The notes under the pieces: generated by a model
The model's input: the letters and a program-made list of their open reading frames with translations, nothing else
Told to the model about the DNA's origin: nothing
Database searches by the model: none
NCBI GenBank assembly: GCA_041288095.1
Contig: JBGGMJ010000058.1
Span: forward strand, 1-49,041
DNA: 49,041 nt
Source of the DNA: Myxococcota bacterium
GTDB lineage: Bacteria > Myxococcota > XYA12-FULL-58-9 > JALHOP01
Direction of reading: 5' to 3'
Made by a program: the position numbers and the translations under genes
In this document: piece after piece, positions 1 through 49,041 of the stretch
Numbering within the stretch: the first letter of the stretch is position 1
How the letters are laid out: each line of letters opens with the position of its first letter

Positions 1-1083
1 CGCGATGGTCGCCGGCCATACGCCGATGGTCCCGGTCAGCGGAATGAGGAAGGCAAGGAGCGCCAGCGAGGGGATGGTCTGCACCACCCCCACGACGACG
101 AGCACCGGCTGTGCGAGAGCCCTGACGCGCGCCGCGGCCACACCCAGGGGGACGCCGATTGCGATTGCCGCCACGAGCGAGCCCAGCACCAGTGCCACAT
201 GCTGCATGAGCAAGCGCGCAAAGTCAGGCGCGAAGAGCGCGCTCCAGAGGTTGCGTCCTTCGCCCGCCGGCGCCTGGCCGAGGAACTCCGCCGCCACCGT
301 GGCGAAGTCACGCTTGTCGATCTCGGCGCGCGCATTGAGGCGCACCATCGTGGCCGCATCGATCTTGCCTTCCAGCTTAGTGAGCCCGGCCCAGGCCTGC
401 GGATGCGTGCGCGGCGCTTCGGCACGGTTCAGGAAGAGCGCGTCGTAGCGCGGAAAGTAGGCGCGCTCGTCCTCCAGCACCCGGATGCCCTGGCGCTCGA
501 TCTTCGCGTCGGTCGAGTAGAGGTCCATGGCGTCGATCGTGCCGGCGGCGAGGGCGTCGTACGCGAGCCCGTGGTCGAGGGAAGTGGGCTTCAAGGCCTG
601 CAGGCCATAGGCAGCAGCAAGCCCCGGCCAGCCATCCTGACGGCCGAGGAATTCGTGCGAGAAGCCCAGGCGCAGGTCAGGGTGGCGCGACAGGTCGGAA
701 ACGCGTTTCACTCCCCGCGCGTCCGCAACCTCCTTGCGGACACCGATGGCATACGTGTTCTGGAATCCCAGCGGTACGCTGGCCGCGAGCCCCAGGGGCG
801 CGAGTTGCGCGTTGAGTCCCGCCAGGTCCAGCTCGCGGTCGGCCTTGAGGATCTCCTTCGCAATCGTGCCGCTGTATTCGGGATAGACGTCGATCTCTCC
901 GCCCAGGAGCGCCTTCCAGGCAATCGCGGTGCCGCCGAGCTCACGCTGGTGGGCGGCGACGACGCCATGCGCCTCGAGGGTCTGCCGGGCAATCTCGCCG
1001 ATGATGACCGACTCGGTGAACGCTTTGGAGCCGACGCGCACCGGCGTCGCGCCGACCACGAGCGCCAGGGCGAGGCCAATCAT
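1..1083 (-). CDS. Osmoprotectant (glycine betaine/choline-type) ABC transporter, fused substrate-binding + permease protein; 3'-truncated by window edge
   Basis: Not in the ORF track because it runs off the left end. Read by hand from ATG 1083: MIGLALALVVGATPVRVGSKAFTESVIIGEIA..., with later EYSGT, PLGFQNTYA and permease-like QTIPSLALLAFLIP. ATGA overlap with the ATPase stop. Confidence 0.88.
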   Translation of the reverse strand, partial: MIGLALALVVGATPVRVGSKAFTESVIIGEIARQTLEAHGVVAAHQRELGGTAIAWKALLGGEIDVYPEYSGTIAKEILKADRELDLAGLNAQLAPLGLAASVPLGFQNTYAIGVRKEVADARGVKRVSDLSRHPDLRLGFSHEFLGRQDGWPGLAAAYGLQALKPTSLDHGLAYDALAAGTIDAMDLYSTDAKIERQGIRVLEDERAYFPRYDALFLNRAEAPRTHPQAWAGLTKLEGKIDAATMVRLNARAEIDKRDFATVAAEFLGQAPAGEGRNLWSALFAPDFARLLMQHVALVLGSLVAAIAIGVPLGVAAARVRALAQPVLVVVGVVQTIPSLALLAFLIPLTGTIGVWPATIA

Positions 1084-1832
1084 GACACCACTCCGACGAG
1101 CACTTCGACGCGGCGCCGCTCCGCTTGAACCATGCCGGCGACCCGCTCGGTCGCGGGCTTGTTGACGATGTCCGCGAGCGTTCCTCGCTGCTGCACGGCG
1201 CCGCGATGCATGACCATGATCTCGTTGGCGAGCGCCCCTGCCTCCGCGAAGTCGTGCGTCACCAGCAACACGGTGCAGCGCACCACGTCGAAAATCGAGC
1301 GCAGCTCGTCTTGCAAGGTGACGCGCGTCGTCGGGTCGAGCGCGCCGAGCGGCTCGTCGAGGAGGAGCAGGCCCGGCGACAAGAAGAGCGCGCGCATGAG
1401 GCCGACACGCTGTTGCTGACCACCCGAGAGCTGTGCGGGATAGCGGTCGAGCATCTCGGGTCGCAGACGCATGAGCTCGGCAAGCTCGCGGGTGCGAGCG
1501 GCGATGCGCTGCGCGTCCCAGCCGAGATGCCGGGCGAGCAGCATGACGTTTTCGCGGGCCGTCAGATGCGGAAACAAGCCGCCGTCCTGGATGACGTAGC
1601 CCATGCGCTGGCGTAGCCGGCGCGCGCTCGCGGGCGACAAGAGCTCGCCCTCGATGTGCACGCTACCGCTGTCGGGCCAAACGATGCCGTTCACCAGGCG
1701 CAAGAGCGTCGACTTCCCCGAGCCGCTGGTGCCGACGATGGCGAGCGAGGCGCCGCGCTCGAGCGTGAGCGAGATCTTCTCCAGCGCGACGGCGTCATCG
1801 TAGCGCTTCTCGACGTTGGCGAGCTGCAGCAC
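1080..1832 (-). CDS. ABC transporter ATP-binding protein (OpuA/ProV-like)
   Basis: Walker A GTSGSGKS, YVIQDGGLFPH, signature LSGGQQQRV, Walker B LLLLDEP. Confidence 0.93.
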   Translation of the reverse strand: MLQLANVEKRYDDAVALEKISLTLERGASLAIVGTSGSGKSTLLRLVNGIVWPDSGSVHIEGELLSPASARRLRQRMGYVIQDGGLFPHLTARENVMLLARHLGWDAQRIAARTRELAELMRLRPEMLDRYPAQLSGGQQQRVGLMRALFLSPGLLLLDEPLGALDPTTRVTLQDELRSIFDVVRCTVLLVTHDFAEAGALANEIMVMHRGAVQQRGTLADIVNKPATERVAGMVQAERRRVEVLVGVVS

Positions 1833-1834
1833 CG

Positions 1835-2884
1835 TCAGACCTCGAGACGGACGGAGCCAAGCTCGCCGGCTTCCTGCGTTTCGCCACGCTCGGCGTGCTT
1901 GAGCAGGCGCAAGATGTGCGCGCCCAAGAGGTCGACGTCGGTCGACACGAAGCGCTCGCCACCAAAGGCTTTGACGTTGCGTGTCTGCTCGGCGAGCACC
2001 TCGGCGTCCTGCTGCACGACACGCTTGGCGAGTGGCTCGAGGATGCGGCCAACGAGCTTGCCGCCGATCGGCAGTCTGTAGCTCACGATAGCGAACATGG
2101 TGGTAACGAAGTCCGAGACGGGCGTCAGGAGGTTCGTGATCAGCACGTGGCTGCTGTCACCCAAGGCATACTCCACCTGAGCGATCGAAGGCAGCATGAA
2201 GCGATCGACATGGCGCACGGTGCCGCCCTGCGGCGCCAGGAGCTTGCCGATGAGACCGGAAGGTCGTGGCTCGCCGACGTAGTCAGCTTCGACGGACGCG
2301 GCGTCGCGTCTGAGGTTCGCGGTAATGACGTTGCGCTTGCCGGCGCCGCGAAACAGACCGCGATGCAGGAAGGCGGTGTGCGGCACATCGAGGATGTTTT
2401 CAGCCGTCGCATGCAAGGTCGACTCGAAGGTCGCGTTGTAGCGCACCGTGCCGTAGCGGCTGTCGGCGAGATGGGGAACGACGTACGGCTCGACGCCCGC
2501 GGGGTCGCTCTCCGGATCACCCCAGGCCCAGACCAAGCCCTGCCGCTCGACCGTCGGGTAGCGCGCGACGCGGCGCGCCTTGGATGAGCCCTTGTCGTCG
2601 ACGAGCGCAGGCACGTTACGGCAGACCCCTTCACGATCGAAGCGCCAGCCGTGATACGGGCACTCGATCTCGCCATGGACGACGCGACCGGCCGAGATCG
2701 GCACGTTGCGGTGGGCGCAGCGGTCGACGAGCGCCACCGGCTCGCCACCGGCTCCGCGGAAGACCGCCAGCGGCATGTCGAATAGCGCCCGCTTCAGCGG
2801 ACGGGCACGCAGCTCCGACGACTCGCAGAGCACGTACCAGGCGCGACGCACGTGAACCACGGAGTAGCGCCCGGTTGTGCTCAC
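1835..2884 (-). CDS. Rieske non-heme iron oxygenase alpha subunit (VanA/demethylase-like)
   Basis: Rieske ligands CAH...CPYHGW; mononuclear Fe motif ENILDVPHTAFLH; C-terminal QQD. Confidence 0.88.
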   Translation of the reverse strand: MSTTGRYSVVHVRRAWYVLCESSELRARPLKRALFDMPLAVFRGAGGEPVALVDRCAHRNVPISAGRVVHGEIECPYHGWRFDREGVCRNVPALVDDKGSSKARRVARYPTVERQGLVWAWGDPESDPAGVEPYVVPHLADSRYGTVRYNATFESTLHATAENILDVPHTAFLHRGLFRGAGKRNVITANLRRDAASVEADYVGEPRPSGLIGKLLAPQGGTVRHVDRFMLPSIAQVEYALGDSSHVLITNLLTPVSDFVTTMFAIVSYRLPIGGKLVGRILEPLAKRVVQQDAEVLAEQTRNVKAFGGERFVSTDVDLLGAHILRLLKHAERGETQEAGELGSVRLEV

Positions 2885-2893
2885 GAAACGAGG

Positions 2894-5800
2894 TTATCCC
2901 GCGGCCCGAGTCGGCTGCGGCTGAGGTTGCGGCTGCGGCTGCTTGTCCGTGGTCTCGATGACCTTTTGGCCGTGAGCCAGCGCCGGCTTGCCCTCGCCTT
3001 CCAATGCCTCGGCGATAACCGCTGCCTGCTCGGCGGCGTGACGCTTCGACGAACCGGTCGCCGGTGACGAGCCGGATGGGCGGCCGACATAGCGCAGGGT
3101 CTGCCCCTGATAGAGCAGCGCCAAGAGGCGCTCGTCGACGAAATCCCACGCGCCCATGTTGCGCGGCTCTTCCTGCACCCACAGCACTTCCGTGGCGTTG
3201 GAGTAGGTCTCGAGTTGGGCCCGCAGCTGCTCCGCCGGGAACGGGTAGTATTGTTCGAGCCGCACGATGGCCACGTTCTCGAGCTTCTTCTCGCGGCGCG
3301 CGGCATCGAGGTCGTAGTAGATCTTGCCGCTGCAGAGGACAACACGGCTGACAGCCTTCGCGTCTCTGACCGACGAGTCGCTGATCACTGGCATGTAACT
3401 GCCCGAGAGCAGCTCCTCTTTGGCGGACACCGCCTCTGGATGCCGCAGGAGCGACTTCGGCGTGAAGACCACGCAGGGCTTGCGCTGCTCGCTGCGCACC
3501 TGACGGCGCAAGAGGTGGAAGTACTGTGCCGGGGTCGTCGGATAACAGACGCGCCAGTTACCGGCGGCCGCGAGCTGCAGGAAGCGCTCGATGCGCGCGC
3601 TCGAGTGTTCGGGGCCTTGGCCCTCGTACCCGTGCGGTAGCAGCATCACCACCGACGACTTCTGGTTCCACTTCTGCTCGCCGCTCGAGATGAACTGGTC
3701 GATGATGACTTGCGCGCCGTTCACGAAGTCGCCGAACTGCGCCTCCCACATGACCAGCGCCTTCGGGTAGTTCACCGAATAGCCGTAGTCGAAGCCGAGC
3801 ACGCCAAACTCCGAGAGCAACGAATCGTAGCAAGAGAAGTTCGCCTGCCCTTGCTGCAGGTTGTTCAGCGGGATGTAGGGCGTGCCGGTGCGGTGATCGT
3901 AGAGGATGCAGTGGCGCTGGCTGAAGGTGCCGCGGCCCGTGTCCTCACCGCTCAAGCGGACGGGGTTACCCTCGATCACGAGGGACCCGAAGGCCAAGGC
4001 CTCGCCCAGAGCCCAATCGATCTTGCCGCTGTCATAGCGCTCGCGACGCTTGGCCAGCTGCTTGACGAGCTTCGGATGCGGCTCGAACCCCTCCACGGGC
4101 CGTTCGAGGCCATCGAGCACCAGCTCGAGGTTCTCGGCGGACGCCGCGGTGCGCTCCACGTCGGCTTCGACACCGACGCCGCGCTCGTCCTCGCGATCAC
4201 GCGCGACCGACTGCGGCTTGGGCTGCTGCGCCTGCTTCACGGCATCGTGAATGCCCTGGAGCTGGACCCGGAAATCGTCGAGCGCCTTCTCGGCCGACTG
4301 AGCGTCGAGATCGCCGCGACGCAAGAGCTGCTCGGTGTAGATCTTGCGGACCGAGCGGTGATTTTCGATGCGCTGGTAGACGAGCGGCTGGGTGTACGAT
4401 GGGTCATCACCCTCGTTGTGGCCCCAGCGACGGTAGCAAACGAGGTCGATGACCACGTCGCGTTTGAACTGGTGACGGAAGGCGAACGCCAGGCGCATGA
4501 CGCGCACAGCGTCTTCCGGGTTGTCGCCGTTGACGTGGAAGATGGGCGCGTGCACCGCTTTGGCGACATCCGTCGAGTAGAGCGAAGAGCGCGCGTCTTT
4601 GGCGCCGGTGGTGAAGCCGATCTGATTGTTGACGACGACATGGACGGTGCCACCGGTGCGGTAACCGTTGAGCTGTGACATGCCGAGGGTCTCGACCACC
4701 ACGCCTTGGCCCGCGAAGGCGGCGTCACCGTGGATGAGGATCGGGATGGTCTTCTCGCGCTTCACGTCGCCGTCGATGTCCTGCATCGCGCGCACCATGC
4801 CCTCGACGACCGGATTGACGGCCTCGAGATGCGACGGATTGCTTGCGAGCGCGACGCTGACGGTTTCACCGGTCTCGGTGACGTGTTTGCCCAAGGAGCC
4901 CAGGTGGTACTTCACGTCGCCCGAGCCGTGGGCGATGCCGGGATCCATCTCGCCTTCGAACTCGCGGAAGACGCTTTCGTGCTTCTTGCCGACCGTATTG
5001 ACGAGCACGTTCAAGCGGCCGCGGTGGGCCATGCCGATCACCGCCGCGGTGACGCCGACACGACCGGCGTCCTCGAGGAGGAAGTCGAGCATGGGGATGA
5101 GCGTCTCGCCACCTTCGAGCGAGAAACGCTTCTGGCCGACGTAGGTGGTGTGCAGGAAACGCTCGAACGCTTCCGCGGCGTTGAGCTTCTTGAGGATGCG
5201 CTGCTGCTCTTCCGGAGTGAACGGCGAGGCGTTGCGCGACGACTCCATGCGCGCCTGCAGCCAGTCGCGCTGCTCGACATAGGGGATGTGCATGTACTCG
5301 ACGCCGATGTGGCGGCAGTAGGTCTCGCGCAGCGTCTCCATGATGTCGCGGAGCGGCATCGGTGCCGTGGAGCCCGCGAGCTCGCCGGCCATGAACTGGC
5401 GGTCGAGGTCCCAGACGGTGAGCCCGTACTTCGACATCTCGAGCTCGGGATGGAGCTGCGGTGCCTCGATGGAGAGCGGATCGAGGTGCGCGTAGAGATG
5501 TCCGCGAACGCGGTGCGCGCGGATGAGCTGGAGCACGTGCGCCTGCTTGCGAATGGCGTCCATGTCGCGGCCACCAAAGACCTCGACGTTCTGGTCGCCG
5601 GCCCAGGCGAGCGGCTCGTACGGGACGTCGAGCTCGTCGAAGATCTTCACGTAGAAGCGGTCGTCACCGAGCAAGAGCTTTTCGACGTCGCGGCAGAAGC
5701 CACCCGACTCCGCTCCCTGGATGACGCGGTGGTCGTAGGTGCTCGTGATGGTCATGGTGCGCGAGAGGCCGAGCTCGCTGATCACCTGGTTCGACATGCC

Positions 5801-6676
5801 GGCGTATTCGGCGGGGAAGCCGATGTTGCCGATGCCGAAGATGGCGGACTGGCCCTCCATGAGGCGGGGCACCGAGAGCTGGGTGCCGATCATACCGGGG
5901 TTGGTGATGCTGACGGTCGTGCCCTGAAACTCGTCGACGGCGAGCTTGTTGTTGCGGGCACGCGCCACGATGTCGTCGTAGGCGGCGACGAACTCCAAGA
6001 AGTTGAGCCGGCCGGCGTCCTTGATGTTGGGCACGAGCAGGACGCGCTCGCCCTTGCGCTCGAGATCGATGGCGAGACCCAAGTTGACGACCTTACGGTG
6101 CACGCGGTGCGGCTTGCCGTCACGCTCGACGTAGCCGTCGTTCATCCCCGGATGCTTCTCCATTGCCCGCAATAGCGCATACGCGACCATGTGCGTGAAC
6201 GAGACCTTGGCGCCGCTGGTCGCCGACTGGTGCGCGTTGACGAGCTTGCGGTTCTCCTCGAGGAGCTTCACTGGGATCGAGCGCACGCTGGTGGCGGTCG
6301 GGACGTGCAGACTCGCCACCATGTTTTCGGCGATCTTGGCCGCGATGCCTTTGAGCGGCTCGGCGTCGGGATGTTCTGTCTGCGCCGGCGCGACCTGCGG
6401 CTGCGCTTTGGTCGCTATAGCGGGCACATGGCCGGTCGGGACGACGCTCGCGGCGGCGCCGGAGGAAACGATGGGGCCGGTGGCTGGAGCGATGACGGTC
6501 GGGGCAGCAGGCTGGGCGTGCACACCAGCGCCGGGCGCGCGCGGCGTCGGATTGCCGCCGGCCGGTTTGTAATCGGCGAAGAACTCCTGCCAGGACTCGC
6601 CGACCGATTGCGGGTCTTCGAGGTACCGCGCGTAGAGCTCATCGACGAAACCAGAATTTGCACCAAAGCTGCTCAT
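2894..6676 (-). CDS. kgd: Multifunctional 2-oxoglutarate dehydrogenase/decarboxylase (E2o catalytic domain fused to E1o; Kgd/OdhA type)
   Basis: N-terminal FGANSGFVDELY..YLEDPQSV; E2 motif TYDHRVIQGAESG; E1 motifs RFSLEGGE, GDVKYHLG, HGDAAFAGQG, WEAQFGDF, GQGPEHSSAR. Start set at ATG 6676. Confidence 0.95.
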   Translation of the reverse strand: MSSFGANSGFVDELYARYLEDPQSVGESWQEFFADYKPAGGNPTPRAPGAGVHAQPAAPTVIAPATGPIVSSGAAASVVPTGHVPAIATKAQPQVAPAQTEHPDAEPLKGIAAKIAENMVASLHVPTATSVRSIPVKLLEENRKLVNAHQSATSGAKVSFTHMVAYALLRAMEKHPGMNDGYVERDGKPHRVHRKVVNLGLAIDLERKGERVLLVPNIKDAGRLNFLEFVAAYDDIVARARNNKLAVDEFQGTTVSITNPGMIGTQLSVPRLMEGQSAIFGIGNIGFPAEYAGMSNQVISELGLSRTMTITSTYDHRVIQGAESGGFCRDVEKLLLGDDRFYVKIFDELDVPYEPLAWAGDQNVEVFGGRDMDAIRKQAHVLQLIRAHRVRGHLYAHLDPLSIEAPQLHPELEMSKYGLTVWDLDRQFMAGELAGSTAPMPLRDIMETLRETYCRHIGVEYMHIPYVEQRDWLQARMESSRNASPFTPEEQQRILKKLNAAEAFERFLHTTYVGQKRFSLEGGETLIPMLDFLLEDAGRVGVTAAVIGMAHRGRLNVLVNTVGKKHESVFREFEGEMDPGIAHGSGDVKYHLGSLGKHVTETGETVSVALASNPSHLEAVNPVVEGMVRAMQDIDGDVKREKTIPILIHGDAAFAGQGVVVETLGMSQLNGYRTGGTVHVVVNNQIGFTTGAKDARSSLYSTDVAKAVHAPIFHVNGDNPEDAVRVMRLAFAFRHQFKRDVVIDLVCYRRWGHNEGDDPSYTQPLVYQRIENHRSVRKIYTEQLLRRGDLDAQSAEKALDDFRVQLQGIHDAVKQAQQPKPQSVARDREDERGVGVEADVERTAASAENLELVLDGLERPVEGFEPHPKLVKQLAKRRERYDSGKIDWALGEALAFGSLVIEGNPVRLSGEDTGRGTFSQRHCILYDHRTGTPYIPLNNLQQGQANFSCYDSLLSEFGVLGFDYGYSVNYPKALVMWEAQFGDFVNGAQVIIDQFISSGEQKWNQKSSVVMLLPHGYEGQGPEHSSARIERFLQLAAAGNWRVCYPTTPAQYFHLLRRQVRSEQRKPCVVFTPKSLLRHPEAVSAKEELLSGSYMPVISDSSVRDAKAVSRVVLCSGKIYYDLDAARREKKLENVAIVRLEQYYPFPAEQLRAQLETYSNATEVLWVQEEPRNMGAWDFVDERLLALLYQGQTLRYVGRPSGSSPATGSSKRHAAEQAAVIAEALEGEGKPALAHGQKVIETTDKQPQPQPQPQPTRAAG

Positions 6677-6814
6677 AAACCTTCTCGTAGAATGGTGAAG
6701 TCGAACCGAGCGACCATAACGGCTCGGCGCAGCATAGGCAAAGGCGCAGCGCTCCCCTTCGAGGATTTCGAGTCCGCGCGACAAGGCGTTGATTTCGCGT
6801 TCGTTTTGGGTTGG

Positions 6815-7273
6815 TCAGGTGTGATGCAACTGACGCAGGGCTTCGTAGGTTGCCACCCCTACCGCCGTCGACAAGTTGAGCGAGCGCATCTCGGTATTGA
6901 AGCGCGGAATGGTGACGCGCGTCGCTGTGAGCTCGTCGTGCAGCCAGTCCGGCGCACCGCTGGTCTCGCGCCCGAACACCAGGCCGTCTTCGTCTTGGAA
7001 GCGGACGTCCCAGTGCGTCTGTTCGGCCTTGGTGGTGAAGAGCCAGAGGCGCTTGGGCCCCTGTCTGCTATCGCGGAAGGCCCGCCAGTCTTCGTGATGA
7101 TGGACGTCGAGCGAGCGCCAATAGTCCATGCCGGCGCGCTTCAAGTGTTTGTCGGTGACCTCGAAGCCGAGCGGATGCACGAGGTGCAAGCGCGCGCGCG
7201 TCACCGCGCACATGCGTCCGACGTTCCCGGTGTTCTGCGGGATCTCGGGCTGGAAGAGGACGACGTGCAGCAA
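6815..7273 (-). CDS. trmL: tRNA (cytidine/uridine(34)-2'-O)-methyltransferase
   Basis: HVVLFQPEIPQNTGN, KRAGMDYW, VFGRETSG, RSLNLS SPOUT motifs; TTG start at 7273. Confidence 0.93.
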   Translation of the reverse strand: MLHVVLFQPEIPQNTGNVGRMCAVTRARLHLVHPLGFEVTDKHLKRAGMDYWRSLDVHHHEDWRAFRDSRQGPKRLWLFTTKAEQTHWDVRFQDEDGLVFGRETSGAPDWLHDELTATRVTIPRFNTEMRSLNLSTAVGVATYEALRQLHHT

Positions 7274-7274
7274 A

Positions 7275-7616
7275 TTACGAGTACGCTGGCGGTCGCATCT
7301 GGTAGCCGGCGCGACGCGGCGACGGGCTCCACGCCTCCGCCAACGACGCGGCGATCGAACGCTGGTTGGACAAGGACTCCCAACCGAGGAACTTACCGAA
7401 CCAGCCCGCGAGGCCGCGGCCGGTGAGGTAGTCGAGGGCAGCGTCACCAGCAATGATCGCGGTGATGCCGATGCCTGCGAACCCAAGGCCAAACATGCCC
7501 AGGCCGAGAAACGCCCCCGCGAGCCCTTGAAAGAAGTTCGCAATGCCGTGCGGTTCGTACGCCGGTACTGGCGGCGCTTGGACGTAACGTGGCTGAGCTG
7601 GGGCAACCTGAGGCAT
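7275..7616 (-). CDS. Orphan small membrane protein with Gly-rich hydrophobic hairpin
   Basis: 113 aa ORF, GGGAG RBS, Pro-rich N-terminus, long hydrophobic segment. Confidence 0.7.
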   Translation of the reverse strand: MPQVAPAQPRYVQAPPVPAYEPHGIANFFQGLAGAFLGLGMFGLGFAGIGITAIIAGDAALDYLTGRGLAGWFGKFLGWESLSNQRSIAASLAEAWSPSPRRAGYQMRPPAYS

Positions 7617-7651
7617 ACAAAACTCCCAGAATCGAAACGTTGGTTACCATG

Positions 7652-7679
7652 GTTATCGGCGCGCACACCGTCGCGTTGC
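7652..7679 (-). promoter_or_regulatory. Sigma-28 (FliA/WhiG)-like promoter GCAA-N15-GCCGATAA
   Basis: Exact GCCGATAA -10 box about 36 nt upstream of ATG 7616. Confidence 0.6.
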
Positions 7680-7724
7680 GGAAATGTTCGTTTCCACGGC
7701 GAAGTTGCCCCTGACGCGTCGACG

Positions 7725-8222
7725 TTAGGAGACCGGAACCGGTTCCGGCTCACCATCGCGGCGCGGCGGCGGCTCGAGCGGTGCGACTTCGACCGGCGCA
7801 CGCTGTTGCGGCTGAGGACCGCGCCGCACGTTCACACCCTGGGGGCGATCGGGCTCGGTGGGGCGCGCGCTGAAGGCGCTCGCGATCCAACCACCAATCG
7901 ATTTGCCGGTGAGCATCTTCACCGGGCTGAAGCCGGCCATATCGGCGAGGAAGTCGACGCCAGTAAGAATGCCGCCCGCGATCAGGAACGGGATCATGAA
8001 GCCCAGGAACGGCACGCACATGGCGAGCCCGGCGCCGACGAACAGGCTGGCGGTCAAAACGCTACCCGCGACCAACCCCGTCGTATGCTGTTGGCGCTCG
8101 ATGGCCGCGGCATCGGCCGGCGGCGGTTGACGCACGCTGCCCGGAGGGACGCCTTCGGGCGGCACAGGCTGGGCACCGGGTTGCACTGCGGGGCGGGCGC
8201 TTACAGGAGGGATGGCGCTCAT
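7725..8222 (-). CDS. Orphan membrane protein with hydrophobic hairpin and Pro-rich termini; probable paralog of 7275..7616
   Basis: GGAG RBS before ATG 8222; shared LTG[RK]x[LI][AG]GW motif. Confidence 0.7.
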   Translation of the reverse strand: MSAIPPVSARPAVQPGAQPVPPEGVPPGSVRQPPPADAAAIERQQHTTGLVAGSVLTASLFVGAGLAMCVPFLGFMIPFLIAGGILTGVDFLADMAGFSPVKMLTGKSIGGWIASAFSARPTEPDRPQGVNVRRGPQPQQRAPVEVAPLEPPPRRDGEPEPVPVS

Positions 8223-8258
8223 GGTGGCTCCAGACGTCGGATACAACGTTACCTGATC

Positions 8259-8267
8259 GTTATCGGC
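8259..8267 (-). promoter_or_regulatory. Sigma-28-like -10 box GCCGATAAC
   Basis: Exact match about 37 nt upstream of ATG 8222; -35 element poor. Confidence 0.55.
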
Positions 8268-8308
8268 AACGTCTCCCCAGCGTCCGGCTAACCGCGCCTG
8301 CCATCATG

Positions 8309-8539
8309 TCATTTCGGGTCGTTCACGTTGGTGTTGGTCCGGTTTCGGACCCGATCGACCTCGATGCCGTTGATGGGCGAGTTGTCGTTGGCGCCGGGCG
8401 ACGCGTTGGTATTGGTGCGATCGCGGATGCGCTCGGCCGTGTTGTCCGACTGCCGGCCGCGGCTCGGGACGTTGGTGTTGGTGCTCGAGCAGGCGGCGCC
8501 GAGCACGGCTACAAGGGCAAGTGCGTAGATCTTCATCAT
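8309..8539 (-). CDS. Small Asn/Thr-rich lipoprotein
   Basis: MMKIYALALVAVLGAAC lipobox; GAGGAGG RBS upstream. Confidence 0.75.
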   Translation of the reverse strand: MMKIYALALVAVLGAACSSTNTNVPSRGRQSDNTAERIRDRTNTNASPGANDNSPINGIEVDRVRNRTNTNVNDPK

Positions 8540-8661
8540 TTTATTTATCCCTCCTCGGGTTTACGCCCCTTAAGCAAAGCTCGAACCGTCGCCGCGTCAA
8601 CGCTTGACGTCGGGGCATGGCCAGTGGTGTACCGCGCCCCTCTCGCGCTGGAGCAACCCCC

Positions 8662-9771
8662 ATGGCCATCAACATCGGCATCGTCGGCCTTCCGAACGTC
8701 GGTAAGTCCACCCTCTTCAACGCCCTCTCGGCCGCGGGCGCGGAGGCCGCGAACTTCCCGTTCTGCACCATCGAGCCCAACGTCGGCGTCGTGCCGGTGC
8801 CCGACGAGCGCCTCTCGAAGCTCTCGGTGCTCTACAAGTCCGAGAAGCTCGTGCCCACGAGCCTCGAGTTCGTCGACATCGCCGGCCTGGTGAAGGGCGC
8901 CTCGAAGGGCGAAGGCCTCGGCAATCAGTTCCTCTCACACATCCGCCAAGTGGACGCTATAGCGCACGTGGTGCGCTGCTTCGACGACAGCAACATCGTG
9001 CACGTCGACGGCTCCATCGACCCCATCCGCGACGTCCAGACGATCAACACCGAGCTCGCTTTAGCGGACCTCGCCACGGTCGAAAAGCGCATCGAGCGCA
9101 CCAACAAGCTGGTGAAGTCCGGCGGCAAGCAGGGCGATGAAGCGCGCGCGGAGATGGCGCGACTCGAAGCCTTGCAGAAGCACTTGAACACCGGCGCCGC
9201 GGCGCGTGGTCTCGCCATCGACGATGACGGCAAGAAGCTCATCCGCGAGCTCTTCCTGCTCACCGGTAAGCCGATCATTTACGTGGCGAACCTAGCCGAG
9301 GGTACGGTCACCAAGCCCGAGACCGTCCCCTACTTCCAGAAGCTCACCGAGCTGGCCAAAGCGGAAGGCGCGCCGGTCATCCCGATCAGCGCCGCCATCG
9401 AAGCCGAGGTCTCGCAGCTTCCCGACGCTGATCGCGCCGACTACCTGGCGTCGATGGGTCTCACCGAGCCGGGCCTGCACAAGATCATCCGCGAGGGTTA
9501 CCGCGTGCTCGGCCTCATCACCTATCTCACCGCCGGTCCACAGGAGACCCGGGCCTGGACGATTCGCGAGGGCACCAAGGCGCCCGGCGCCGCCGGTGTC
9601 ATCCACACCGACTTCGAGCGCGGCTTCATCAAGGCCGAGGTCATGCGCTGGGAAGACCTGGTCGAGCTCAAGACCGAAGCCGCCGTGAAGAGCGCCGGCA
9701 AGATGCGCGTCGAGGGTAAGGAATACGTGGTGCGCGACGGTGACGTCATGCACTTCCGCTTCAACGTGTGA
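8662..9771 (+). CDS. ychF: Redox-regulated ATPase YchF (Obg family)
   Basis: GIVGLPNVGKSTLFN, NFPFCTIEPN, DIAGLVKGAS, C-terminal TGS domain ending MHFRFNV. Confidence 0.97.
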   Translation: MAINIGIVGLPNVGKSTLFNALSAAGAEAANFPFCTIEPNVGVVPVPDERLSKLSVLYKSEKLVPTSLEFVDIAGLVKGASKGEGLGNQFLSHIRQVDAIAHVVRCFDDSNIVHVDGSIDPIRDVQTINTELALADLATVEKRIERTNKLVKSGGKQGDEARAEMARLEALQKHLNTGAAARGLAIDDDGKKLIRELFLLTGKPIIYVANLAEGTVTKPETVPYFQKLTELAKAEGAPVIPISAAIEAEVSQLPDADRADYLASMGLTEPGLHKIIREGYRVLGLITYLTAGPQETRAWTIREGTKAPGAAGVIHTDFERGFIKAEVMRWEDLVELKTEAAVKSAGKMRVEGKEYVVRDGDVMHFRFNV

Positions 9772-9791
9772 TCGCCGTGCTCGTCGAGCAC

Positions 9792-9819
9792 GAAACACCT
9801 GGCGCCAGGCGTCGATAAC
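9792..9819 (+). promoter_or_regulatory. Sigma-28-like promoter GAAA-N15-GTCGATAA
   Basis: 7/8 match to GCCGATAA with canonical 15-nt spacing, about 45 nt upstream of ATG 9864. Confidence 0.5.
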
Positions 9820-9863
9820 TTCGACCGCCCGATTTCCACCGGGCAAATCCCACCAAGGCCGCC

Positions 9864-12200
9864 ATGCAATCCACACGCCGCTCATCGGGGTCCACCCCCG
9901 ATCTACGCACCCTTTTGACCACCGCCGCGCGTCTCGAGCTCCCTGCCGCGGAGCCCTCGCGACGGGCGCGCCCTCTGGACGGCGTCGACGTCCCCGGGAA
10001 GAAGCGCGGCAAGAAGGCCAAGCACCAGCAGCGCCTGAGCGCCGGCTTCGCGGGAGCGGCGGCCGCCCTCGACCTCAAGGTGCTCCTCGCGCAGCTCGGT
10101 GCGCAGATCGCGTTCGAGGCGACCTACCCCAAGACGGAGCGCGGCGACGTCGTCGACGACTACCACGGCGTCAAGGTTCCCGACCCCTACCGCTGGCTCG
10201 AGGTCGCGGGCGCCAAGCGCAACGCCTGGGTGGACGAACAGAACGCCTTTACCCGCTCGCACATCGACAAGCTGCCGGCGCGCAAGCTGGTCGCCGATTG
10301 GCTCGAGCGCAGCTTCGCCGTCGGCGAGAAGTCGCGCGAGCGCAAGGTGAAGGACTTCACCTTCTTCACGGAGCGCAAAGGCGGCGAGCACCAGGCCTCG
10401 CTCTTCGTGAAGGACAAGCAAGGCAAGGTCACCTGCCTCGTGAATCCAGCCGCGCTCGACCCCAGCGCCACGATGCACGTGAGCTCCTGGTCGGTGAGCC
10501 CGGACGGCACCAAGGTCGCGTACGCTTTGAACGACAACGGCTCGGACTGGGCCACCTGGCACCTCGTCGACGCGGCGAGCGGCGAAAAGCTCCCCGACGT
10601 CATCGAATGGACCAAGACGAACAGCATCGAGTGGCTCCCTGACAGCTCCGGCTTCCTCTATGGCGGACTGCCGGCGCCGGAACCGGGCAAGGAGCTCCAG
10701 GAAGTCGTCCACGACTACACCGCGCGCTTGCACAAGGTCGGCACGCCGCAGAGCGCCGACACCATCCTGATGGCGACGCCCGAGGCGCCCGACACGCTGC
10801 ACGAGCCGTCGCTCTCCGACGACGAGAAGTGGCTCATCGTCAGCAGCGGCGACATGCGCACCGGCAAGTCGCGTATCGCGGTCCGCCCCATCGATGACAT
10901 GAACGCGCCGTTCCGCACCGTGCTCGAATCGAGCGACGCGGAATACCAGGTGCTCGGCGGCAGCGGCAGCGTCGTCTATCTGCTCACCGACGCGGAGGCG
11001 CCGAACGCCCGCCTGGTGGCCATCGACCTCGCCGAGGACAAGCCCGTGGTCCGCGAGCTCTTGCCGCAGGACCCGCAGATGACCCTCGACGGCGCGACAG
11101 TCGTCGGCGAGCGCATTTACGCCCGCTACCTGAACAACGGCACCGCGGCGCTCCGCGTGTTCCACAAGGGTTCGCTCGAGCGGACCATCGACCTGCCCGA
11201 TCGCGGCACCGTGTCGGCGTTCTGGGGCGACCCCGAAGGCAAGAAGGTGCAGTTCACCTTCCAGAACCACTACACGCCCGAAATCGAGTACGCGGTCGAC
11301 ACCGAGACCGGCAAGCGCCGCATCACCCGGCCGTCACCCATCGGCGTCGATCCCGCCGACTACGTGACCACCGAGAGCTTCTTCAAGAGCACCGACGGCA
11401 CCATGGTGCCGGTGTTCATCACGCAACGCCGCGACACGCCGCGCGACGGCAACGCGCCGACGCTGCAATACGCCTACGGGGGCTTCCGCAATAGCGTGAC
11501 GCCGACGTACTCGCGCCGCTTCCATGCTTGGCTCGAGATGGGTGGCATCGTCGCGGTGCCGCAGCTGCGTGGTGGCCGCGAGTTCGGCGAAAACTGGCAC
11601 AAGGGAGGCTCACTCGGCCGCAAGCAAAACGTCTTCGAGGATTTCAAGGCCTGCGCCCGCCACCTCGTCGAGCAGCGCTACACGCGTCACGACCGCCTCA
11701 CCCTCGCGGGCGCCTCGAACGGCGGTCTGCTCGTCGCCGCCACAGTCGTTCAAGATCCGTCGATTGCGGCGGCTGGCCTCGTCGGCGTCGGCGTTCACGA
11801 CATGCTGCGCTACCACCTTTGGACTTGGGGTCCCGGCTGGATCCCGGAGTACGGGGTCTCCAGCAACCCGCAACAGTTCCCATTCCTGCACGCGTTCTCC
11901 CCGCTGCATAACGTGCGCAAAGGGGTGCGCTTTCCCGGTTTGCTCGTCGAGACCGGTAACCACGACGACCGCGTCGAGCCGAGCCACAGCTACAAGCTGC
12001 TAGCGGCGCTCCAAGCCGCGCAGGCGGGCCGCGCGCCGACGCTGCTCCGTGTCGACAAGGACACCGGTCACGGCTCCGGCAAGCCGGTCGGTAAGGTCAT
12101 CGACCAGACCGCCGACGAAATCGCGTTTGCTCTCAATGAGATGAACGCGAGCGCCTACGCGGCGAACCTCACGCGGGGGAAGCTTTCGCGCGTCGCGTGA
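9864..12200 (+). CDS. Prolyl oligopeptidase (S9A) with ~85-aa atypical N-terminal extension
   Basis: VDDYHGVKVPDPYRWLE, YAYGGF, nucleophile GASNGG, HDDRV, TGHGSGK. Confidence 0.92.
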   Translation: MQSTRRSSGSTPDLRTLLTTAARLELPAAEPSRRARPLDGVDVPGKKRGKKAKHQQRLSAGFAGAAAALDLKVLLAQLGAQIAFEATYPKTERGDVVDDYHGVKVPDPYRWLEVAGAKRNAWVDEQNAFTRSHIDKLPARKLVADWLERSFAVGEKSRERKVKDFTFFTERKGGEHQASLFVKDKQGKVTCLVNPAALDPSATMHVSSWSVSPDGTKVAYALNDNGSDWATWHLVDAASGEKLPDVIEWTKTNSIEWLPDSSGFLYGGLPAPEPGKELQEVVHDYTARLHKVGTPQSADTILMATPEAPDTLHEPSLSDDEKWLIVSSGDMRTGKSRIAVRPIDDMNAPFRTVLESSDAEYQVLGGSGSVVYLLTDAEAPNARLVAIDLAEDKPVVRELLPQDPQMTLDGATVVGERIYARYLNNGTAALRVFHKGSLERTIDLPDRGTVSAFWGDPEGKKVQFTFQNHYTPEIEYAVDTETGKRRITRPSPIGVDPADYVTTESFFKSTDGTMVPVFITQRRDTPRDGNAPTLQYAYGGFRNSVTPTYSRRFHAWLEMGGIVAVPQLRGGREFGENWHKGGSLGRKQNVFEDFKACARHLVEQRYTRHDRLTLAGASNGGLLVAATVVQDPSIAAAGLVGVGVHDMLRYHLWTWGPGWIPEYGVSSNPQQFPFLHAFSPLHNVRKGVRFPGLLVETGNHDDRVEPSHSYKLLAALQAAQAGRAPTLLRVDKDTGHGSGKPVGKVIDQTADEIAFALNEMNASAYAANLTRGKLSRVA

Positions 12201-12278
12201 CAAGCCGGCACCGGGGGCAAGCGCGCACCGCCATCGAGGCCTTGACGATACTGCTGGCTCTTTCCGGAAGAGGGGCCA

Positions 12279-13511
12279 GTGGCGATGCGCCTAGCTTTGA
12301 TTCGTCCGACCGACCGGCCTGCCGAGGCATCCACCGTCACCCACGAGACGGGCTTCGCGAAGCGCGCCCGCCCCGACACCTATGTCGGCACCGGCCGAGT
12401 GACCGTGCGGCTCAGTCGCGCCGAGGCCAACGAGCTCACGGCCCGCCGGTGCCTTTCGCGGGCCCGCGCCGAGCTCTATCGGGTCGCCGGCGGCAGCTAC
12501 GCGAGCGACCGTGTCGATGCCTCGAGCCTCACCATGGAGCAGCGTCTCGCCTACTTCGGCTCGCGGCCCTTCAAGCAGTGGGTCGCGGCGGAGCGCGCCT
12601 GTGGCCGGCAGGTCTTCTGGCTCAAGGACTTGGACAAGACCCAGGCGGCCGGCGACATCTTCACGTTCTTCTTCAAGTGGCGCGCCGATAACGGGATGTT
12701 CAGCGAGAGACAGAACGACGCCCTCAAGAAGTTCTTGTTCGAGACCAAAGCCAAACACCCGTCCGCCATCACGGAGGCGGAGATGGCACGCGTCGCCGGT
12801 AATTCAGCCACGGACAACGCGCGGCTCGTCGTCGAGCTGTGGAAGCGCAAGGAAGCGGGCGGCGAAGGCATCAGCTTGCTCGACTTCTGGGCGGGCGCAT
12901 ACTGGCCGTCGCAGATCGGCCTCACGCGCGCCGAGAAGCTCGAGCAAGTTCGCCAGTTCGCGCCGACCTACGCAGCGAAGATCTTCCCCGGCGTCCGTGA
13001 GGACAACCTCGCTCTCACCCGGGCCGGCGTGAACGTCGTCATCGTCTCGAACGGCGACCAAGAGCTCGCCCAGAGCGTCACGCCACTCCTCGGCATCGAG
13101 GAACGTAACGCCGTCGGCTCACACCTCATCTACGACGAGCACGGCGTGTCGACGGGCGTGAACCACGCCTACGAAATCTTCGACAAGGATTGGGGCGCGC
13201 GGCCGCAAGCGGGCAAGCCACTGAGCTTCCACTATTGGCTGAACGCCAACAAGGAACGCTGGGATTGGCGCGGTCTCGAAGAGGACCGCATCGTGCTCGC
13301 GGGCCGCGACGGCGACTCCGCGTCGTCGGACGGCGGCATGATGATCCTGATGAACAAGCCCGCCGCTATCGGCAACTTCATGATCGACACCCCGGGCGAG
13401 CCACAGCGCCTCGAGCGCTTCGAAGCCCTGGCGCGCAAGTACGGCTGGACCAAAGGTCAGTTCGTGAGGCTGGTGCCGCGCGCCCCGGCCTCGGGCGCAA
13501 TGCCTGATTAG
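12279..13511 (+). CDS. HAD-superfamily hydrolase (phosphoserine-phosphatase-like) with long N-terminal extension
   Basis: Motif I DLDKT, motif II VIVSNG, K in AGKP, motif IV GDSASSDGGM. Confidence 0.7.
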   Translation: MAMRLALIRPTDRPAEASTVTHETGFAKRARPDTYVGTGRVTVRLSRAEANELTARRCLSRARAELYRVAGGSYASDRVDASSLTMEQRLAYFGSRPFKQWVAAERACGRQVFWLKDLDKTQAAGDIFTFFFKWRADNGMFSERQNDALKKFLFETKAKHPSAITEAEMARVAGNSATDNARLVVELWKRKEAGGEGISLLDFWAGAYWPSQIGLTRAEKLEQVRQFAPTYAAKIFPGVREDNLALTRAGVNVVIVSNGDQELAQSVTPLLGIEERNAVGSHLIYDEHGVSTGVNHAYEIFDKDWGARPQAGKPLSFHYWLNANKERWDWRGLEEDRIVLAGRDGDSASSDGGMMILMNKPAAIGNFMIDTPGEPQRLERFEALARKYGWTKGQFVRLVPRAPASGAMPD

Positions 13512-14422
13512 CCCTCGAGCGCGTGACCGCTCCAGCGGACAACGACATCGTCGTCCGCCACCCGTGACCAAGTAAACCCAGCGAGGAGCTCGGCTGGAGT
13601 CGTGGCGCTCGGCTCTCGCGTGAGGCCCGCGAGGCGCGCGAGCAACCCGCAGAACGTCGGCCCGTCGTAGTGCCGCGCCAGCTCGCGCCAACCAACGGAG
13701 CCATGGAGCTTCGCGAGCTTGTCACCTTGCGGCTCGAGCAAGAGGAAGTGGTGGCGATAAGTCGGCGTCGGCAGCCCGAGCAGCCGCTGCAGCATCACCT
13801 GCGTCGCGGTGCTTGGCGCGATGTCGCGGCCACGCACTACCCGCGTCACCGCTTGGGCCGCGTCGTCGACGACGACCGCGAGTTGGTAGGCAACGACTCC
13901 GTCTTTGCGGAAGACCACCGGGTCGCCCATGTCGGTCGCCGGTGTCTGCGACAAATCGAGCCCGCTCTCGTCAACGAGGTGCAACGCCTCATCGGGCAGA
14001 CGCGCCCGCAGGTTCTCCTTGCTGGCGCGCCAACCACCCGCCGGGAGCGGCCTGCCCCGACAGGTGTTGTCGTAGGCGAAGCCGCCGTCCGGGGCCTTGC
14101 GCCCCTGCGTTTTGATGCGGCTGCGCGAGCAGGAGCAGGGATAGAGGACGCCCTCCCGCGCCAGGGCGTCCAACGCGGCCGTGTGGCGGGCGTTGTCGCG
14201 GCTCTGCACGTGCACGGCGTCGAAGCGCAGCCCGAGCCAGTCGAGCGCCTCCAGAATCGCCTCGGTGTAAGCGGACTGCACGCGTGTCGTGTCGAGATCT
14301 TCGAGCCGCAGCAGCACCCCGTCGCGGCGTGACTTGGCGTCCAGCCATGCGAGCAGCCCCGCGAGCAGGGTCCCAGGATGCGCATCGCCGGTGGGCGATG
14401 GTGCGAAGCGGCCGACGCCCAT
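13508..14422 (-). CDS. gluQ: Glutamyl-Q tRNA(Asp) synthetase
   Basis: GRFAPSPTG, LRLEDLD, YPCSCSR, YQLAVVVDD, VVRGRD, KLAK; about 300 aa with no anticodon-binding domain. Confidence 0.88.
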   Translation of the reverse strand: MGVGRFAPSPTGDAHPGTLLAGLLAWLDAKSRRDGVLLRLEDLDTTRVQSAYTEAILEALDWLGLRFDAVHVQSRDNARHTAALDALAREGVLYPCSCSRSRIKTQGRKAPDGGFAYDNTCRGRPLPAGGWRASKENLRARLPDEALHLVDESGLDLSQTPATDMGDPVVFRKDGVVAYQLAVVVDDAAQAVTRVVRGRDIAPSTATQVMLQRLLGLPTPTYRHHFLLLEPQGDKLAKLHGSVGWRELARHYDGPTFCGLLARLAGLTREPSATTPAELLAGFTWSRVADDDVVVRWSGHALEG

Positions 14423-14424
14423 GC

Positions 14425-15216
14425 TCAGGCGGCGGCGGATCGCCGTCGCGGTGCCTCGCGTGCCGGCGCCTTCTTGCGACGCGTCCGCGTTTGCAGACCC
14501 ACGATGGCGAGGTCCACGAGCGCGCGCATCGCATCACGCCCGGTGAGCTTCGAGCCGGCGACGTCGTGCCAATGCTCGAGCGGCACCTCGATGAACGCCT
14601 CGGGCCCGAGCGCCGGGGCACCTGGACCGCCATGGTAGAGCCGCGCGATGAGCTCGACGTCGAAGGTCCACTTGGCGACGAATGGCTCCGCGAGCGCGGC
14701 CTCGAGCTCGGGTCCAGCCCGGAAGAGCTTCGCGCCACACTGAGTGTCGTAGAGCGGCACGTCGATGGCGAGCGACGCCAAGCTGGCGAACGTCCGCCCA
14801 AGCAGACGCCTGGCGGAGGTTCGCGCGATGTTCGCCCCGAGCCGACGTACGCGCGCGCCCATCACCGCCTGCGCCTCGCTGGTCGCAAGCACGGCGTGCA
14901 GGCGCATCATCTCCTCGACGGGCGCCGCGAGATCCGCGTCGAGGAAGCCGATCATTTGCGCGCCTTCGGCGACGGCCCTGCGCATGCCGTCGCGCACGGC
15001 GGCGCCCCGCCCTCCGTTCTCGCCACGGTGCAGGACGCTGATACTGTCGGGTGCCTTCGCCTTCGCCGCCTCGAGAATCGCGGCCGTCGCGTCGGTCGAG
15101 CCGTCATCGACGCAGATCAGACGCATGGCCGGATGACGGGCAAGACGCAGCAGCTCGGAGGGCCGCAAGCGGTCAGCCTCGTTGAAGCACGGCAAGACGA
15201 CGACACATGACTTCAC
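14425..15216 (-). CDS. Glycosyltransferase family 2 (polyprenol-phosphate glycosyltransferase-like)
   Basis: [33 protein letters not shown]. Confidence 0.9.
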
Positions 15217-15287
15217 GCTCCCTGCATCGCACGGTCTTGCGGGCAGGTCACGAGTTGCCGTACGTGCGGCTCTCTAGGAGAAACCTC

Positions 15288-16031
15288 GTGCACAAGCTCG
15301 TCCTGCTGCGCCACGGCCAGAGCCAATGGAACGTCGAGAACCGCTTCACCGGCTGGACCGACGTCCCGCTCTCCGACGAAGGCCGCGCCGAGGCCGCCGA
15401 GGGGGCCCGCGTGCTCAAGGAAGGCGGCTACACCTTCGATGTCGCCTTCACGTCGGTGCTCAAGCGCGCCATCCACACCTGCAACATCGTCCTCGATGCC
15501 CTCGACCTCTCGTGGATCCCTGTCCACAAGAGCTGGCGCCTCAACGAGCGCCACTACGGCGACCTGCAGGGATTGAACAAGGTGGAGCTCGCTCAGAAGG
15601 CCGGCCCCGAGCAGGTGAAGATCTGGCGCCGCAGCTTCGACGTGCCGCCACCGCCGCTGCCCGAAGGTGACGCGCGCTACGCCGGCAACGACCCGCGCTA
15701 TGCCCGCGTCGACGCCGCCCTGCTGCCGCGCACCGAGTCGCTCAAGCTCACCATCGATCGCTTCTTGCCGTTCTGGAGCGACGCCATCGTCCCCGAGCTC
15801 CACAAGAACCAGCGCGTGCTCATCGCCGCGCACGGCAACAGCTTGCGCGCCTTGGTGAAGCACCTCGACCACGTGAGCGACGACGCCATCACCGAGCTCA
15901 ACATCCCGACGGGCATCCCCCTGGTCTACGAGCTCGACGCCAAGCTCAAGCCCATCAAACACTACTATCTCGGCGACCCCGAAAAGGCGGCAGCGGCAGC
16001 GGCGGCGGTCGCAAAACAGGGTTCGAAATAG
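15288..16031 (+). CDS. gpmA: 2,3-bisphosphoglycerate-dependent phosphoglycerate mutase
   Basis: [39 protein letters not shown] before GTG 15288. Confidence 0.96.
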
Positions 16032-16083
16032 CTGACCCGCGCCCAGTAGCCAGGTGTGCGCGTGTGGGTGTAGATACTGGGCC

Positions 16084-16614
16084 GTGACCCGCACCTACGC
16101 CATCGCCGCATGCCTCGTGGGGTTCGCCTGCGCCGCGCAGCCCAAGGCACCGTCACCCGCCGAGCTATCGAGCGCCGACGCGCGTCATTTGTGCGGTGAG
16201 TACCTGGCCCGCGGTGCCTGCGACGATGCCGTCACTGCATGTGTCGCCGCGCGCGCCGACGGTGAGTGCAAGGAATGCGACGAGAGCCTGCGCGCCGCCA
16301 TCCAATGCACCGACAGCAGAGCGATCGCCGGCGAAGACAACGGCATCGACCCCGAGTCGCGCTATCGCCTGGCGCAGTTCTTCGAGAAGCGCGAGCTCAT
16401 CAACGATGCCTACGACGCGTATGCGGAGGCTGTCCGCTTCAGCAACGGCTCATACAAGCCGGCGCTGTTCGGCGTCGCGCGCCTCGCCGACCGCCTGGGC
16501 CGCACCGACGATGTCGCCGACGCTTGCCAGCACTTCATCGACGGCGGACCAGACGACGAATACGACGACGCGCGCACCTGGTGCGTGAGCCACGTCCGCA
16601 CGGCCGGTCGCTGA
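16084..16614 (+). CDS. Lipoprotein with TPR-like helical repeats
   Basis: Lipobox GFAC; TPR-like SRYRLAQFFEK..AYDAYAEAV..ALFGVA. Confidence 0.65.
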   Translation: MTRTYAIAACLVGFACAAQPKAPSPAELSSADARHLCGEYLARGACDDAVTACVAARADGECKECDESLRAAIQCTDSRAIAGEDNGIDPESRYRLAQFFEKRELINDAYDAYAEAVRFSNGSYKPALFGVARLADRLGRTDDVADACQHFIDGGPDDEYDDARTWCVSHVRTAGR

Positions 16615-16624
16615 GCGTCGCTGG

Positions 16625-17014
16625 TTAGCGACGGTTGCTGTTCAGGAGAGCTTCGAGCGCGGCGCCGATGATGCTGCCGGGAGGGAAGCCGCCACGCAGC
16701 GTCTGCTCGGGGTCGCTGATGGTGATCTGCTCGATGCCGTTCGTCGCCATGTACGCGCCGAGCGCGGCCATGCTGGTCGAGAACTGCGTTGGGTCGACTG
16801 GGACACCGATGGATCCGATGACGACGGCTTGTTCGCGCTTCGCCATGCAGGCGCGCACGTAAAGGTCGGCGATCTGCAGGTCCTCTTTGTCGAGGGAGAC
16901 AACCAACGGCTTCTGGCCGAAGCGGGCGATGTATTCGCCCGTCTTGCCCATGAGAGCGTCGAAAGCCTGAGCCTTCTGCGTAGCGGCGAGGTTCGCGTAT
17001 TCGGTGGTCTTCAT
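16625..17014 (-). CDS. Hypothetical protein (129 aa)
   Basis: GGGAG RBS; GC3-biased codons; no recognisable family. Confidence 0.65.
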   Translation of the reverse strand: MKTTEYANLAATQKAQAFDALMGKTGEYIARFGQKPLVVSLDKEDLQIADLYVRACMAKREQAVVIGSIGVPVDPTQFSTSMAALGAYMATNGIEQITISDPEQTLRGGFPPGSIIGAALEALLNSNRR

Positions 17015-17170
17015 GGATCGCTCCCAGGTTGATTGAGCAGTCCTTTTCGTCACCTCCGCGCCGCAGGGTGCTTACGGCCTTGGCACTTCAGAGAGTCGGG
17101 CCACGCATCCGCTCTGGTGACAACGGATCGCCGCAACCGGCGACAATGAGTGACCGCCGGGAGTGTCTAC

Positions 17171-17647
17171 GTGAGCTCGATCGAAACCAACGGACCGCGC
17201 CCAGCGACCCGAGGCCATAGTCTCGTCCCGTTGATCCCGCGCGGCGGCAGCGCCTCTGCTCACGTCATGCACCGCGGCGATGCTTCCAGCGGGACAGACG
17301 CCTTCGATGCCCTTTCGACCGACGTGCGCATGGCGCTCACGCGCATGGAAAATCAGCGCAAGCACGCCGAAAACAACGATGTCGTGAAGGTGTTCACGGT
17401 CCCAACGCGCGTGTTCTTCGGACTCATCAGGGCCGAGCAGCAGATAAGGTCGACTGACGTCGCCTCGCACCTCGCGCGCGGCGTGCCGGTCACCGTGCAA
17501 TCCAGCGTCATGGAGTGGGCACAGGACTTAGTCAGCAAGCGTTACCTGATGCTGCCGCGCTTGCTGCCGGGCAAGCTTCGTCTCGACAGCGTCGCCGAGC
17601 TGACCGAGTGGGTCCGCCAGGGGGCTCGCGTCCCCAAGGCTCGCTAA
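17171..17647 (+). CDS. Hypothetical protein with Ser/Pro-rich N-terminus
   Basis: GGGAG RBS before GTG 17171 (MSSIETNGPRPATRG...). Confidence 0.6.
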   Translation: MSSIETNGPRPATRGHSLVPLIPRGGSASAHVMHRGDASSGTDAFDALSTDVRMALTRMENQRKHAENNDVVKVFTVPTRVFFGLIRAEQQIRSTDVASHLARGVPVTVQSSVMEWAQDLVSKRYLMLPRLLPGKLRLDSVAELTEWVRQGARVPKAR

Positions 17648-17778
17648 ACAGGCCCCAGCGAGCCCCCGGGGCCCCTTGTCACGCGATCACCGCGTTTGCA
17701 CACAACCGTCCGCTCGCGGCGACGATACTCCCGGAGCGATCATCACACCCGACTACGCGTTTTTCAAAGCGAGCAGAC

Positions 17779-18360
17779 ATGGTTTCCCTCCGTCCTGACC
17801 GCCCCTCCGAGCCCAGCATCCGCACCTACGCTCCGCGGAGCGGCCCCAGTATCTGGGACGAGAACCCCCTCGGCATGCTCATGGCGCTTGGCATCGTCGC
17901 GAGCATCCCCGTGGGCATCGGCGTCTCGATGTACCAGGCCTCTCAGGCGCGCTCCCACGCGCAAGCCGTCTATCGCCAAACCGCCCTCGACCAGAGCCAA
18001 GTGGACAACGTGCGGCGGCTCGACCGCGGCACGTTCATCATCAAGGCCGCGGATGGCCGCGAGCTTCGCGCCCAGATCCGCTATACCGACGCCGACGCGG
18101 AGATGCGGCAGGTGCTGCGGCGCAATCATCGGCCGTTGCCGACCAGCGCCACCGATATCAGACTCGATACCAGCAACCGCGTCGTCCGCTATAACGACGG
18201 AAACACGCAGCGCACCGATCCCTTACCGCCCGACTTCACCGAGACTCCGCGCACGGTCCGCGAGCAGGTCGGGGAAACGGCGGGTCGCACGGCCGTCCAA
18301 GTCGGTCGCGGGGCCGCTCGCGGCGCCCTCGAGGCCATCCTCGGTCGCGACAAGCCGTGA
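17779..18360 (+). CDS. Hypothetical single-TM protein
   Basis: MVSLRPDRPSEPS...; TM segment LGMLMALGIVASIPVGIGVSMY. Confidence 0.65.
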   Translation: MVSLRPDRPSEPSIRTYAPRSGPSIWDENPLGMLMALGIVASIPVGIGVSMYQASQARSHAQAVYRQTALDQSQVDNVRRLDRGTFIIKAADGRELRAQIRYTDADAEMRQVLRRNHRPLPTSATDIRLDTSNRVVRYNDGNTQRTDPLPPDFTETPRTVREQVGETAGRTAVQVGRGAARGALEAILGRDKP

Positions 18361-18662
18361 ACGAGGCGTGCCGCATGGAGGACGACATCGAGGCGGTCAT
18401 CGTCTTGATGTCGCGCGCCCAGAACCCCGGCCACGACTTCGGTCCTGGGGTCGCGGTCATGATCGACGACCTGCTTCGCCGCGCCGGCGTGCCGGCGAAC
18501 GCCGATGCCGTCGCGGTCGGACGCAAGGTCGCGACTTACATGAGACGCTATCCGAACTGGCGTGAACGCCTGCAAGCGCGCGTCGACGAAGCGATGACCG
18601 CGTTTCGCGCCGCTCCCCAGGAGAGCCTCGACCGCGGGCGCGCCTTCCTCAACGGCCGCTGA
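18357..18662 (+). CDS. Small hypothetical helical protein, translationally coupled to upstream gene
   Basis: GTGA overlap with the 17779..18360 stop. Confidence 0.5.
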   Translation: MNEACRMEDDIEAVIVLMSRAQNPGHDFGPGVAVMIDDLLRRAGVPANADAVAVGRKVATYMRRYPNWRERLQARVDEAMTAFRAAPQESLDRGRAFLNGR

Positions 18663-19440
18663 GCCGTTCCGCCGCCGCGTACACGTTCATCCGGCCGTCG
18701 CGCACGAACCCGGCAAGCAAGATGCCGGACCGCTCGGCGAGCTCGACCGCCAGTGACGTCGGCGCGGAGACCGCGACCACCGCGGGCACGCGAGCAGCCA
18801 CCGCCTTCTGAACAATCTCGAAGGCGACGCGGCCGGAGACGACGAGGAAGGTCTCCTCGAGCGAGCGGCCTTCGAGGAGCGCCCAGCCCATGAGCTTGTC
18901 GACCGCGTTGTGACGGCCGACATCTTCACGCACGGCCAGCACGGCGCCGTCGCGGCTCATCAGCGCCGCGCCATGCACACCTCCACACAGCTCGAAGAGA
19001 TGCTGATGGCACCGCAGGACATCGGGCGCGTTGACGAGCACCTGTGGATCAAAGCTCACATCGGACGTCAGAGGCGCCGCGCACCGCATCGCCGCTTCGA
19101 TGCTCGCCTTGCCGCACACACCGCAGCTCGAGGTCGCGTAAACGTTGCGCTGCAACGACGCGAAATCGATCGCCTTTCCATCCGCGAGCAGAACGCGCAC
19201 GACGTCGTCCGCATCGCGCTCCGAGCAGTGATGCACAGAAGCAATCTCAGCCGCCGATCGCACCACACCTTCGCCGCGCAAGAAACCGACCGCGAGCTCT
19301 TCATCGTGGCCGGGCGTGCGCATGACCACCGCGATGGTGCGCCCTTGCACCTGGATGGCGAGTGGCTCTTCGAGCGCGACCCGGTCGCGGCGACTCCCCT
19401 CGCCGACCCGCAGCACGTCGATGGTGGCAACTTGGCTCAC
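18649..19440 (-). CDS. fdhD: Formate dehydrogenase accessory sulfurtransferase
   Basis: EEPL, MRTPGHD..LAVGFL, SSCGVCG, GGVHGAA, REDVGRHNAVDK, SAPTSLAV. Confidence 0.93.
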   Translation of the reverse strand: MSQVATIDVLRVGEGSRRDRVALEEPLAIQVQGRTIAVVMRTPGHDEELAVGFLRGEGVVRSAAEIASVHHCSERDADDVVRVLLADGKAIDFASLQRNVYATSSCGVCGKASIEAAMRCAAPLTSDVSFDPQVLVNAPDVLRCHQHLFELCGGVHGAALMSRDGAVLAVREDVGRHNAVDKLMGWALLEGRSLEETFLVVSGRVAFEIVQKAVAARVPAVVAVSAPTSLAVELAERSGILLAGFVRDGRMNVYAAAERLSGR

Positions 19441-19508
19441 GGCAAACCTCTTAGAGCGTGGCAAGGTCCTTGCCAAGCGGCCCGCCATGCGTAGACTTCG
19501 GGGCTCCC

Positions 19509-20594
19509 GTGACCAGCATCCTCACGCCGACGCCTGCGAATCTAGCGGCAGCCGCCGAGGCCCTCCTGCGCTCGCGCGTCGTCGCCATTCCCACCGAGAC
19601 CGTCTACGGCCTGGCGGGCGTCGCGTTCGATGAGGTCGCGCTCGCCACCATCTTCACCGTCAAGGAGCGGCCGACCTTCGATCCGCTCATCGTCCACGTG
19701 CCGACACCCCCGGGAGACGCCGATATCCATCTCGCCGAGCTCGGCTTGCTCGACCCGCGCCTGCTCACCCCAAAGGCACGCGAGCGCCTCAACACCCTCG
19801 CGAAGGCTTACTGGCCGGGCCCCCTCACGCTCGTCGTACCTCGGGGGCCACGGGTGCCCGACCTTGTCACCAGCGGGCTCGACACGGTCGCCATCCGCTG
19901 CCCCGGCCATCCCGTCGCACAAGACTTGCTCGCGACGGTGAAGCGCCCGCTCGCCGCGCCGAGCGCGAATCGCTTCGGACGCATCAGTCCGACCACGGCG
20001 GCGCATGTCCTCGAGGAGCTGGGCGGCCGCATCGAGCTCATTCTCGACGGCGGGCCCGCGCACGTCGGTATCGAGAGCGTGGTCGTGGCGGTCAATGATC
20101 CGCCACAGATCCTGCGCCCCGGCAGCATCACCAAGGAGCACCTCGAGACCACCCTCTCGGAGTCGCTCACGGTCGCCATGCCGAACGCGAGCCTCAAGCC
20201 GCAACCATCACCCGGCATGCTCGAGCGTCACTATGCGCCCGGCAAGCGTTTCGTTCGGCTGCCCACACCCGTGTCCTCTTTAGCGGACGCAGCGGCCGCG
20301 AAGCTCAAGAAGCTGGTCGAGGGCGTCGAGGGCCCCATCGCCCTGATCTGCGTGCTGGGCGACGCCCGCGCCGCGGCGACGCGTCTGCGCGAGCTCACCG
20401 GGCGCGACGTCCTCGCCCACAGCCTTTCCCCGGGGGGCGACCCCAACGAAGCCGCGCGCAATCTCTTCCGCACCTTGCGCCTCCTCGACAGCACCGGCGC
20501 CGCGCTTCTCGTCGCCGAGCCATTGCCGACCGCGAGCGGCGTCCTGCTCGCCATCGTCGATCGGCTGAGCCGCGCCACGACGCCGTTGCTCTGA
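19509..20594 (+). CDS. tsaC: L-threonylcarbamoyladenylate synthase (Sua5 type, with C-terminal SUA5 domain)
   Basis: PTETVYGL, KERPTFDPLIVH, WPGPLT, APSANRFG, SPGMLERHYAP. Confidence 0.93.
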   Translation: MTSILTPTPANLAAAAEALLRSRVVAIPTETVYGLAGVAFDEVALATIFTVKERPTFDPLIVHVPTPPGDADIHLAELGLLDPRLLTPKARERLNTLAKAYWPGPLTLVVPRGPRVPDLVTSGLDTVAIRCPGHPVAQDLLATVKRPLAAPSANRFGRISPTTAAHVLEELGGRIELILDGGPAHVGIESVVVAVNDPPQILRPGSITKEHLETTLSESLTVAMPNASLKPQPSPGMLERHYAPGKRFVRLPTPVSSLADAAAAKLKKLVEGVEGPIALICVLGDARAAATRLRELTGRDVLAHSLSPGGDPNEAARNLFRTLRLLDSTGAALLVAEPLPTASGVLLAIVDRLSRATTPLL

Positions 20595-20665
20595 CGCGGC
20601 CGCTGTTACGAAAACGTTGCAGAGCGGGTCTTTCTTTGCACGCCGTTCTGAGGGAGGTCTTTCCC

Positions 20666-21178
20666 ATGCTGAAGACCCTGCTTTGCTCACCGGCTCTCGT
20701 CTGTCTCATCGCCTGCGGCAGCGGCCAAAGCGCCGAACCCGTGCAGGCCGGCACCACGGCCGACATGCTCACCCAGAAAGACGTCATCGAGACGGCCGAG
20801 AGCGCCGGTGCCTTCTCGACGCTGGTGTCGGCCATCAAGGCCGCCGATCTCACGAGCACCCTCAAGGGCCCGGGCCCATTCACCGTGTTCGCGCCGACCG
20901 ACGAGGCCTTCGCGAAGCTGCCACCGGATCAGCTCCAGGCCCTGATGCAGGACAAAGACAAGCTGCGAGCGATCCTCGCCTACCACGTGGTCGCCGGGCG
21001 CGTCAGCGCGCGCGACGTCGCCGGGATGAGCAGCGCCACGACCATGGCGGGCCCCGCGCTCAGCATCGACAGCTCCTCCGGGGTGAAGGTGAACAACGCC
21101 ACGGTCGTGCAGCCCGATGTCATGGCGTCGAACGGCGTCATCCACGTGATCGACACCGTGCTCGTACCAGGAACTTGA
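20666..21178 (+). CDS. Fasciclin (FAS1) domain lipoprotein
   Basis: Lipobox LIAC; GPFTVFAPTDEAF, ILAYHVV, NGVIHVIDTVL. Confidence 0.93.
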   Translation: MLKTLLCSPALVCLIACGSGQSAEPVQAGTTADMLTQKDVIETAESAGAFSTLVSAIKAADLTSTLKGPGPFTVFAPTDEAFAKLPPDQLQALMQDKDKLRAILAYHVVAGRVSARDVAGMSSATTMAGPALSIDSSSGVKVNNATVVQPDVMASNGVIHVIDTVLVPGT

Positions 21179-21236
21179 AAACCAGGCCCTAAACCTACTG
21201 ACGACGCGTAACCAGTGTGATAGCGGGCGCCCGAAC

Positions 21237-23159
21237 ATGAAAATTTCGCAGCCGGATCTTCGTCCGTGGACCGTCGCCGATAGCGCAGAGCTTTACCAAG
21301 TCCGCCCATGGGGCCAGGGCTACTTCAGCATCAGTGACGAGGGTAATCTGCAGCTGCAGAGCGCCGATCATCCGAACCTGCGCGTCGCGCTCATCGACCT
21401 CATCAAGGACATCGAGCAGCGCGGCTACAGCGCGCCGGTGCTGCTCCGCTTCAGCGACATCCTCGATCACCGCGTCAAGCAGATCTTCGGATCCTTCGCC
21501 ACGGCCATCAAGGAGTATGGATACAAGGGCCGCTATCGCGGTGTGTACCCCATCAAGGTCAACCAGCAGCGCCACGTCGTCGAGGAGCTCATCCGTTACG
21601 GCTCGCCGCTCGGGTTGGGTCTCGAAGCCGGCAGCAAGCCAGAGTTGCTGGTCGTGCTCTCGCTGCTCGACAACGCCGAGTCGTTGATCATCTGCAACGG
21701 CTACAAGGACGTCGAGTACATCGAGACCGCGTTGCTCGCGCAGAAGCTCAATCGCAACCCGATTATCGTCGTCGACCGCTTCGAAGAGATCGAGATGATC
21801 ATCAGCGTCTCGAAGCGCCTCGGCATCCGCCCGCACATCGGGGTGCGCGCGCGCCTGGCCACCAAGGGTGCCGGCAAATGGGTCGAGTCGACCGGCGACC
21901 GCAGCAAATTCGGCTTGTCGGCCACGGAGCTCATGCAGGCCGTCAGTCGCCTGCGTGAAGTCGAGATGCTCGATTGCCTCGAGCTCCTGCACTTTCACAT
22001 CGGCTCGCAGATCACCGCCATCCGCGCCCACAAGGACGCGTTGCAGGAAGCGACTCGCATCTTCGTCGAGCTCTCGGCGCTCGGCGCCAGCATGAAGTAC
22101 ATCGACGTCGGTGGCGGTCTCGGCGTCGACTACGACGGCTCGCAGACCAACTTCCACTCGTCGACCAATTACTCGCTCCAGGAGTACGCGAACGACGTGG
22201 TCGCGCAGATCCAGACGGCGTGCGACGAGCGCAACATCAGGCACCCCGACATCGTCAGCGAATCCGGCCGCGCCCTCGTGGCGCACCACGCGGTCCTCGT
22301 GTTCAACGTCTTGGGCGTCAACGAGGTCGTTCCCTCGACCGAGCTGCCGGCGATCACCGACGACGACCACGAGAGCGTGCGCGATCTCGCGGACATCTGG
22401 CGCAACATCACGCGCAAGAACTTCGTCGAGCAGTACCACGACGCGGTCGACCACAAAGAACAGGCCGTCAGCCTGTTCACGCTGGGCTATCTGGACCTCG
22501 CCGGCCGCGCCAAGGCCGAACGCTACTTCTGGGCGTGCTGCGACAAGATTCTGAAGATCGTGCAGGAAGCCGCCTCACACGTGCCCGACGAGGTCGCGGG
22601 CCTCCAGAAGGCCATGGCGGACACCTTCTACTGCAATTTCTCCGTGTTCCAGTCGGCTCCCGACCACTGGGCGGTGAAGCAGCTCTTCCCGACCATGCCG
22701 ATCCACCGCCTGCGCGAGAAGCCGACACGGCGCGCCGTTTTAGCGGACATCACCTGCGACAGCGACGGCAAGGTCGATCAGTTCATCGACCTGCACGACG
22801 TCAAAGAGGTGCTCGAGCTGCACCCGCCGAACGGGCAGCCGTATTACATCGGCATGTTCCTGGTGGGCGCCTATCAAGAGATCTTGGGCGACTTGCACAA
22901 CCTGTTCGGCGACACGACGGCGATTCACGTCACCCTCGACGAGCAGCACGGCTACCGTATCGTCGAGATCGTCGAAGGCGACACCGTCACCGAGGTCTTG
23001 GGCTACGTGCAGTACGAGAAGCCCGAGCTCATGCGGCGCTTGCGCGACCTCACCGAGCAAGCGCTGCGCACCGGCAAGCTCGAGCTCGCGGAGTCCGCCC
23101 TCTTCCGCAAGCGCTTCGAAGACGGCCTCGCCGGCTACACGTACCTCGAAGAAGGCTAG
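21237..23159 (+). CDS. speA: Biosynthetic arginine decarboxylase
   Basis: GVYPIKVNQ PLP-lysine motif, EAGSKPEL, HFHIGSQI, DVGGGLG, DITCDSDG, GAYQEILG. Confidence 0.96.
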   Translation: MKISQPDLRPWTVADSAELYQVRPWGQGYFSISDEGNLQLQSADHPNLRVALIDLIKDIEQRGYSAPVLLRFSDILDHRVKQIFGSFATAIKEYGYKGRYRGVYPIKVNQQRHVVEELIRYGSPLGLGLEAGSKPELLVVLSLLDNAESLIICNGYKDVEYIETALLAQKLNRNPIIVVDRFEEIEMIISVSKRLGIRPHIGVRARLATKGAGKWVESTGDRSKFGLSATELMQAVSRLREVEMLDCLELLHFHIGSQITAIRAHKDALQEATRIFVELSALGASMKYIDVGGGLGVDYDGSQTNFHSSTNYSLQEYANDVVAQIQTACDERNIRHPDIVSESGRALVAHHAVLVFNVLGVNEVVPSTELPAITDDDHESVRDLADIWRNITRKNFVEQYHDAVDHKEQAVSLFTLGYLDLAGRAKAERYFWACCDKILKIVQEAASHVPDEVAGLQKAMADTFYCNFSVFQSAPDHWAVKQLFPTMPIHRLREKPTRRAVLADITCDSDGKVDQFIDLHDVKEVLELHPPNGQPYYIGMFLVGAYQEILGDLHNLFGDTTAIHVTLDEQHGYRIVEIVEGDTVTEVLGYVQYEKPELMRRLRDLTEQALRTGKLELAESALFRKRFEDGLAGYTYLEEG

Positions 23160-23171
23160 CGGCCACGCCCA

Positions 23172-23588
23172 TCAGTGTTGCGGCGGGGCGGAACTGATGT
23201 CCGCCAGGGCCGATGACGGATCGCGCTCCATCGCGAGGTCGCCGAGCGTGACCACCCCCACCGGCTGAGTGCCCTGAACGATGACGATGCGGCGAACGCT
23301 GCGCTCGCGCATGACCTGCACCGCGTCGTCGATCAGGGTGTCGGCGTCCATCATGCACAGCTCATGCGTGCAGATGTCGCCAAGGTGGGTCGTCGCCGCG
23401 TCGCGGTCGTCCGCGACCGCGCGCATGACGATGTCGCGGTCGGTGACGATGCCGAAGCTCCCGTCCTCCTGGACGAGCACGGCACCGATGTCGTTGTCGC
23501 GCATGCACTGCGCCGCCACGCGCACCGTATCAGTCGAACGCAAGATGATTGGGTCACGCGTCATCACTTGTCGCAACAGAGTAACCAT
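23172..23588 (-). CDS. CBS domain protein
   Basis: VMTRDP..., GIVTDRDIV, tandem CBS pair. Confidence 0.88.
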   Translation of the reverse strand: MVTLLRQVMTRDPIILRSTDTVRVAAQCMRDNDIGAVLVQEDGSFGIVTDRDIVMRAVADDRDAATTHLGDICTHELCMMDADTLIDDAVQVMRERSVRRIVIVQGTQPVGVVTLGDLAMERDPSSALADISSAPPQH

Positions 23589-23633
23589 GGCTCCCTCCCA
23601 AAGACGGCTAAGCTAAGGCCGCCAGGAGAGATG

Positions 23634-24344
23634 TCACCACCCCCGCCCGTCCATTCGTCCGAGGATCATCGACGTCCGGCGGGTGACGAAGCGATCGGTC
23701 TCGTTGTTCGCGCGATGCTTTAGCGGACTGGCGATCACCGCCGCCAAGGCAGCCGCCTCTTCGCGCGTCAGCTCCGCCGCCGACTTGGCGAAAGCGTTTT
23801 GCGCGGCCAGCTCGCAGCCGTAGACGCCGGGGCCCCATTCGATGAGGTTCAGGTAGAGCTCGAGGATGCGCGTCTTGCTCAAGGACTCCTCGAGGCGGTG
23901 CGCGATCACCATCTCGCGGAGCTTGCGTAGAGGAGAACGGCTCGGGTTCAGGTAGAGGTTCTTGGCCAGCTGCTGCGTGATGGTGCTGGCGCCACGCAGC
24001 GCCTCACCCTCTTCGATGTCGTGTTGCACCGAGACCTTGAGCTCCTCCCAATCCACGCCTTCGTGCTGGAAAAAGCCGCCGTCCTCGGTGGTGATCACCG
24101 CGTGCACGAGGTGCTCGCTGATATCGCGGAGCGCGATCCACGACGAGCGCACCGCGTACTTCTTCCCTTGGGTAGCCGCCTGCTCCTTGCGCAGCTCCAT
24201 CAGCGCGGTGGTCTTGGGGCGCGTCTTCGCTAGCTCCTTGAGCGCGGCGACCGAGGGCAGACGTAGATAGTCCACCGCCGCGAAGGCGAGCATGCCGGCT
24301 ACGAGGAGAAGGACGACCGTGCGAACGCGCTTGCGCTTCTTCAC
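23634..24344 (-). CDS. mtgA: Monofunctional peptidoglycan transglycosylase (GT51)
   Basis: EDGGFFQHEG, RGASTITQQLAKNL, RKLRE, KTRILELYLN; N-terminal TM; GTG start overlapping the kinase stop. Confidence 0.9.
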   Translation of the reverse strand: MKKRKRVRTVVLLLVAGMLAFAAVDYLRLPSVAALKELAKTRPKTTALMELRKEQAATQGKKYAVRSSWIALRDISEHLVHAVITTEDGGFFQHEGVDWEELKVSVQHDIEEGEALRGASTITQQLAKNLYLNPSRSPLRKLREMVIAHRLEESLSKTRILELYLNLIEWGPGVYGCELAAQNAFAKSAAELTREEAAALAAVIASPLKHRANNETDRFVTRRTSMILGRMDGRGW

Positions 24345-25489
24345 TTCGCTCGAGGTAATCGCACACAGAAGGCGGCGCCGGTAGGCTCCGCGGCCTCGAC
24401 CCAGATGCGGCCCCCGTGCACCTCCACAGCGAGGCGGCAATACGCGAGACCCAAGCCACGACCGGCGCGACGCCCGCGTGTGGCTTCGCGCTCCAGGCGC
24501 ACATACTTCTCGAAGACCTGCTCGCGCATCTCCTCGGGAATGCCGATGCCGTGATCGATGACACGGAACTCCACCGTGTCGTCTTCACCGAGCTTGGCCC
24601 TCAGCTCGACGGCAGCGTTCTGCGGCGAATACTTGAACGCGTTGTCGAGGAGATTCTCGACCAGGCGACGCAACAAGTCAGGGTCGGCGTTCACCTTGGC
24701 GTCTTGCGTATCGAACGAGGTCTCGAGCTTGAGGTTCTTCTCGCTCAGGCGGTAGGTCATCTCGACGCCGATGTTTTTCACCAGCTCGGCCAGATCGATC
24801 GGTTGTGCGTTCGGCACGAGAGCGCCGTCTTCGCTGCGGCTGATGTCGAGGAGGTTCTGCACCATGCGCTGCATGGCGCGGGAAGCTTCGAGAATGTCGT
24901 AGCTCGCGTCGCGCAGCTCGGGCGAAAGCGAGGCTTGGCCGATGAGATATTCGGTGTTGGCGAGGACACTGGCGAGCGGGTTCTGCAAGTCATGCACGAT
25001 GTAGGTGATCGTCTCTTCCTTCTGGCGCTGAGCAACGAAGAGCGCTTCTCGCTGCGAACGGATGAGGTCGTAACCGTTGCGCAAACCCTCCTTGAGCCGC
25101 TTCATCCACACCAGCGAGCGCACGCGCATCAAGAGCTCGGTGCGATTGATCGGCTTGGTGAGGAAGTCGTCGGCGCCCGCCTGCATGGCGTCCTGATGAG
25201 CGCCCATCTCGGAGAGCGCCGTGAGGAAGACGATGGCGGCCTCGGCTCCATGGCGTACCGCGCGCATCCGCCTGCAGGCCTCGAACCCGTCCATCTTGGG
25301 CATGACGACGTCGAGCAGCACCACGTCGGGCATGTTCCGGACAAACATCTCGACGGCTTGCTCGCCGTCCTCGGCGAGCGTTACCGCATAGCCGGCAGCG
25401 GCGAGATGGGCCTCGACCAGCATGCGATTCTGCAGATTGTCATCGACGACCAGAATCTGGCCAATTCGATCACGCTGCTCTGCCAACAT
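24341..25489 (-). CDS. Hybrid response regulator / histidine kinase (REC-HisKA-HATPase)
   Basis: ILVVDD, LLDVVMP, KP; H-box VHDLQNPL; N-box NLLDNAFKY; DHGIG; GLGL. Confidence 0.93.
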   Translation of the reverse strand: MLAEQRDRIGQILVVDDNLQNRMLVEAHLAAAGYAVTLAEDGEQAVEMFVRNMPDVVLLDVVMPKMDGFEACRRMRAVRHGAEAAIVFLTALSEMGAHQDAMQAGADDFLTKPINRTELLMRVRSLVWMKRLKEGLRNGYDLIRSQREALFVAQRQKEETITYIVHDLQNPLASVLANTEYLIGQASLSPELRDASYDILEASRAMQRMVQNLLDISRSEDGALVPNAQPIDLAELVKNIGVEMTYRLSEKNLKLETSFDTQDAKVNADPDLLRRLVENLLDNAFKYSPQNAAVELRAKLGEDDTVEFRVIDHGIGIPEEMREQVFEKYVRLEREATRGRRAGRGLGLAYCRLAVEVHGGRIWVEAAEPTGAAFCVRLPRAK

Positions 25490-25579
25490 TCTTGGTTTTC
25501 CGACCCACGCATTTCACAGCGGATTCGCTGGACTTGATCTGTACCATGGCGTCCGCTGCAAAGTGGAAAAATTTGGAAA

Positions 25580-27145
25580 TCAGTTCTTCCTGTGTCGCGC
25601 CTGTCGTCGGGGCAAACCCTGCATACTGCCTATAGGCACAGAATGGATCCGCTGGAGGCTTTCGTCACGCGAAACGTCATCGCGGACCGCCGAGCCATCC
25701 GCGAGCTCCGCGAGCCAACGCAGCTTTTTGCGGCCGGAGCGCGTGTAGTCGGCATGGAGCTTGGTGGCAGCGTAGCGTGGGATAACCGCCCTCTCCTCGG
25801 TGAGGAATGCGAACACCAAGGAAAACCACCGCTCGAGACTGACGGCGTGCGTGCGCCCGAGCTCGGTGTGTGCCCGATCGGCCAGCCGCATCACCGACGC
25901 GAACGGCGACCCATCGCCCCACAGCAACGGCCGGCTCTCCAGGAAATGTCCGCTATTGCCGATGGCGTCCCAGACCTTGGCGAAGCGTTTCAGGCGCTGC
26001 ATGGTCGCGAACGTGATGACGTCGGTCGAGAGCACCTCGTAGGGCGCTTCGTCCGCGTACACCATGCGATGGCTCTCGGTGTGCCGCGCGATCGGCGCGC
26101 CGCGCAGGCGCTTCAAGATGCCGACCTGGATCTCTTGCGGATCGAGACTCAAGAGGCGGTCGAACCCGGCCGCGAAGCTCTCAAGCGTTTCGCCCGGTAG
26201 CCCCGCGATCAAGTCGGCATGCAGGTGCACGCCCGTGCTCTCGCGCAGATAGCGGAAATTGGCTTCGAGCTTGGCGACATCCTGCCGCCGTCCGATACGA
26301 GCCGCGACCTCGTCGTTGAAGGTCTGGACACCGACCTCGAGCTGCACCGCGCCCGGTGGGAACTGAGCGAGCAAGGCGCGCAGGCTGTCGGGCAAGCGGT
26401 CCGGCACCATCTCGAAGTGGACGAACGAGCCGGGGCGGTAGCGCTCGAGGAAAAACCGCAGGATGGCGCTGCTCACCGCCGGCTTCAGGTTGAAGGTCCG
26501 ATCGATGAACTTGAAATGATCGACACCGCGAGCCATGAGCTTCTCGAGCTCGGGGAACAACCGCTCGAGTGGAACATTGCGGACCCGCTCATCGAGGGAC
26601 GACAAGCAAAACTCGCACGTGAACGGACAACCGCGCGACGCCTCGACGTAAATCACGCGGTGCGCCACGTCGTCGTCATCGTAGTAGGCGTAGGGAAGCT
26701 GCAACGTCGCGAGGTCGGGCAAGCCGCCTGCGTGTGTTTTAGCGGACGGCGGCTCGCCCGCGAGAATCGAGCCGCAGAGCTTGGCAAACGCCTCTTCGCC
26801 CTCACCCGTCACGACGTAGTCGGCGGTCGCGACGATGGGCTGGAGGTCGAGCTCATGGCTCACCTCCGGGCCGCCGATCACCACCTTCACCTCGGGAGCA
26901 ATCTTCTTGAGCACGGTCACGAGCTCGCGCGAAGCCGGCGCGTTCCACACATAGACGCCGATGCCGATGATCTTGGGCGCGTGTGCGAGCAGCTTCTCCG
27001 CCACTTCGACGGCACGGTCGCCGCAGATCGCTTCATCGATGACCGCGCGCTCCCGCAGCTCGCCCAACGACGCAAAGAGACAACGCAGCCCCATCGAGGC
27101 GTGCGCGTACTTGGCGTTGAAAGTCGTCAGGACGATGTCGGTCAT
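25580..27145 (-). CDS. B12-binding radical SAM protein (DUF4080-type)
   Basis: N-terminal cobalamin-binding region GGPEVS..GEGE; CPFTCEFC motif; FIDRTFN. Confidence 0.88.
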   Translation of the reverse strand: MTDIVLTTFNAKYAHASMGLRCLFASLGELRERAVIDEAICGDRAVEVAEKLLAHAPKIIGIGVYVWNAPASRELVTVLKKIAPEVKVVIGGPEVSHELDLQPIVATADYVVTGEGEEAFAKLCGSILAGEPPSAKTHAGGLPDLATLQLPYAYYDDDDVAHRVIYVEASRGCPFTCEFCLSSLDERVRNVPLERLFPELEKLMARGVDHFKFIDRTFNLKPAVSSAILRFFLERYRPGSFVHFEMVPDRLPDSLRALLAQFPPGAVQLEVGVQTFNDEVAARIGRRQDVAKLEANFRYLRESTGVHLHADLIAGLPGETLESFAAGFDRLLSLDPQEIQVGILKRLRGAPIARHTESHRMVYADEAPYEVLSTDVITFATMQRLKRFAKVWDAIGNSGHFLESRPLLWGDGSPFASVMRLADRAHTELGRTHAVSLERWFSLVFAFLTEERAVIPRYAATKLHADYTRSGRKKLRWLAELADGSAVRDDVSRDESLQRIHSVPIGSMQGLPRRQARHRKN

Positions 27146-27191
27146 ACGGTCCGACCGACTACCCCACCGGCAGAGCCTCGTCTATTGGCTG

Positions 27192-29024
<1,833 letters not shown>

Positions 29025-29080
29025 GACGCAGAGTGTAATCGCACATCTAGGCGCTGACAAGATAGAGACGGGCCGCGCTC

Positions 29081-29192
29081 GAGAAAGTTCCTGGTCGATT
29101 CTCGGGGTTACCTGTGGTCGGCGCCGACGACCTCTGCAACCGACGTAACCCCTTGTTTTTCCATGATCCGAGAAAGTTCCTGGGCGATTCTC
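29081..29192 (+). repeat. Direct repeat pair GAGAAAGTTCCTGG(T/G)CGATTCTC (29081-29103, 29170-29192) enclosing inverted repeat GGGGTTAC/GTAACCCC (29104-29111, 29145-29152)
   Basis: 22/23 identical copies read directly; same core as the repeats flanking the transposase. Confidence 0.85.
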
Positions 29193-30160
29193 CGGGCGAG
29201 GCCGATGCCGCCGTAGACGAGCCCGGTGTAGAGCTGGACCAGCGAGGCGCCGGCGCGGAGCTTGGCGTAGGCCTGCTCGCCGGTGGAGACGCCACCGACG
29301 CCGATGAGGGGCAAGCGGCCTTCCGTGAGCTCGTAGACCCGTTTCAAGACCGCCGTGGAGCGCGTGAACAAGGGCTCGCCCGATAGGCCGCCCTGCTCTT
29401 CGCGGGTCCTGCTCTTCAAACCGTCGCGGGACAGCGTCGTGTTGCCGCAGATGAGGCCGTCGATGCGGTGCTCGAGCACGACCTCGCAGATGTCCCGGAG
29501 CTCATCGTCCACGAGGTCGGGCGCGATCTTCACGAGCAAGGGCTTGGTGTCGGCAGCCAGGCGCGTCGCCGCGACCAGCGAGGTCAGCGCCTCGCGGCTC
29601 TGCAAGGCCCGCAACCCGGGCGTATTGGGGGACGAGATGTTGATGACCAGGTAGTCGGCGAGGTCGCGGCCGCGCTCGATGCCGGCGACGTAGTCCGCGA
29701 TAGCGTCTGGTTGATCCTTGTTCTTGCCGAGGTTCAAGCCAACGATGCCGGGCATGCGGCTCGGCGAGGCGAGACGCTCCTCGAGACGCCGCGCCACGCG
29801 CTCGATACCGTGGTTGTTGAAGCCCAAGCGATTGATGACACCTCGGTCCTCGAGGGCGCGGAACATGCGGGGCTTGGGATTGCCGGATTGCGCCTTGGGC
29901 GTGACGCTACCGACCTCGACGAAGCCGAAGCCCTGTTGCAGCACCGGGTCGATGACCTCGGCGTTCTTGTCGAAGCCGGCCGCGAGCCCGATGGGGTTCA
30001 CGAAGGTGAGGCCCCATACCTGGGTTACGAGCCGCTCATCGCCGAAGGGCTCGGGGATCGGCACCAGATGGTTCTTGAGGGCCGTGATGGCGAGGCCGTG
30101 CGCCCGCTCGGAGTCGAGCTGGCGCAAGAGCGGCCACACCAAGCGATAGTAGTCGAGCAC
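29108..30160 (-). CDS. pyrD: Quinone-dependent dihydroorotate dehydrogenase (class 2)
   Basis: NPIGLAAGFDKN, GNPKPRMFR, INRLGFNN, NISSPNTPGLR, LVKIAPD, GGLSG, VQLYT. Confidence 0.96.
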   Translation of the reverse strand: MLDYYRLVWPLLRQLDSERAHGLAITALKNHLVPIPEPFGDERLVTQVWGLTFVNPIGLAAGFDKNAEVIDPVLQQGFGFVEVGSVTPKAQSGNPKPRMFRALEDRGVINRLGFNNHGIERVARRLEERLASPSRMPGIVGLNLGKNKDQPDAIADYVAGIERGRDLADYLVINISSPNTPGLRALQSREALTSLVAATRLAADTKPLLVKIAPDLVDDELRDICEVVLEHRIDGLICGNTTLSRDGLKSRTREEQGGLSGEPLFTRSTAVLKRVYELTEGRLPLIGVGGVSTGEQAYAKLRAGASLVQLYTGLVYGGIGLARRIAQELSRIMEKQGVTSVAEVVGADHR

Positions 30161-30216
30161 GGCGGTGGGTACGTCGCACGACACCGCGCCCGCGACAAGA
30201 CCGAGGAGCCTAGGGC

Positions 30217-30552
30217 CTAACGTCGTTGCGGGCCTTGCGCGCGCACGCCCTGGGGGCGGCGGCGGCGGCCCTCGTTCCATTCGGGCAAGGTGATGCGGCC
30301 GTCACGCGGCTTGGTGTCGAAGTGGCCGATAAAACCATCGGCGACCATGTCCTGGAACATGTTGATGTCGCGGGTATCGAGCACCATGTGCTTGATGTCG
30401 GCGAGCTCGAGATAGGGCCGCACGTCGACGCCACGCGCCCGCGAGACATTGGCCCGCAACGCGGCGAAGTCGTTGTCCGAATTGCCGCTGTAGCGGCGCA
30501 CCGTGGCGTTCATGGCGTTCTCGATGCAGGCTCGGTTGAAGTTGCAGGCCAT
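30217..30552 (-). CDS. Small orphan protein with EF-hand-like loop and basic tail
   Basis: GGGGAG RBS; FDTKPRDGRITLPEW resembles an EF-hand loop; RRRRP tail. Confidence 0.55.
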   Translation of the reverse strand: MACNFNRACIENAMNATVRRYSGNSDNDFAALRANVSRARGVDVRPYLELADIKHMVLDTRDINMFQDMVADGFIGHFDTKPRDGRITLPEWNEGRRRRPQGVRAQGPQRR

Positions 30553-30640
30553 GAAAGGTCTCCCCGGGAATGCGTGAGCCGCTTTTTCGGTCGTGCCGCC
30601 ATGTCGGTTTCCTCCCGACCTGTGCCAAGCTGGCTCGCCA

Positions 30641-31900
30641 ATGAGTGAGAGCAAAGCCCGCACCGTCTTTCGCGTCGTCAGCGGCAACTTCCTCGAGATG
30701 TACGACTTCATGGTCTACGTCTATTTCGCGACGTACATCGCGGCGGCGTACTTTCCGGCGGATAGCGAGGTCGCGTCGATCTTGGCCGCGCTGGCCGTCT
30801 TCGGCGCCGGCTTTCTCATGCGCCCGCTCGGTGCCATCGTCCTCGGTGCTTACATCGACCGGCACGGCCGCAGGAAAGGCCTCCTCATCACACTCTCGCT
30901 CATGGCCGCGGGCACCCTGCTCGTCGCCGCGGTGCCGAGCTACGCCAGCATCGGACCAGCCGCGCCCTTGCTGGTCCTGTGTGGAAGACTGCTGCAAGGC
31001 TTCTCGGCCGGCGTCGAGCTCGGCGGCGTCTCGGTGTATCTGGCGGAGATTGCCACGCCCGGCCGTGAAGGCTTCTTCACGAGCTGGCAATCGGCGAGTC
31101 AGCAGATGGCCGTGGTCTTCGCCGCGCTGCTCGGCTTCACCTTGTCGGCGACCCTGCCCGCATCCGTCATGGCGGACTGGGGCTGGCGCATCCCGTTTTT
31201 CATCGGCTGCGCCATCATCCCCTTCGTCTTCCTCATTCGCGACAGCTTGCTCGAAACACCGGTGTTCGCCGCCCGCAAGCATCACCCGACGCTCCAGGAG
31301 ATCGCCCGCTCGATGCTCGGCAACTGGCGGCTCATCCTCGGCGGCATGTGTCTCGTCACCATGAGCACGGTAACGTTCTATTTGATCACCGGTTACACTC
31401 CGACGTTCGGTCGCACCGTGTTGCAACTGTCCGAGCGCGAGGTGCTCACGGTCACCATCTGCGTCGGCCTCTCGAATTTCTGCTGGCTACCGACCATGGG
31501 CGCGCTCTCGGACCGAGTCGGCCGCAAGCCCCTCCTCCTCACCTTCACCGGCCTCGCCATCCTCACCGCTTATCCAGCAATGCTTTACCTCGCGAGCGAG
31601 CCGAGCTTCGGCCGCCTCCTCGCGGTCGAGCTGTGGCTGTCGTTCATCTACGCGAGCTACAACGGCACCACGGTAGTGACCTTGACCGAGGTGATGCCGC
31701 CCGAGGTCCGCACCGTCGGCTTCTCGCTCGCTTACAGCCTCGCGACCACGCTCGGCGGCTTCACACCGATGATCGCGACGAACCTCGTACACACGACGGG
31801 CAACAAGGCCGCTCCTGGGCTGTGCGCGGTGGTCGCCGGAGTCGCCGGCCTCATCGGGACCCTGACCCTGCTACGCAAGCCGAAACAAGCGCCGGCCTGA
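30641..31900 (+). CDS. MFS metabolite:H+ symporter (CitA/TcuC citrate/tricarballylate type)
   Basis: [47 protein letters not shown]. Confidence 0.9.
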
Positions 31901-33070
31901 GAGCAGACCCAAGACGGCCACGAGGCTCCACAGCTCGAGATGGCCGCCGGCGGCGCAATTGTTGTCGTCGATCTCGCCCGACGGTGGCGGGTTCTCGCAG
32001 TCGCTGTCGCAGGCGCAGCTCGAGGTGCAGTCGTCATTGGTATCGCAGTCACACCCGAGCACGACGTCGGTGATACACACGCCGGAGCCGCTCGACGTCG
32101 GCGCGCAAGTAAAGCCATCGGGGCAAGAATCCGAGCGCGACGAGTCACAGCGCGAAGCGCAATACGCGGTCTGATCATCGGCGAGCGCCAAGCAGATTGT
32201 CTGGCCCTTGCAGTTGTCGACGCAGCAGCGCTCACCGAGGTCGCCGTCACCGCACGGGACATCTTCGATCTTCGTGCATTGGCTGCTGACGCATCGCGAG
32301 CGGTCGACGATGACCTCGTTGTCCGACGAGTTGGAGATGAACTCGGGGCATTGGTCGTTGTCGGTACACGCATGGTCGGTGGCGCCCGTCGACGGATAGA
32401 GGAAACAGGCGCCGGCGCGGTCGTTCGCCTCGAGGGTGCGTGTCCGCAGTTGCGGATCAACGGTCGGCGTCATGGTCGGCGGCTCCGACAGCGCCGCTCC
32501 GTTCAGGACGTGGCCGAGGCCGATCAGGTGACCGAGCTCGTGGACGACTACGCTCTCGACATCGACCGCCTGGCCATTGGTCGAGCCGCCGGGCACGTCG
32601 GCGAGGTTGGCGTAGACCGCCCAGTTGTCGTCGACGCCGTTGAAGATGATGTCCGCCTCGATGACGGTGCCGTCTTGATAGAAAACAGGCGAGGTCACAC
32701 CGAGCACCTGGGCGCTGTACGGATAGCGCGCCGCCGTCTCGATCCACACTACCCGATTGATACCGTCGATCGCATCGACACCGTCCGAAACCACGTTGGT
32801 GGTGTCGGTGGTGGTACCGCTGACCGCGAGAGTCAAGCCGTTGCAGGTGATGGAGTTCCAGGAGTCGATGGCGCTGTCGATGGCGTCACGCACGTCGGTG
32901 GGCGTGTCGGCGGAGCGCAAGCGCGTCGGGCCATTGGCGTCGAGCTGCAACGGGATGGTGTTGTTGTTGTCGTACCACTTGATGATGTGATGCGAGTTGC
33001 TCCGCGATAGCGAGAACGCGAAAGCGGCCGGCGCCGCCAGCAGCACCGCGACGGCGATCAGGCGATTCAT
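31871..33070 (-). CDS. Secreted matrixin-family (M10-like) zinc metalloprotease with Cys-rich region and MYXO-CTERM-like anchor
   Basis: Signal peptide; [11 protein letters not shown]; Met-turn PTM; C-terminal NCAAGG + TM + RR. Confidence 0.88.
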
Positions 33071-33651
33071 CGCGGCACCTCCGCCGAGAGCGTGCGGAGT
33101 CTGGTCATGAGCTCTACCAGAGGCGCGTCGATGAGCTCGAGACGGGCGTCACGTCCGTTCACGTCGACCATGCGCGCGTCCCCCGCGTCGAGACGGCGCG
33201 CGCGGGCTTCACCGCTCCGGCGGTCGACGTTGAAGATGCCCTGACCAAGCCCGGTGATCGTGTCGCCCGCTTCGGTGTGCTTCACTAGGAGCACGACCTC
33301 TTGGCCCGGCGCGAAGATCGGCATGCCGGGGATCGCCATGGTGTACGGGCCGAGCTTGCCGCCCGGCAGCACCAACTCGTAGGTGGTTTGGCCGGCGTCG
33401 AAGCCCTTCACCGACTCGGCGACCTCGAGACCGATGCGCGTCTGGAACTTGCGCGTCTCTTCGCCAGCGCGCTCGTCGACGAAAGCGACGTGGGCGCGGA
33501 CGACCATGTGCGACTCGTGCACCAGCTCGTCGAGGCCGGCGATGCGCACCGTGGTCGCGAGCAAGGAGCCCGGGACTGCGACCAGGGCGACGGCGAAAGC
33601 GAGCGCACGCCATCCGAAAAAATTGGCTGACATGGGGTGATACTCCTTCAT
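33067..33651 (-). CDS. Secreted hypothetical protein coupled to the metalloprotease
   Basis: Signal peptide then ATT..LDELVHES...PGG...PGMPIF.PGQEVVL; ATGA overlap with the protease. Confidence 0.75.
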   Translation of the reverse strand: MKEYHPMSANFFGWRALAFAVALVAVPGSLLATTVRIAGLDELVHESHMVVRAHVAFVDERAGEETRKFQTRIGLEVAESVKGFDAGQTTYELVLPGGKLGPYTMAIPGMPIFAPGQEVVLLVKHTEAGDTITGLGQGIFNVDRRSGEARARRLDAGDARMVDVNGRDARLELIDAPLVELMTRLRTLSAEVPR

Positions 33652-34391
33652 GAGTCTGCGCTCGGGTAATACGGCCGGCGGCCGGTGGGAGGGCGCTTGG
33701 GTGCGTCACCGGTGTCGGCGGCGCCGAGGTTCGGTCGCTCGGCGGGCCTGGCGATGCGCAGCACGGTCTGCACGGTCGCCGTCGTGTTCTCGTAGACCAC
33801 GCCGAAGCCGCCGTCGATCGTATGCATTTCGCCGCGCGCCAGCTTCTCGCCATTCGCGATGAGACCAGAGCCGAGCATGAAGTCGTGCATCACCGCTTTA
33901 GCGGGCGCGACTCCAGCGACCTTGCCGCCGGGAGGCACGACGAAGCGGTAGATGCCGCAGCCTTCGCCTTCGAAGATCACCTGCAGGTCGTCGCGCATGA
34001 CCACCGGCCCGGGGATCTCGCGCTCGATGGTGAGCTTGGGAATGCCGTGACCCCCGAGCGCGAAAGGCTTCTCGAGGGTGAGCTTGACGCGCTCGACCTG
34101 CGCGCGCGGCGTGTCGGCCGTGGGCGCTCCTAGACAGTGCGTCGCCAGAGCCTCGAGCGCCGACTCGAGCAGCTCGAAGTGCGCGTGCTCGAGGATGAAC
34201 AAGAGATCGCCGGTGAGACGCGCGTAGTCGATGGAGCTGGTAAGGCGCGGCGTGCCGGCGGGCTTCGGCGTGAGATAGGCGGCGACGTTCAAGCGCAACC
34301 GCTGCGGCTTCGTCCGCTCAGGCGGATAGATGCCGATGATGGTATCGATCTCGATGTCCTCGACCGCGACGATGTCGAGCGCCTGCGTCAT
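33648..34391 (-). CDS. folB: Dihydroneopterin aldolase with extra C-terminal (cupin-like) domain
   Basis: IIGIYPPER..PQ, SIDYA, FELLE, LEKP, then about 110 extra residues. Confidence 0.75.
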   Translation of the reverse strand: MTQALDIVAVEDIEIDTIIGIYPPERTKPQRLRLNVAAYLTPKPAGTPRLTSSIDYARLTGDLLFILEHAHFELLESALEALATHCLGAPTADTPRAQVERVKLTLEKPFALGGHGIPKLTIEREIPGPVVMRDDLQVIFEGEGCGIYRFVVPPGGKVAGVAPAKAVMHDFMLGSGLIANGEKLARGEMHTIDGGFGVVYENTTATVQTVLRIARPAERPNLGAADTGDAPKRPPTGRRPYYPSADS

Positions 34392-35110
34392 AGGGCGGCG
34401 CTCCAGCCGCCGTCGACCGCGACGATTTGACCCGTCATGTAGGCGGCATCGCGCGCCAGGAAGACCACGAGCTTGGCGACATCCTCGGGTTGACCGCTCC
34501 GCTGCAGCGGAATGCGGTCCAAGGCGCCCGACTTCGTGGCTTCCGTCCATTGCGCCGGCGTTGCGACCAGCCCGGGAGACACCCCGTTTACGCGGATCTT
34601 GGGCGCGAGCTCGGTTGCCAGCGCCTTGGTCAGCGCCGCGAGCCCCGCCTTCGTCACCGTGTAGTGCGCATACCGCGGAACTACACGCTCGGCGGCGATA
34701 TCCACGATATTGATGACGCTTGGACTGGCTGCGTGCTTCAAAGGTTCGAGCAGCCCCTGGGTGAGGAAAAACGGCGCTGTCAGGTTGATCTGCTGCATTC
34801 GCGTGTAGGCGGCAAGATCGATGTCGGCAAAGGGCTTTTCGACGTAGATTGAGGCGCTGTTCACGAGCAGGTCGATGACCTTGTAACGATCGCGCAGCTC
34901 CTTCACGAGGCGCTCGACCTGCAACGGATCGCCCAAATCGGCCTTGTGCACCGAGGCCTGCCTACCCTTCCGGGTGAGCTCGGCGGCAAGCTCGGTGGCG
35001 GCGACGATGTTGTCGTTGGCGTGGAGCGCGAGATCGTAACCGGCATCGGCGAGCGCCACGGCGATGGCGCGGCCAACGCGAACTCCGGAACCCGTAACGA
35101 CGGCCAGCAT
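34388..35110 (-). CDS. Pteridine reductase-like SDR (FolM/PTR1 type)
   Basis: TGSGVRVG (Arg typical of pteridine reductases), LVNSAS, INIVD, YTVTK, VDGG; coupled to folB. Confidence 0.85.
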   Translation of the reverse strand: MLAVVTGSGVRVGRAIAVALADAGYDLALHANDNIVAATELAAELTRKGRQASVHKADLGDPLQVERLVKELRDRYKVIDLLVNSASIYVEKPFADIDLAAYTRMQQINLTAPFFLTQGLLEPLKHAASPSVINIVDIAAERVVPRYAHYTVTKAGLAALTKALATELAPKIRVNGVSPGLVATPAQWTEATKSGALDRIPLQRSGQPEDVAKLVVFLARDAAYMTGQIVAVDGGWSAAL

Positions 35111-35115
35111 GTTTC

Positions 35116-37155
35116 TCAGTATGCCAAAAGCTTGGCGAGCGCGGCCGTAATCCGTTTCTTGGGCAAGAACTGCTTCTCGAGGGCCTGATTGAAAGGCACC
35201 GGCGTGTCGAGCGAGGCGACGCGCATGACGGGCGCATCGAGGTGCAGGAAGAGCTCCTCGCCGATGCTGGCCGCGATCTCACCGCCGAAGCCGCCGATGA
35301 GCGTGTCCTCGTGGACCACGAGGCAACGGTTCGTCTTGCGCACCGACGCGAAGACGGCCTCGCGGTCCCATGGCAAGAGCGTCATCAGATCGATCAGCTC
35401 GACCTCCGCCGCCGCGGCCAACTCGGCGCACCAGTGCACGGCGGCGCCGTAGGTAACGATGGTCGCGCGCTTGCCCTCGCTGACCACCCGCGCTTTGCCG
35501 ATGGGCAGGGTGTAATAGGCGTCCGGCACCTCACCCTCGACGCTGCGGTAGAGCACCTTGTGCTCGAAGAACATCACCGGGTTGGGGTCGCGCACCGCCG
35601 CGGCGATGAGACCTTTGGCGTCATGCGGCGTCGACGGATACACGACCTTCAAGCCCGGCACGTGGGTGAACCAGGCCTCGTTCGACTGCGAGTGGAATGG
35701 GCCGGCGCCCGTGCCCGCGCCCGTCGGCATGCGCACGGTGACGTTCACGGGCTGGTTCCAGCGGTAGTGCGTCTTCGCTAGGTTGTTGACGATCTGATTG
35801 AAGCCGCAGCTCACGAAGTCGGCGAACTGCATCTCGACCACGGAGGGCCGGCCGGCGATGGCGAGGCCGAGCCCCGCGCCCAGGATGGCGGACTCGCACA
35901 GCGGCGTGTTGCGCACACGGTCCTTGCCGAACTTCTCGACGAAGCCCTGCGTCACCTTGAAGACGCCGCCGTAATCCGCGACGTCCTGGCCCATGATCAC
36001 CAGCTTGTCGTCGCGCTCCATCGCCTGGCGTAGACCATCCGAGAGGGCGTCCACGAAACGCTTCGCGCTAGTGCCTTGTTCGACGATGCGCGGCTCGTCC
36101 GCCTCAGCGGACACTGCGTACACGTCACCGATCTCTTCCTCGAGATCGGCCTTGATGTCGGGCTGGGCGAAGACCTCGTCCCATGCGTCTTCGATGGTCT
36201 TCTTGAGAGCGGCACGGCGCTTGTCCGTTTCAGCGTGCGTCAGCACCCCTTCGCTCTCGAGGAACCTCTCGTAACCGGCGACGGGATCTTTGCTCTGCCA
36301 GGTGTCGAACAGGATCTGCGGCACGTATTTGGTGCCCGAGGCTTCTTCGTGTCCGCGCATGCGGAACGTCATGCACTCGAGCAGCACCGGCTTCCTGTCG
36401 CGACGCATGCGCTCGGCGATGCGGCGCACTGCCGTGTAGACATCGAGCACGTTGTTGCCGTCGACCTGCACACCTTCGATGCCGTAGCCGATGGCCTTGT
36501 CGATGAACTGCTTGCAGACGAACTGATCACGCGACGGCGTCGACAAGCCGTAGCCATTGTTCTCGATCACGAAGATGACCGGGAGATTCCAGACCGCGGC
36601 GACGTTGATTGCCTCGTGGAAGTCGCCTTCGGAGGCGCCGCCGTCACCAGAGAAGACCGCCGCGACGTAATCGTCCTTGTCGAGATTCGAGGCGAGCGCG
36701 AGACCATCGGCGACGCCGAGCATGGCACCCAGGTGGGAGATCATGCCGATGACACGGTCGTCCGGACTGCCGAAGTGGAACGAGCGGTCGCGACCCTTGG
36801 TGTAGCCCGACTTCTTGCCGTGCCACTGCGCGAACAGCTTCACGAGGGGCATCTGGCGACCGGTGAACACGCCAAGGTTGCGGTGGAGCGGCAAGATGTA
36901 GTCGCTGTCGCGCAGCGCCTGCGTGAGCCCGACGGAGATGCCCTCCTGGCCGATGCCGGAAAACCACTTGCTGACCTTGCCCTGGCGCAGGAGAAGCAGC
37001 GACTTCTCCTCGATCATGCGCGGCAACAAGATGGCGTCGTAGAGCTCGAGCAGCTGCGCGTCGGTGAGGCCCTTGCGGTCGAAGCGCAACGGGGTCAGGG
37101 CCGGTGCCTGTTCGGCGGGGGTCTCGGCTTCATCCATGGGTTTCACAGAGGCCAT
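35116..37155 (-). CDS. 2-oxoacid dehydrogenase E1, fused alpha/beta (branched-chain type)
   Basis: ThDP motif GDGGASEGDFHE..N; RMRGHEE; beta part GQDVA.YGGVFK, EMQFADF, GPFHSQ. Confidence 0.92.
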   Translation of the reverse strand: MASVKPMDEAETPAEQAPALTPLRFDRKGLTDAQLLELYDAILLPRMIEEKSLLLLRQGKVSKWFSGIGQEGISVGLTQALRDSDYILPLHRNLGVFTGRQMPLVKLFAQWHGKKSGYTKGRDRSFHFGSPDDRVIGMISHLGAMLGVADGLALASNLDKDDYVAAVFSGDGGASEGDFHEAINVAAVWNLPVIFVIENNGYGLSTPSRDQFVCKQFIDKAIGYGIEGVQVDGNNVLDVYTAVRRIAERMRRDRKPVLLECMTFRMRGHEEASGTKYVPQILFDTWQSKDPVAGYERFLESEGVLTHAETDKRRAALKKTIEDAWDEVFAQPDIKADLEEEIGDVYAVSAEADEPRIVEQGTSAKRFVDALSDGLRQAMERDDKLVIMGQDVADYGGVFKVTQGFVEKFGKDRVRNTPLCESAILGAGLGLAIAGRPSVVEMQFADFVSCGFNQIVNNLAKTHYRWNQPVNVTVRMPTGAGTGAGPFHSQSNEAWFTHVPGLKVVYPSTPHDAKGLIAAAVRDPNPVMFFEHKVLYRSVEGEVPDAYYTLPIGKARVVSEGKRATIVTYGAAVHWCAELAAAAEVELIDLMTLLPWDREAVFASVRKTNRCLVVHEDTLIGGFGGEIAASIGEELFLHLDAPVMRVASLDTPVPFNQALEKQFLPKKRITAALAKLLAY

Positions 37156-37175
37156 GCTGGGTACGCCAAGTAGCC

Positions 37176-38108
37176 TTACCCGGGGGAACCCGCAAGCTGT
37201 GCCAGCTTCGAGAGATCCGCGTTGCCACCGCACACCACGACGCCGACTTTCTCACCTGCCGACGGGCGATAGCGACCGGCCGTGAGGGCCGCCAGCGCCG
37301 CCGCGCCACCGGGCTCGACGACCAAGCGCATGCTCGACCAAAGGAGGGCCTGGGCCATGGCGATATCGGAGTCCTCGACCAGCACGACCCGGTCCAAAAA
37401 CTGCTGTGCCAGCGGGAACATGAGCTCGCCGACGCGACGGGCGCCCAGGGAGTCGGCGGCGATGCCCGAAACCTCGACGTCCACCGGTTGGCCTGCCTCC
37501 ATGGCCTTGGCGAGGGTCGGCGCCCTGCTCGGCTCGACGGCGATGATGCGGACACTCTGCTCGTACCAGGAGAGGCACCCCGCCAGCAGACCGCCGCCCC
37601 CCACGGAGACCAGAAGTGTGTCGAGATCGGCCGCTTGGATCTCGAGCTCCATGGCGACCGTGCCCTGGCCGGCGATGACCTCCGGCTGGTCGTAGGCGTG
37701 GATGTAGCGCGCCTTGGTCTCCTTGGCGCGGATGAGGCTCGCCTCGTGCGCTTCGGCGTACGAATTGCCGATCACGGTCACGGCCGCGGCATACTCACGC
37801 AGGCGCGCGAGCTTCACCGGCGAGGTGATGGTCGGGACGAAGATCTCCGAACGCACCCCTAGCTTGTGCGCCGCATAGGCGACAGCGGCCCCATGATTGC
37901 CTCCGCTCGCGGTGATGACGCCGCGGCCGCTGACCGGCTTCGCCAGCAGGCTGTTGAAGGCGCCACGCGCTTTGAATGAACCGGAGCGTTGCATGCTCTC
38001 GAGCTTGAGAACGATGCGCGCATCGCCTCGCTCCAGCTCGGTGATCGGCGTTCGGCGCACGTAGCGGTCGATGCGCTGCATGGCGCGTTGAATCTCGTCG
38101 CGGTTCAC
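37176..38108 (-). CDS. Threonine/serine dehydratase family PLP enzyme
   Basis: KLESMQRSGSFKARG, ASGGNHG, VGGGGL, EPGGA, CGGN; GTG start overlapping the murB stop. Confidence 0.9.
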   Translation of the reverse strand: MNRDEIQRAMQRIDRYVRRTPITELERGDARIVLKLESMQRSGSFKARGAFNSLLAKPVSGRGVITASGGNHGAAVAYAAHKLGVRSEIFVPTITSPVKLARLREYAAAVTVIGNSYAEAHEASLIRAKETKARYIHAYDQPEVIAGQGTVAMELEIQAADLDTLLVSVGGGGLLAGCLSWYEQSVRIIAVEPSRAPTLAKAMEAGQPVDVEVSGIAADSLGARRVGELMFPLAQQFLDRVVLVEDSDIAMAQALLWSSMRLVVEPGGAAALAALTAGRYRPSAGEKVGVVVCGGNADLSKLAQLAGSPG

Positions 38109-39127
38109 AAAGTCTCTCCGAGCAGCACAGGCTCGTTGTGCAAGGTCACGCCGGTCTGGGCAAGTACGCCATCGCGGATGGAGCGCGCGAGGGCAAGGAG
38201 CTCGTCGGTGGTGCCGCCGCCGTAGTGCACGAGAGCCAGCGCGTGTTTCTTCGAGATGCCGACGCGCGGACCACCGTGGCCTTTGGTGAAGCCCGAGCGC
38301 TCGATGAGCCAGGCCGCGGGGACCTTCCAGCGGTCGCCGTGGGCGTAACGTGGCGGCTGGGTCGCGAGGCGCTGCTCGAGGTCGGCGAGCGCGTCGCCCC
38401 CAAGGATGGGGTTCATGAAGAACGAACCGGCGCTGCACGATTCGGGGTCGGTGGGGTCGATCACCATGCCTTTGGCGCGACGCAACCCGACCACGGTGGA
38501 CCGCACCTCCGCAAGTGGCGCTTCCTCGCCACTTCCGAGGGCTTTGGTGAGCTCGGGATAGCGCAGCCCGGACGCCGTGCGGGACCGTCTCAGGGCGAAT
38601 GTCACCCCAATCACCACCCAGCGCGCGTCGTGCTTGATGGCGCTGTCGCGGTACGCAAAAGCGCACTCCTTCGGGCTCAGGGTCACGTTGTGTCCGACGC
38701 GACGGTCGTAAGCCTCGACGGCGACGATGGTATCGGAGACTTCTTGGCCATAGGCCCCGACGTTCTGGATGGGCGTCGCGCCAGCGGTGCCGGGAATGCC
38801 CGACAAACATTCGAGCCCAGCGAGTCCTTCGTCGACGCACAGGCCGACGAGCGCATCCCACGGCTCGCCCGCCGCCACCGTGACCTCGTCGCCGCTGATG
38901 GTCACACCCCGATTGGCGACCTGCAGCACCCGCCCGGGAAAGCCACGGTCGCTCGCGACCAGATTGCTACCACCCCCGACGATGACGAACGGCACGCCAT
39001 CCGCCTCGGCCAACGCGACCGCCCGGCCAATCTCGGCGGTCGACTCGAGGCGCCACCATTCTCGCGCCGGACCACCCAGCTTGAGGGTCGTGTGGTTGGC
39101 GAAGGGCTCGTCGAAGATGCGCAACAT
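38105..39127 (-). CDS. murB: UDP-N-acetylenolpyruvoylglucosamine reductase
   Basis: GGGSN, GIPGTAGATPIQNVGAYG, FAYRDS, AGSFFMNP, AAWLIE, HALAL, EP. Confidence 0.95.
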   Translation of the reverse strand: MLRIFDEPFANHTTLKLGGPAREWWRLESTAEIGRAVALAEADGVPFVIVGGGSNLVASDRGFPGRVLQVANRGVTISGDEVTVAAGEPWDALVGLCVDEGLAGLECLSGIPGTAGATPIQNVGAYGQEVSDTIVAVEAYDRRVGHNVTLSPKECAFAYRDSAIKHDARWVVIGVTFALRRSRTASGLRYPELTKALGSGEEAPLAEVRSTVVGLRRAKGMVIDPTDPESCSAGSFFMNPILGGDALADLEQRLATQPPRYAHGDRWKVPAAWLIERSGFTKGHGGPRVGISKKHALALVHYGGGTTDELLALARSIRDGVLAQTGVTLHNEPVLLGETL

Positions 39128-39141
39128 CGGCGCGCCATCGT

Positions 39142-39876
39142 CTAGAAACGATAGTTCAGGGTCAAGCCAAGCGTCGGCAGCTTGACGTACGTCGTGTACT
39201 TTTCGTCGAGGTAGCTATCGAGGGCCGCGGCGAGGACGCGGAACTCGGTAGGCTCACGTCGCTCGATCACCGGCGCCTCGATGCTGGTCGATGACGCCAC
39301 GGCCTGCATGTAGCCGAGCGACGCGCGCAGGGCCCAGTGCTCGGCGAGCTCCCAAGAGTACGCGAGCGTGACATGGAAGCCGTGAATCGTGGAGGACAAG
39401 TCGACCTGCTCGTTGCCGGTGATGCTCGAAGACGACCTTCGAACCGCGTCCTTGATGATGTCGATGCCGGTGATGTCTTCGCTGAGGACGAGCAGCGTGT
39501 AGCCGGCGAGGATCTCGAGCTCCAGATCGGACGACGGGCGGAAGCCGATGCTCGGGCGAAAGACGAACGCGCCGGTGATTGCCGATTCGATGATCTGCGC
39601 GGTCTCGTCGTTGTAGGCGTCGAACGATTGCGCGACGGCATTGATGAAGCTCGCGTACGGAGACGGCATCCAGCCCGCTTCAGCGGACAAGAGAATGCGA
39701 TGAGGCAGCTCCACCAGCACCTGTCCGCCCATGTAGAGGGGTGCGACACTCCCCAAGCCGATGTCGACACGCGTGTCCGCGCGGCCAGGGCTAGGAACGA
39801 GCAGGCACGCCGTTGCGAGAATGGCGATCGCCGGTCTTTTCGGGCTCGCCTTCGGGGATCTCGCGTTTGACGACAT
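39142..39876 (-). CDS. Putative outer-membrane beta-barrel protein
   Basis: Signal-like segment AIAILATACLLVPSPGRA; amphipathic strands; C-terminal LTLNYRF. Start uncertain and overlaps the yihY end. Confidence 0.65.
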   Translation of the reverse strand: MSSNARSPKASPKRPAIAILATACLLVPSPGRADTRVDIGLGSVAPLYMGGQVLVELPHRILLSAEAGWMPSPYASFINAVAQSFDAYNDETAQIIESAITGAFVFRPSIGFRPSSDLELEILAGYTLLVLSEDITGIDIIKDAVRRSSSSITGNEQVDLSSTIHGFHVTLAYSWELAEHWALRASLGYMQAVASSTSIEAPVIERREPTEFRVLAAALDSYLDEKYTTYVKLPTLGLTLNYRF

Positions 39877-40762
39877 CGACGCGCACTGCGTGCTCATCCG
39901 GCTCGATTTCTTCGCCGCGATAGCGGGCGAACACCTGTGTGAACTCCGCGCCGAAGAACATGATCTGCGCCGAGTAGTAAACCCACACGATGGTTACGAC
40001 GAGCGCGCCGGCGGCGCCATACGTCGAGCCGAAGCTCGCGTTCCCCAGGTAGAGGCCGATGAGGAGCTTACCGATGCTGAAGAGTAGCGATGTGATACCG
40101 GCGCCGACCCAGGTGTGCCGCCAGCGCACGTTGGCATCGGGCAGCACTTTGTAAATCATCGCGAAGAGCAGCGTCGTTACGATGAACGAAACACCGAAAT
40201 TGAGTGGCTGCCATAGCAGACTGACGCCGGGAATCACGCCCTTCAACGCGCCGGTGAGACCCGAGATGGCGGCGGACAACACCAACGACACCAGCAACAG
40301 GAAGCCCAAGACGAGAATCATCGCGAACGACAGAACGCGCTTGCGCAGGTAGTTCCAGATGGTCGTCTTGGTCTTTTGGGCCTCCTTCGGCTGCACGCCC
40401 CAGATGGTGTTGAGGGCGTACTGCAGCTCGGCGAATGCGCCGGTCGCGCCGAAGAGCAACACCGCGAGGTTGATGGCGGACGCGATGATGCCGGTCTTCT
40501 CGTGCTTGCCGGCGTTGTCGATGGCCGCTTCGACCACCTTGGCGGCGTCGGCGCCGATGAGGCCGGCGATCTGTCCGAAGAGCTCGCCGCGCGCGGCCTC
40601 TTCTCCGAAAACGAAGCCCGCGACGGCGAGCACGACGAGGAGCAGCGGCGCCAGCGAGACGAGCGTGTAAAAAGCCACCGACGCGGCGAGGCTCGACGCA
40701 TTGTCGTCGGACCACTCCTTGGCGGTGTCGCGCACCAGCGTAATCGCAGTCTTCAGTACCAC
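39791..40762 (-). CDS. YihY/virulence factor BrkB family membrane protein
   Basis: AASVAFYTLVSLAP, LNTIW, YKVLPD, STYGAAG, WVYYSAQI..FGAE. Confidence 0.92.
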   Translation of the reverse strand: MVLKTAITLVRDTAKEWSDDNASSLAASVAFYTLVSLAPLLLVVLAVAGFVFGEEAARGELFGQIAGLIGADAAKVVEAAIDNAGKHEKTGIIASAINLAVLLFGATGAFAELQYALNTIWGVQPKEAQKTKTTIWNYLRKRVLSFAMILVLGFLLLVSLVLSAAISGLTGALKGVIPGVSLLWQPLNFGVSFIVTTLLFAMIYKVLPDANVRWRHTWVGAGITSLLFSIGKLLIGLYLGNASFGSTYGAAGALVVTIVWVYYSAQIMFFGAEFTQVFARYRGEEIEPDEHAVRVDVVKREIPEGEPEKTGDRHSRNGVPARS

Positions 40763-40793
40763 CTTGCGAAGCTGGTCAACGTCTTTCGCTTCG

Positions 40794-41687
40794 TCAAGGC
40801 GCCGCGCCGCCCGCGAGCGCGGGGATCATCGCTCGCAGGTGCGCCGCGAACAGCTCGGCCGGGCGCGAGAGGGTCCGGCCTTTGCGGGTCACCAGGAAGA
40901 GCGGAGAGCCGATGCGCTTCGAGACCTTGGCGACGACGGCCTCGCCTCGTGTCACCTCGCGTTGCACGATGAACTTCGGCACGACGGTGTAGCCCAAACC
41001 GGCGAGCGCGAGACGCTTCTGTGTCTCCTGGTTGTTGGTCTCGATGACGACGTTCGGTTGGACACCGAGCGATGCGAGCATGCGCATCGCCGGGTAGCGC
41101 TTCACATAGTCCGTGGTGCGCGAGCCGACGTATGGGACGCGCTGCAGATCGCGACGGGTGAGCTCCGCGCGGCCGCCGGCCACGACCACGAACTCGACGA
41201 AGCACAACGCTTGCGTCGCGAGCCGCGCATCGCGGGGCTGGGTGTAGAAGACACCGAGCTCGTCGTCGCCTTCGAGAATCTCCTTGGCGATGCTGTCCGA
41301 GGTACCGCTGAACACGGCGACGGTTACCTTCGGATGCCGCGCGAGAAACGGCTCGAGCAAGCTCGGCATCAGGTAGTTGCAAACGTTGTCCGATGCTCCG
41401 AGCTTGAGGTGGCCGACACATTCCGTACGCTCCGCTATTACGGAGCGTCGCAATTTCTCGATCTCACCGAAGACGACTTCGCAGCTGACGAGAAAGCGAC
41501 GTCCGGCGGGGGTGAGCTGGACGCCTCCCCTGCCGGTGCGATCGAGAAGCGTGACGCCTTCGTCCTCCTCGAGGAGCCTCACGGTCTTGCTGACCGAGGG
41601 CTGACTCACGCGCAACGCGCGCGCGGCCTTGGTGATGCTGCCGGCTCGGGCGACGGCGTGGAAATAGCGCAAGCGGTCGAGCTGCAT
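40794..41687 (-). CDS. LysR family transcriptional regulator
   Basis: LRYFHAVARAGSITKAARALRVSQPSVS HTH; LTPAG; substrate-binding domain. Confidence 0.94.
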   Translation of the reverse strand: MQLDRLRYFHAVARAGSITKAARALRVSQPSVSKTVRLLEEDEGVTLLDRTGRGGVQLTPAGRRFLVSCEVVFGEIEKLRRSVIAERTECVGHLKLGASDNVCNYLMPSLLEPFLARHPKVTVAVFSGTSDSIAKEILEGDDELGVFYTQPRDARLATQALCFVEFVVVAGGRAELTRRDLQRVPYVGSRTTDYVKRYPAMRMLASLGVQPNVVIETNNQETQKRLALAGLGYTVVPKFIVQREVTRGEAVVAKVSKRIGSPLFLVTRKGRTLSRPAELFAAHLRAMIPALAGGAAP

Positions 41688-41695
41688 GAGCCCAT

Positions 41696-41742
41696 TCTAT
41701 ATGAGCATAAATAACATGGGAATTATGTATTTTACGTATGCT
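41696..41742. promoter_or_regulatory. AT-rich divergent control region, probable LysR binding site
   Basis: ATG-N11-CAT dyad (41701-41717) in an AT-rich patch between divergent genes; TATGCT -10-like hexamer at 41737. Confidence 0.45.
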
Positions 41743-41788
41743 TCGCGAAAGCGCACGGTGCCGGTCCCTTCCTTCAGGATCTCCCACC

Positions 41789-42766
41789 ATGATTCAGTCC
41801 GCTACCGGCCGCCTTACGGCGCGCTTCTCCCACAATCTCGTCCTCGACACCGCCATCGTCGGCCTCCGCGAAGGGTCGGTCACTGGTCGACCTTATCGTC
41901 TTCCCGAGCCGGCCTCGGCTGTGCCCCGGACTTCGCGTGTCACGCCCGTGCGCGGCGACAGCGGCGAGGTCGTATCCCTCCCCGGGCGCGCCTGGATTGC
42001 CGCCTCGAAGTTCCTCGCGCGGTCGCAGTCAGCCACCTTGAACGCCATCAAGGACGAGATTCGCCTCGCGGCCGAAGTGGCCAAGCGCACAGGCACGCCG
42101 CCGCCCGTGGTCATCTACGACTTGGACGGGACGCTCTTCGACAACCGCTTTCGAACGCTAAAGATCCTGCAAGAGTGGCTCGCCGACACGTCGGACCTGC
42201 CGGCCAACATCCGCGAGGCCTTCGAGGGCCTGCGCGCGCCCAGCATCGCCTATGATCTCGCGGGAACCTTCGAGCGCCTGGGCTTGGCGGCGGACGCCGC
42301 GGGGGTCCGCGATGCGCTCGCCAGCGCCAGCCGCTACTGGAAGGAGCGCTTCTTCACCAACGGGTACATGCAGTACGACCGACCGCACCTCGGGGCATTG
42401 GCTTACGCGAAAGCCTTGCACGAAGCCGGTGCGACTACCGTCTACCTAACCGGCCGCGACGAGCCCAACATGGGCGCCGGCACCCGCGACGCCCTGCGCG
42501 CCGCCGGCTTTCCCATGGACGAGCGCAGCCACGTCATCCTCAAGGACCGCTTCGAGACCCCCGACGCCGAGTTCAAGGCCAAGGCTCTCCCGGTCATCGC
42601 CCGCCGCGGCCCCGTTCTCGCGACCTTCGACAACGAGCCCGCGAACGTCGTGGTCTTCCACGACGGTTTCGCCCGCGCCACGCACGTTTTCGTCGACACC
42701 GACTACAGCACCAAGCCGACTCCCGTCACCGACGGGCTGTCCTGGGTCGCCGACTTTCGCGCCTAG
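41789..42766 (+). CDS. HAD-superfamily phosphatase with ~90-aa N-terminal extension
   Basis: YDLDGTLFD, YLTGR, FK, FDNEPAN. Confidence 0.8.
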   Translation: MIQSATGRLTARFSHNLVLDTAIVGLREGSVTGRPYRLPEPASAVPRTSRVTPVRGDSGEVVSLPGRAWIAASKFLARSQSATLNAIKDEIRLAAEVAKRTGTPPPVVIYDLDGTLFDNRFRTLKILQEWLADTSDLPANIREAFEGLRAPSIAYDLAGTFERLGLAADAAGVRDALASASRYWKERFFTNGYMQYDRPHLGALAYAKALHEAGATTVYLTGRDEPNMGAGTRDALRAAGFPMDERSHVILKDRFETPDAEFKAKALPVIARRGPVLATFDNEPANVVVFHDGFARATHVFVDTDYSTKPTPVTDGLSWVADFRA

Positions 42767-42775
42767 TCTGCTTCG

Positions 42776-44221
42776 TCAGTCGGGCGCCCCCACCTCGAAA
42801 GCACCGAGGTCGGGCGCGCCGCCGACGAAAGGCGCGCCGTTGGCGGCGCCGGCGTCGATCGCGTCGCTGCCGGCACGCAGGCGTAAACCGATGGGGACCC
42901 GCGTCCCATCGCCGGCGCGCGGAGCGGTCCCATCACGGCGCAGGCGCGTCGCATCCGTGTCGACGAAGTCGTCCACGGTGACCGCGACGCCACCAAGACT
43001 CCAACTGTTGTCGTCGTCGACGACCGCGCCGGTGAGTTGCACCCCAGCCGCCTGCGTAAACCCTGCGTCAGTGTCGAAGACGAGTGAGTTGACGATGTGA
43101 TGGGGCATGCCGTCGTCGAGACTAACCTGGATGAAATTGCCGTCCTTGGCATTGGCGAAGAGCGTCGCGTGCTCGATGTGGAGCCCCGGGCCGCGGTTGC
43201 CGTTGTCATCGATGCCGAAGCCTTTGTTTCCCCATGCGACGACGCGCACCAGCGCCAGGTCCGCGGCGTCCTGGCCGAGCTTGAACCCGAAGCCGTCACC
43301 CTGGAACGCGCCGGTGAGCTGCGCGGCCCACTCCGTCCGGTTGAAGCCGTTGTCGAACGACCAACACTCCTCGATGAGCACGCGGTGCGGCGCATGCCAG
43401 AAGTCATAGCCGTCGTCGGAGTTGCTCCAGGCCCGCGTGCGTCGGAAGACGTTGCCCGGGCCCAGGGTATCGAACTTCGCCGCGAACCCGTCGGCGTCCT
43501 CGCCGTTGCCTTGCGGGTCGAAGTTGTCGTGTGAGTCGCAATCGACGACCAGGTTGTCCGCTGGAGCGTACCCATCCTTGCCGGTGATCTCGAGCCCGGA
43601 AGCCTTGTTGCCGGCGAGGTCGAGCCGCGCCAGAACGTTGTGCGAGCCGTACACCCGCACGCCGTAGTAGGCGGCGTTGCGGATAGCGAGGCCCTCGATC
43701 CGCCACCAGTCTCCGGTAACCAAGAGACCAACGGCGTTACCGGTCGCCGCCAGCGAATCGTCGACCCGTGGTTGCGGTGGAGCGGCATGTCGTGTGTTGT
43801 CCGCGAAATCGAGCGTCACCGATTCGCCCGGCTGCGCCATGAGCGTGAGCCTCGCGCTGTCACCGTCGCCGCTCGCTTGCAGGCGCACCGCGGAGGTCGG
43901 GCGATACACACCGCCGCGCATCACCACGGTACCGGCCGGAGGGACGCGAGCGAGGGCCGCGGCGAGGGAGGCGAGTGGCGCATCCATGGCGCCACTCGCC
44001 CCGTCATCGCCGTCAGGCGCCACATACAAAGTTTTCGCCACCGCGCCGGTACCACCCGGCGACGGTGGGTCTTCGTCGGTAGCGCCCGTCGTATCGGCGT
44101 CACCAGTGAGCGACCCCGCTTCGTCGTCGCCGGGGGCCTCGCTGTACGGATCCCCGCCGACGCCGCCGCAGCCAAACAACGACGCCAGCATGAGACCGCA
44201 TAGGTAGTCACCGCGAGACAT
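42776..44221 (-). CDS. Polysaccharide lyase family 9-like (pectate lyase) beta-helix lipoprotein
   Basis: Lipobox LFGC; LYVAPDGDD; DADGFAAK, GNVF..RAWSNSDDGYD, GDGFGFKLG. Confidence 0.82.
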   Translation of the reverse strand: MSRGDYLCGLMLASLFGCGGVGGDPYSEAPGDDEAGSLTGDADTTGATDEDPPSPGGTGAVAKTLYVAPDGDDGASGAMDAPLASLAAALARVPPAGTVVMRGGVYRPTSAVRLQASGDGDSARLTLMAQPGESVTLDFADNTRHAAPPQPRVDDSLAATGNAVGLLVTGDWWRIEGLAIRNAAYYGVRVYGSHNVLARLDLAGNKASGLEITGKDGYAPADNLVVDCDSHDNFDPQGNGEDADGFAAKFDTLGPGNVFRRTRAWSNSDDGYDFWHAPHRVLIEECWSFDNGFNRTEWAAQLTGAFQGDGFGFKLGQDAADLALVRVVAWGNKGFGIDDNGNRGPGLHIEHATLFANAKDGNFIQVSLDDGMPHHIVNSLVFDTDAGFTQAAGVQLTGAVVDDDNSWSLGGVAVTVDDFVDTDATRLRRDGTAPRAGDGTRVPIGLRLRAGSDAIDAGAANGAPFVGGAPDLGAFEVGAPD

Positions 44222-44236
44222 GTGCCGCTCCTCGTT

Positions 44237-45760
44237 TCATCTGTAGGCGAGCTGAAAATCTTCGGGGTCGATGGCGACGAGACCGTCGGCGGGAAACTTC
44301 GCGTCGCCGTCAGCGGTGCGGCGATAGCTGACCGTCGTGCACGAGCGGGTGACCGTCGGCAGGCCATCCGGAGCATCGACCGCGGTTTGCAGCACGTACA
44401 AGCACACCACGTTGTCGCCAGCCGCGCTGTCCTGCGTCGCCAGCGTCTCGACCAAGCGCACGTTGTTGACCCGGAAGTCGAAGCAGCTCGTGCCCTGGTC
44501 CGGGGCGTCGGTCGGCGTGAGCGCGCTGTAGACATACGCCCAGTCTTGGGTCGCATCCGGAAAGATCGGATTCGTCCCAACGCGGATCTCCTGGGCGTCA
44601 ACCACGCCGTCGCGGTCGGTGTCTTGTGTCAGCGTGCGAACATCAAGCGCATTGGTGCCGAGCCGCAGCTCGATGTCATCCGGGAAACCGTCAGCGTCGG
44701 AATCCGCCGCCGTCGCGTCGAAGGCGAGCGCCGCCTCGGCGCAGTCTGGAATGGCGTCGCCATCGCGGTCGATGAGATCCGATGCGTCGCATTGCGAATG
44801 GCACAAGTCGCGATTCGGCAGGAGCGCTTGGTCGACGCGATCGTTGCAGCCGTCGACGTCCGCATCGGCACTCGTCGGGTTGGGATCGTCCGCGTCGCGT
44901 ATGCCATCGCGGTCACTGTCGGGATGCAGCTCGTCGTCCCAGACGACCCTGCTGGTGTTGACGATGTAGAACTCGCGGGATTCGAAGCGTCGTAGGATCT
45001 CCACGAAGCCGATGTCGAAGTCGAGCGTGTCGGCGACGAGATCGCGGAAGGTGCCGTCGCCGATTCCCGCCATCGGCTGCAGGAATTGGGTCGGGTCGCC
45101 GTATTGGCACTCGGTTTGATACTGCATGTAGTTCAAGCGCGTCGTGCTGAGGCGCAAGGAGAACGGGTGAAAGACGTCGGCGAGATTCATCAAGGCCGCG
45201 GTGCCCGCGAGAACGGTCGTGAGCGGCACGCAGGGGTTGGGGTCGCCGTCCGAGAGGAACTGTACGTCATAGCGTGTACGGGCGAGCTCGGAGGCGGACA
45301 GCAAGCGCATGTCTTCGTCGAGAAAGTCACGCGCCATCTCGAGCACCTTCACGTAGTCGGTGCCGCCGGTCTCGTCGCGCAGCGGCGGAATGGCGCTGGC
45401 GATGAGAGTCGCGGTGTCGCGCGTGAACGTCGGTGTCAGGCGCTCGGGCTCGGCCGCGAAGCGAATGATGCCGAAATGCACGCTGGCGTTGTCCGCATAG
45501 CGCTCTATGACCCGTTGGACGGCGTCGGCACGGCGGTCCTGTGGGTCGCTCGTTCGGTTGCTCCCCGAGTGATCGATGACGAACAGAATCTTGTACGGAA
45601 ACGTGATGGCGGTCGGCGCCACGGTGCACGCCTCGCCCGCCAGCTCGACGACGTTGTCGATCACCTCGCCGGGAGGCATCTCACAGGGCGCGACGCACAA
45701 CTCGGCATCGGTACAACCCGCGAGCAACGCGCAGCACGAAAGGATCAGCAGCCTTGCCAT
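44237..45760 (-). CDS. VWA + thrombospondin type-3 repeat lipoprotein (MtsD-like adhesin)
   Basis: Lipobox LAGC; FPYKILFVIDHSGS MIDAS, GGTDY, LSDGDP; multiple DxDxDG repeats. Confidence 0.78.
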   Translation of the reverse strand: MARLLILSCCALLAGCTDAELCVAPCEMPPGEVIDNVVELAGEACTVAPTAITFPYKILFVIDHSGSNRTSDPQDRRADAVQRVIERYADNASVHFGIIRFAAEPERLTPTFTRDTATLIASAIPPLRDETGGTDYVKVLEMARDFLDEDMRLLSASELARTRYDVQFLSDGDPNPCVPLTTVLAGTAALMNLADVFHPFSLRLSTTRLNYMQYQTECQYGDPTQFLQPMAGIGDGTFRDLVADTLDFDIGFVEILRRFESREFYIVNTSRVVWDDELHPDSDRDGIRDADDPNPTSADADVDGCNDRVDQALLPNRDLCHSQCDASDLIDRDGDAIPDCAEAALAFDATAADSDADGFPDDIELRLGTNALDVRTLTQDTDRDGVVDAQEIRVGTNPIFPDATQDWAYVYSALTPTDAPDQGTSCFDFRVNNVRLVETLATQDSAAGDNVVCLYVLQTAVDAPDGLPTVTRSCTTVSYRRTADGDAKFPADGLVAIDPEDFQLAYR

Positions 45761-45845
45761 GCAACTCGAGACTGCACGCCGCGTACCACAGCCGCCCCCA
45801 CGTCCCATCAACCACCAAGACACCACCAGGACGCCGCAAGCCCGC

Positions 45846-45871
45846 CGGGCGTCCAGGAGTATGGACGCCCG
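45846..45871. repeat. Perfect 10-bp hairpin CGGGCGTCCA-ggagta-TGGACGCCCG
   Basis: Read directly, just outside the left transposase-flanking repeat. Confidence 0.7.
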
Positions 45872-45888
45872 CTCCGCGCGCCTGGACC

Positions 45889-47213
45889 CACCATCGACCA
45901 GGAACCTTCTTGCGAGCACTCGCGCAAATGGACCCTCGTTGTTGTCTGTCGGGTGCTCGAGGCGCGGTGCGTGAGGCACAGGGGGGCCGTTGTTGGGTTT
46001 TCGGCCGGCAATGCGCAACCTGGAGCAGGTTCTAGGCAGATCTCGAGCGTTCTTCTACGCTCCGGCCGGTAACCCGTCGGGTGGTGTCGTCCATCTGCCT
46101 GGCGCGAACGAACCGATGGGAAAAACCGGGGCACGACACCTAGCGTCCTCTATAGCGGCACGGCGGAACCGCAGTTGGAAGCTCCAATAGGCTTCCAGAT
46201 AGCACTGCGTAGCTGGGGCATTCGGCGACGCCCAACATACGATTCGCCGGCGGCGCTGGATCCAAGGAACCTCCGGCAATGCGGTTCGATGGTCCAGCGG
46301 CACTCGGCGAATCCGCCGCGCGCCCATCGGCGAGCGTCCTGCCCTCGTGGCGTTGCCCTCAGCAACGATCTCCTCGACGAGTCGCCGAATTTCGCTACGC
46401 CGCGCTTCCGTGCCCAAGTGCTGCCACGCGGGGATCGGGGCCAGCTCGACCGAATAGTCGGTCAGGTGATCACGCCTGGAAATCACCTTGGGATGCCGCC
46501 GGCGCGACTGACTATCGACGGCGCGGGAATATGTCGTGGCGTTCAACCAGGTGCCCCGGAGTGGCTCACCGTAGAGGAGAGAACGTGCACAATGCACGCC
46601 GGGCCACTCTTCTGGGCGACCGACGAGTCCCTCTTTGACACCTTGGCTGAGGATGTACTTGAGGCACGCCACCTGACTCTCAGGTGTCGGAAGAGCAGTG
46701 GCCCGATACTCGTGCCACATCGTTCCGCTCCAGCCGACGGAAGAGTTCCGCGCCCACCGGCGCGAGATCTCTCGCTTGATGAATCCGATGAAGGCGGGAA
46801 CCTCCTCAGGGGGGCCTTGGAGCATGAAGTGAGCATGGTTGGAGAGAAACGCCATAGCGTACAGTCGCACCTTGGCGTATCGCCGCAGGGCTCGCCCGAC
46901 GACACCCAGGATGATGGCGTTGAGCTCGGTACACGGTCGCAGCAGGTGTCGGCCTTGGAAGACACGCGAAATCACATGAATGGGAACATCACTCGTGATG
47001 AACCGCGCGTGATGCGTCCCCGCATGCACCGGCACATGGCCGTCGAGCAAAGGAGCACCGGGCGCAAACACCATCCTCGCCCTCGGTGCACCCAGCATGC
47101 CGGCCCGAGGCTTCATCTGGGCGGCGAACTGCGGCCCTTCCCGCTGTCACGGTCGCTGCTGTCGCAACTTGCGACGCGAAAAGCGGACGGAGAATGTTCC
47201 TGGTCGATTGGTG
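45889..47213. mobile_element. HUH/Y1 transposase unit bounded by inverted copies of an 18-bp repeat
   Basis: ATCGACCAGGAACCTTCT (45893-45910) versus AGAATGTTCCTGGTCGAT (47191-47208), 17/18 reverse-complement match; flanking CACCA/TGGTG extends it; no TSD seen. Confidence 0.7.
46055..47116 (-). CDS. REP-associated tyrosine transposase-like (Y1_Tnp/RAYT) HUH endonuclease
   Basis: IHVISR, HUH motif LSNHAHF, catalytic Tyr in KYILSQGVKEGLV..PEEWPG; true start probably downstream of 47116. Confidence 0.8.
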   Translation of the reverse strand: MKPRAGMLGAPRARMVFAPGAPLLDGHVPVHAGTHHARFITSDVPIHVISRVFQGRHLLRPCTELNAIILGVVGRALRRYAKVRLYAMAFLSNHAHFMLQGPPEEVPAFIGFIKREISRRWARNSSVGWSGTMWHEYRATALPTPESQVACLKYILSQGVKEGLVGRPEEWPGVHCARSLLYGEPLRGTWLNATTYSRAVDSQSRRRHPKVISRRDHLTDYSVELAPIPAWQHLGTEARRSEIRRLVEEIVAEGNATRAGRSPMGARRIRRVPLDHRTALPEVPWIQRRRRIVCWASPNAPATQCYLEAYWSFQLRFRRAAIEDARCRAPVFPIGSFAPGRWTTPPDGLPAGA

Positions 47214-49041
47214 AGGGTTAGGGCCAGCACGAGCGCAATCACAATACCGCTGGCGCTCCTCGAGGAGGTGCAGCCGCCGTCGCCGGTGACCGGCGGCTTG
47301 CCGGCTTGCTCGGGGGTGCCGGTGCCGGTGAGCGCAAGGGTTAGGGTTGGATTGGTGGGGTCGTCGGAGGTGATGGTTAGGGTGTCGGCGTACTGCGTGA
47401 ATGCGGGCGGGATGAACACGATGCCGATCGTGCAGCTCGCGTTGCCGGTGAGGACGAAGCTGGTCGCGCCGCAGGGCGCGTCGCCGTAGTGGACGTCGAT
47501 CGTGAACGGAGCGCCGGAGGCGAGCGAGACGCTCGTGACCGTCAGCAGGCCGGCTCCCTCGTTGGTAACCATCACCTCGCCCGAGGCGGTGCCGTTCGCT
47601 TCGATATCGCCGAAGGCCCGGCTCGCGGGGTCGATCGCGATCCGACCCTGGGCCTCCAGCGCGCCGAGGTCCACCGCGGAGCCCACGATGCGCCGCGCGC
47701 CCGCGAAGTCGGTCGCCGGTAGACTCGGAGCCGCGTCGTCGCCGGCGTCGAGCGCCGGACTGCCGACACGCAGGCTGAAGTCACCACTCGCCGCGTTCGC
47801 GAACAGTGGATCGCCCTGCACCGCGTTGGTCAGTGTGACCAGCGCCGCGCTCGCAAGGTCGCAGTTGAGCGTCACGCTGTCGTTGGTGAAACAACCATCG
47901 GAAGCGAGGTTGTGCGAGACGGTGAACGTCGGTGTCGTGCCCGCGTTGGCGCGAACGACGAAGTCGTTGCCGGTTCCGGGAGGCGCTACGTTATCGAAGA
48001 AGATGTTGTTCACGAGATCGGTGTGCGCCGCCGAGCTGCCGCCCGGTACGCCGTGATAGACGAACACGCCGCCGACCGCCTCGACGGAGGAATTGCCCAC
48101 GAACGTGTTGTTGATGATGTCGACATCGACTGGTGAATTCGCGTCACTGAGCAGCGCCAAGGCGCCCGCCGGGTACAAGAAATCGGCCGTCGTGCTCTGA
48201 TTGTCCGCGATGACGTTGTTGGCGATGAGCACTGGGCCCGAAGCAAAGAAGATATTGAGGTTGACGCCGCCGACCTGCAGACCGGCGTTTGCGGTCACGA
48301 GATTGTCGAGCACGGTGATGGCGGAGCCGCCGCTCACATTCAACAAGTTGACCCCACCGGCCCACCCCGCGCCGCCAACGTTCCCCTGCACGTGGTTACC
48401 CTGGAACACGATGGCGCCGTTGAAGTTCGACCAAATATCGATCCCATTCGCCTTGGCGTTCGCGGCCCCCGTGTTCCCAGAGACGACGCAGTCCTTGACG
48501 ATGATGGTGCCGCTGTTGCCCGTCAGGTGCGCCCCGCCCGCGCGCTTGCCGTCGAGGTTGTCCTTGAGCTCGACGCGCTCGATGGTGATCGTGCCGGCAT
48601 CGTGGCCGGCAAAGAGCCCGGCGCTGAAGCTGTCCGCGTCCGAAGGCACCGTGCCGTTCTGGATGGTCAAATCCCGAACCACGATGTCAGCATCGCCGCT
48701 CACGCTGAGCGCGAGGACGGAGCGCGTCGACGCTCCATCGAGGATGGTCACCCCCATGCCGGCTCCGACAATCGACAAAGAGTTGCCGTCGATGCTCCCG
48801 CCGTTGAACGGGTAGCCCGGTGGGTCGTTGCTCATGATCGAATAGGTACCGGCACCGAGATTGATGATGTCGCTCTCGTCGTTGTGCGACGCGACCGCGA
48901 GTGCCTCGGTCAAGCTACACAGCGTCTTCGGCTCGGCGACGTCATTGGCGCACGCGGCCTCACCGCCGCCACCCGAGGTCGGTGTCACTTGGATGGTCGC
49001 GGCGAAAGTCGTTTTGGCGGAGACGACGAGAACGACAGCGA
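47147..49041 (-). CDS. Large surface protein: right-handed beta-helix + choice-of-anchor Q/Ig-like domain + MYXO-CTERM-like anchor; 5'-truncated by window edge
   Basis: Frame stays open to the window end (..AVVLVVSAKTTFA/ATIQV); NNTFVGN repeats; DPLF..GDFSL..GSPALDAG..VDLGALE; GGC + TM tail. Confidence 0.8.
   Translation of the reverse strand, partial: AVVLVVSAKTTFAATIQVTPTSGGGGEAACANDVAEPKTLCSLTEALAVASHNDESDIINLGAGTYSIMSNDPPGYPFNGGSIDGNSLSIVGAGMGVTILDGASTRSVLALSVSGDADIVVRDLTIQNGTVPSDADSFSAGLFAGHDAGTITIERVELKDNLDGKRAGGAHLTGNSGTIIVKDCVVSGNTGAANAKANGIDIWSNFNGAIVFQGNHVQGNVGGAGWAGGVNLLNVSGGSAITVLDNLVTANAGLQVGGVNLNIFFASGPVLIANNVIADNQSTTADFLYPAGALALLSDANSPVDVDIINNTFVGNSSVEAVGGVFVYHGVPGGSSAAHTDLVNNIFFDNVAPPGTGNDFVVRANAGTTPTFTVSHNLASDGCFTNDSVTLNCDLASAALVTLTNAVQGDPLFANAASGDFSLRVGSPALDAGDDAAPSLPATDFAGARRIVGSAVDLGALEAQGRIAIDPASRAFGDIEANGTASGEVMVTNEGAGLLTVTSVSLASGAPFTIDVHYGDAPCGATSFVLTGNASCTIGIVFIPPAFTQYADTLTITSDDPTNPTLTLALTGTGTPEQAGKPPVTGDGGCTSSRSASGIVIALVLALTLTNRPGTFSVRFSRRKLRQQRP

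Follow-up and report, generated by a model that had tools for sequence, protein, structure and literature searches.

How a short dispersed repeat can lie in frame within the conserved end of a housekeeping gene, with the encoded enzyme left intact, is the question raised by the 3' end of pyrD in the window analyzed here (the whole stretch of 49,041 nucleotides). A first-pass annotation had placed two 23-bp direct repeats there, 89 bp apart, one inside pyrD and one just past its stop codon. A scan of the window confirms both positions, with GAGAAAGTTCCTGGTCGATTCTC found exactly at 29081-29103 and a second copy with one mismatch at 29170-29192. At up to three mismatches the window holds no further copy, and none was matched in 100 shuffles.

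The repeat doublet at the 3' end of pyrD

Extension of the doublet yields a 28-nt direct repeat (29080-29107 and 29169-29196), with 26 of the 28 positions identical (93%) and a spacing of 89 nt. The features of the region are:

27192..29024, minus strand: acyl-CoA dehydrogenase gene, downstream of pyrD (Pfam Acyl-CoA_dh_C, _1, _M and _N); start taken from the conserved ATG
29032..29060, minus strand: sigma-70-like promoter TTGTCA-17-TACACT for the acyl-CoA dehydrogenase gene (1 site versus 0.0 expected in shuffles)
29080..29107, plus strand: extragenic REP-like copy, a member of the family termed F1 below, adjoining the pyrD TAA stop codon and 20 nt upstream of the -35 element of the next gene's promoter
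29108..30280, minus strand: pyrD, dihydroorotate dehydrogenase (Pfam DHO_dh, E 2.5e-87, residues 84-373)
29169..29196, plus strand: in-gene REP-like stretch, nine pyrD codons read on the minus strand

The PyrD protein covers positions 2-291 of the 291 in the DHO_dh profile, and its tail, which ends in GADHR before the stop codon, is common to distant homologues and aligns with them without gaps. The true start of pyrD is probably downstream of 30280. The nine codons of the in-gene stretch, CGG AGA ATC GCC CAG GAA CTT TCT CGG, encode RRIAQELSR, and the 61 nt between the two 28-nt copies consist of true, conserved pyrD tail and the stop codon. The post-stop copy conforms to the family consensus CCRAGAARGTTCCTGGTCGATTCTYGGG, and its 23-mer is identical to the genomic copies at C168:498 and C168:43199. 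It is an ordinary extragenic member of the family in the usual REP position, which is just past a stop codon according to PMC3733652. The promoter block beyond it is near-invariant across the four species of the genus. The ATG of the acyl-CoA dehydrogenase gene at 29024 is only 7 nt past the -10 element, so that a leaderless mRNA is probable. Deletion between the repeats would fuse PyrD in frame to the acyl-CoA dehydrogenase, which is probably coincidence; the spacer of one congener (G002) has one extra base.

A 480-nt Logan contig from run X1 spans 28958-29437 with 0 differences and no joints, but it is not independent support if run X1 is the source sample, as it may be. Contigs from X2-X4 cover the region partially, with no joints seen. 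The same architecture in the assemblies of three other species provides independent support; it should be mentioned that the genome of the window (G000), the congener G003 and several relatives are fragmented assemblies. The alternative of a local mis-assembly, left open by the first-pass annotation, is not borne out, as the assemblies of the four species agree and the X1 contig bridges the region.

An inverted repeat and a palindrome had also been claimed in the spacer. Both are present, the 8-bp inverted repeat GGGGTTAC/GTAACCCC at 29104-29111 and 29145-29152 and the GC palindrome at 29114-29131, but they do not stand out as a signal. The RNA fold of the 136-nt region has z = -1.32, with 22 of 200 shuffles folding as well, and Rfam, at E up to 1, has no match to 28800-29500. 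The spacer hairpin does not appear in the consensus fold of the four species (covariation term +1.25). Its role as a functional element was ruled out by the z value and by this absence from the consensus fold.

A genus-restricted repeat family

The genome containing the window (5.85 Mb in 212 contigs, 66% GC) holds 13 matches to the 23-mer at up to two mismatches. With the 16-mer AGAARGTTCCTGGTCG at up to one mismatch, 28 matches are found in G000 and 18, 34 and 19 in its three congeners G001, G002 and G003, while the count is 0 or 1 in every one of 27 further genomes from the order and phylum; the reversed 16-mer, used as a control, has 0 matches in the four genus genomes. The repeats constitute a genus-restricted REP-like family, F1, with a unit of about 27 nt, CCRAGAARGTTCCTGGTCGATTCTYGG, as seen from 27 copies lined up, the flanks of which are not conserved.

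By reading of the matches against stop-to-stop ORFs rather than the output of a gene caller, 9 of about 22 loci have a copy, in one orientation or the other, that follows a stop codon by no more than 30 nt. The match lists for G000 show two or more copies within 100 nt at only 3 of these ~22 loci, so doublets at gene 3' ends, for which the first-pass annotation had proposed a check, are not the rule. All clusters seen consist of direct tandem copies at spacings of 21-95 nt: the pyrD pair, C168:499/553, four copies on C171 and the clusters in G001-G003. The REPIN-type unit suggested earlier is ruled out by this direct, not inverted, arrangement, and what separates the pyrD copies is gene tail and stop codon. 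The F1 hairpin is weak as DNA (-3.5 to -4.3 kcal/mol, z about -1; 7-bp arms and a 13-nt loop), and neither a GTAG nor a CGTC tag can be read in the 27-nt consensus. Recognition of F1 as a classical REP hairpin is not evident. Two copies specific to G000, C187:42005 and C187:71542, lie in regions past stop codons that do not align between species, and their insertion boundaries are unreadable.

RAYT-type transposase genes flanked by the repeat

The first-pass annotation had described the repeat as transposase-linked, and the following features of the window uphold this description:

45889..45911, minus strand: repeat copy in the 3' flank of the RAYT gene, in inverted orientation to the one in the 5' flank
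46055..47116, minus strand: divergent RAYT-type HUH/Y1 transposase gene, 353 aa (NCBIfam REP_Tyr_transpos, NF047646, E 8.8e-11)
47190..47212, plus strand: repeat copy in the 5' flank of the RAYT gene, variant AGAATGTTCCTGGTCGAT, overlapping the last ~20 codons of the ORF 47147-48988 (minus strand)

The NF047646 match scores 41.9 bits, under the cut-off of 80, and Pfam Y1_Tnp is matched with E 0.02 and 15.5 bits versus a cut-off of 23. A profile built from 13 homologues matches ISDra2 TnpA (2xm3, E 3e-5) and E. coli TnpA-REP (4er8, E 4.2e-4). The NHAH and KYILSQ segments of the 353-aa ORF align to the HUH motif and the catalytic tyrosine of ISDra2 TnpA, and H94, H96 and Y154 are invariant in the 13 homologues. 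The predicted product is a divergent relative of RAYT with a C-terminal extension of ~180 aa.

A second full-length RAYT-like gene of G000, on contig C168, is 66% identical to the gene in the window (contig C58), and inverted copies of the repeat flank both of these genes. By coordinates, at least three RAYT-like genes of the congeners also have repeat matches on either side. The 16-mer occurs in its AGAATG variant twice in each congener. Full-length RAYT-like genes are not single-copy, with two in G000 and two to three in each congener, unlike the domesticated pattern of one gene per genome. Presumably the RAYT-type transposases mobilise F1. RAYT homologues from other genera have related cores in their flanks, ATCGACCAGGAAC in G019 and GATCGAGGAGGAAC in G025, which argues that the core predates the genus and did not originate in pyrD.

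Length neutrality and age of the in-gene stretch

The homologous nine codons were compared in 95 PyrD genes, comprising those of this genome, the three congeners, 14 relatives and 77 metagenome loci (among the matches listed). None of the 95 has a gap in the nine codons, and with the gap-free tail this agrees with the earlier remark that the repeat-bearing end leaves PyrD unbroken. An in-frame insertion of the RPE type is ruled out for the pyrD copy, as no residues have been added relative to homologues. The homologous 27 nt match the repeat consensus at 25 positions in G000, 22 in both G001 and G002 and 17 in G003, and at 6-17 positions in the 91 outgroup PyrD genes. The peptide consensus of the outgroups is [R/K]-I-[K/N]-[R/K/Q]-[E/G]-L. 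The site can be regarded as pre-adapted, given the likeness of typical codons for this peptide, such as ATC AAC CAG GAC CTC, to the repeat core.

The DNA alignment of the pyrD 3' ends of relatives, recommended as a check in the first-pass annotation, shows the in-gene stretch in four of the four species of the genus, with scattered synonymous decay. In the same alignment, a repeat is found at the same place after the stop codon in all four. The species differ at 39% (G000-G002) to 48% (G000-G003) of 4-fold sites; the three pairs with G001, for which an alignment problem leaves only 12-20 sites, are not used. The presence of the stretch in species this far apart implies that it is ancestral to the genus. 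The in-gene stretch is thus old, the product of neither recent colonisation nor assembly error, and the post-stop spot has carried such repeats from a time before the four known species diverged. A recent colonisation, which the first-pass annotation could be taken to imply, does not agree with the presence of both the stretch and the post-stop repeat in every one of the four. No PyrD of >60% identity is present among the metagenome matches listed, and the 22 genomes that make up the order were all already in the genome comparison.

Codon usage of the in-gene stretch

The earlier observation of A/T-ending codons unlike the rest of pyrD is supported by a GC3 value of 0.655 in the last 29 codons versus 0.889 in the other 361. 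The in-gene stretch uses AGA, CTT and TCT, whose shares within their synonymous families are 1.1%, 3.4% and 2.0%, respectively, across 2,177 long ORFs from the genome. The product of the nine codon frequencies is 10^-8.05 (8.8e-9) compared to a gene median of 10^-3.24, and is the lowest in pyrD outside the doubtful N-terminal extension.

When the post-stop copy is read in the phase of PyrD, it encodes P-R-I-D-Q-E-L-S-R. The in-gene stretch matches the 27-nt REP consensus at 25 of 27 positions, and both differences are non-synonymous, falling exactly at the Pro and the Asp codons. The former is now Arg, and the latter is Ala in G000, G002 and G003 and Asn in G001; a single step separates GCC, and likewise AAC, from GAC. 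By reading, the third positions of all nine codons in G000 match the repeat. Where pyrD has a G, all 26 other listed copies of the family have a T. It is noted that the low GC3 runs about 12 codons beyond the repeat (GAA AAA CAA GGG GTT ... GTT GCA) and is partly common to all four species; a 28-nt replacement does not account for this extension.

Other in-gene copies and a subfamily switch

A search for copies that have coding signal to either side revealed the first of two other genes with the repeat overlaid on their codons:

G000:C187:92575-94248: GH20 beta-N-acetylhexosaminidase gene with an in-gene copy (Pfam E 2.5e-80)
G000:C153:21326-23539: lipoprotein gene with an in-gene copy near the 5' end, in the opposite orientation

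In the GH20 gene, the codons CCC CAA GAA GCG ACC AGG AAC CTT CTC GGG (PQEATRNLLG) have one mismatch to the 27-nt consensus. The stretch is located 81 codons before the stop codon, is conserved in G001 and G002 with GTG replacing GCG, includes the conserved LG of the family and aligns ungapped to PDB 7cbn and 6q63.

The lipoprotein ORF has 736 aa without stops, and its orthologues are of equal length throughout. The site reads TCG AGA AAG TTC CTG GTC ACT TCG (SRKFLVTS) in G000, which is F1-like. The 18-nt repeat core (AGA AAG TTC CTG GTC ACT) is identical in G002, and G001 has TCG CGG GCA CTC CCG GTC ACG TCG. In G003 the site reads TCA AGA AAG CAC CCG GTG CAT ACC (SRKHPVHT), of which the 18-mer is the exact sequence (18/18) of a second subfamily, F2. 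F2 has 83 matches at up to two mismatches in G003 and 0 in G000-G002, flanks the RAYT paralogue G003:C2:36241-37272 and can be read as a clear palindrome, GAAAGCACC-C-GGTGCTTTC. The post-stop site of pyrD in G003 is likewise occupied by F2, in three tandem copies.

The seven changes within 18 nt at the lipoprotein site are all towards F2 and leave the length unchanged, and they cannot be independent point mutations. They point to a resident repeat having been replaced in place as a block, base for base. Block replacement is thus seen at two sites, the orthologous lipoprotein codons and the spot past the pyrD stop codon. With F1 in two species and F2 in a third at the lipoprotein codons, and the same switch past the pyrD stop codon, these sites serve as natural before-and-after pairs, and such a subfamily switch in place is predicted by a replace-in-place mechanism and not by simple insertion. 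The GH20 and lipoprotein genes together point to the same family having overwritten the codons of at least two genes other than pyrD.

Proposed origin of the in-gene pyrD copy

We propose that the in-gene pyrD copy is probably the fossil of a length-neutral overwriting by the RAYT-linked F1 repeat. The family membership of the stretch, its RAYT link, its age, its length neutrality and its rare codons are as observed above; the direction, from repeat into gene, and the mechanism are what we infer from them, since no event was directly observed and no outgroup in or near the genus is without the stretch. The nine conserved C-terminal codons of PyrD would already have been like the repeat core (R-I-N/K-Q/R-E-L from ...ATC AAC CAG GAA CT...). 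They would then have been swapped base for base for the repeat sequence, reading (P)RIDQELSR in frame. Selection at the protein level may have altered just the two unsuitable codons, Pro to Arg and Asp to Ala or Asn, while the synonymous positions would have retained the rare A/T-ending codons of the repeat, with slow decay in each species since.

For the replacement itself we favor a reaction catalyzed by RAYT, in which cutting at the arms common to F1 and F2 may be followed by transfer and ligation of a donor repeat strand. HUH enzymes carry out single-strand cleavage and rejoining to any suitable 3'-OH, and E. coli TnpA-REP cuts on either side of a REP, as described in PMC8266576. Cutting at the arms with ligation of a donor core would give a length-neutral swap. 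Perfect 12-mer cores are found without arms in other genes, for example in the KFLVD codons at C37:24303, which argues that a core match alone does not trigger overwriting. RecA-type conversion is unlikely because the flanking identity is only ~6 nt. Of the suggestions in the first-pass annotation that the gene end had been colonised or rewritten, by a REPIN-type unit or by local gene conversion, conversion is the one that agrees with the rare codons, the two non-synonymous differences and the intact PyrD; the REPIN and the recent colonisation have been set aside.

Our second choice, for pyrD alone and itself an unlikely one, is template switching during replication between quasi-repeats 89 bp apart, independent of both RecA and RAYT, in which a nascent strand that had misaligned would have copied REP sequence into pyrD. 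Both pyrD copies have the minority variant AGAAAG (8 of the 28 16-mer matches in G000), the agreement of outgroup PyrD genes with the repeat at as many as 16-17 of 27 positions could provide a seed for misalignment, and the 89-nt spacing is kept in G002. However, the GH20 copy has no neighboring copy in a genome scan at five mismatches, and the lipoprotein switch to F2 has no adjacent F2 among the matches listed, the nearest on C2 being ~545 nt and ~2.1 kb away. Moreover, return to the original template needs homology that the flanks lack, and an 89-bp deletion or duplication would be expected instead. It is improbable that both copies are a selected cis-element, either as sites for a regulator, a nucleoid protein or RAYT or as RNA elements that control the pyrD 3' end or the acyl-CoA dehydrogenase promoter, with the rare codons held at the nucleotide level. 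The arms can be read as a dyad, GAGAA-N13-TTCTC, the post-stop copy is just upstream of a conserved promoter, and CTT and TCT are each kept in three of four species and AAA in all four. In the tail, 12 of 22 A/T-ending codons are retained, versus a background of 0.32-0.50, which is no clear excess, the small difference being not significant by estimate. In G001 the post-stop copy has diverged, and in G003 it is replaced by the other subfamily, while the promoter next to it is near-invariant. The other in-gene copies occupy unrelated positions, 81 codons ahead of the stop codon in GH20 and near the 5' end in opposite orientation in the lipoprotein gene, and there is neither an Rfam match nor covariation at pyrD.

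The reverse direction, in which the palindromic arms of F1 were first assembled by chance in pyrD and then spread by RAYT, is very improbable. The copies that flank RAYT genes and those of the outgroup G019 have the core without the left arm, so that the arms are a novelty of the genus. However, the three in-gene copies lie in different genes, frames and orientations and cannot all be progenitors, the G in pyrD is set against a T in every other listed copy, and the differences from the consensus resemble amino-acid repairs. The chance is slighter still that the stretch is a coincidence of coding constraint or an artefact of assembly. R-I-x-Q/R-E-L is indeed an old PyrD motif whose usual codons resemble the repeat core, but outgroups reach at most 17 of 27 matches compared to 25 of 27 here, the rare-codon product is as low as 8.8e-9, and an artefact is contradicted by four assemblies in agreement and a contig that bridges the region.

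The preferred reading, overwriting of pyrD codons by the repeat, would mean that a repeat family is able to rewrite a conserved segment of an essential enzyme with its length unchanged. Gene-finding and selection analyses would misread such overwritten stretches as odd codon usage or foreign DNA. A more general and on balance doubtful extension is that RAYT-type transposases may carry out a length-neutral "cassette exchange", with cuts at the shared arms of any REP-like site and ligation of the core that is active at the time. Resident copies, even inside essential genes, would then be overwritten in place by one repeat subfamily after another. If this is true, REP families would be in-situ editors of protein sequence, as in the change of FLVT to HPVH in the lipoprotein and in R-I-x-Q-E-L of PyrD. 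Cassette exchange would also supply the long-sought mechanism for REP homogenisation.

Comparison with known repeat systems

We have compared F1 and its transposase genes to the REP/RAYT systems, or REPtrons, reportedly described by Nunvar in 2010 and by Bertels and Rainey in 2011. The systems are alike in having short dispersed repeats mostly just past stop codons, an HUH/Y1 gene with inverted flanking copies, vertical inheritance with repeats that persist at orthologous sites, and subfamilies paired with RAYT paralogues, as F2 is here. In contrast, F1 is a weak palindrome without the GTAG/CGTC tag, its clusters are direct and tandem rather than inverted REPIN doublets, the copy number is low (~20-35), and each genome has two to three full-length RAYT-like genes rather than one. 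Gene conversion among REPs, with copies kept alike by non-reciprocal transfer, is said to have been treated in the 1988 review by Higgins et al.; the evidence here differs in being a change of subfamily within an ORF, at codons that are orthologous.

The TIRYT genes and TIR repeat families of Di Nocera et al. 2013 (PMC3733652) are similar in their tyrosine transposase genes, their non-classical inverted flanks and their moderately abundant dimers and clusters. They differ in that the dispersed copies here have gained a second self-complementary arm that is absent from the copies flanking the transposase.

Repeat-derived sequence that lies in frame in conserved genes without destroying them has precedents. 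Rickettsia palindromic elements (RPE) are in-frame insertions inside conserved genes that add residues. In a limited literature search, neither a change of subfamily at orthologous codons nor an overprint that leaves the length of an essential gene unaltered was found described. The intragenic REPs of PMC3733652 are described as insertions that lengthen the protein, by 20-30 aa where the repeats are dimers or grouped. In the genes studied here no residue has been added, and the repeat overlays conserved residues, with no gaps in PyrD or in GH20. In-frame intragenic repeats are already known; what differs here is a length-neutral overprint without added residues.

Open frame and start sites around pyrD

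When translated in the PyrD phase, the post-stop copy of F1, the genus-restricted REP-like family, reads PRIDQELSR (window 28940-29105). Beyond this copy the PyrD frame runs without a stop codon into the acyl-CoA dehydrogenase start. If 89 bp were lost by deletion between the repeats, an in-frame fusion of the two genes would thus result. The spacer between the post-stop repeat and the acyl-CoA dehydrogenase start has one additional base in the congener G002, so the potential in-frame fusion is probably a coincidence.

The acyl-CoA dehydrogenase gene is preceded by a promoter-like element:

29022-29060, TTGTCA-17-TACACT, including the ATG

The ATG lies just 7 nt past the -10 hexamer, and from this spacing the mRNA is probably leaderless. 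The promoter block is almost unchanged across the four species, at a 4-fold-site divergence of 39-48%.

At its annotated length, the pyrD ORF starts MERGPPPPPPGRARARP... (window 30160-30280). The codons at this annotated 5' end are very atypical (codon-usage windows 10-21). PyrD homology begins near residue 40, so translation probably starts downstream of the annotated position.

Repeat at the 5' flank of the RAYT gene

A further ORF extends across the repeat copy at this flank:

47147-48988, minus strand, choice-of-anchor Q/D protein, 613 aa

The copy is contained in its last ~20 codons (window 47147-47212). As the protein tail, ...LTLTNRPGTFSVRFSRRKLRQQRP*, is translated across the repeat, the C-terminus of this protein, too, may be repeat-derived.

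A second subfamily and direct arrays

F2, with the sequence AGAAASCACCCGGTGCAT, is a second, species-specific subfamily of the congener G003, with 83 matches there and none in any of the three remaining species. The F2 unit forms a true palindrome and flanks a RAYT paralogue of its own. The corresponding loci in G003 are:

L004:756-860
L036:2690-2760
L056

The G002 site orthologous to G000:C161:9130 in the window's genome reads AGAAGGTTCCTGGTGCAT (locus L069, G002:C39, about 2040-2057). Its left part is F1-like and its right part F2-like, despite the absence of the F2 family from G002.

A head-to-tail array of four copies of the F1 repeat with a 33-nt period was observed at G000:C171:4181-4302, located 28-127 nt downstream of a stop codon. 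Similar direct repeat arrays, with periods of 21-54 nt, are present in the congeners.

Follow-up and report, generated by a model that had tools for sequence, protein, structure and literature searches.

A TIRYT-type Y1/HUH nuclease of an unclassified YxxxQG clade in Myxococcota, with a predicted cognate site and a sigma-54-type promoter resembling those of DNA-uptake genes

The window analyzed here is a whole stretch of 49,041 nucleotides, contig C58 of a Myxococcota genome (G000; 5.85 Mb, 66% GC). It contains an intact open reading frame on the reverse strand (46055-47116, opening at 47116, 353 aa) that encodes a Y1/HUH nuclease. Because a predicted promoter falls within the first 14 codons of this frame, the likely start is the ATG at 47074, which gives a gene at 46055-47074 with a product of 339 aa. 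Two outward-facing copies of an 18-mer enclose the gene, as the first-pass annotation of this DNA had proposed: the 5' site at 47191-47208 (forward strand) and the 3' site at 45893-45910 (reverse strand), neither of which has a duplication at it. Upstream of the gene lie a palindromic host operator (47159-47177, core 47161-47175) and, 57 nt downstream of it, a match to a sigma-54-type -24/-12 promoter (47087-47103, reverse strand), with the ATG following 12 nt later. Scanning of 45800-47300 for sigma-70 promoters and terminators gave none, and no tnpB was seen at the locus. Small hairpins had been described just inside each end, and both palindromes are present as written, but neither is an element end: the 5' one is the host operator, whereas the 3' one (45910-45927, with a 5-bp stem) occurs once in G000 at up to two mismatches, is not conserved inside the 3' sites of five homologs examined and is not counted in the system. 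Directly outside the 5' site is an ORF for a choice-of-anchor Q/D surface protein (47147-49041, reverse strand), whose last 20 codons run through both site and operator, and directly outside the 3' site are a pectate-lyase-like gene and a VWA gene (42776-45760, reverse strand).

The nuclease carries the HUH motif as H94-A-H96 and its catalytic tyrosine as Y154 in YILSQGVKEG (numbering of the 353-aa frame); all 46 aligned homologs have H94, H96 and Y154, and nearly all have Q158. The 58 residues from H96 to Y154 align to ISDra2 TnpA without a long insertion, and the protein continues into a C-terminal extension of about 160 aa. The window protein has no Pfam match at E<=0.01, including none to HTH or DnaA-C domains in the tail, and scores 41.9 bits against the NCBIfam profile REP_Tyr_transpos, below its cut-off of 80; the Y1_Tnp profile is matched by 22 of the 46 homologs. 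In the fold search, the best match of the full-length structure model (pLDDT 87) was 4er8, the E. coli RAYT (Z 14.9, rmsd 2.7 over 155 residues), followed by IS608 (Z 8.2), and Foldseek was concordant. The tail is confidently modelled in the full-length structure and was scarcely probed by this search; modelled alone from a single sequence it reaches a pLDDT of 33, and its Atlas matches are all under 0.9. The initial description of a RAYT-like HUH protein holds for the fold and the catalytic residues, with the profile scores of the window protein as a caveat. With its HUH motif, single catalytic tyrosine and RAYT/IS200 fold, the protein has the features of the TnpA-Y1 superfamily.

In a core-domain tree of 76 rows, in which our own loci and E. 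coli RayT served as references rather than published subclass sets and from which 14 rows without the searched HUH pattern were dropped, 43 family rows group in one clade (support 90/99, stem 0.79) next to the YxxxNP proteins and apart from IS200, placed within a class-2 fork that the tree leaves unresolved. Judged against these references, the YxxxQG proteins are an unclassified clade. Tyrosine motifs among the homologous proteins comprise 126 YxxxQG, 68 YxxxHG, 4 YxxxNG and 23 others, with no YxxxNP in the family, though the motif pattern could score NP. The family amounts to 529 clusters at E<=1e-30 and is present in 14 of 22 genomes of the order; the records of the closest loci are mostly from Myxococcota, with Acidobacteriota also represented. 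Values of dN/dS in four homolog pairs are about 0.10-0.19, with synonymous sites near saturation.

All four 18-mers reported in the window at first pass were recovered on the same strands, namely the two flanking sites, a dispersed intergenic copy at 29082-29099 (forward) and a second dispersed copy at 29171-29188 (forward), in direct orientation to the first and at the 3' end of the neighbouring gene. Three are exact with position 5 left free, and the copy at 29171 has one mismatch. The chance expectation in the window at up to three mismatches is 0.11, and none of 100 shuffles reached four copies. Dispersal of the repeat throughout G000 is likewise confirmed, with 19 exact copies, 25 at up to one mismatch and 29 at up to two, compared with 0 matches for the reversed pattern; according to a crude ORF call covering 87% of the genome, 18 of the 29 are intergenic. 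The three same-genus genomes (G001-G003) hold 16, 23 and 22 copies, and a single match was found in one of 37 other relatives, the rest having none. At the place in G002 orthologous to the copy at 29082, two site copies are also present. Elsewhere in G000 (C171:4182-4298), the site occurs four times as 33-nt tandem copies, like a minimal array without spacers.

The core lacks a GTAG/GTGG foot and can pair only as a 4-5 bp AGAA/TTCT pseudo-stem, in agreement with the earlier view that it has neither the REP tetranucleotide nor a strong stem. Among 109 copies in the four genomes, no pair of positions beyond the AGAA/TTCT core covaries above shuffles, and a hairpin-REP reading was dropped on that ground; guide pairing of the IS608 type (position 5 with 17, and 1 with 21) was also dropped, as no pattern emerged. 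Written inward, the site is ATCGACCAGG, which does not contain the GGGGWSAS motif of most, though not all, described TIRs, whereas the ends of a paralog on contig C85 come near that motif. A central CTG is common to the window site and the sites of the YxxxNP loci examined, and because of it we infer that the window site is a diverged member of the same repeat superfamily.

Comparisons across loci and genomes show that an outward-facing site lies on one or both sides of the gene and co-varies with the protein, with 15-30 solo copies per genome. In the genus, 9 of 10 full-length homologs have the 5' outward site and 6 of 10 have both, while 4 of 10 have no nearby 3' site and one (L004) has degenerate sites only; these counts rest on four genomes, whose members are kin and not independent. 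Outside the genus, an outward site scoring at least 12 bits was found in 48 of 82 flanks of 46 non-redundant loci, compared with 1 inward. At 14 bits or more, there were 43 outward matches versus 1 when the matrix was retrained on the inward strand, the retrained matrix giving 11 at 12 bits or more. Three genomes whose Y1 gene carries the GTTCCYGGTCR form of the site are enriched for it (94 versus 25 in the control, 84 versus 23 and 95 versus 10), whereas two genomes with other Y1 site variants are not (26 versus 19, and 15 versus 20) and instead hold their own variants (10 versus 0, and 14 versus 0). In an Acidobacteriota-rich branch, a related site ending in GGCACCT occurs in both orientations. 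As the first-pass annotation had anticipated for homologs in other genomes, site variants track the protein across the genomes compared, and it is very probable that the enzyme acts on this site. Since homologs carry the same site and its variants co-vary with them, the repeat is neither limited to four copies nor without association to homologous transposases, the outcome that had been named as fatal to an enzyme-repeat system.

Promoters dependent on sigma-54 typically have a -24/-12 GG-N10-GC element downstream of a palindromic upstream site, and the window locus has this architecture, as judged by that generally known consensus. Of 14 Y1 genes inspected in the genus, YxxxNP paralogs included, 13 have the operator upstream (one locus, L015, was left out). 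A matrix built from these genes gives 19 matches in G000, where three column-shuffled matrices gave 0, 13 and 2, and the matches include sites before recQ, comM/yifB, radC, recA/dnaG, comEC and dprA. When the matrix was trained without G000, on the Y1 upstream sites of G001-G003, these six genes and all three G000 Y1 genes were among the genome-wide top 20, about 11 of which stand before genes without a known competence link. In an ortholog check of 56 loci, covering most of 69 pattern matches, the operator is kept at recQ in three relatives, at comM, comEC and radC in two, and at dprA and recA in one. Farther away, in the distant genome G045, dprA, comM and two Y1 genes have it upstream; none of the Y1, dprA and comM genes checked in G043, G044 and G046 does. 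Outside the genus, it was found before 17 of 39 Y1 genes of the main branch, compared with 0 of 38 in the control, and in 1 of 81 regions upstream of Y1 genes of the other, Acidobacteriota-rich branch. A promoter score of at least 10 of 13 was obtained for 15 of 22 Y1 loci, of which three have no score because another palindrome was picked, against a background of 61 in 3000 windows (about 2%). The same threshold is reached for recQ, comM, recA, comEC and dprA, five of the six genes, and not for radC. The promoter mostly lies 56-59 nt from the operator, and the ATG typically follows 11-25 nt later.

These comparisons show that the Y1 gene has the same operator and sigma-54-type promoter, as predicted from their motifs, as DNA-uptake and recombination genes. 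The operator is thus a probable upstream activating sequence for both, and we hold with good confidence that the Y1 gene is induced together with competence genes. A precedent for such a link exists in E. coli, where rayT is raised on competence induction, as cited in the available part of PMC5581495; here, the link would concern two distant lineages and a different regulator. An SOS-box reading of the operator was set aside, as by eye, against the Myxococcus consensus, the lexA upstream region at one locus (L208) shows a different motif.

Several further operator sites may be mentioned in their own right. In all four genus genomes, the operator lies between a gene for an FHA-domain sigma-54 activator and a polyprenyl synthetase gene (G000:C142:18102, L217; L228, L265 and L289), with no promoter match on either side in G000; the FHA-domain protein is a candidate self-regulated activator of the regulon. 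In G001 (L264, C23:5421), another operator copy stands before a gene for a tyrosine integrase that combines a Phage_int_SAM_4 with a Phage_integrase domain, an architecture that we take to be integron-integrase-like. Five G000 genes without family matches (C83:11881, C79:61405, C210:23621, C95:30318 and C149:42385) carry both the operator, which relatives retain at these loci, and a strong match to the promoter, and are candidate competence genes.

Footprints are found beside the sites themselves, where 31 of the 109 genus sites have a partial or whole copy just outside, amounting to 39 events. Counted from position 18, 27 of these events have their outer end at +6 to +8 and 3 farther out, the other 9 being imperfect older arrays that end at +3/+4. 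The inner end is variable, lying anywhere between -4 and -27 and most often at -8/-9. For each of the 18 perfect tandems, an outer end at +6 to +8 is compatible with the sequence. Of 75 clusters, 11-12 have a second copy of the terminal 9-mer of the site downstream and none has one upstream, compared with a background of 44 in 20,000 (0.22%). Distant loci behave similarly: duplications were found at 19 of 49 sites in a first set, 13 of them ending at +6 to +9 (control 1), and at 19 of 88 sites in a second, 16 of them at +5 to +9 (control 0). By eye, the same pattern appears at two classical YxxxNP (TIRYT) loci from plasmid records, L342 and L343. At the window locus, the corresponding landmark would be at 47214-47216 for the 5' site and at 45887-45885 for the 3' site. 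No junction at the sites was found in contigs of four DNA runs.

HUH chemistry yields a 3'-OH and a 5'-phosphotyrosine. Nicking, extension and rejoining would give a product exactly like these fixed-end duplications, in line with the nick-primed amplification model proposed for BIMEs (PMC3333891, legend to Fig. 7B), and the duplications appear to point to a cut site and to fit such a reaction. The best explanation of the locus, with a probability of about 0.68, is a TIRYT-type Y1/HUH nuclease of the Myxococcota/Acidobacteriota YxxxQG clade that would nick and rejoin DNA at a cognate non-palindromic site when competence is induced. Once the competence programme is on, the enzyme would bind the site and nick just outside it, on the strand complementary to the written 18-mer and 6-8 nt outside position 18, an exact geometry to which we give even odds. 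From the free 3'-OH, copying would run back into the site, usually for 14-17 nt, until stopped by the bound protein; the extended 3' end would then attack the phosphotyrosine. The product would be a tandem duplication whose outer end is fixed and whose inner end varies. Joining of this kind would also seed solo copies and occasionally move or delete the gene, with no target duplication.

A possible but rather unlikely alternative is that the gene is a slow selfish transposon, in which the two sites would be its ends, the solo copies footprints or miniature derivatives, and the competence promoter an acquisition that times movement, with no benefit to the host. Besides the inverted ends and the 2-3 full-length copies per genome, presence and absence at orthologous loci favour it: gene copies of G002 and G003 correspond to clean empty sites in G000 (C80, C153 and C27), with 6, 17 and 19 nt unmatched. 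In these comparisons, host sequence including stop codons resumes at site positions 16-19, and a solo copy of G002 is a 17-nt insertion relative to G000 that ends at position 15; the insertion boundary at L019, L023 and L194 is placed at positions 15-18. The empty-site boundary and the duplication end thus form two landmarks about 10 nt apart, for which the one nick of the main reading does not account; the junctions are blurred because the species compared are only 80-90% identical. Against a selfish transposon, the full-length copies share only 57-77% amino-acid identity with the window protein and none is nearly identical to the window gene. Y1 loci are common to the species pairs G000/G002, G000/G001 and G002/G003, which together with the divergent paralogs indicates slow turnover, in which gain and loss cannot be polarized. 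Furthermore, no target-site duplication was found at the three empty sites, and matches in plasmid records are weak (28-30% identity) and partial (5 of 72,556), with none of the family in phage records. A 63% identical paralog in G000 (C168:40067-43990; L010, L176) has the 5' site only, and the four surrounding sites all point away from the gene across neighbouring genes, an arrangement kept in G001.

Under the nick-and-rejoin reading, the enzyme may also be host-kept for a purpose. It is doubtful, but conceivable, that it serves to join DNA during competence: a sigma-54 activator would turn it on along with ComEC, DprA, ComM and RecA, and it would nick at fixed landmarks beside the kin-specific site and ligate incoming single-stranded DNA to them, a foreign fragment thereby being joined at one end without homology. 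Slightly more doubtful is a domesticated role in gene capture, whereby the enzyme would join incoming single-stranded DNA to chromosomal sites during transformation and new genes would pile up at the outer edge. Co-regulation with comEC, dprA and comM would suit this, as would the larger content of this locus in G000 than in G002, and in G002 than in G001. G001 lacks the gene and 8 kb of neighbours, G002 has the gene and 2 kb, and G000 has a further 3.1 kb and at least 1.9 kb relative to G002 directly outside the two sites, with one ORF fused to a site. This surface-protein ORF is absent from the orthologous G002 locus and gave no match with the window query in G001-G003. The orthologous G002 locus likewise lacks the pectate-lyase-like and VWA genes, and the site there adjoins the gene that ends at 42766 in the window. 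G000 has two copies of the VWA gene, a divergent one in the window (69% nucleotide identity to relatives) and the resident one on C211 (78-85%). In G003, another Y1 copy has an additional 2 kb next to its 3' side. However, the window pattern is also readable as deletions in relatives, and synteny breaks coincide with dispersed sites no more often than with operator sites (colinear at 15 of 33 dispersed versus 22 of 48 intergenic operator sites, Fisher p = 1.0), with absence of the inner side only and of the outer side only equal (4 and 4). A gene-gain hot-spot at dispersed sites is accordingly unsupported by this test. Export of a site with its outer flank was considered for one 12-nt match at equal offset (L009/L180), which was taken as chance, as the supposed donor locus in G001 has no site. 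The part of the window at 40756-42766 holds a LysR-like regulator (by eye) and a HAD-family gene, about 76% identical to G002 and absent at the G001 locus.

Defence by competence-induced cutting or trapping of incoming foreign DNA, with repeats and duplications as by-products, is improbable: the shared regulon with DNA uptake and the proposal made for RAYTs in the conclusion of PMC5581495 speak for it, but the footprints imply rejoining rather than destruction, and the site is a genus-specific self sequence and so marks kin rather than foreign DNA. Polymerase slippage at a site that the protein only binds, without any nick by this enzyme, is equally improbable: stalling of forks at a set distance could be caused by a protein that is bound tightly, but many perfect tandems have junction homology of 0-1 nt, the operator, likely protein-bound too, shows no such arrays by eye in the loci inspected, and the distance is kept across unrelated site sequences.

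The first-pass annotation had inferred a distinct transposase-repeat system. The enzyme-repeat link, the non-REP repeat class and the unclassified clade agree with this; the architecture itself, as far as the available text of PMC3733652 (Di Nocera 2013) describes it, is that of the TIRtrons or TIRYTs and not a distinct kind of system. In that paper, the names stand for RAYT-like genes lying between inverted repeats of non-REP type, which are also found as dispersed families, and most TIRtrons have been equated with TnpA-Y1 subclass 2.1 (Quentin et al. 2018, PMC6006769, from the text available). Together with RAYT group 1 (Bertels et al. 2017), these are the closest known systems. By the descriptions available, the features in common comprise a RAYT-like HUH/Y1 gene between inverted non-REP repeats at a fairly fixed distance, a moderately abundant dispersed repeat family with dimers and clusters, low-copy divergent paralogs and a long protein with a C-terminal extension. 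As far as those descriptions go, the window family differs in having YxxxQG (YILSQG) instead of Y---NP in a separate, long-stemmed clade, a repeat without the majority motif, a tail in which the Pfam search gave no match to the HTH or DnaA-C domains of subclass 2.1 and RAYT group 1, and a length of 330-350 aa versus a median of 238. Beyond this, the locus has, on our motif analysis, a host operator, which is the supposed 5' hairpin, and a sigma-54-type promoter, and sites across the clade have fixed-end duplications; no description of a competence-type promoter or of such duplications was found in the available text of PMC3733652 and PMC6006769. A member of the YxxxQG clade may be among the 26 TIRYTs of the former paper. 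In the literature searched, with few subscription papers among it, no description was found of the YxxxQG clade, the repeat, the operator, the footprint or a sigma-54-type competence regulon.

Other relatives are more remote. REPtrons and RAYT groups 2 and 3, with E. coli TnpA-REP (4er8) as the closest solved fold, share dispersed repeats, tandem amplification modelled as nick, extend and rejoin in the accessible part of PMC3333891, and the competence link cited in PMC5581495. Unlike theirs, the window site has no GT[AG]G foot, no stem-loop and, in the main branch, no inverted doublets; its copies number 15-30 rather than hundreds, and its duplications have a fixed outer end. The class 1 TnpA proteins of IS200/IS605 (IS608, ISDra2) share the HUH fold, the Y---Q spacing and the lack of target duplication, whereas the window family groups with class 2, is twice as long and has inverted ends, without conserved sub-terminal hairpins or near-identical copies. 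Subclass 2.3, which is similar in length (325 aa) and free of REPs, is set apart by its description in the available text of PMC6006769, since the window family has neither its 55-aa core insertion (beta3-alphaC) nor YVDLNP. Class 3, which has a Q-type tyrosine motif and occurs in Acidobacteria, is set apart by the description in the same text, as the window family has Y---Q rather than Y----Q, no CnGA-footed hairpins and 340 rather than 178 aa.

In the literature covered, part of it as partial text, no substrate or cut site was found for the TIR-flanked class of the RAYT-family "domesticated transposases". For this class, the present analysis puts forward a defined candidate substrate, two predicted cut landmarks, which are seen again in classical TIRYT loci, and a predicted condition of expression, namely the DNA-uptake programme, for which two distant lineages give support. 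A putative sigma-54-type competence regulon in uncultured Myxococcota emerges as well. If the enzyme does nick and join at a fixed offset from a non-palindromic site of 14-18 nt, it would represent a new kind of sequence-directed HUH tool. Were the joining-enzyme reading true, TIRYT/group 1 RAYTs, reported in about 15% of species in the accessible text of a 2018 survey (PMC6006769), would gain a function as accessories of natural transformation.

A few related loci deserve separate description. Three YxxxNP-type Y1 paralogs of the same genus (L012 at G000:C85:73-768, L013 and L014) have inverted ends of their own, those of L012 being near the TIRYT motif; the three share the operator and promoter, and L014 has a fixed-end duplication. 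A shortened, divergent Y1 homolog in G003 (L011, C44:6022-6456), with its second histidine replaced, has the operator and no flanking sites. In the Pseudoalteromonas locus L342 (1600-1790), a YxxxNP gene with an internal stop precedes an array of repeat copies, some whole and some truncated on the inner side, all with a common end point.
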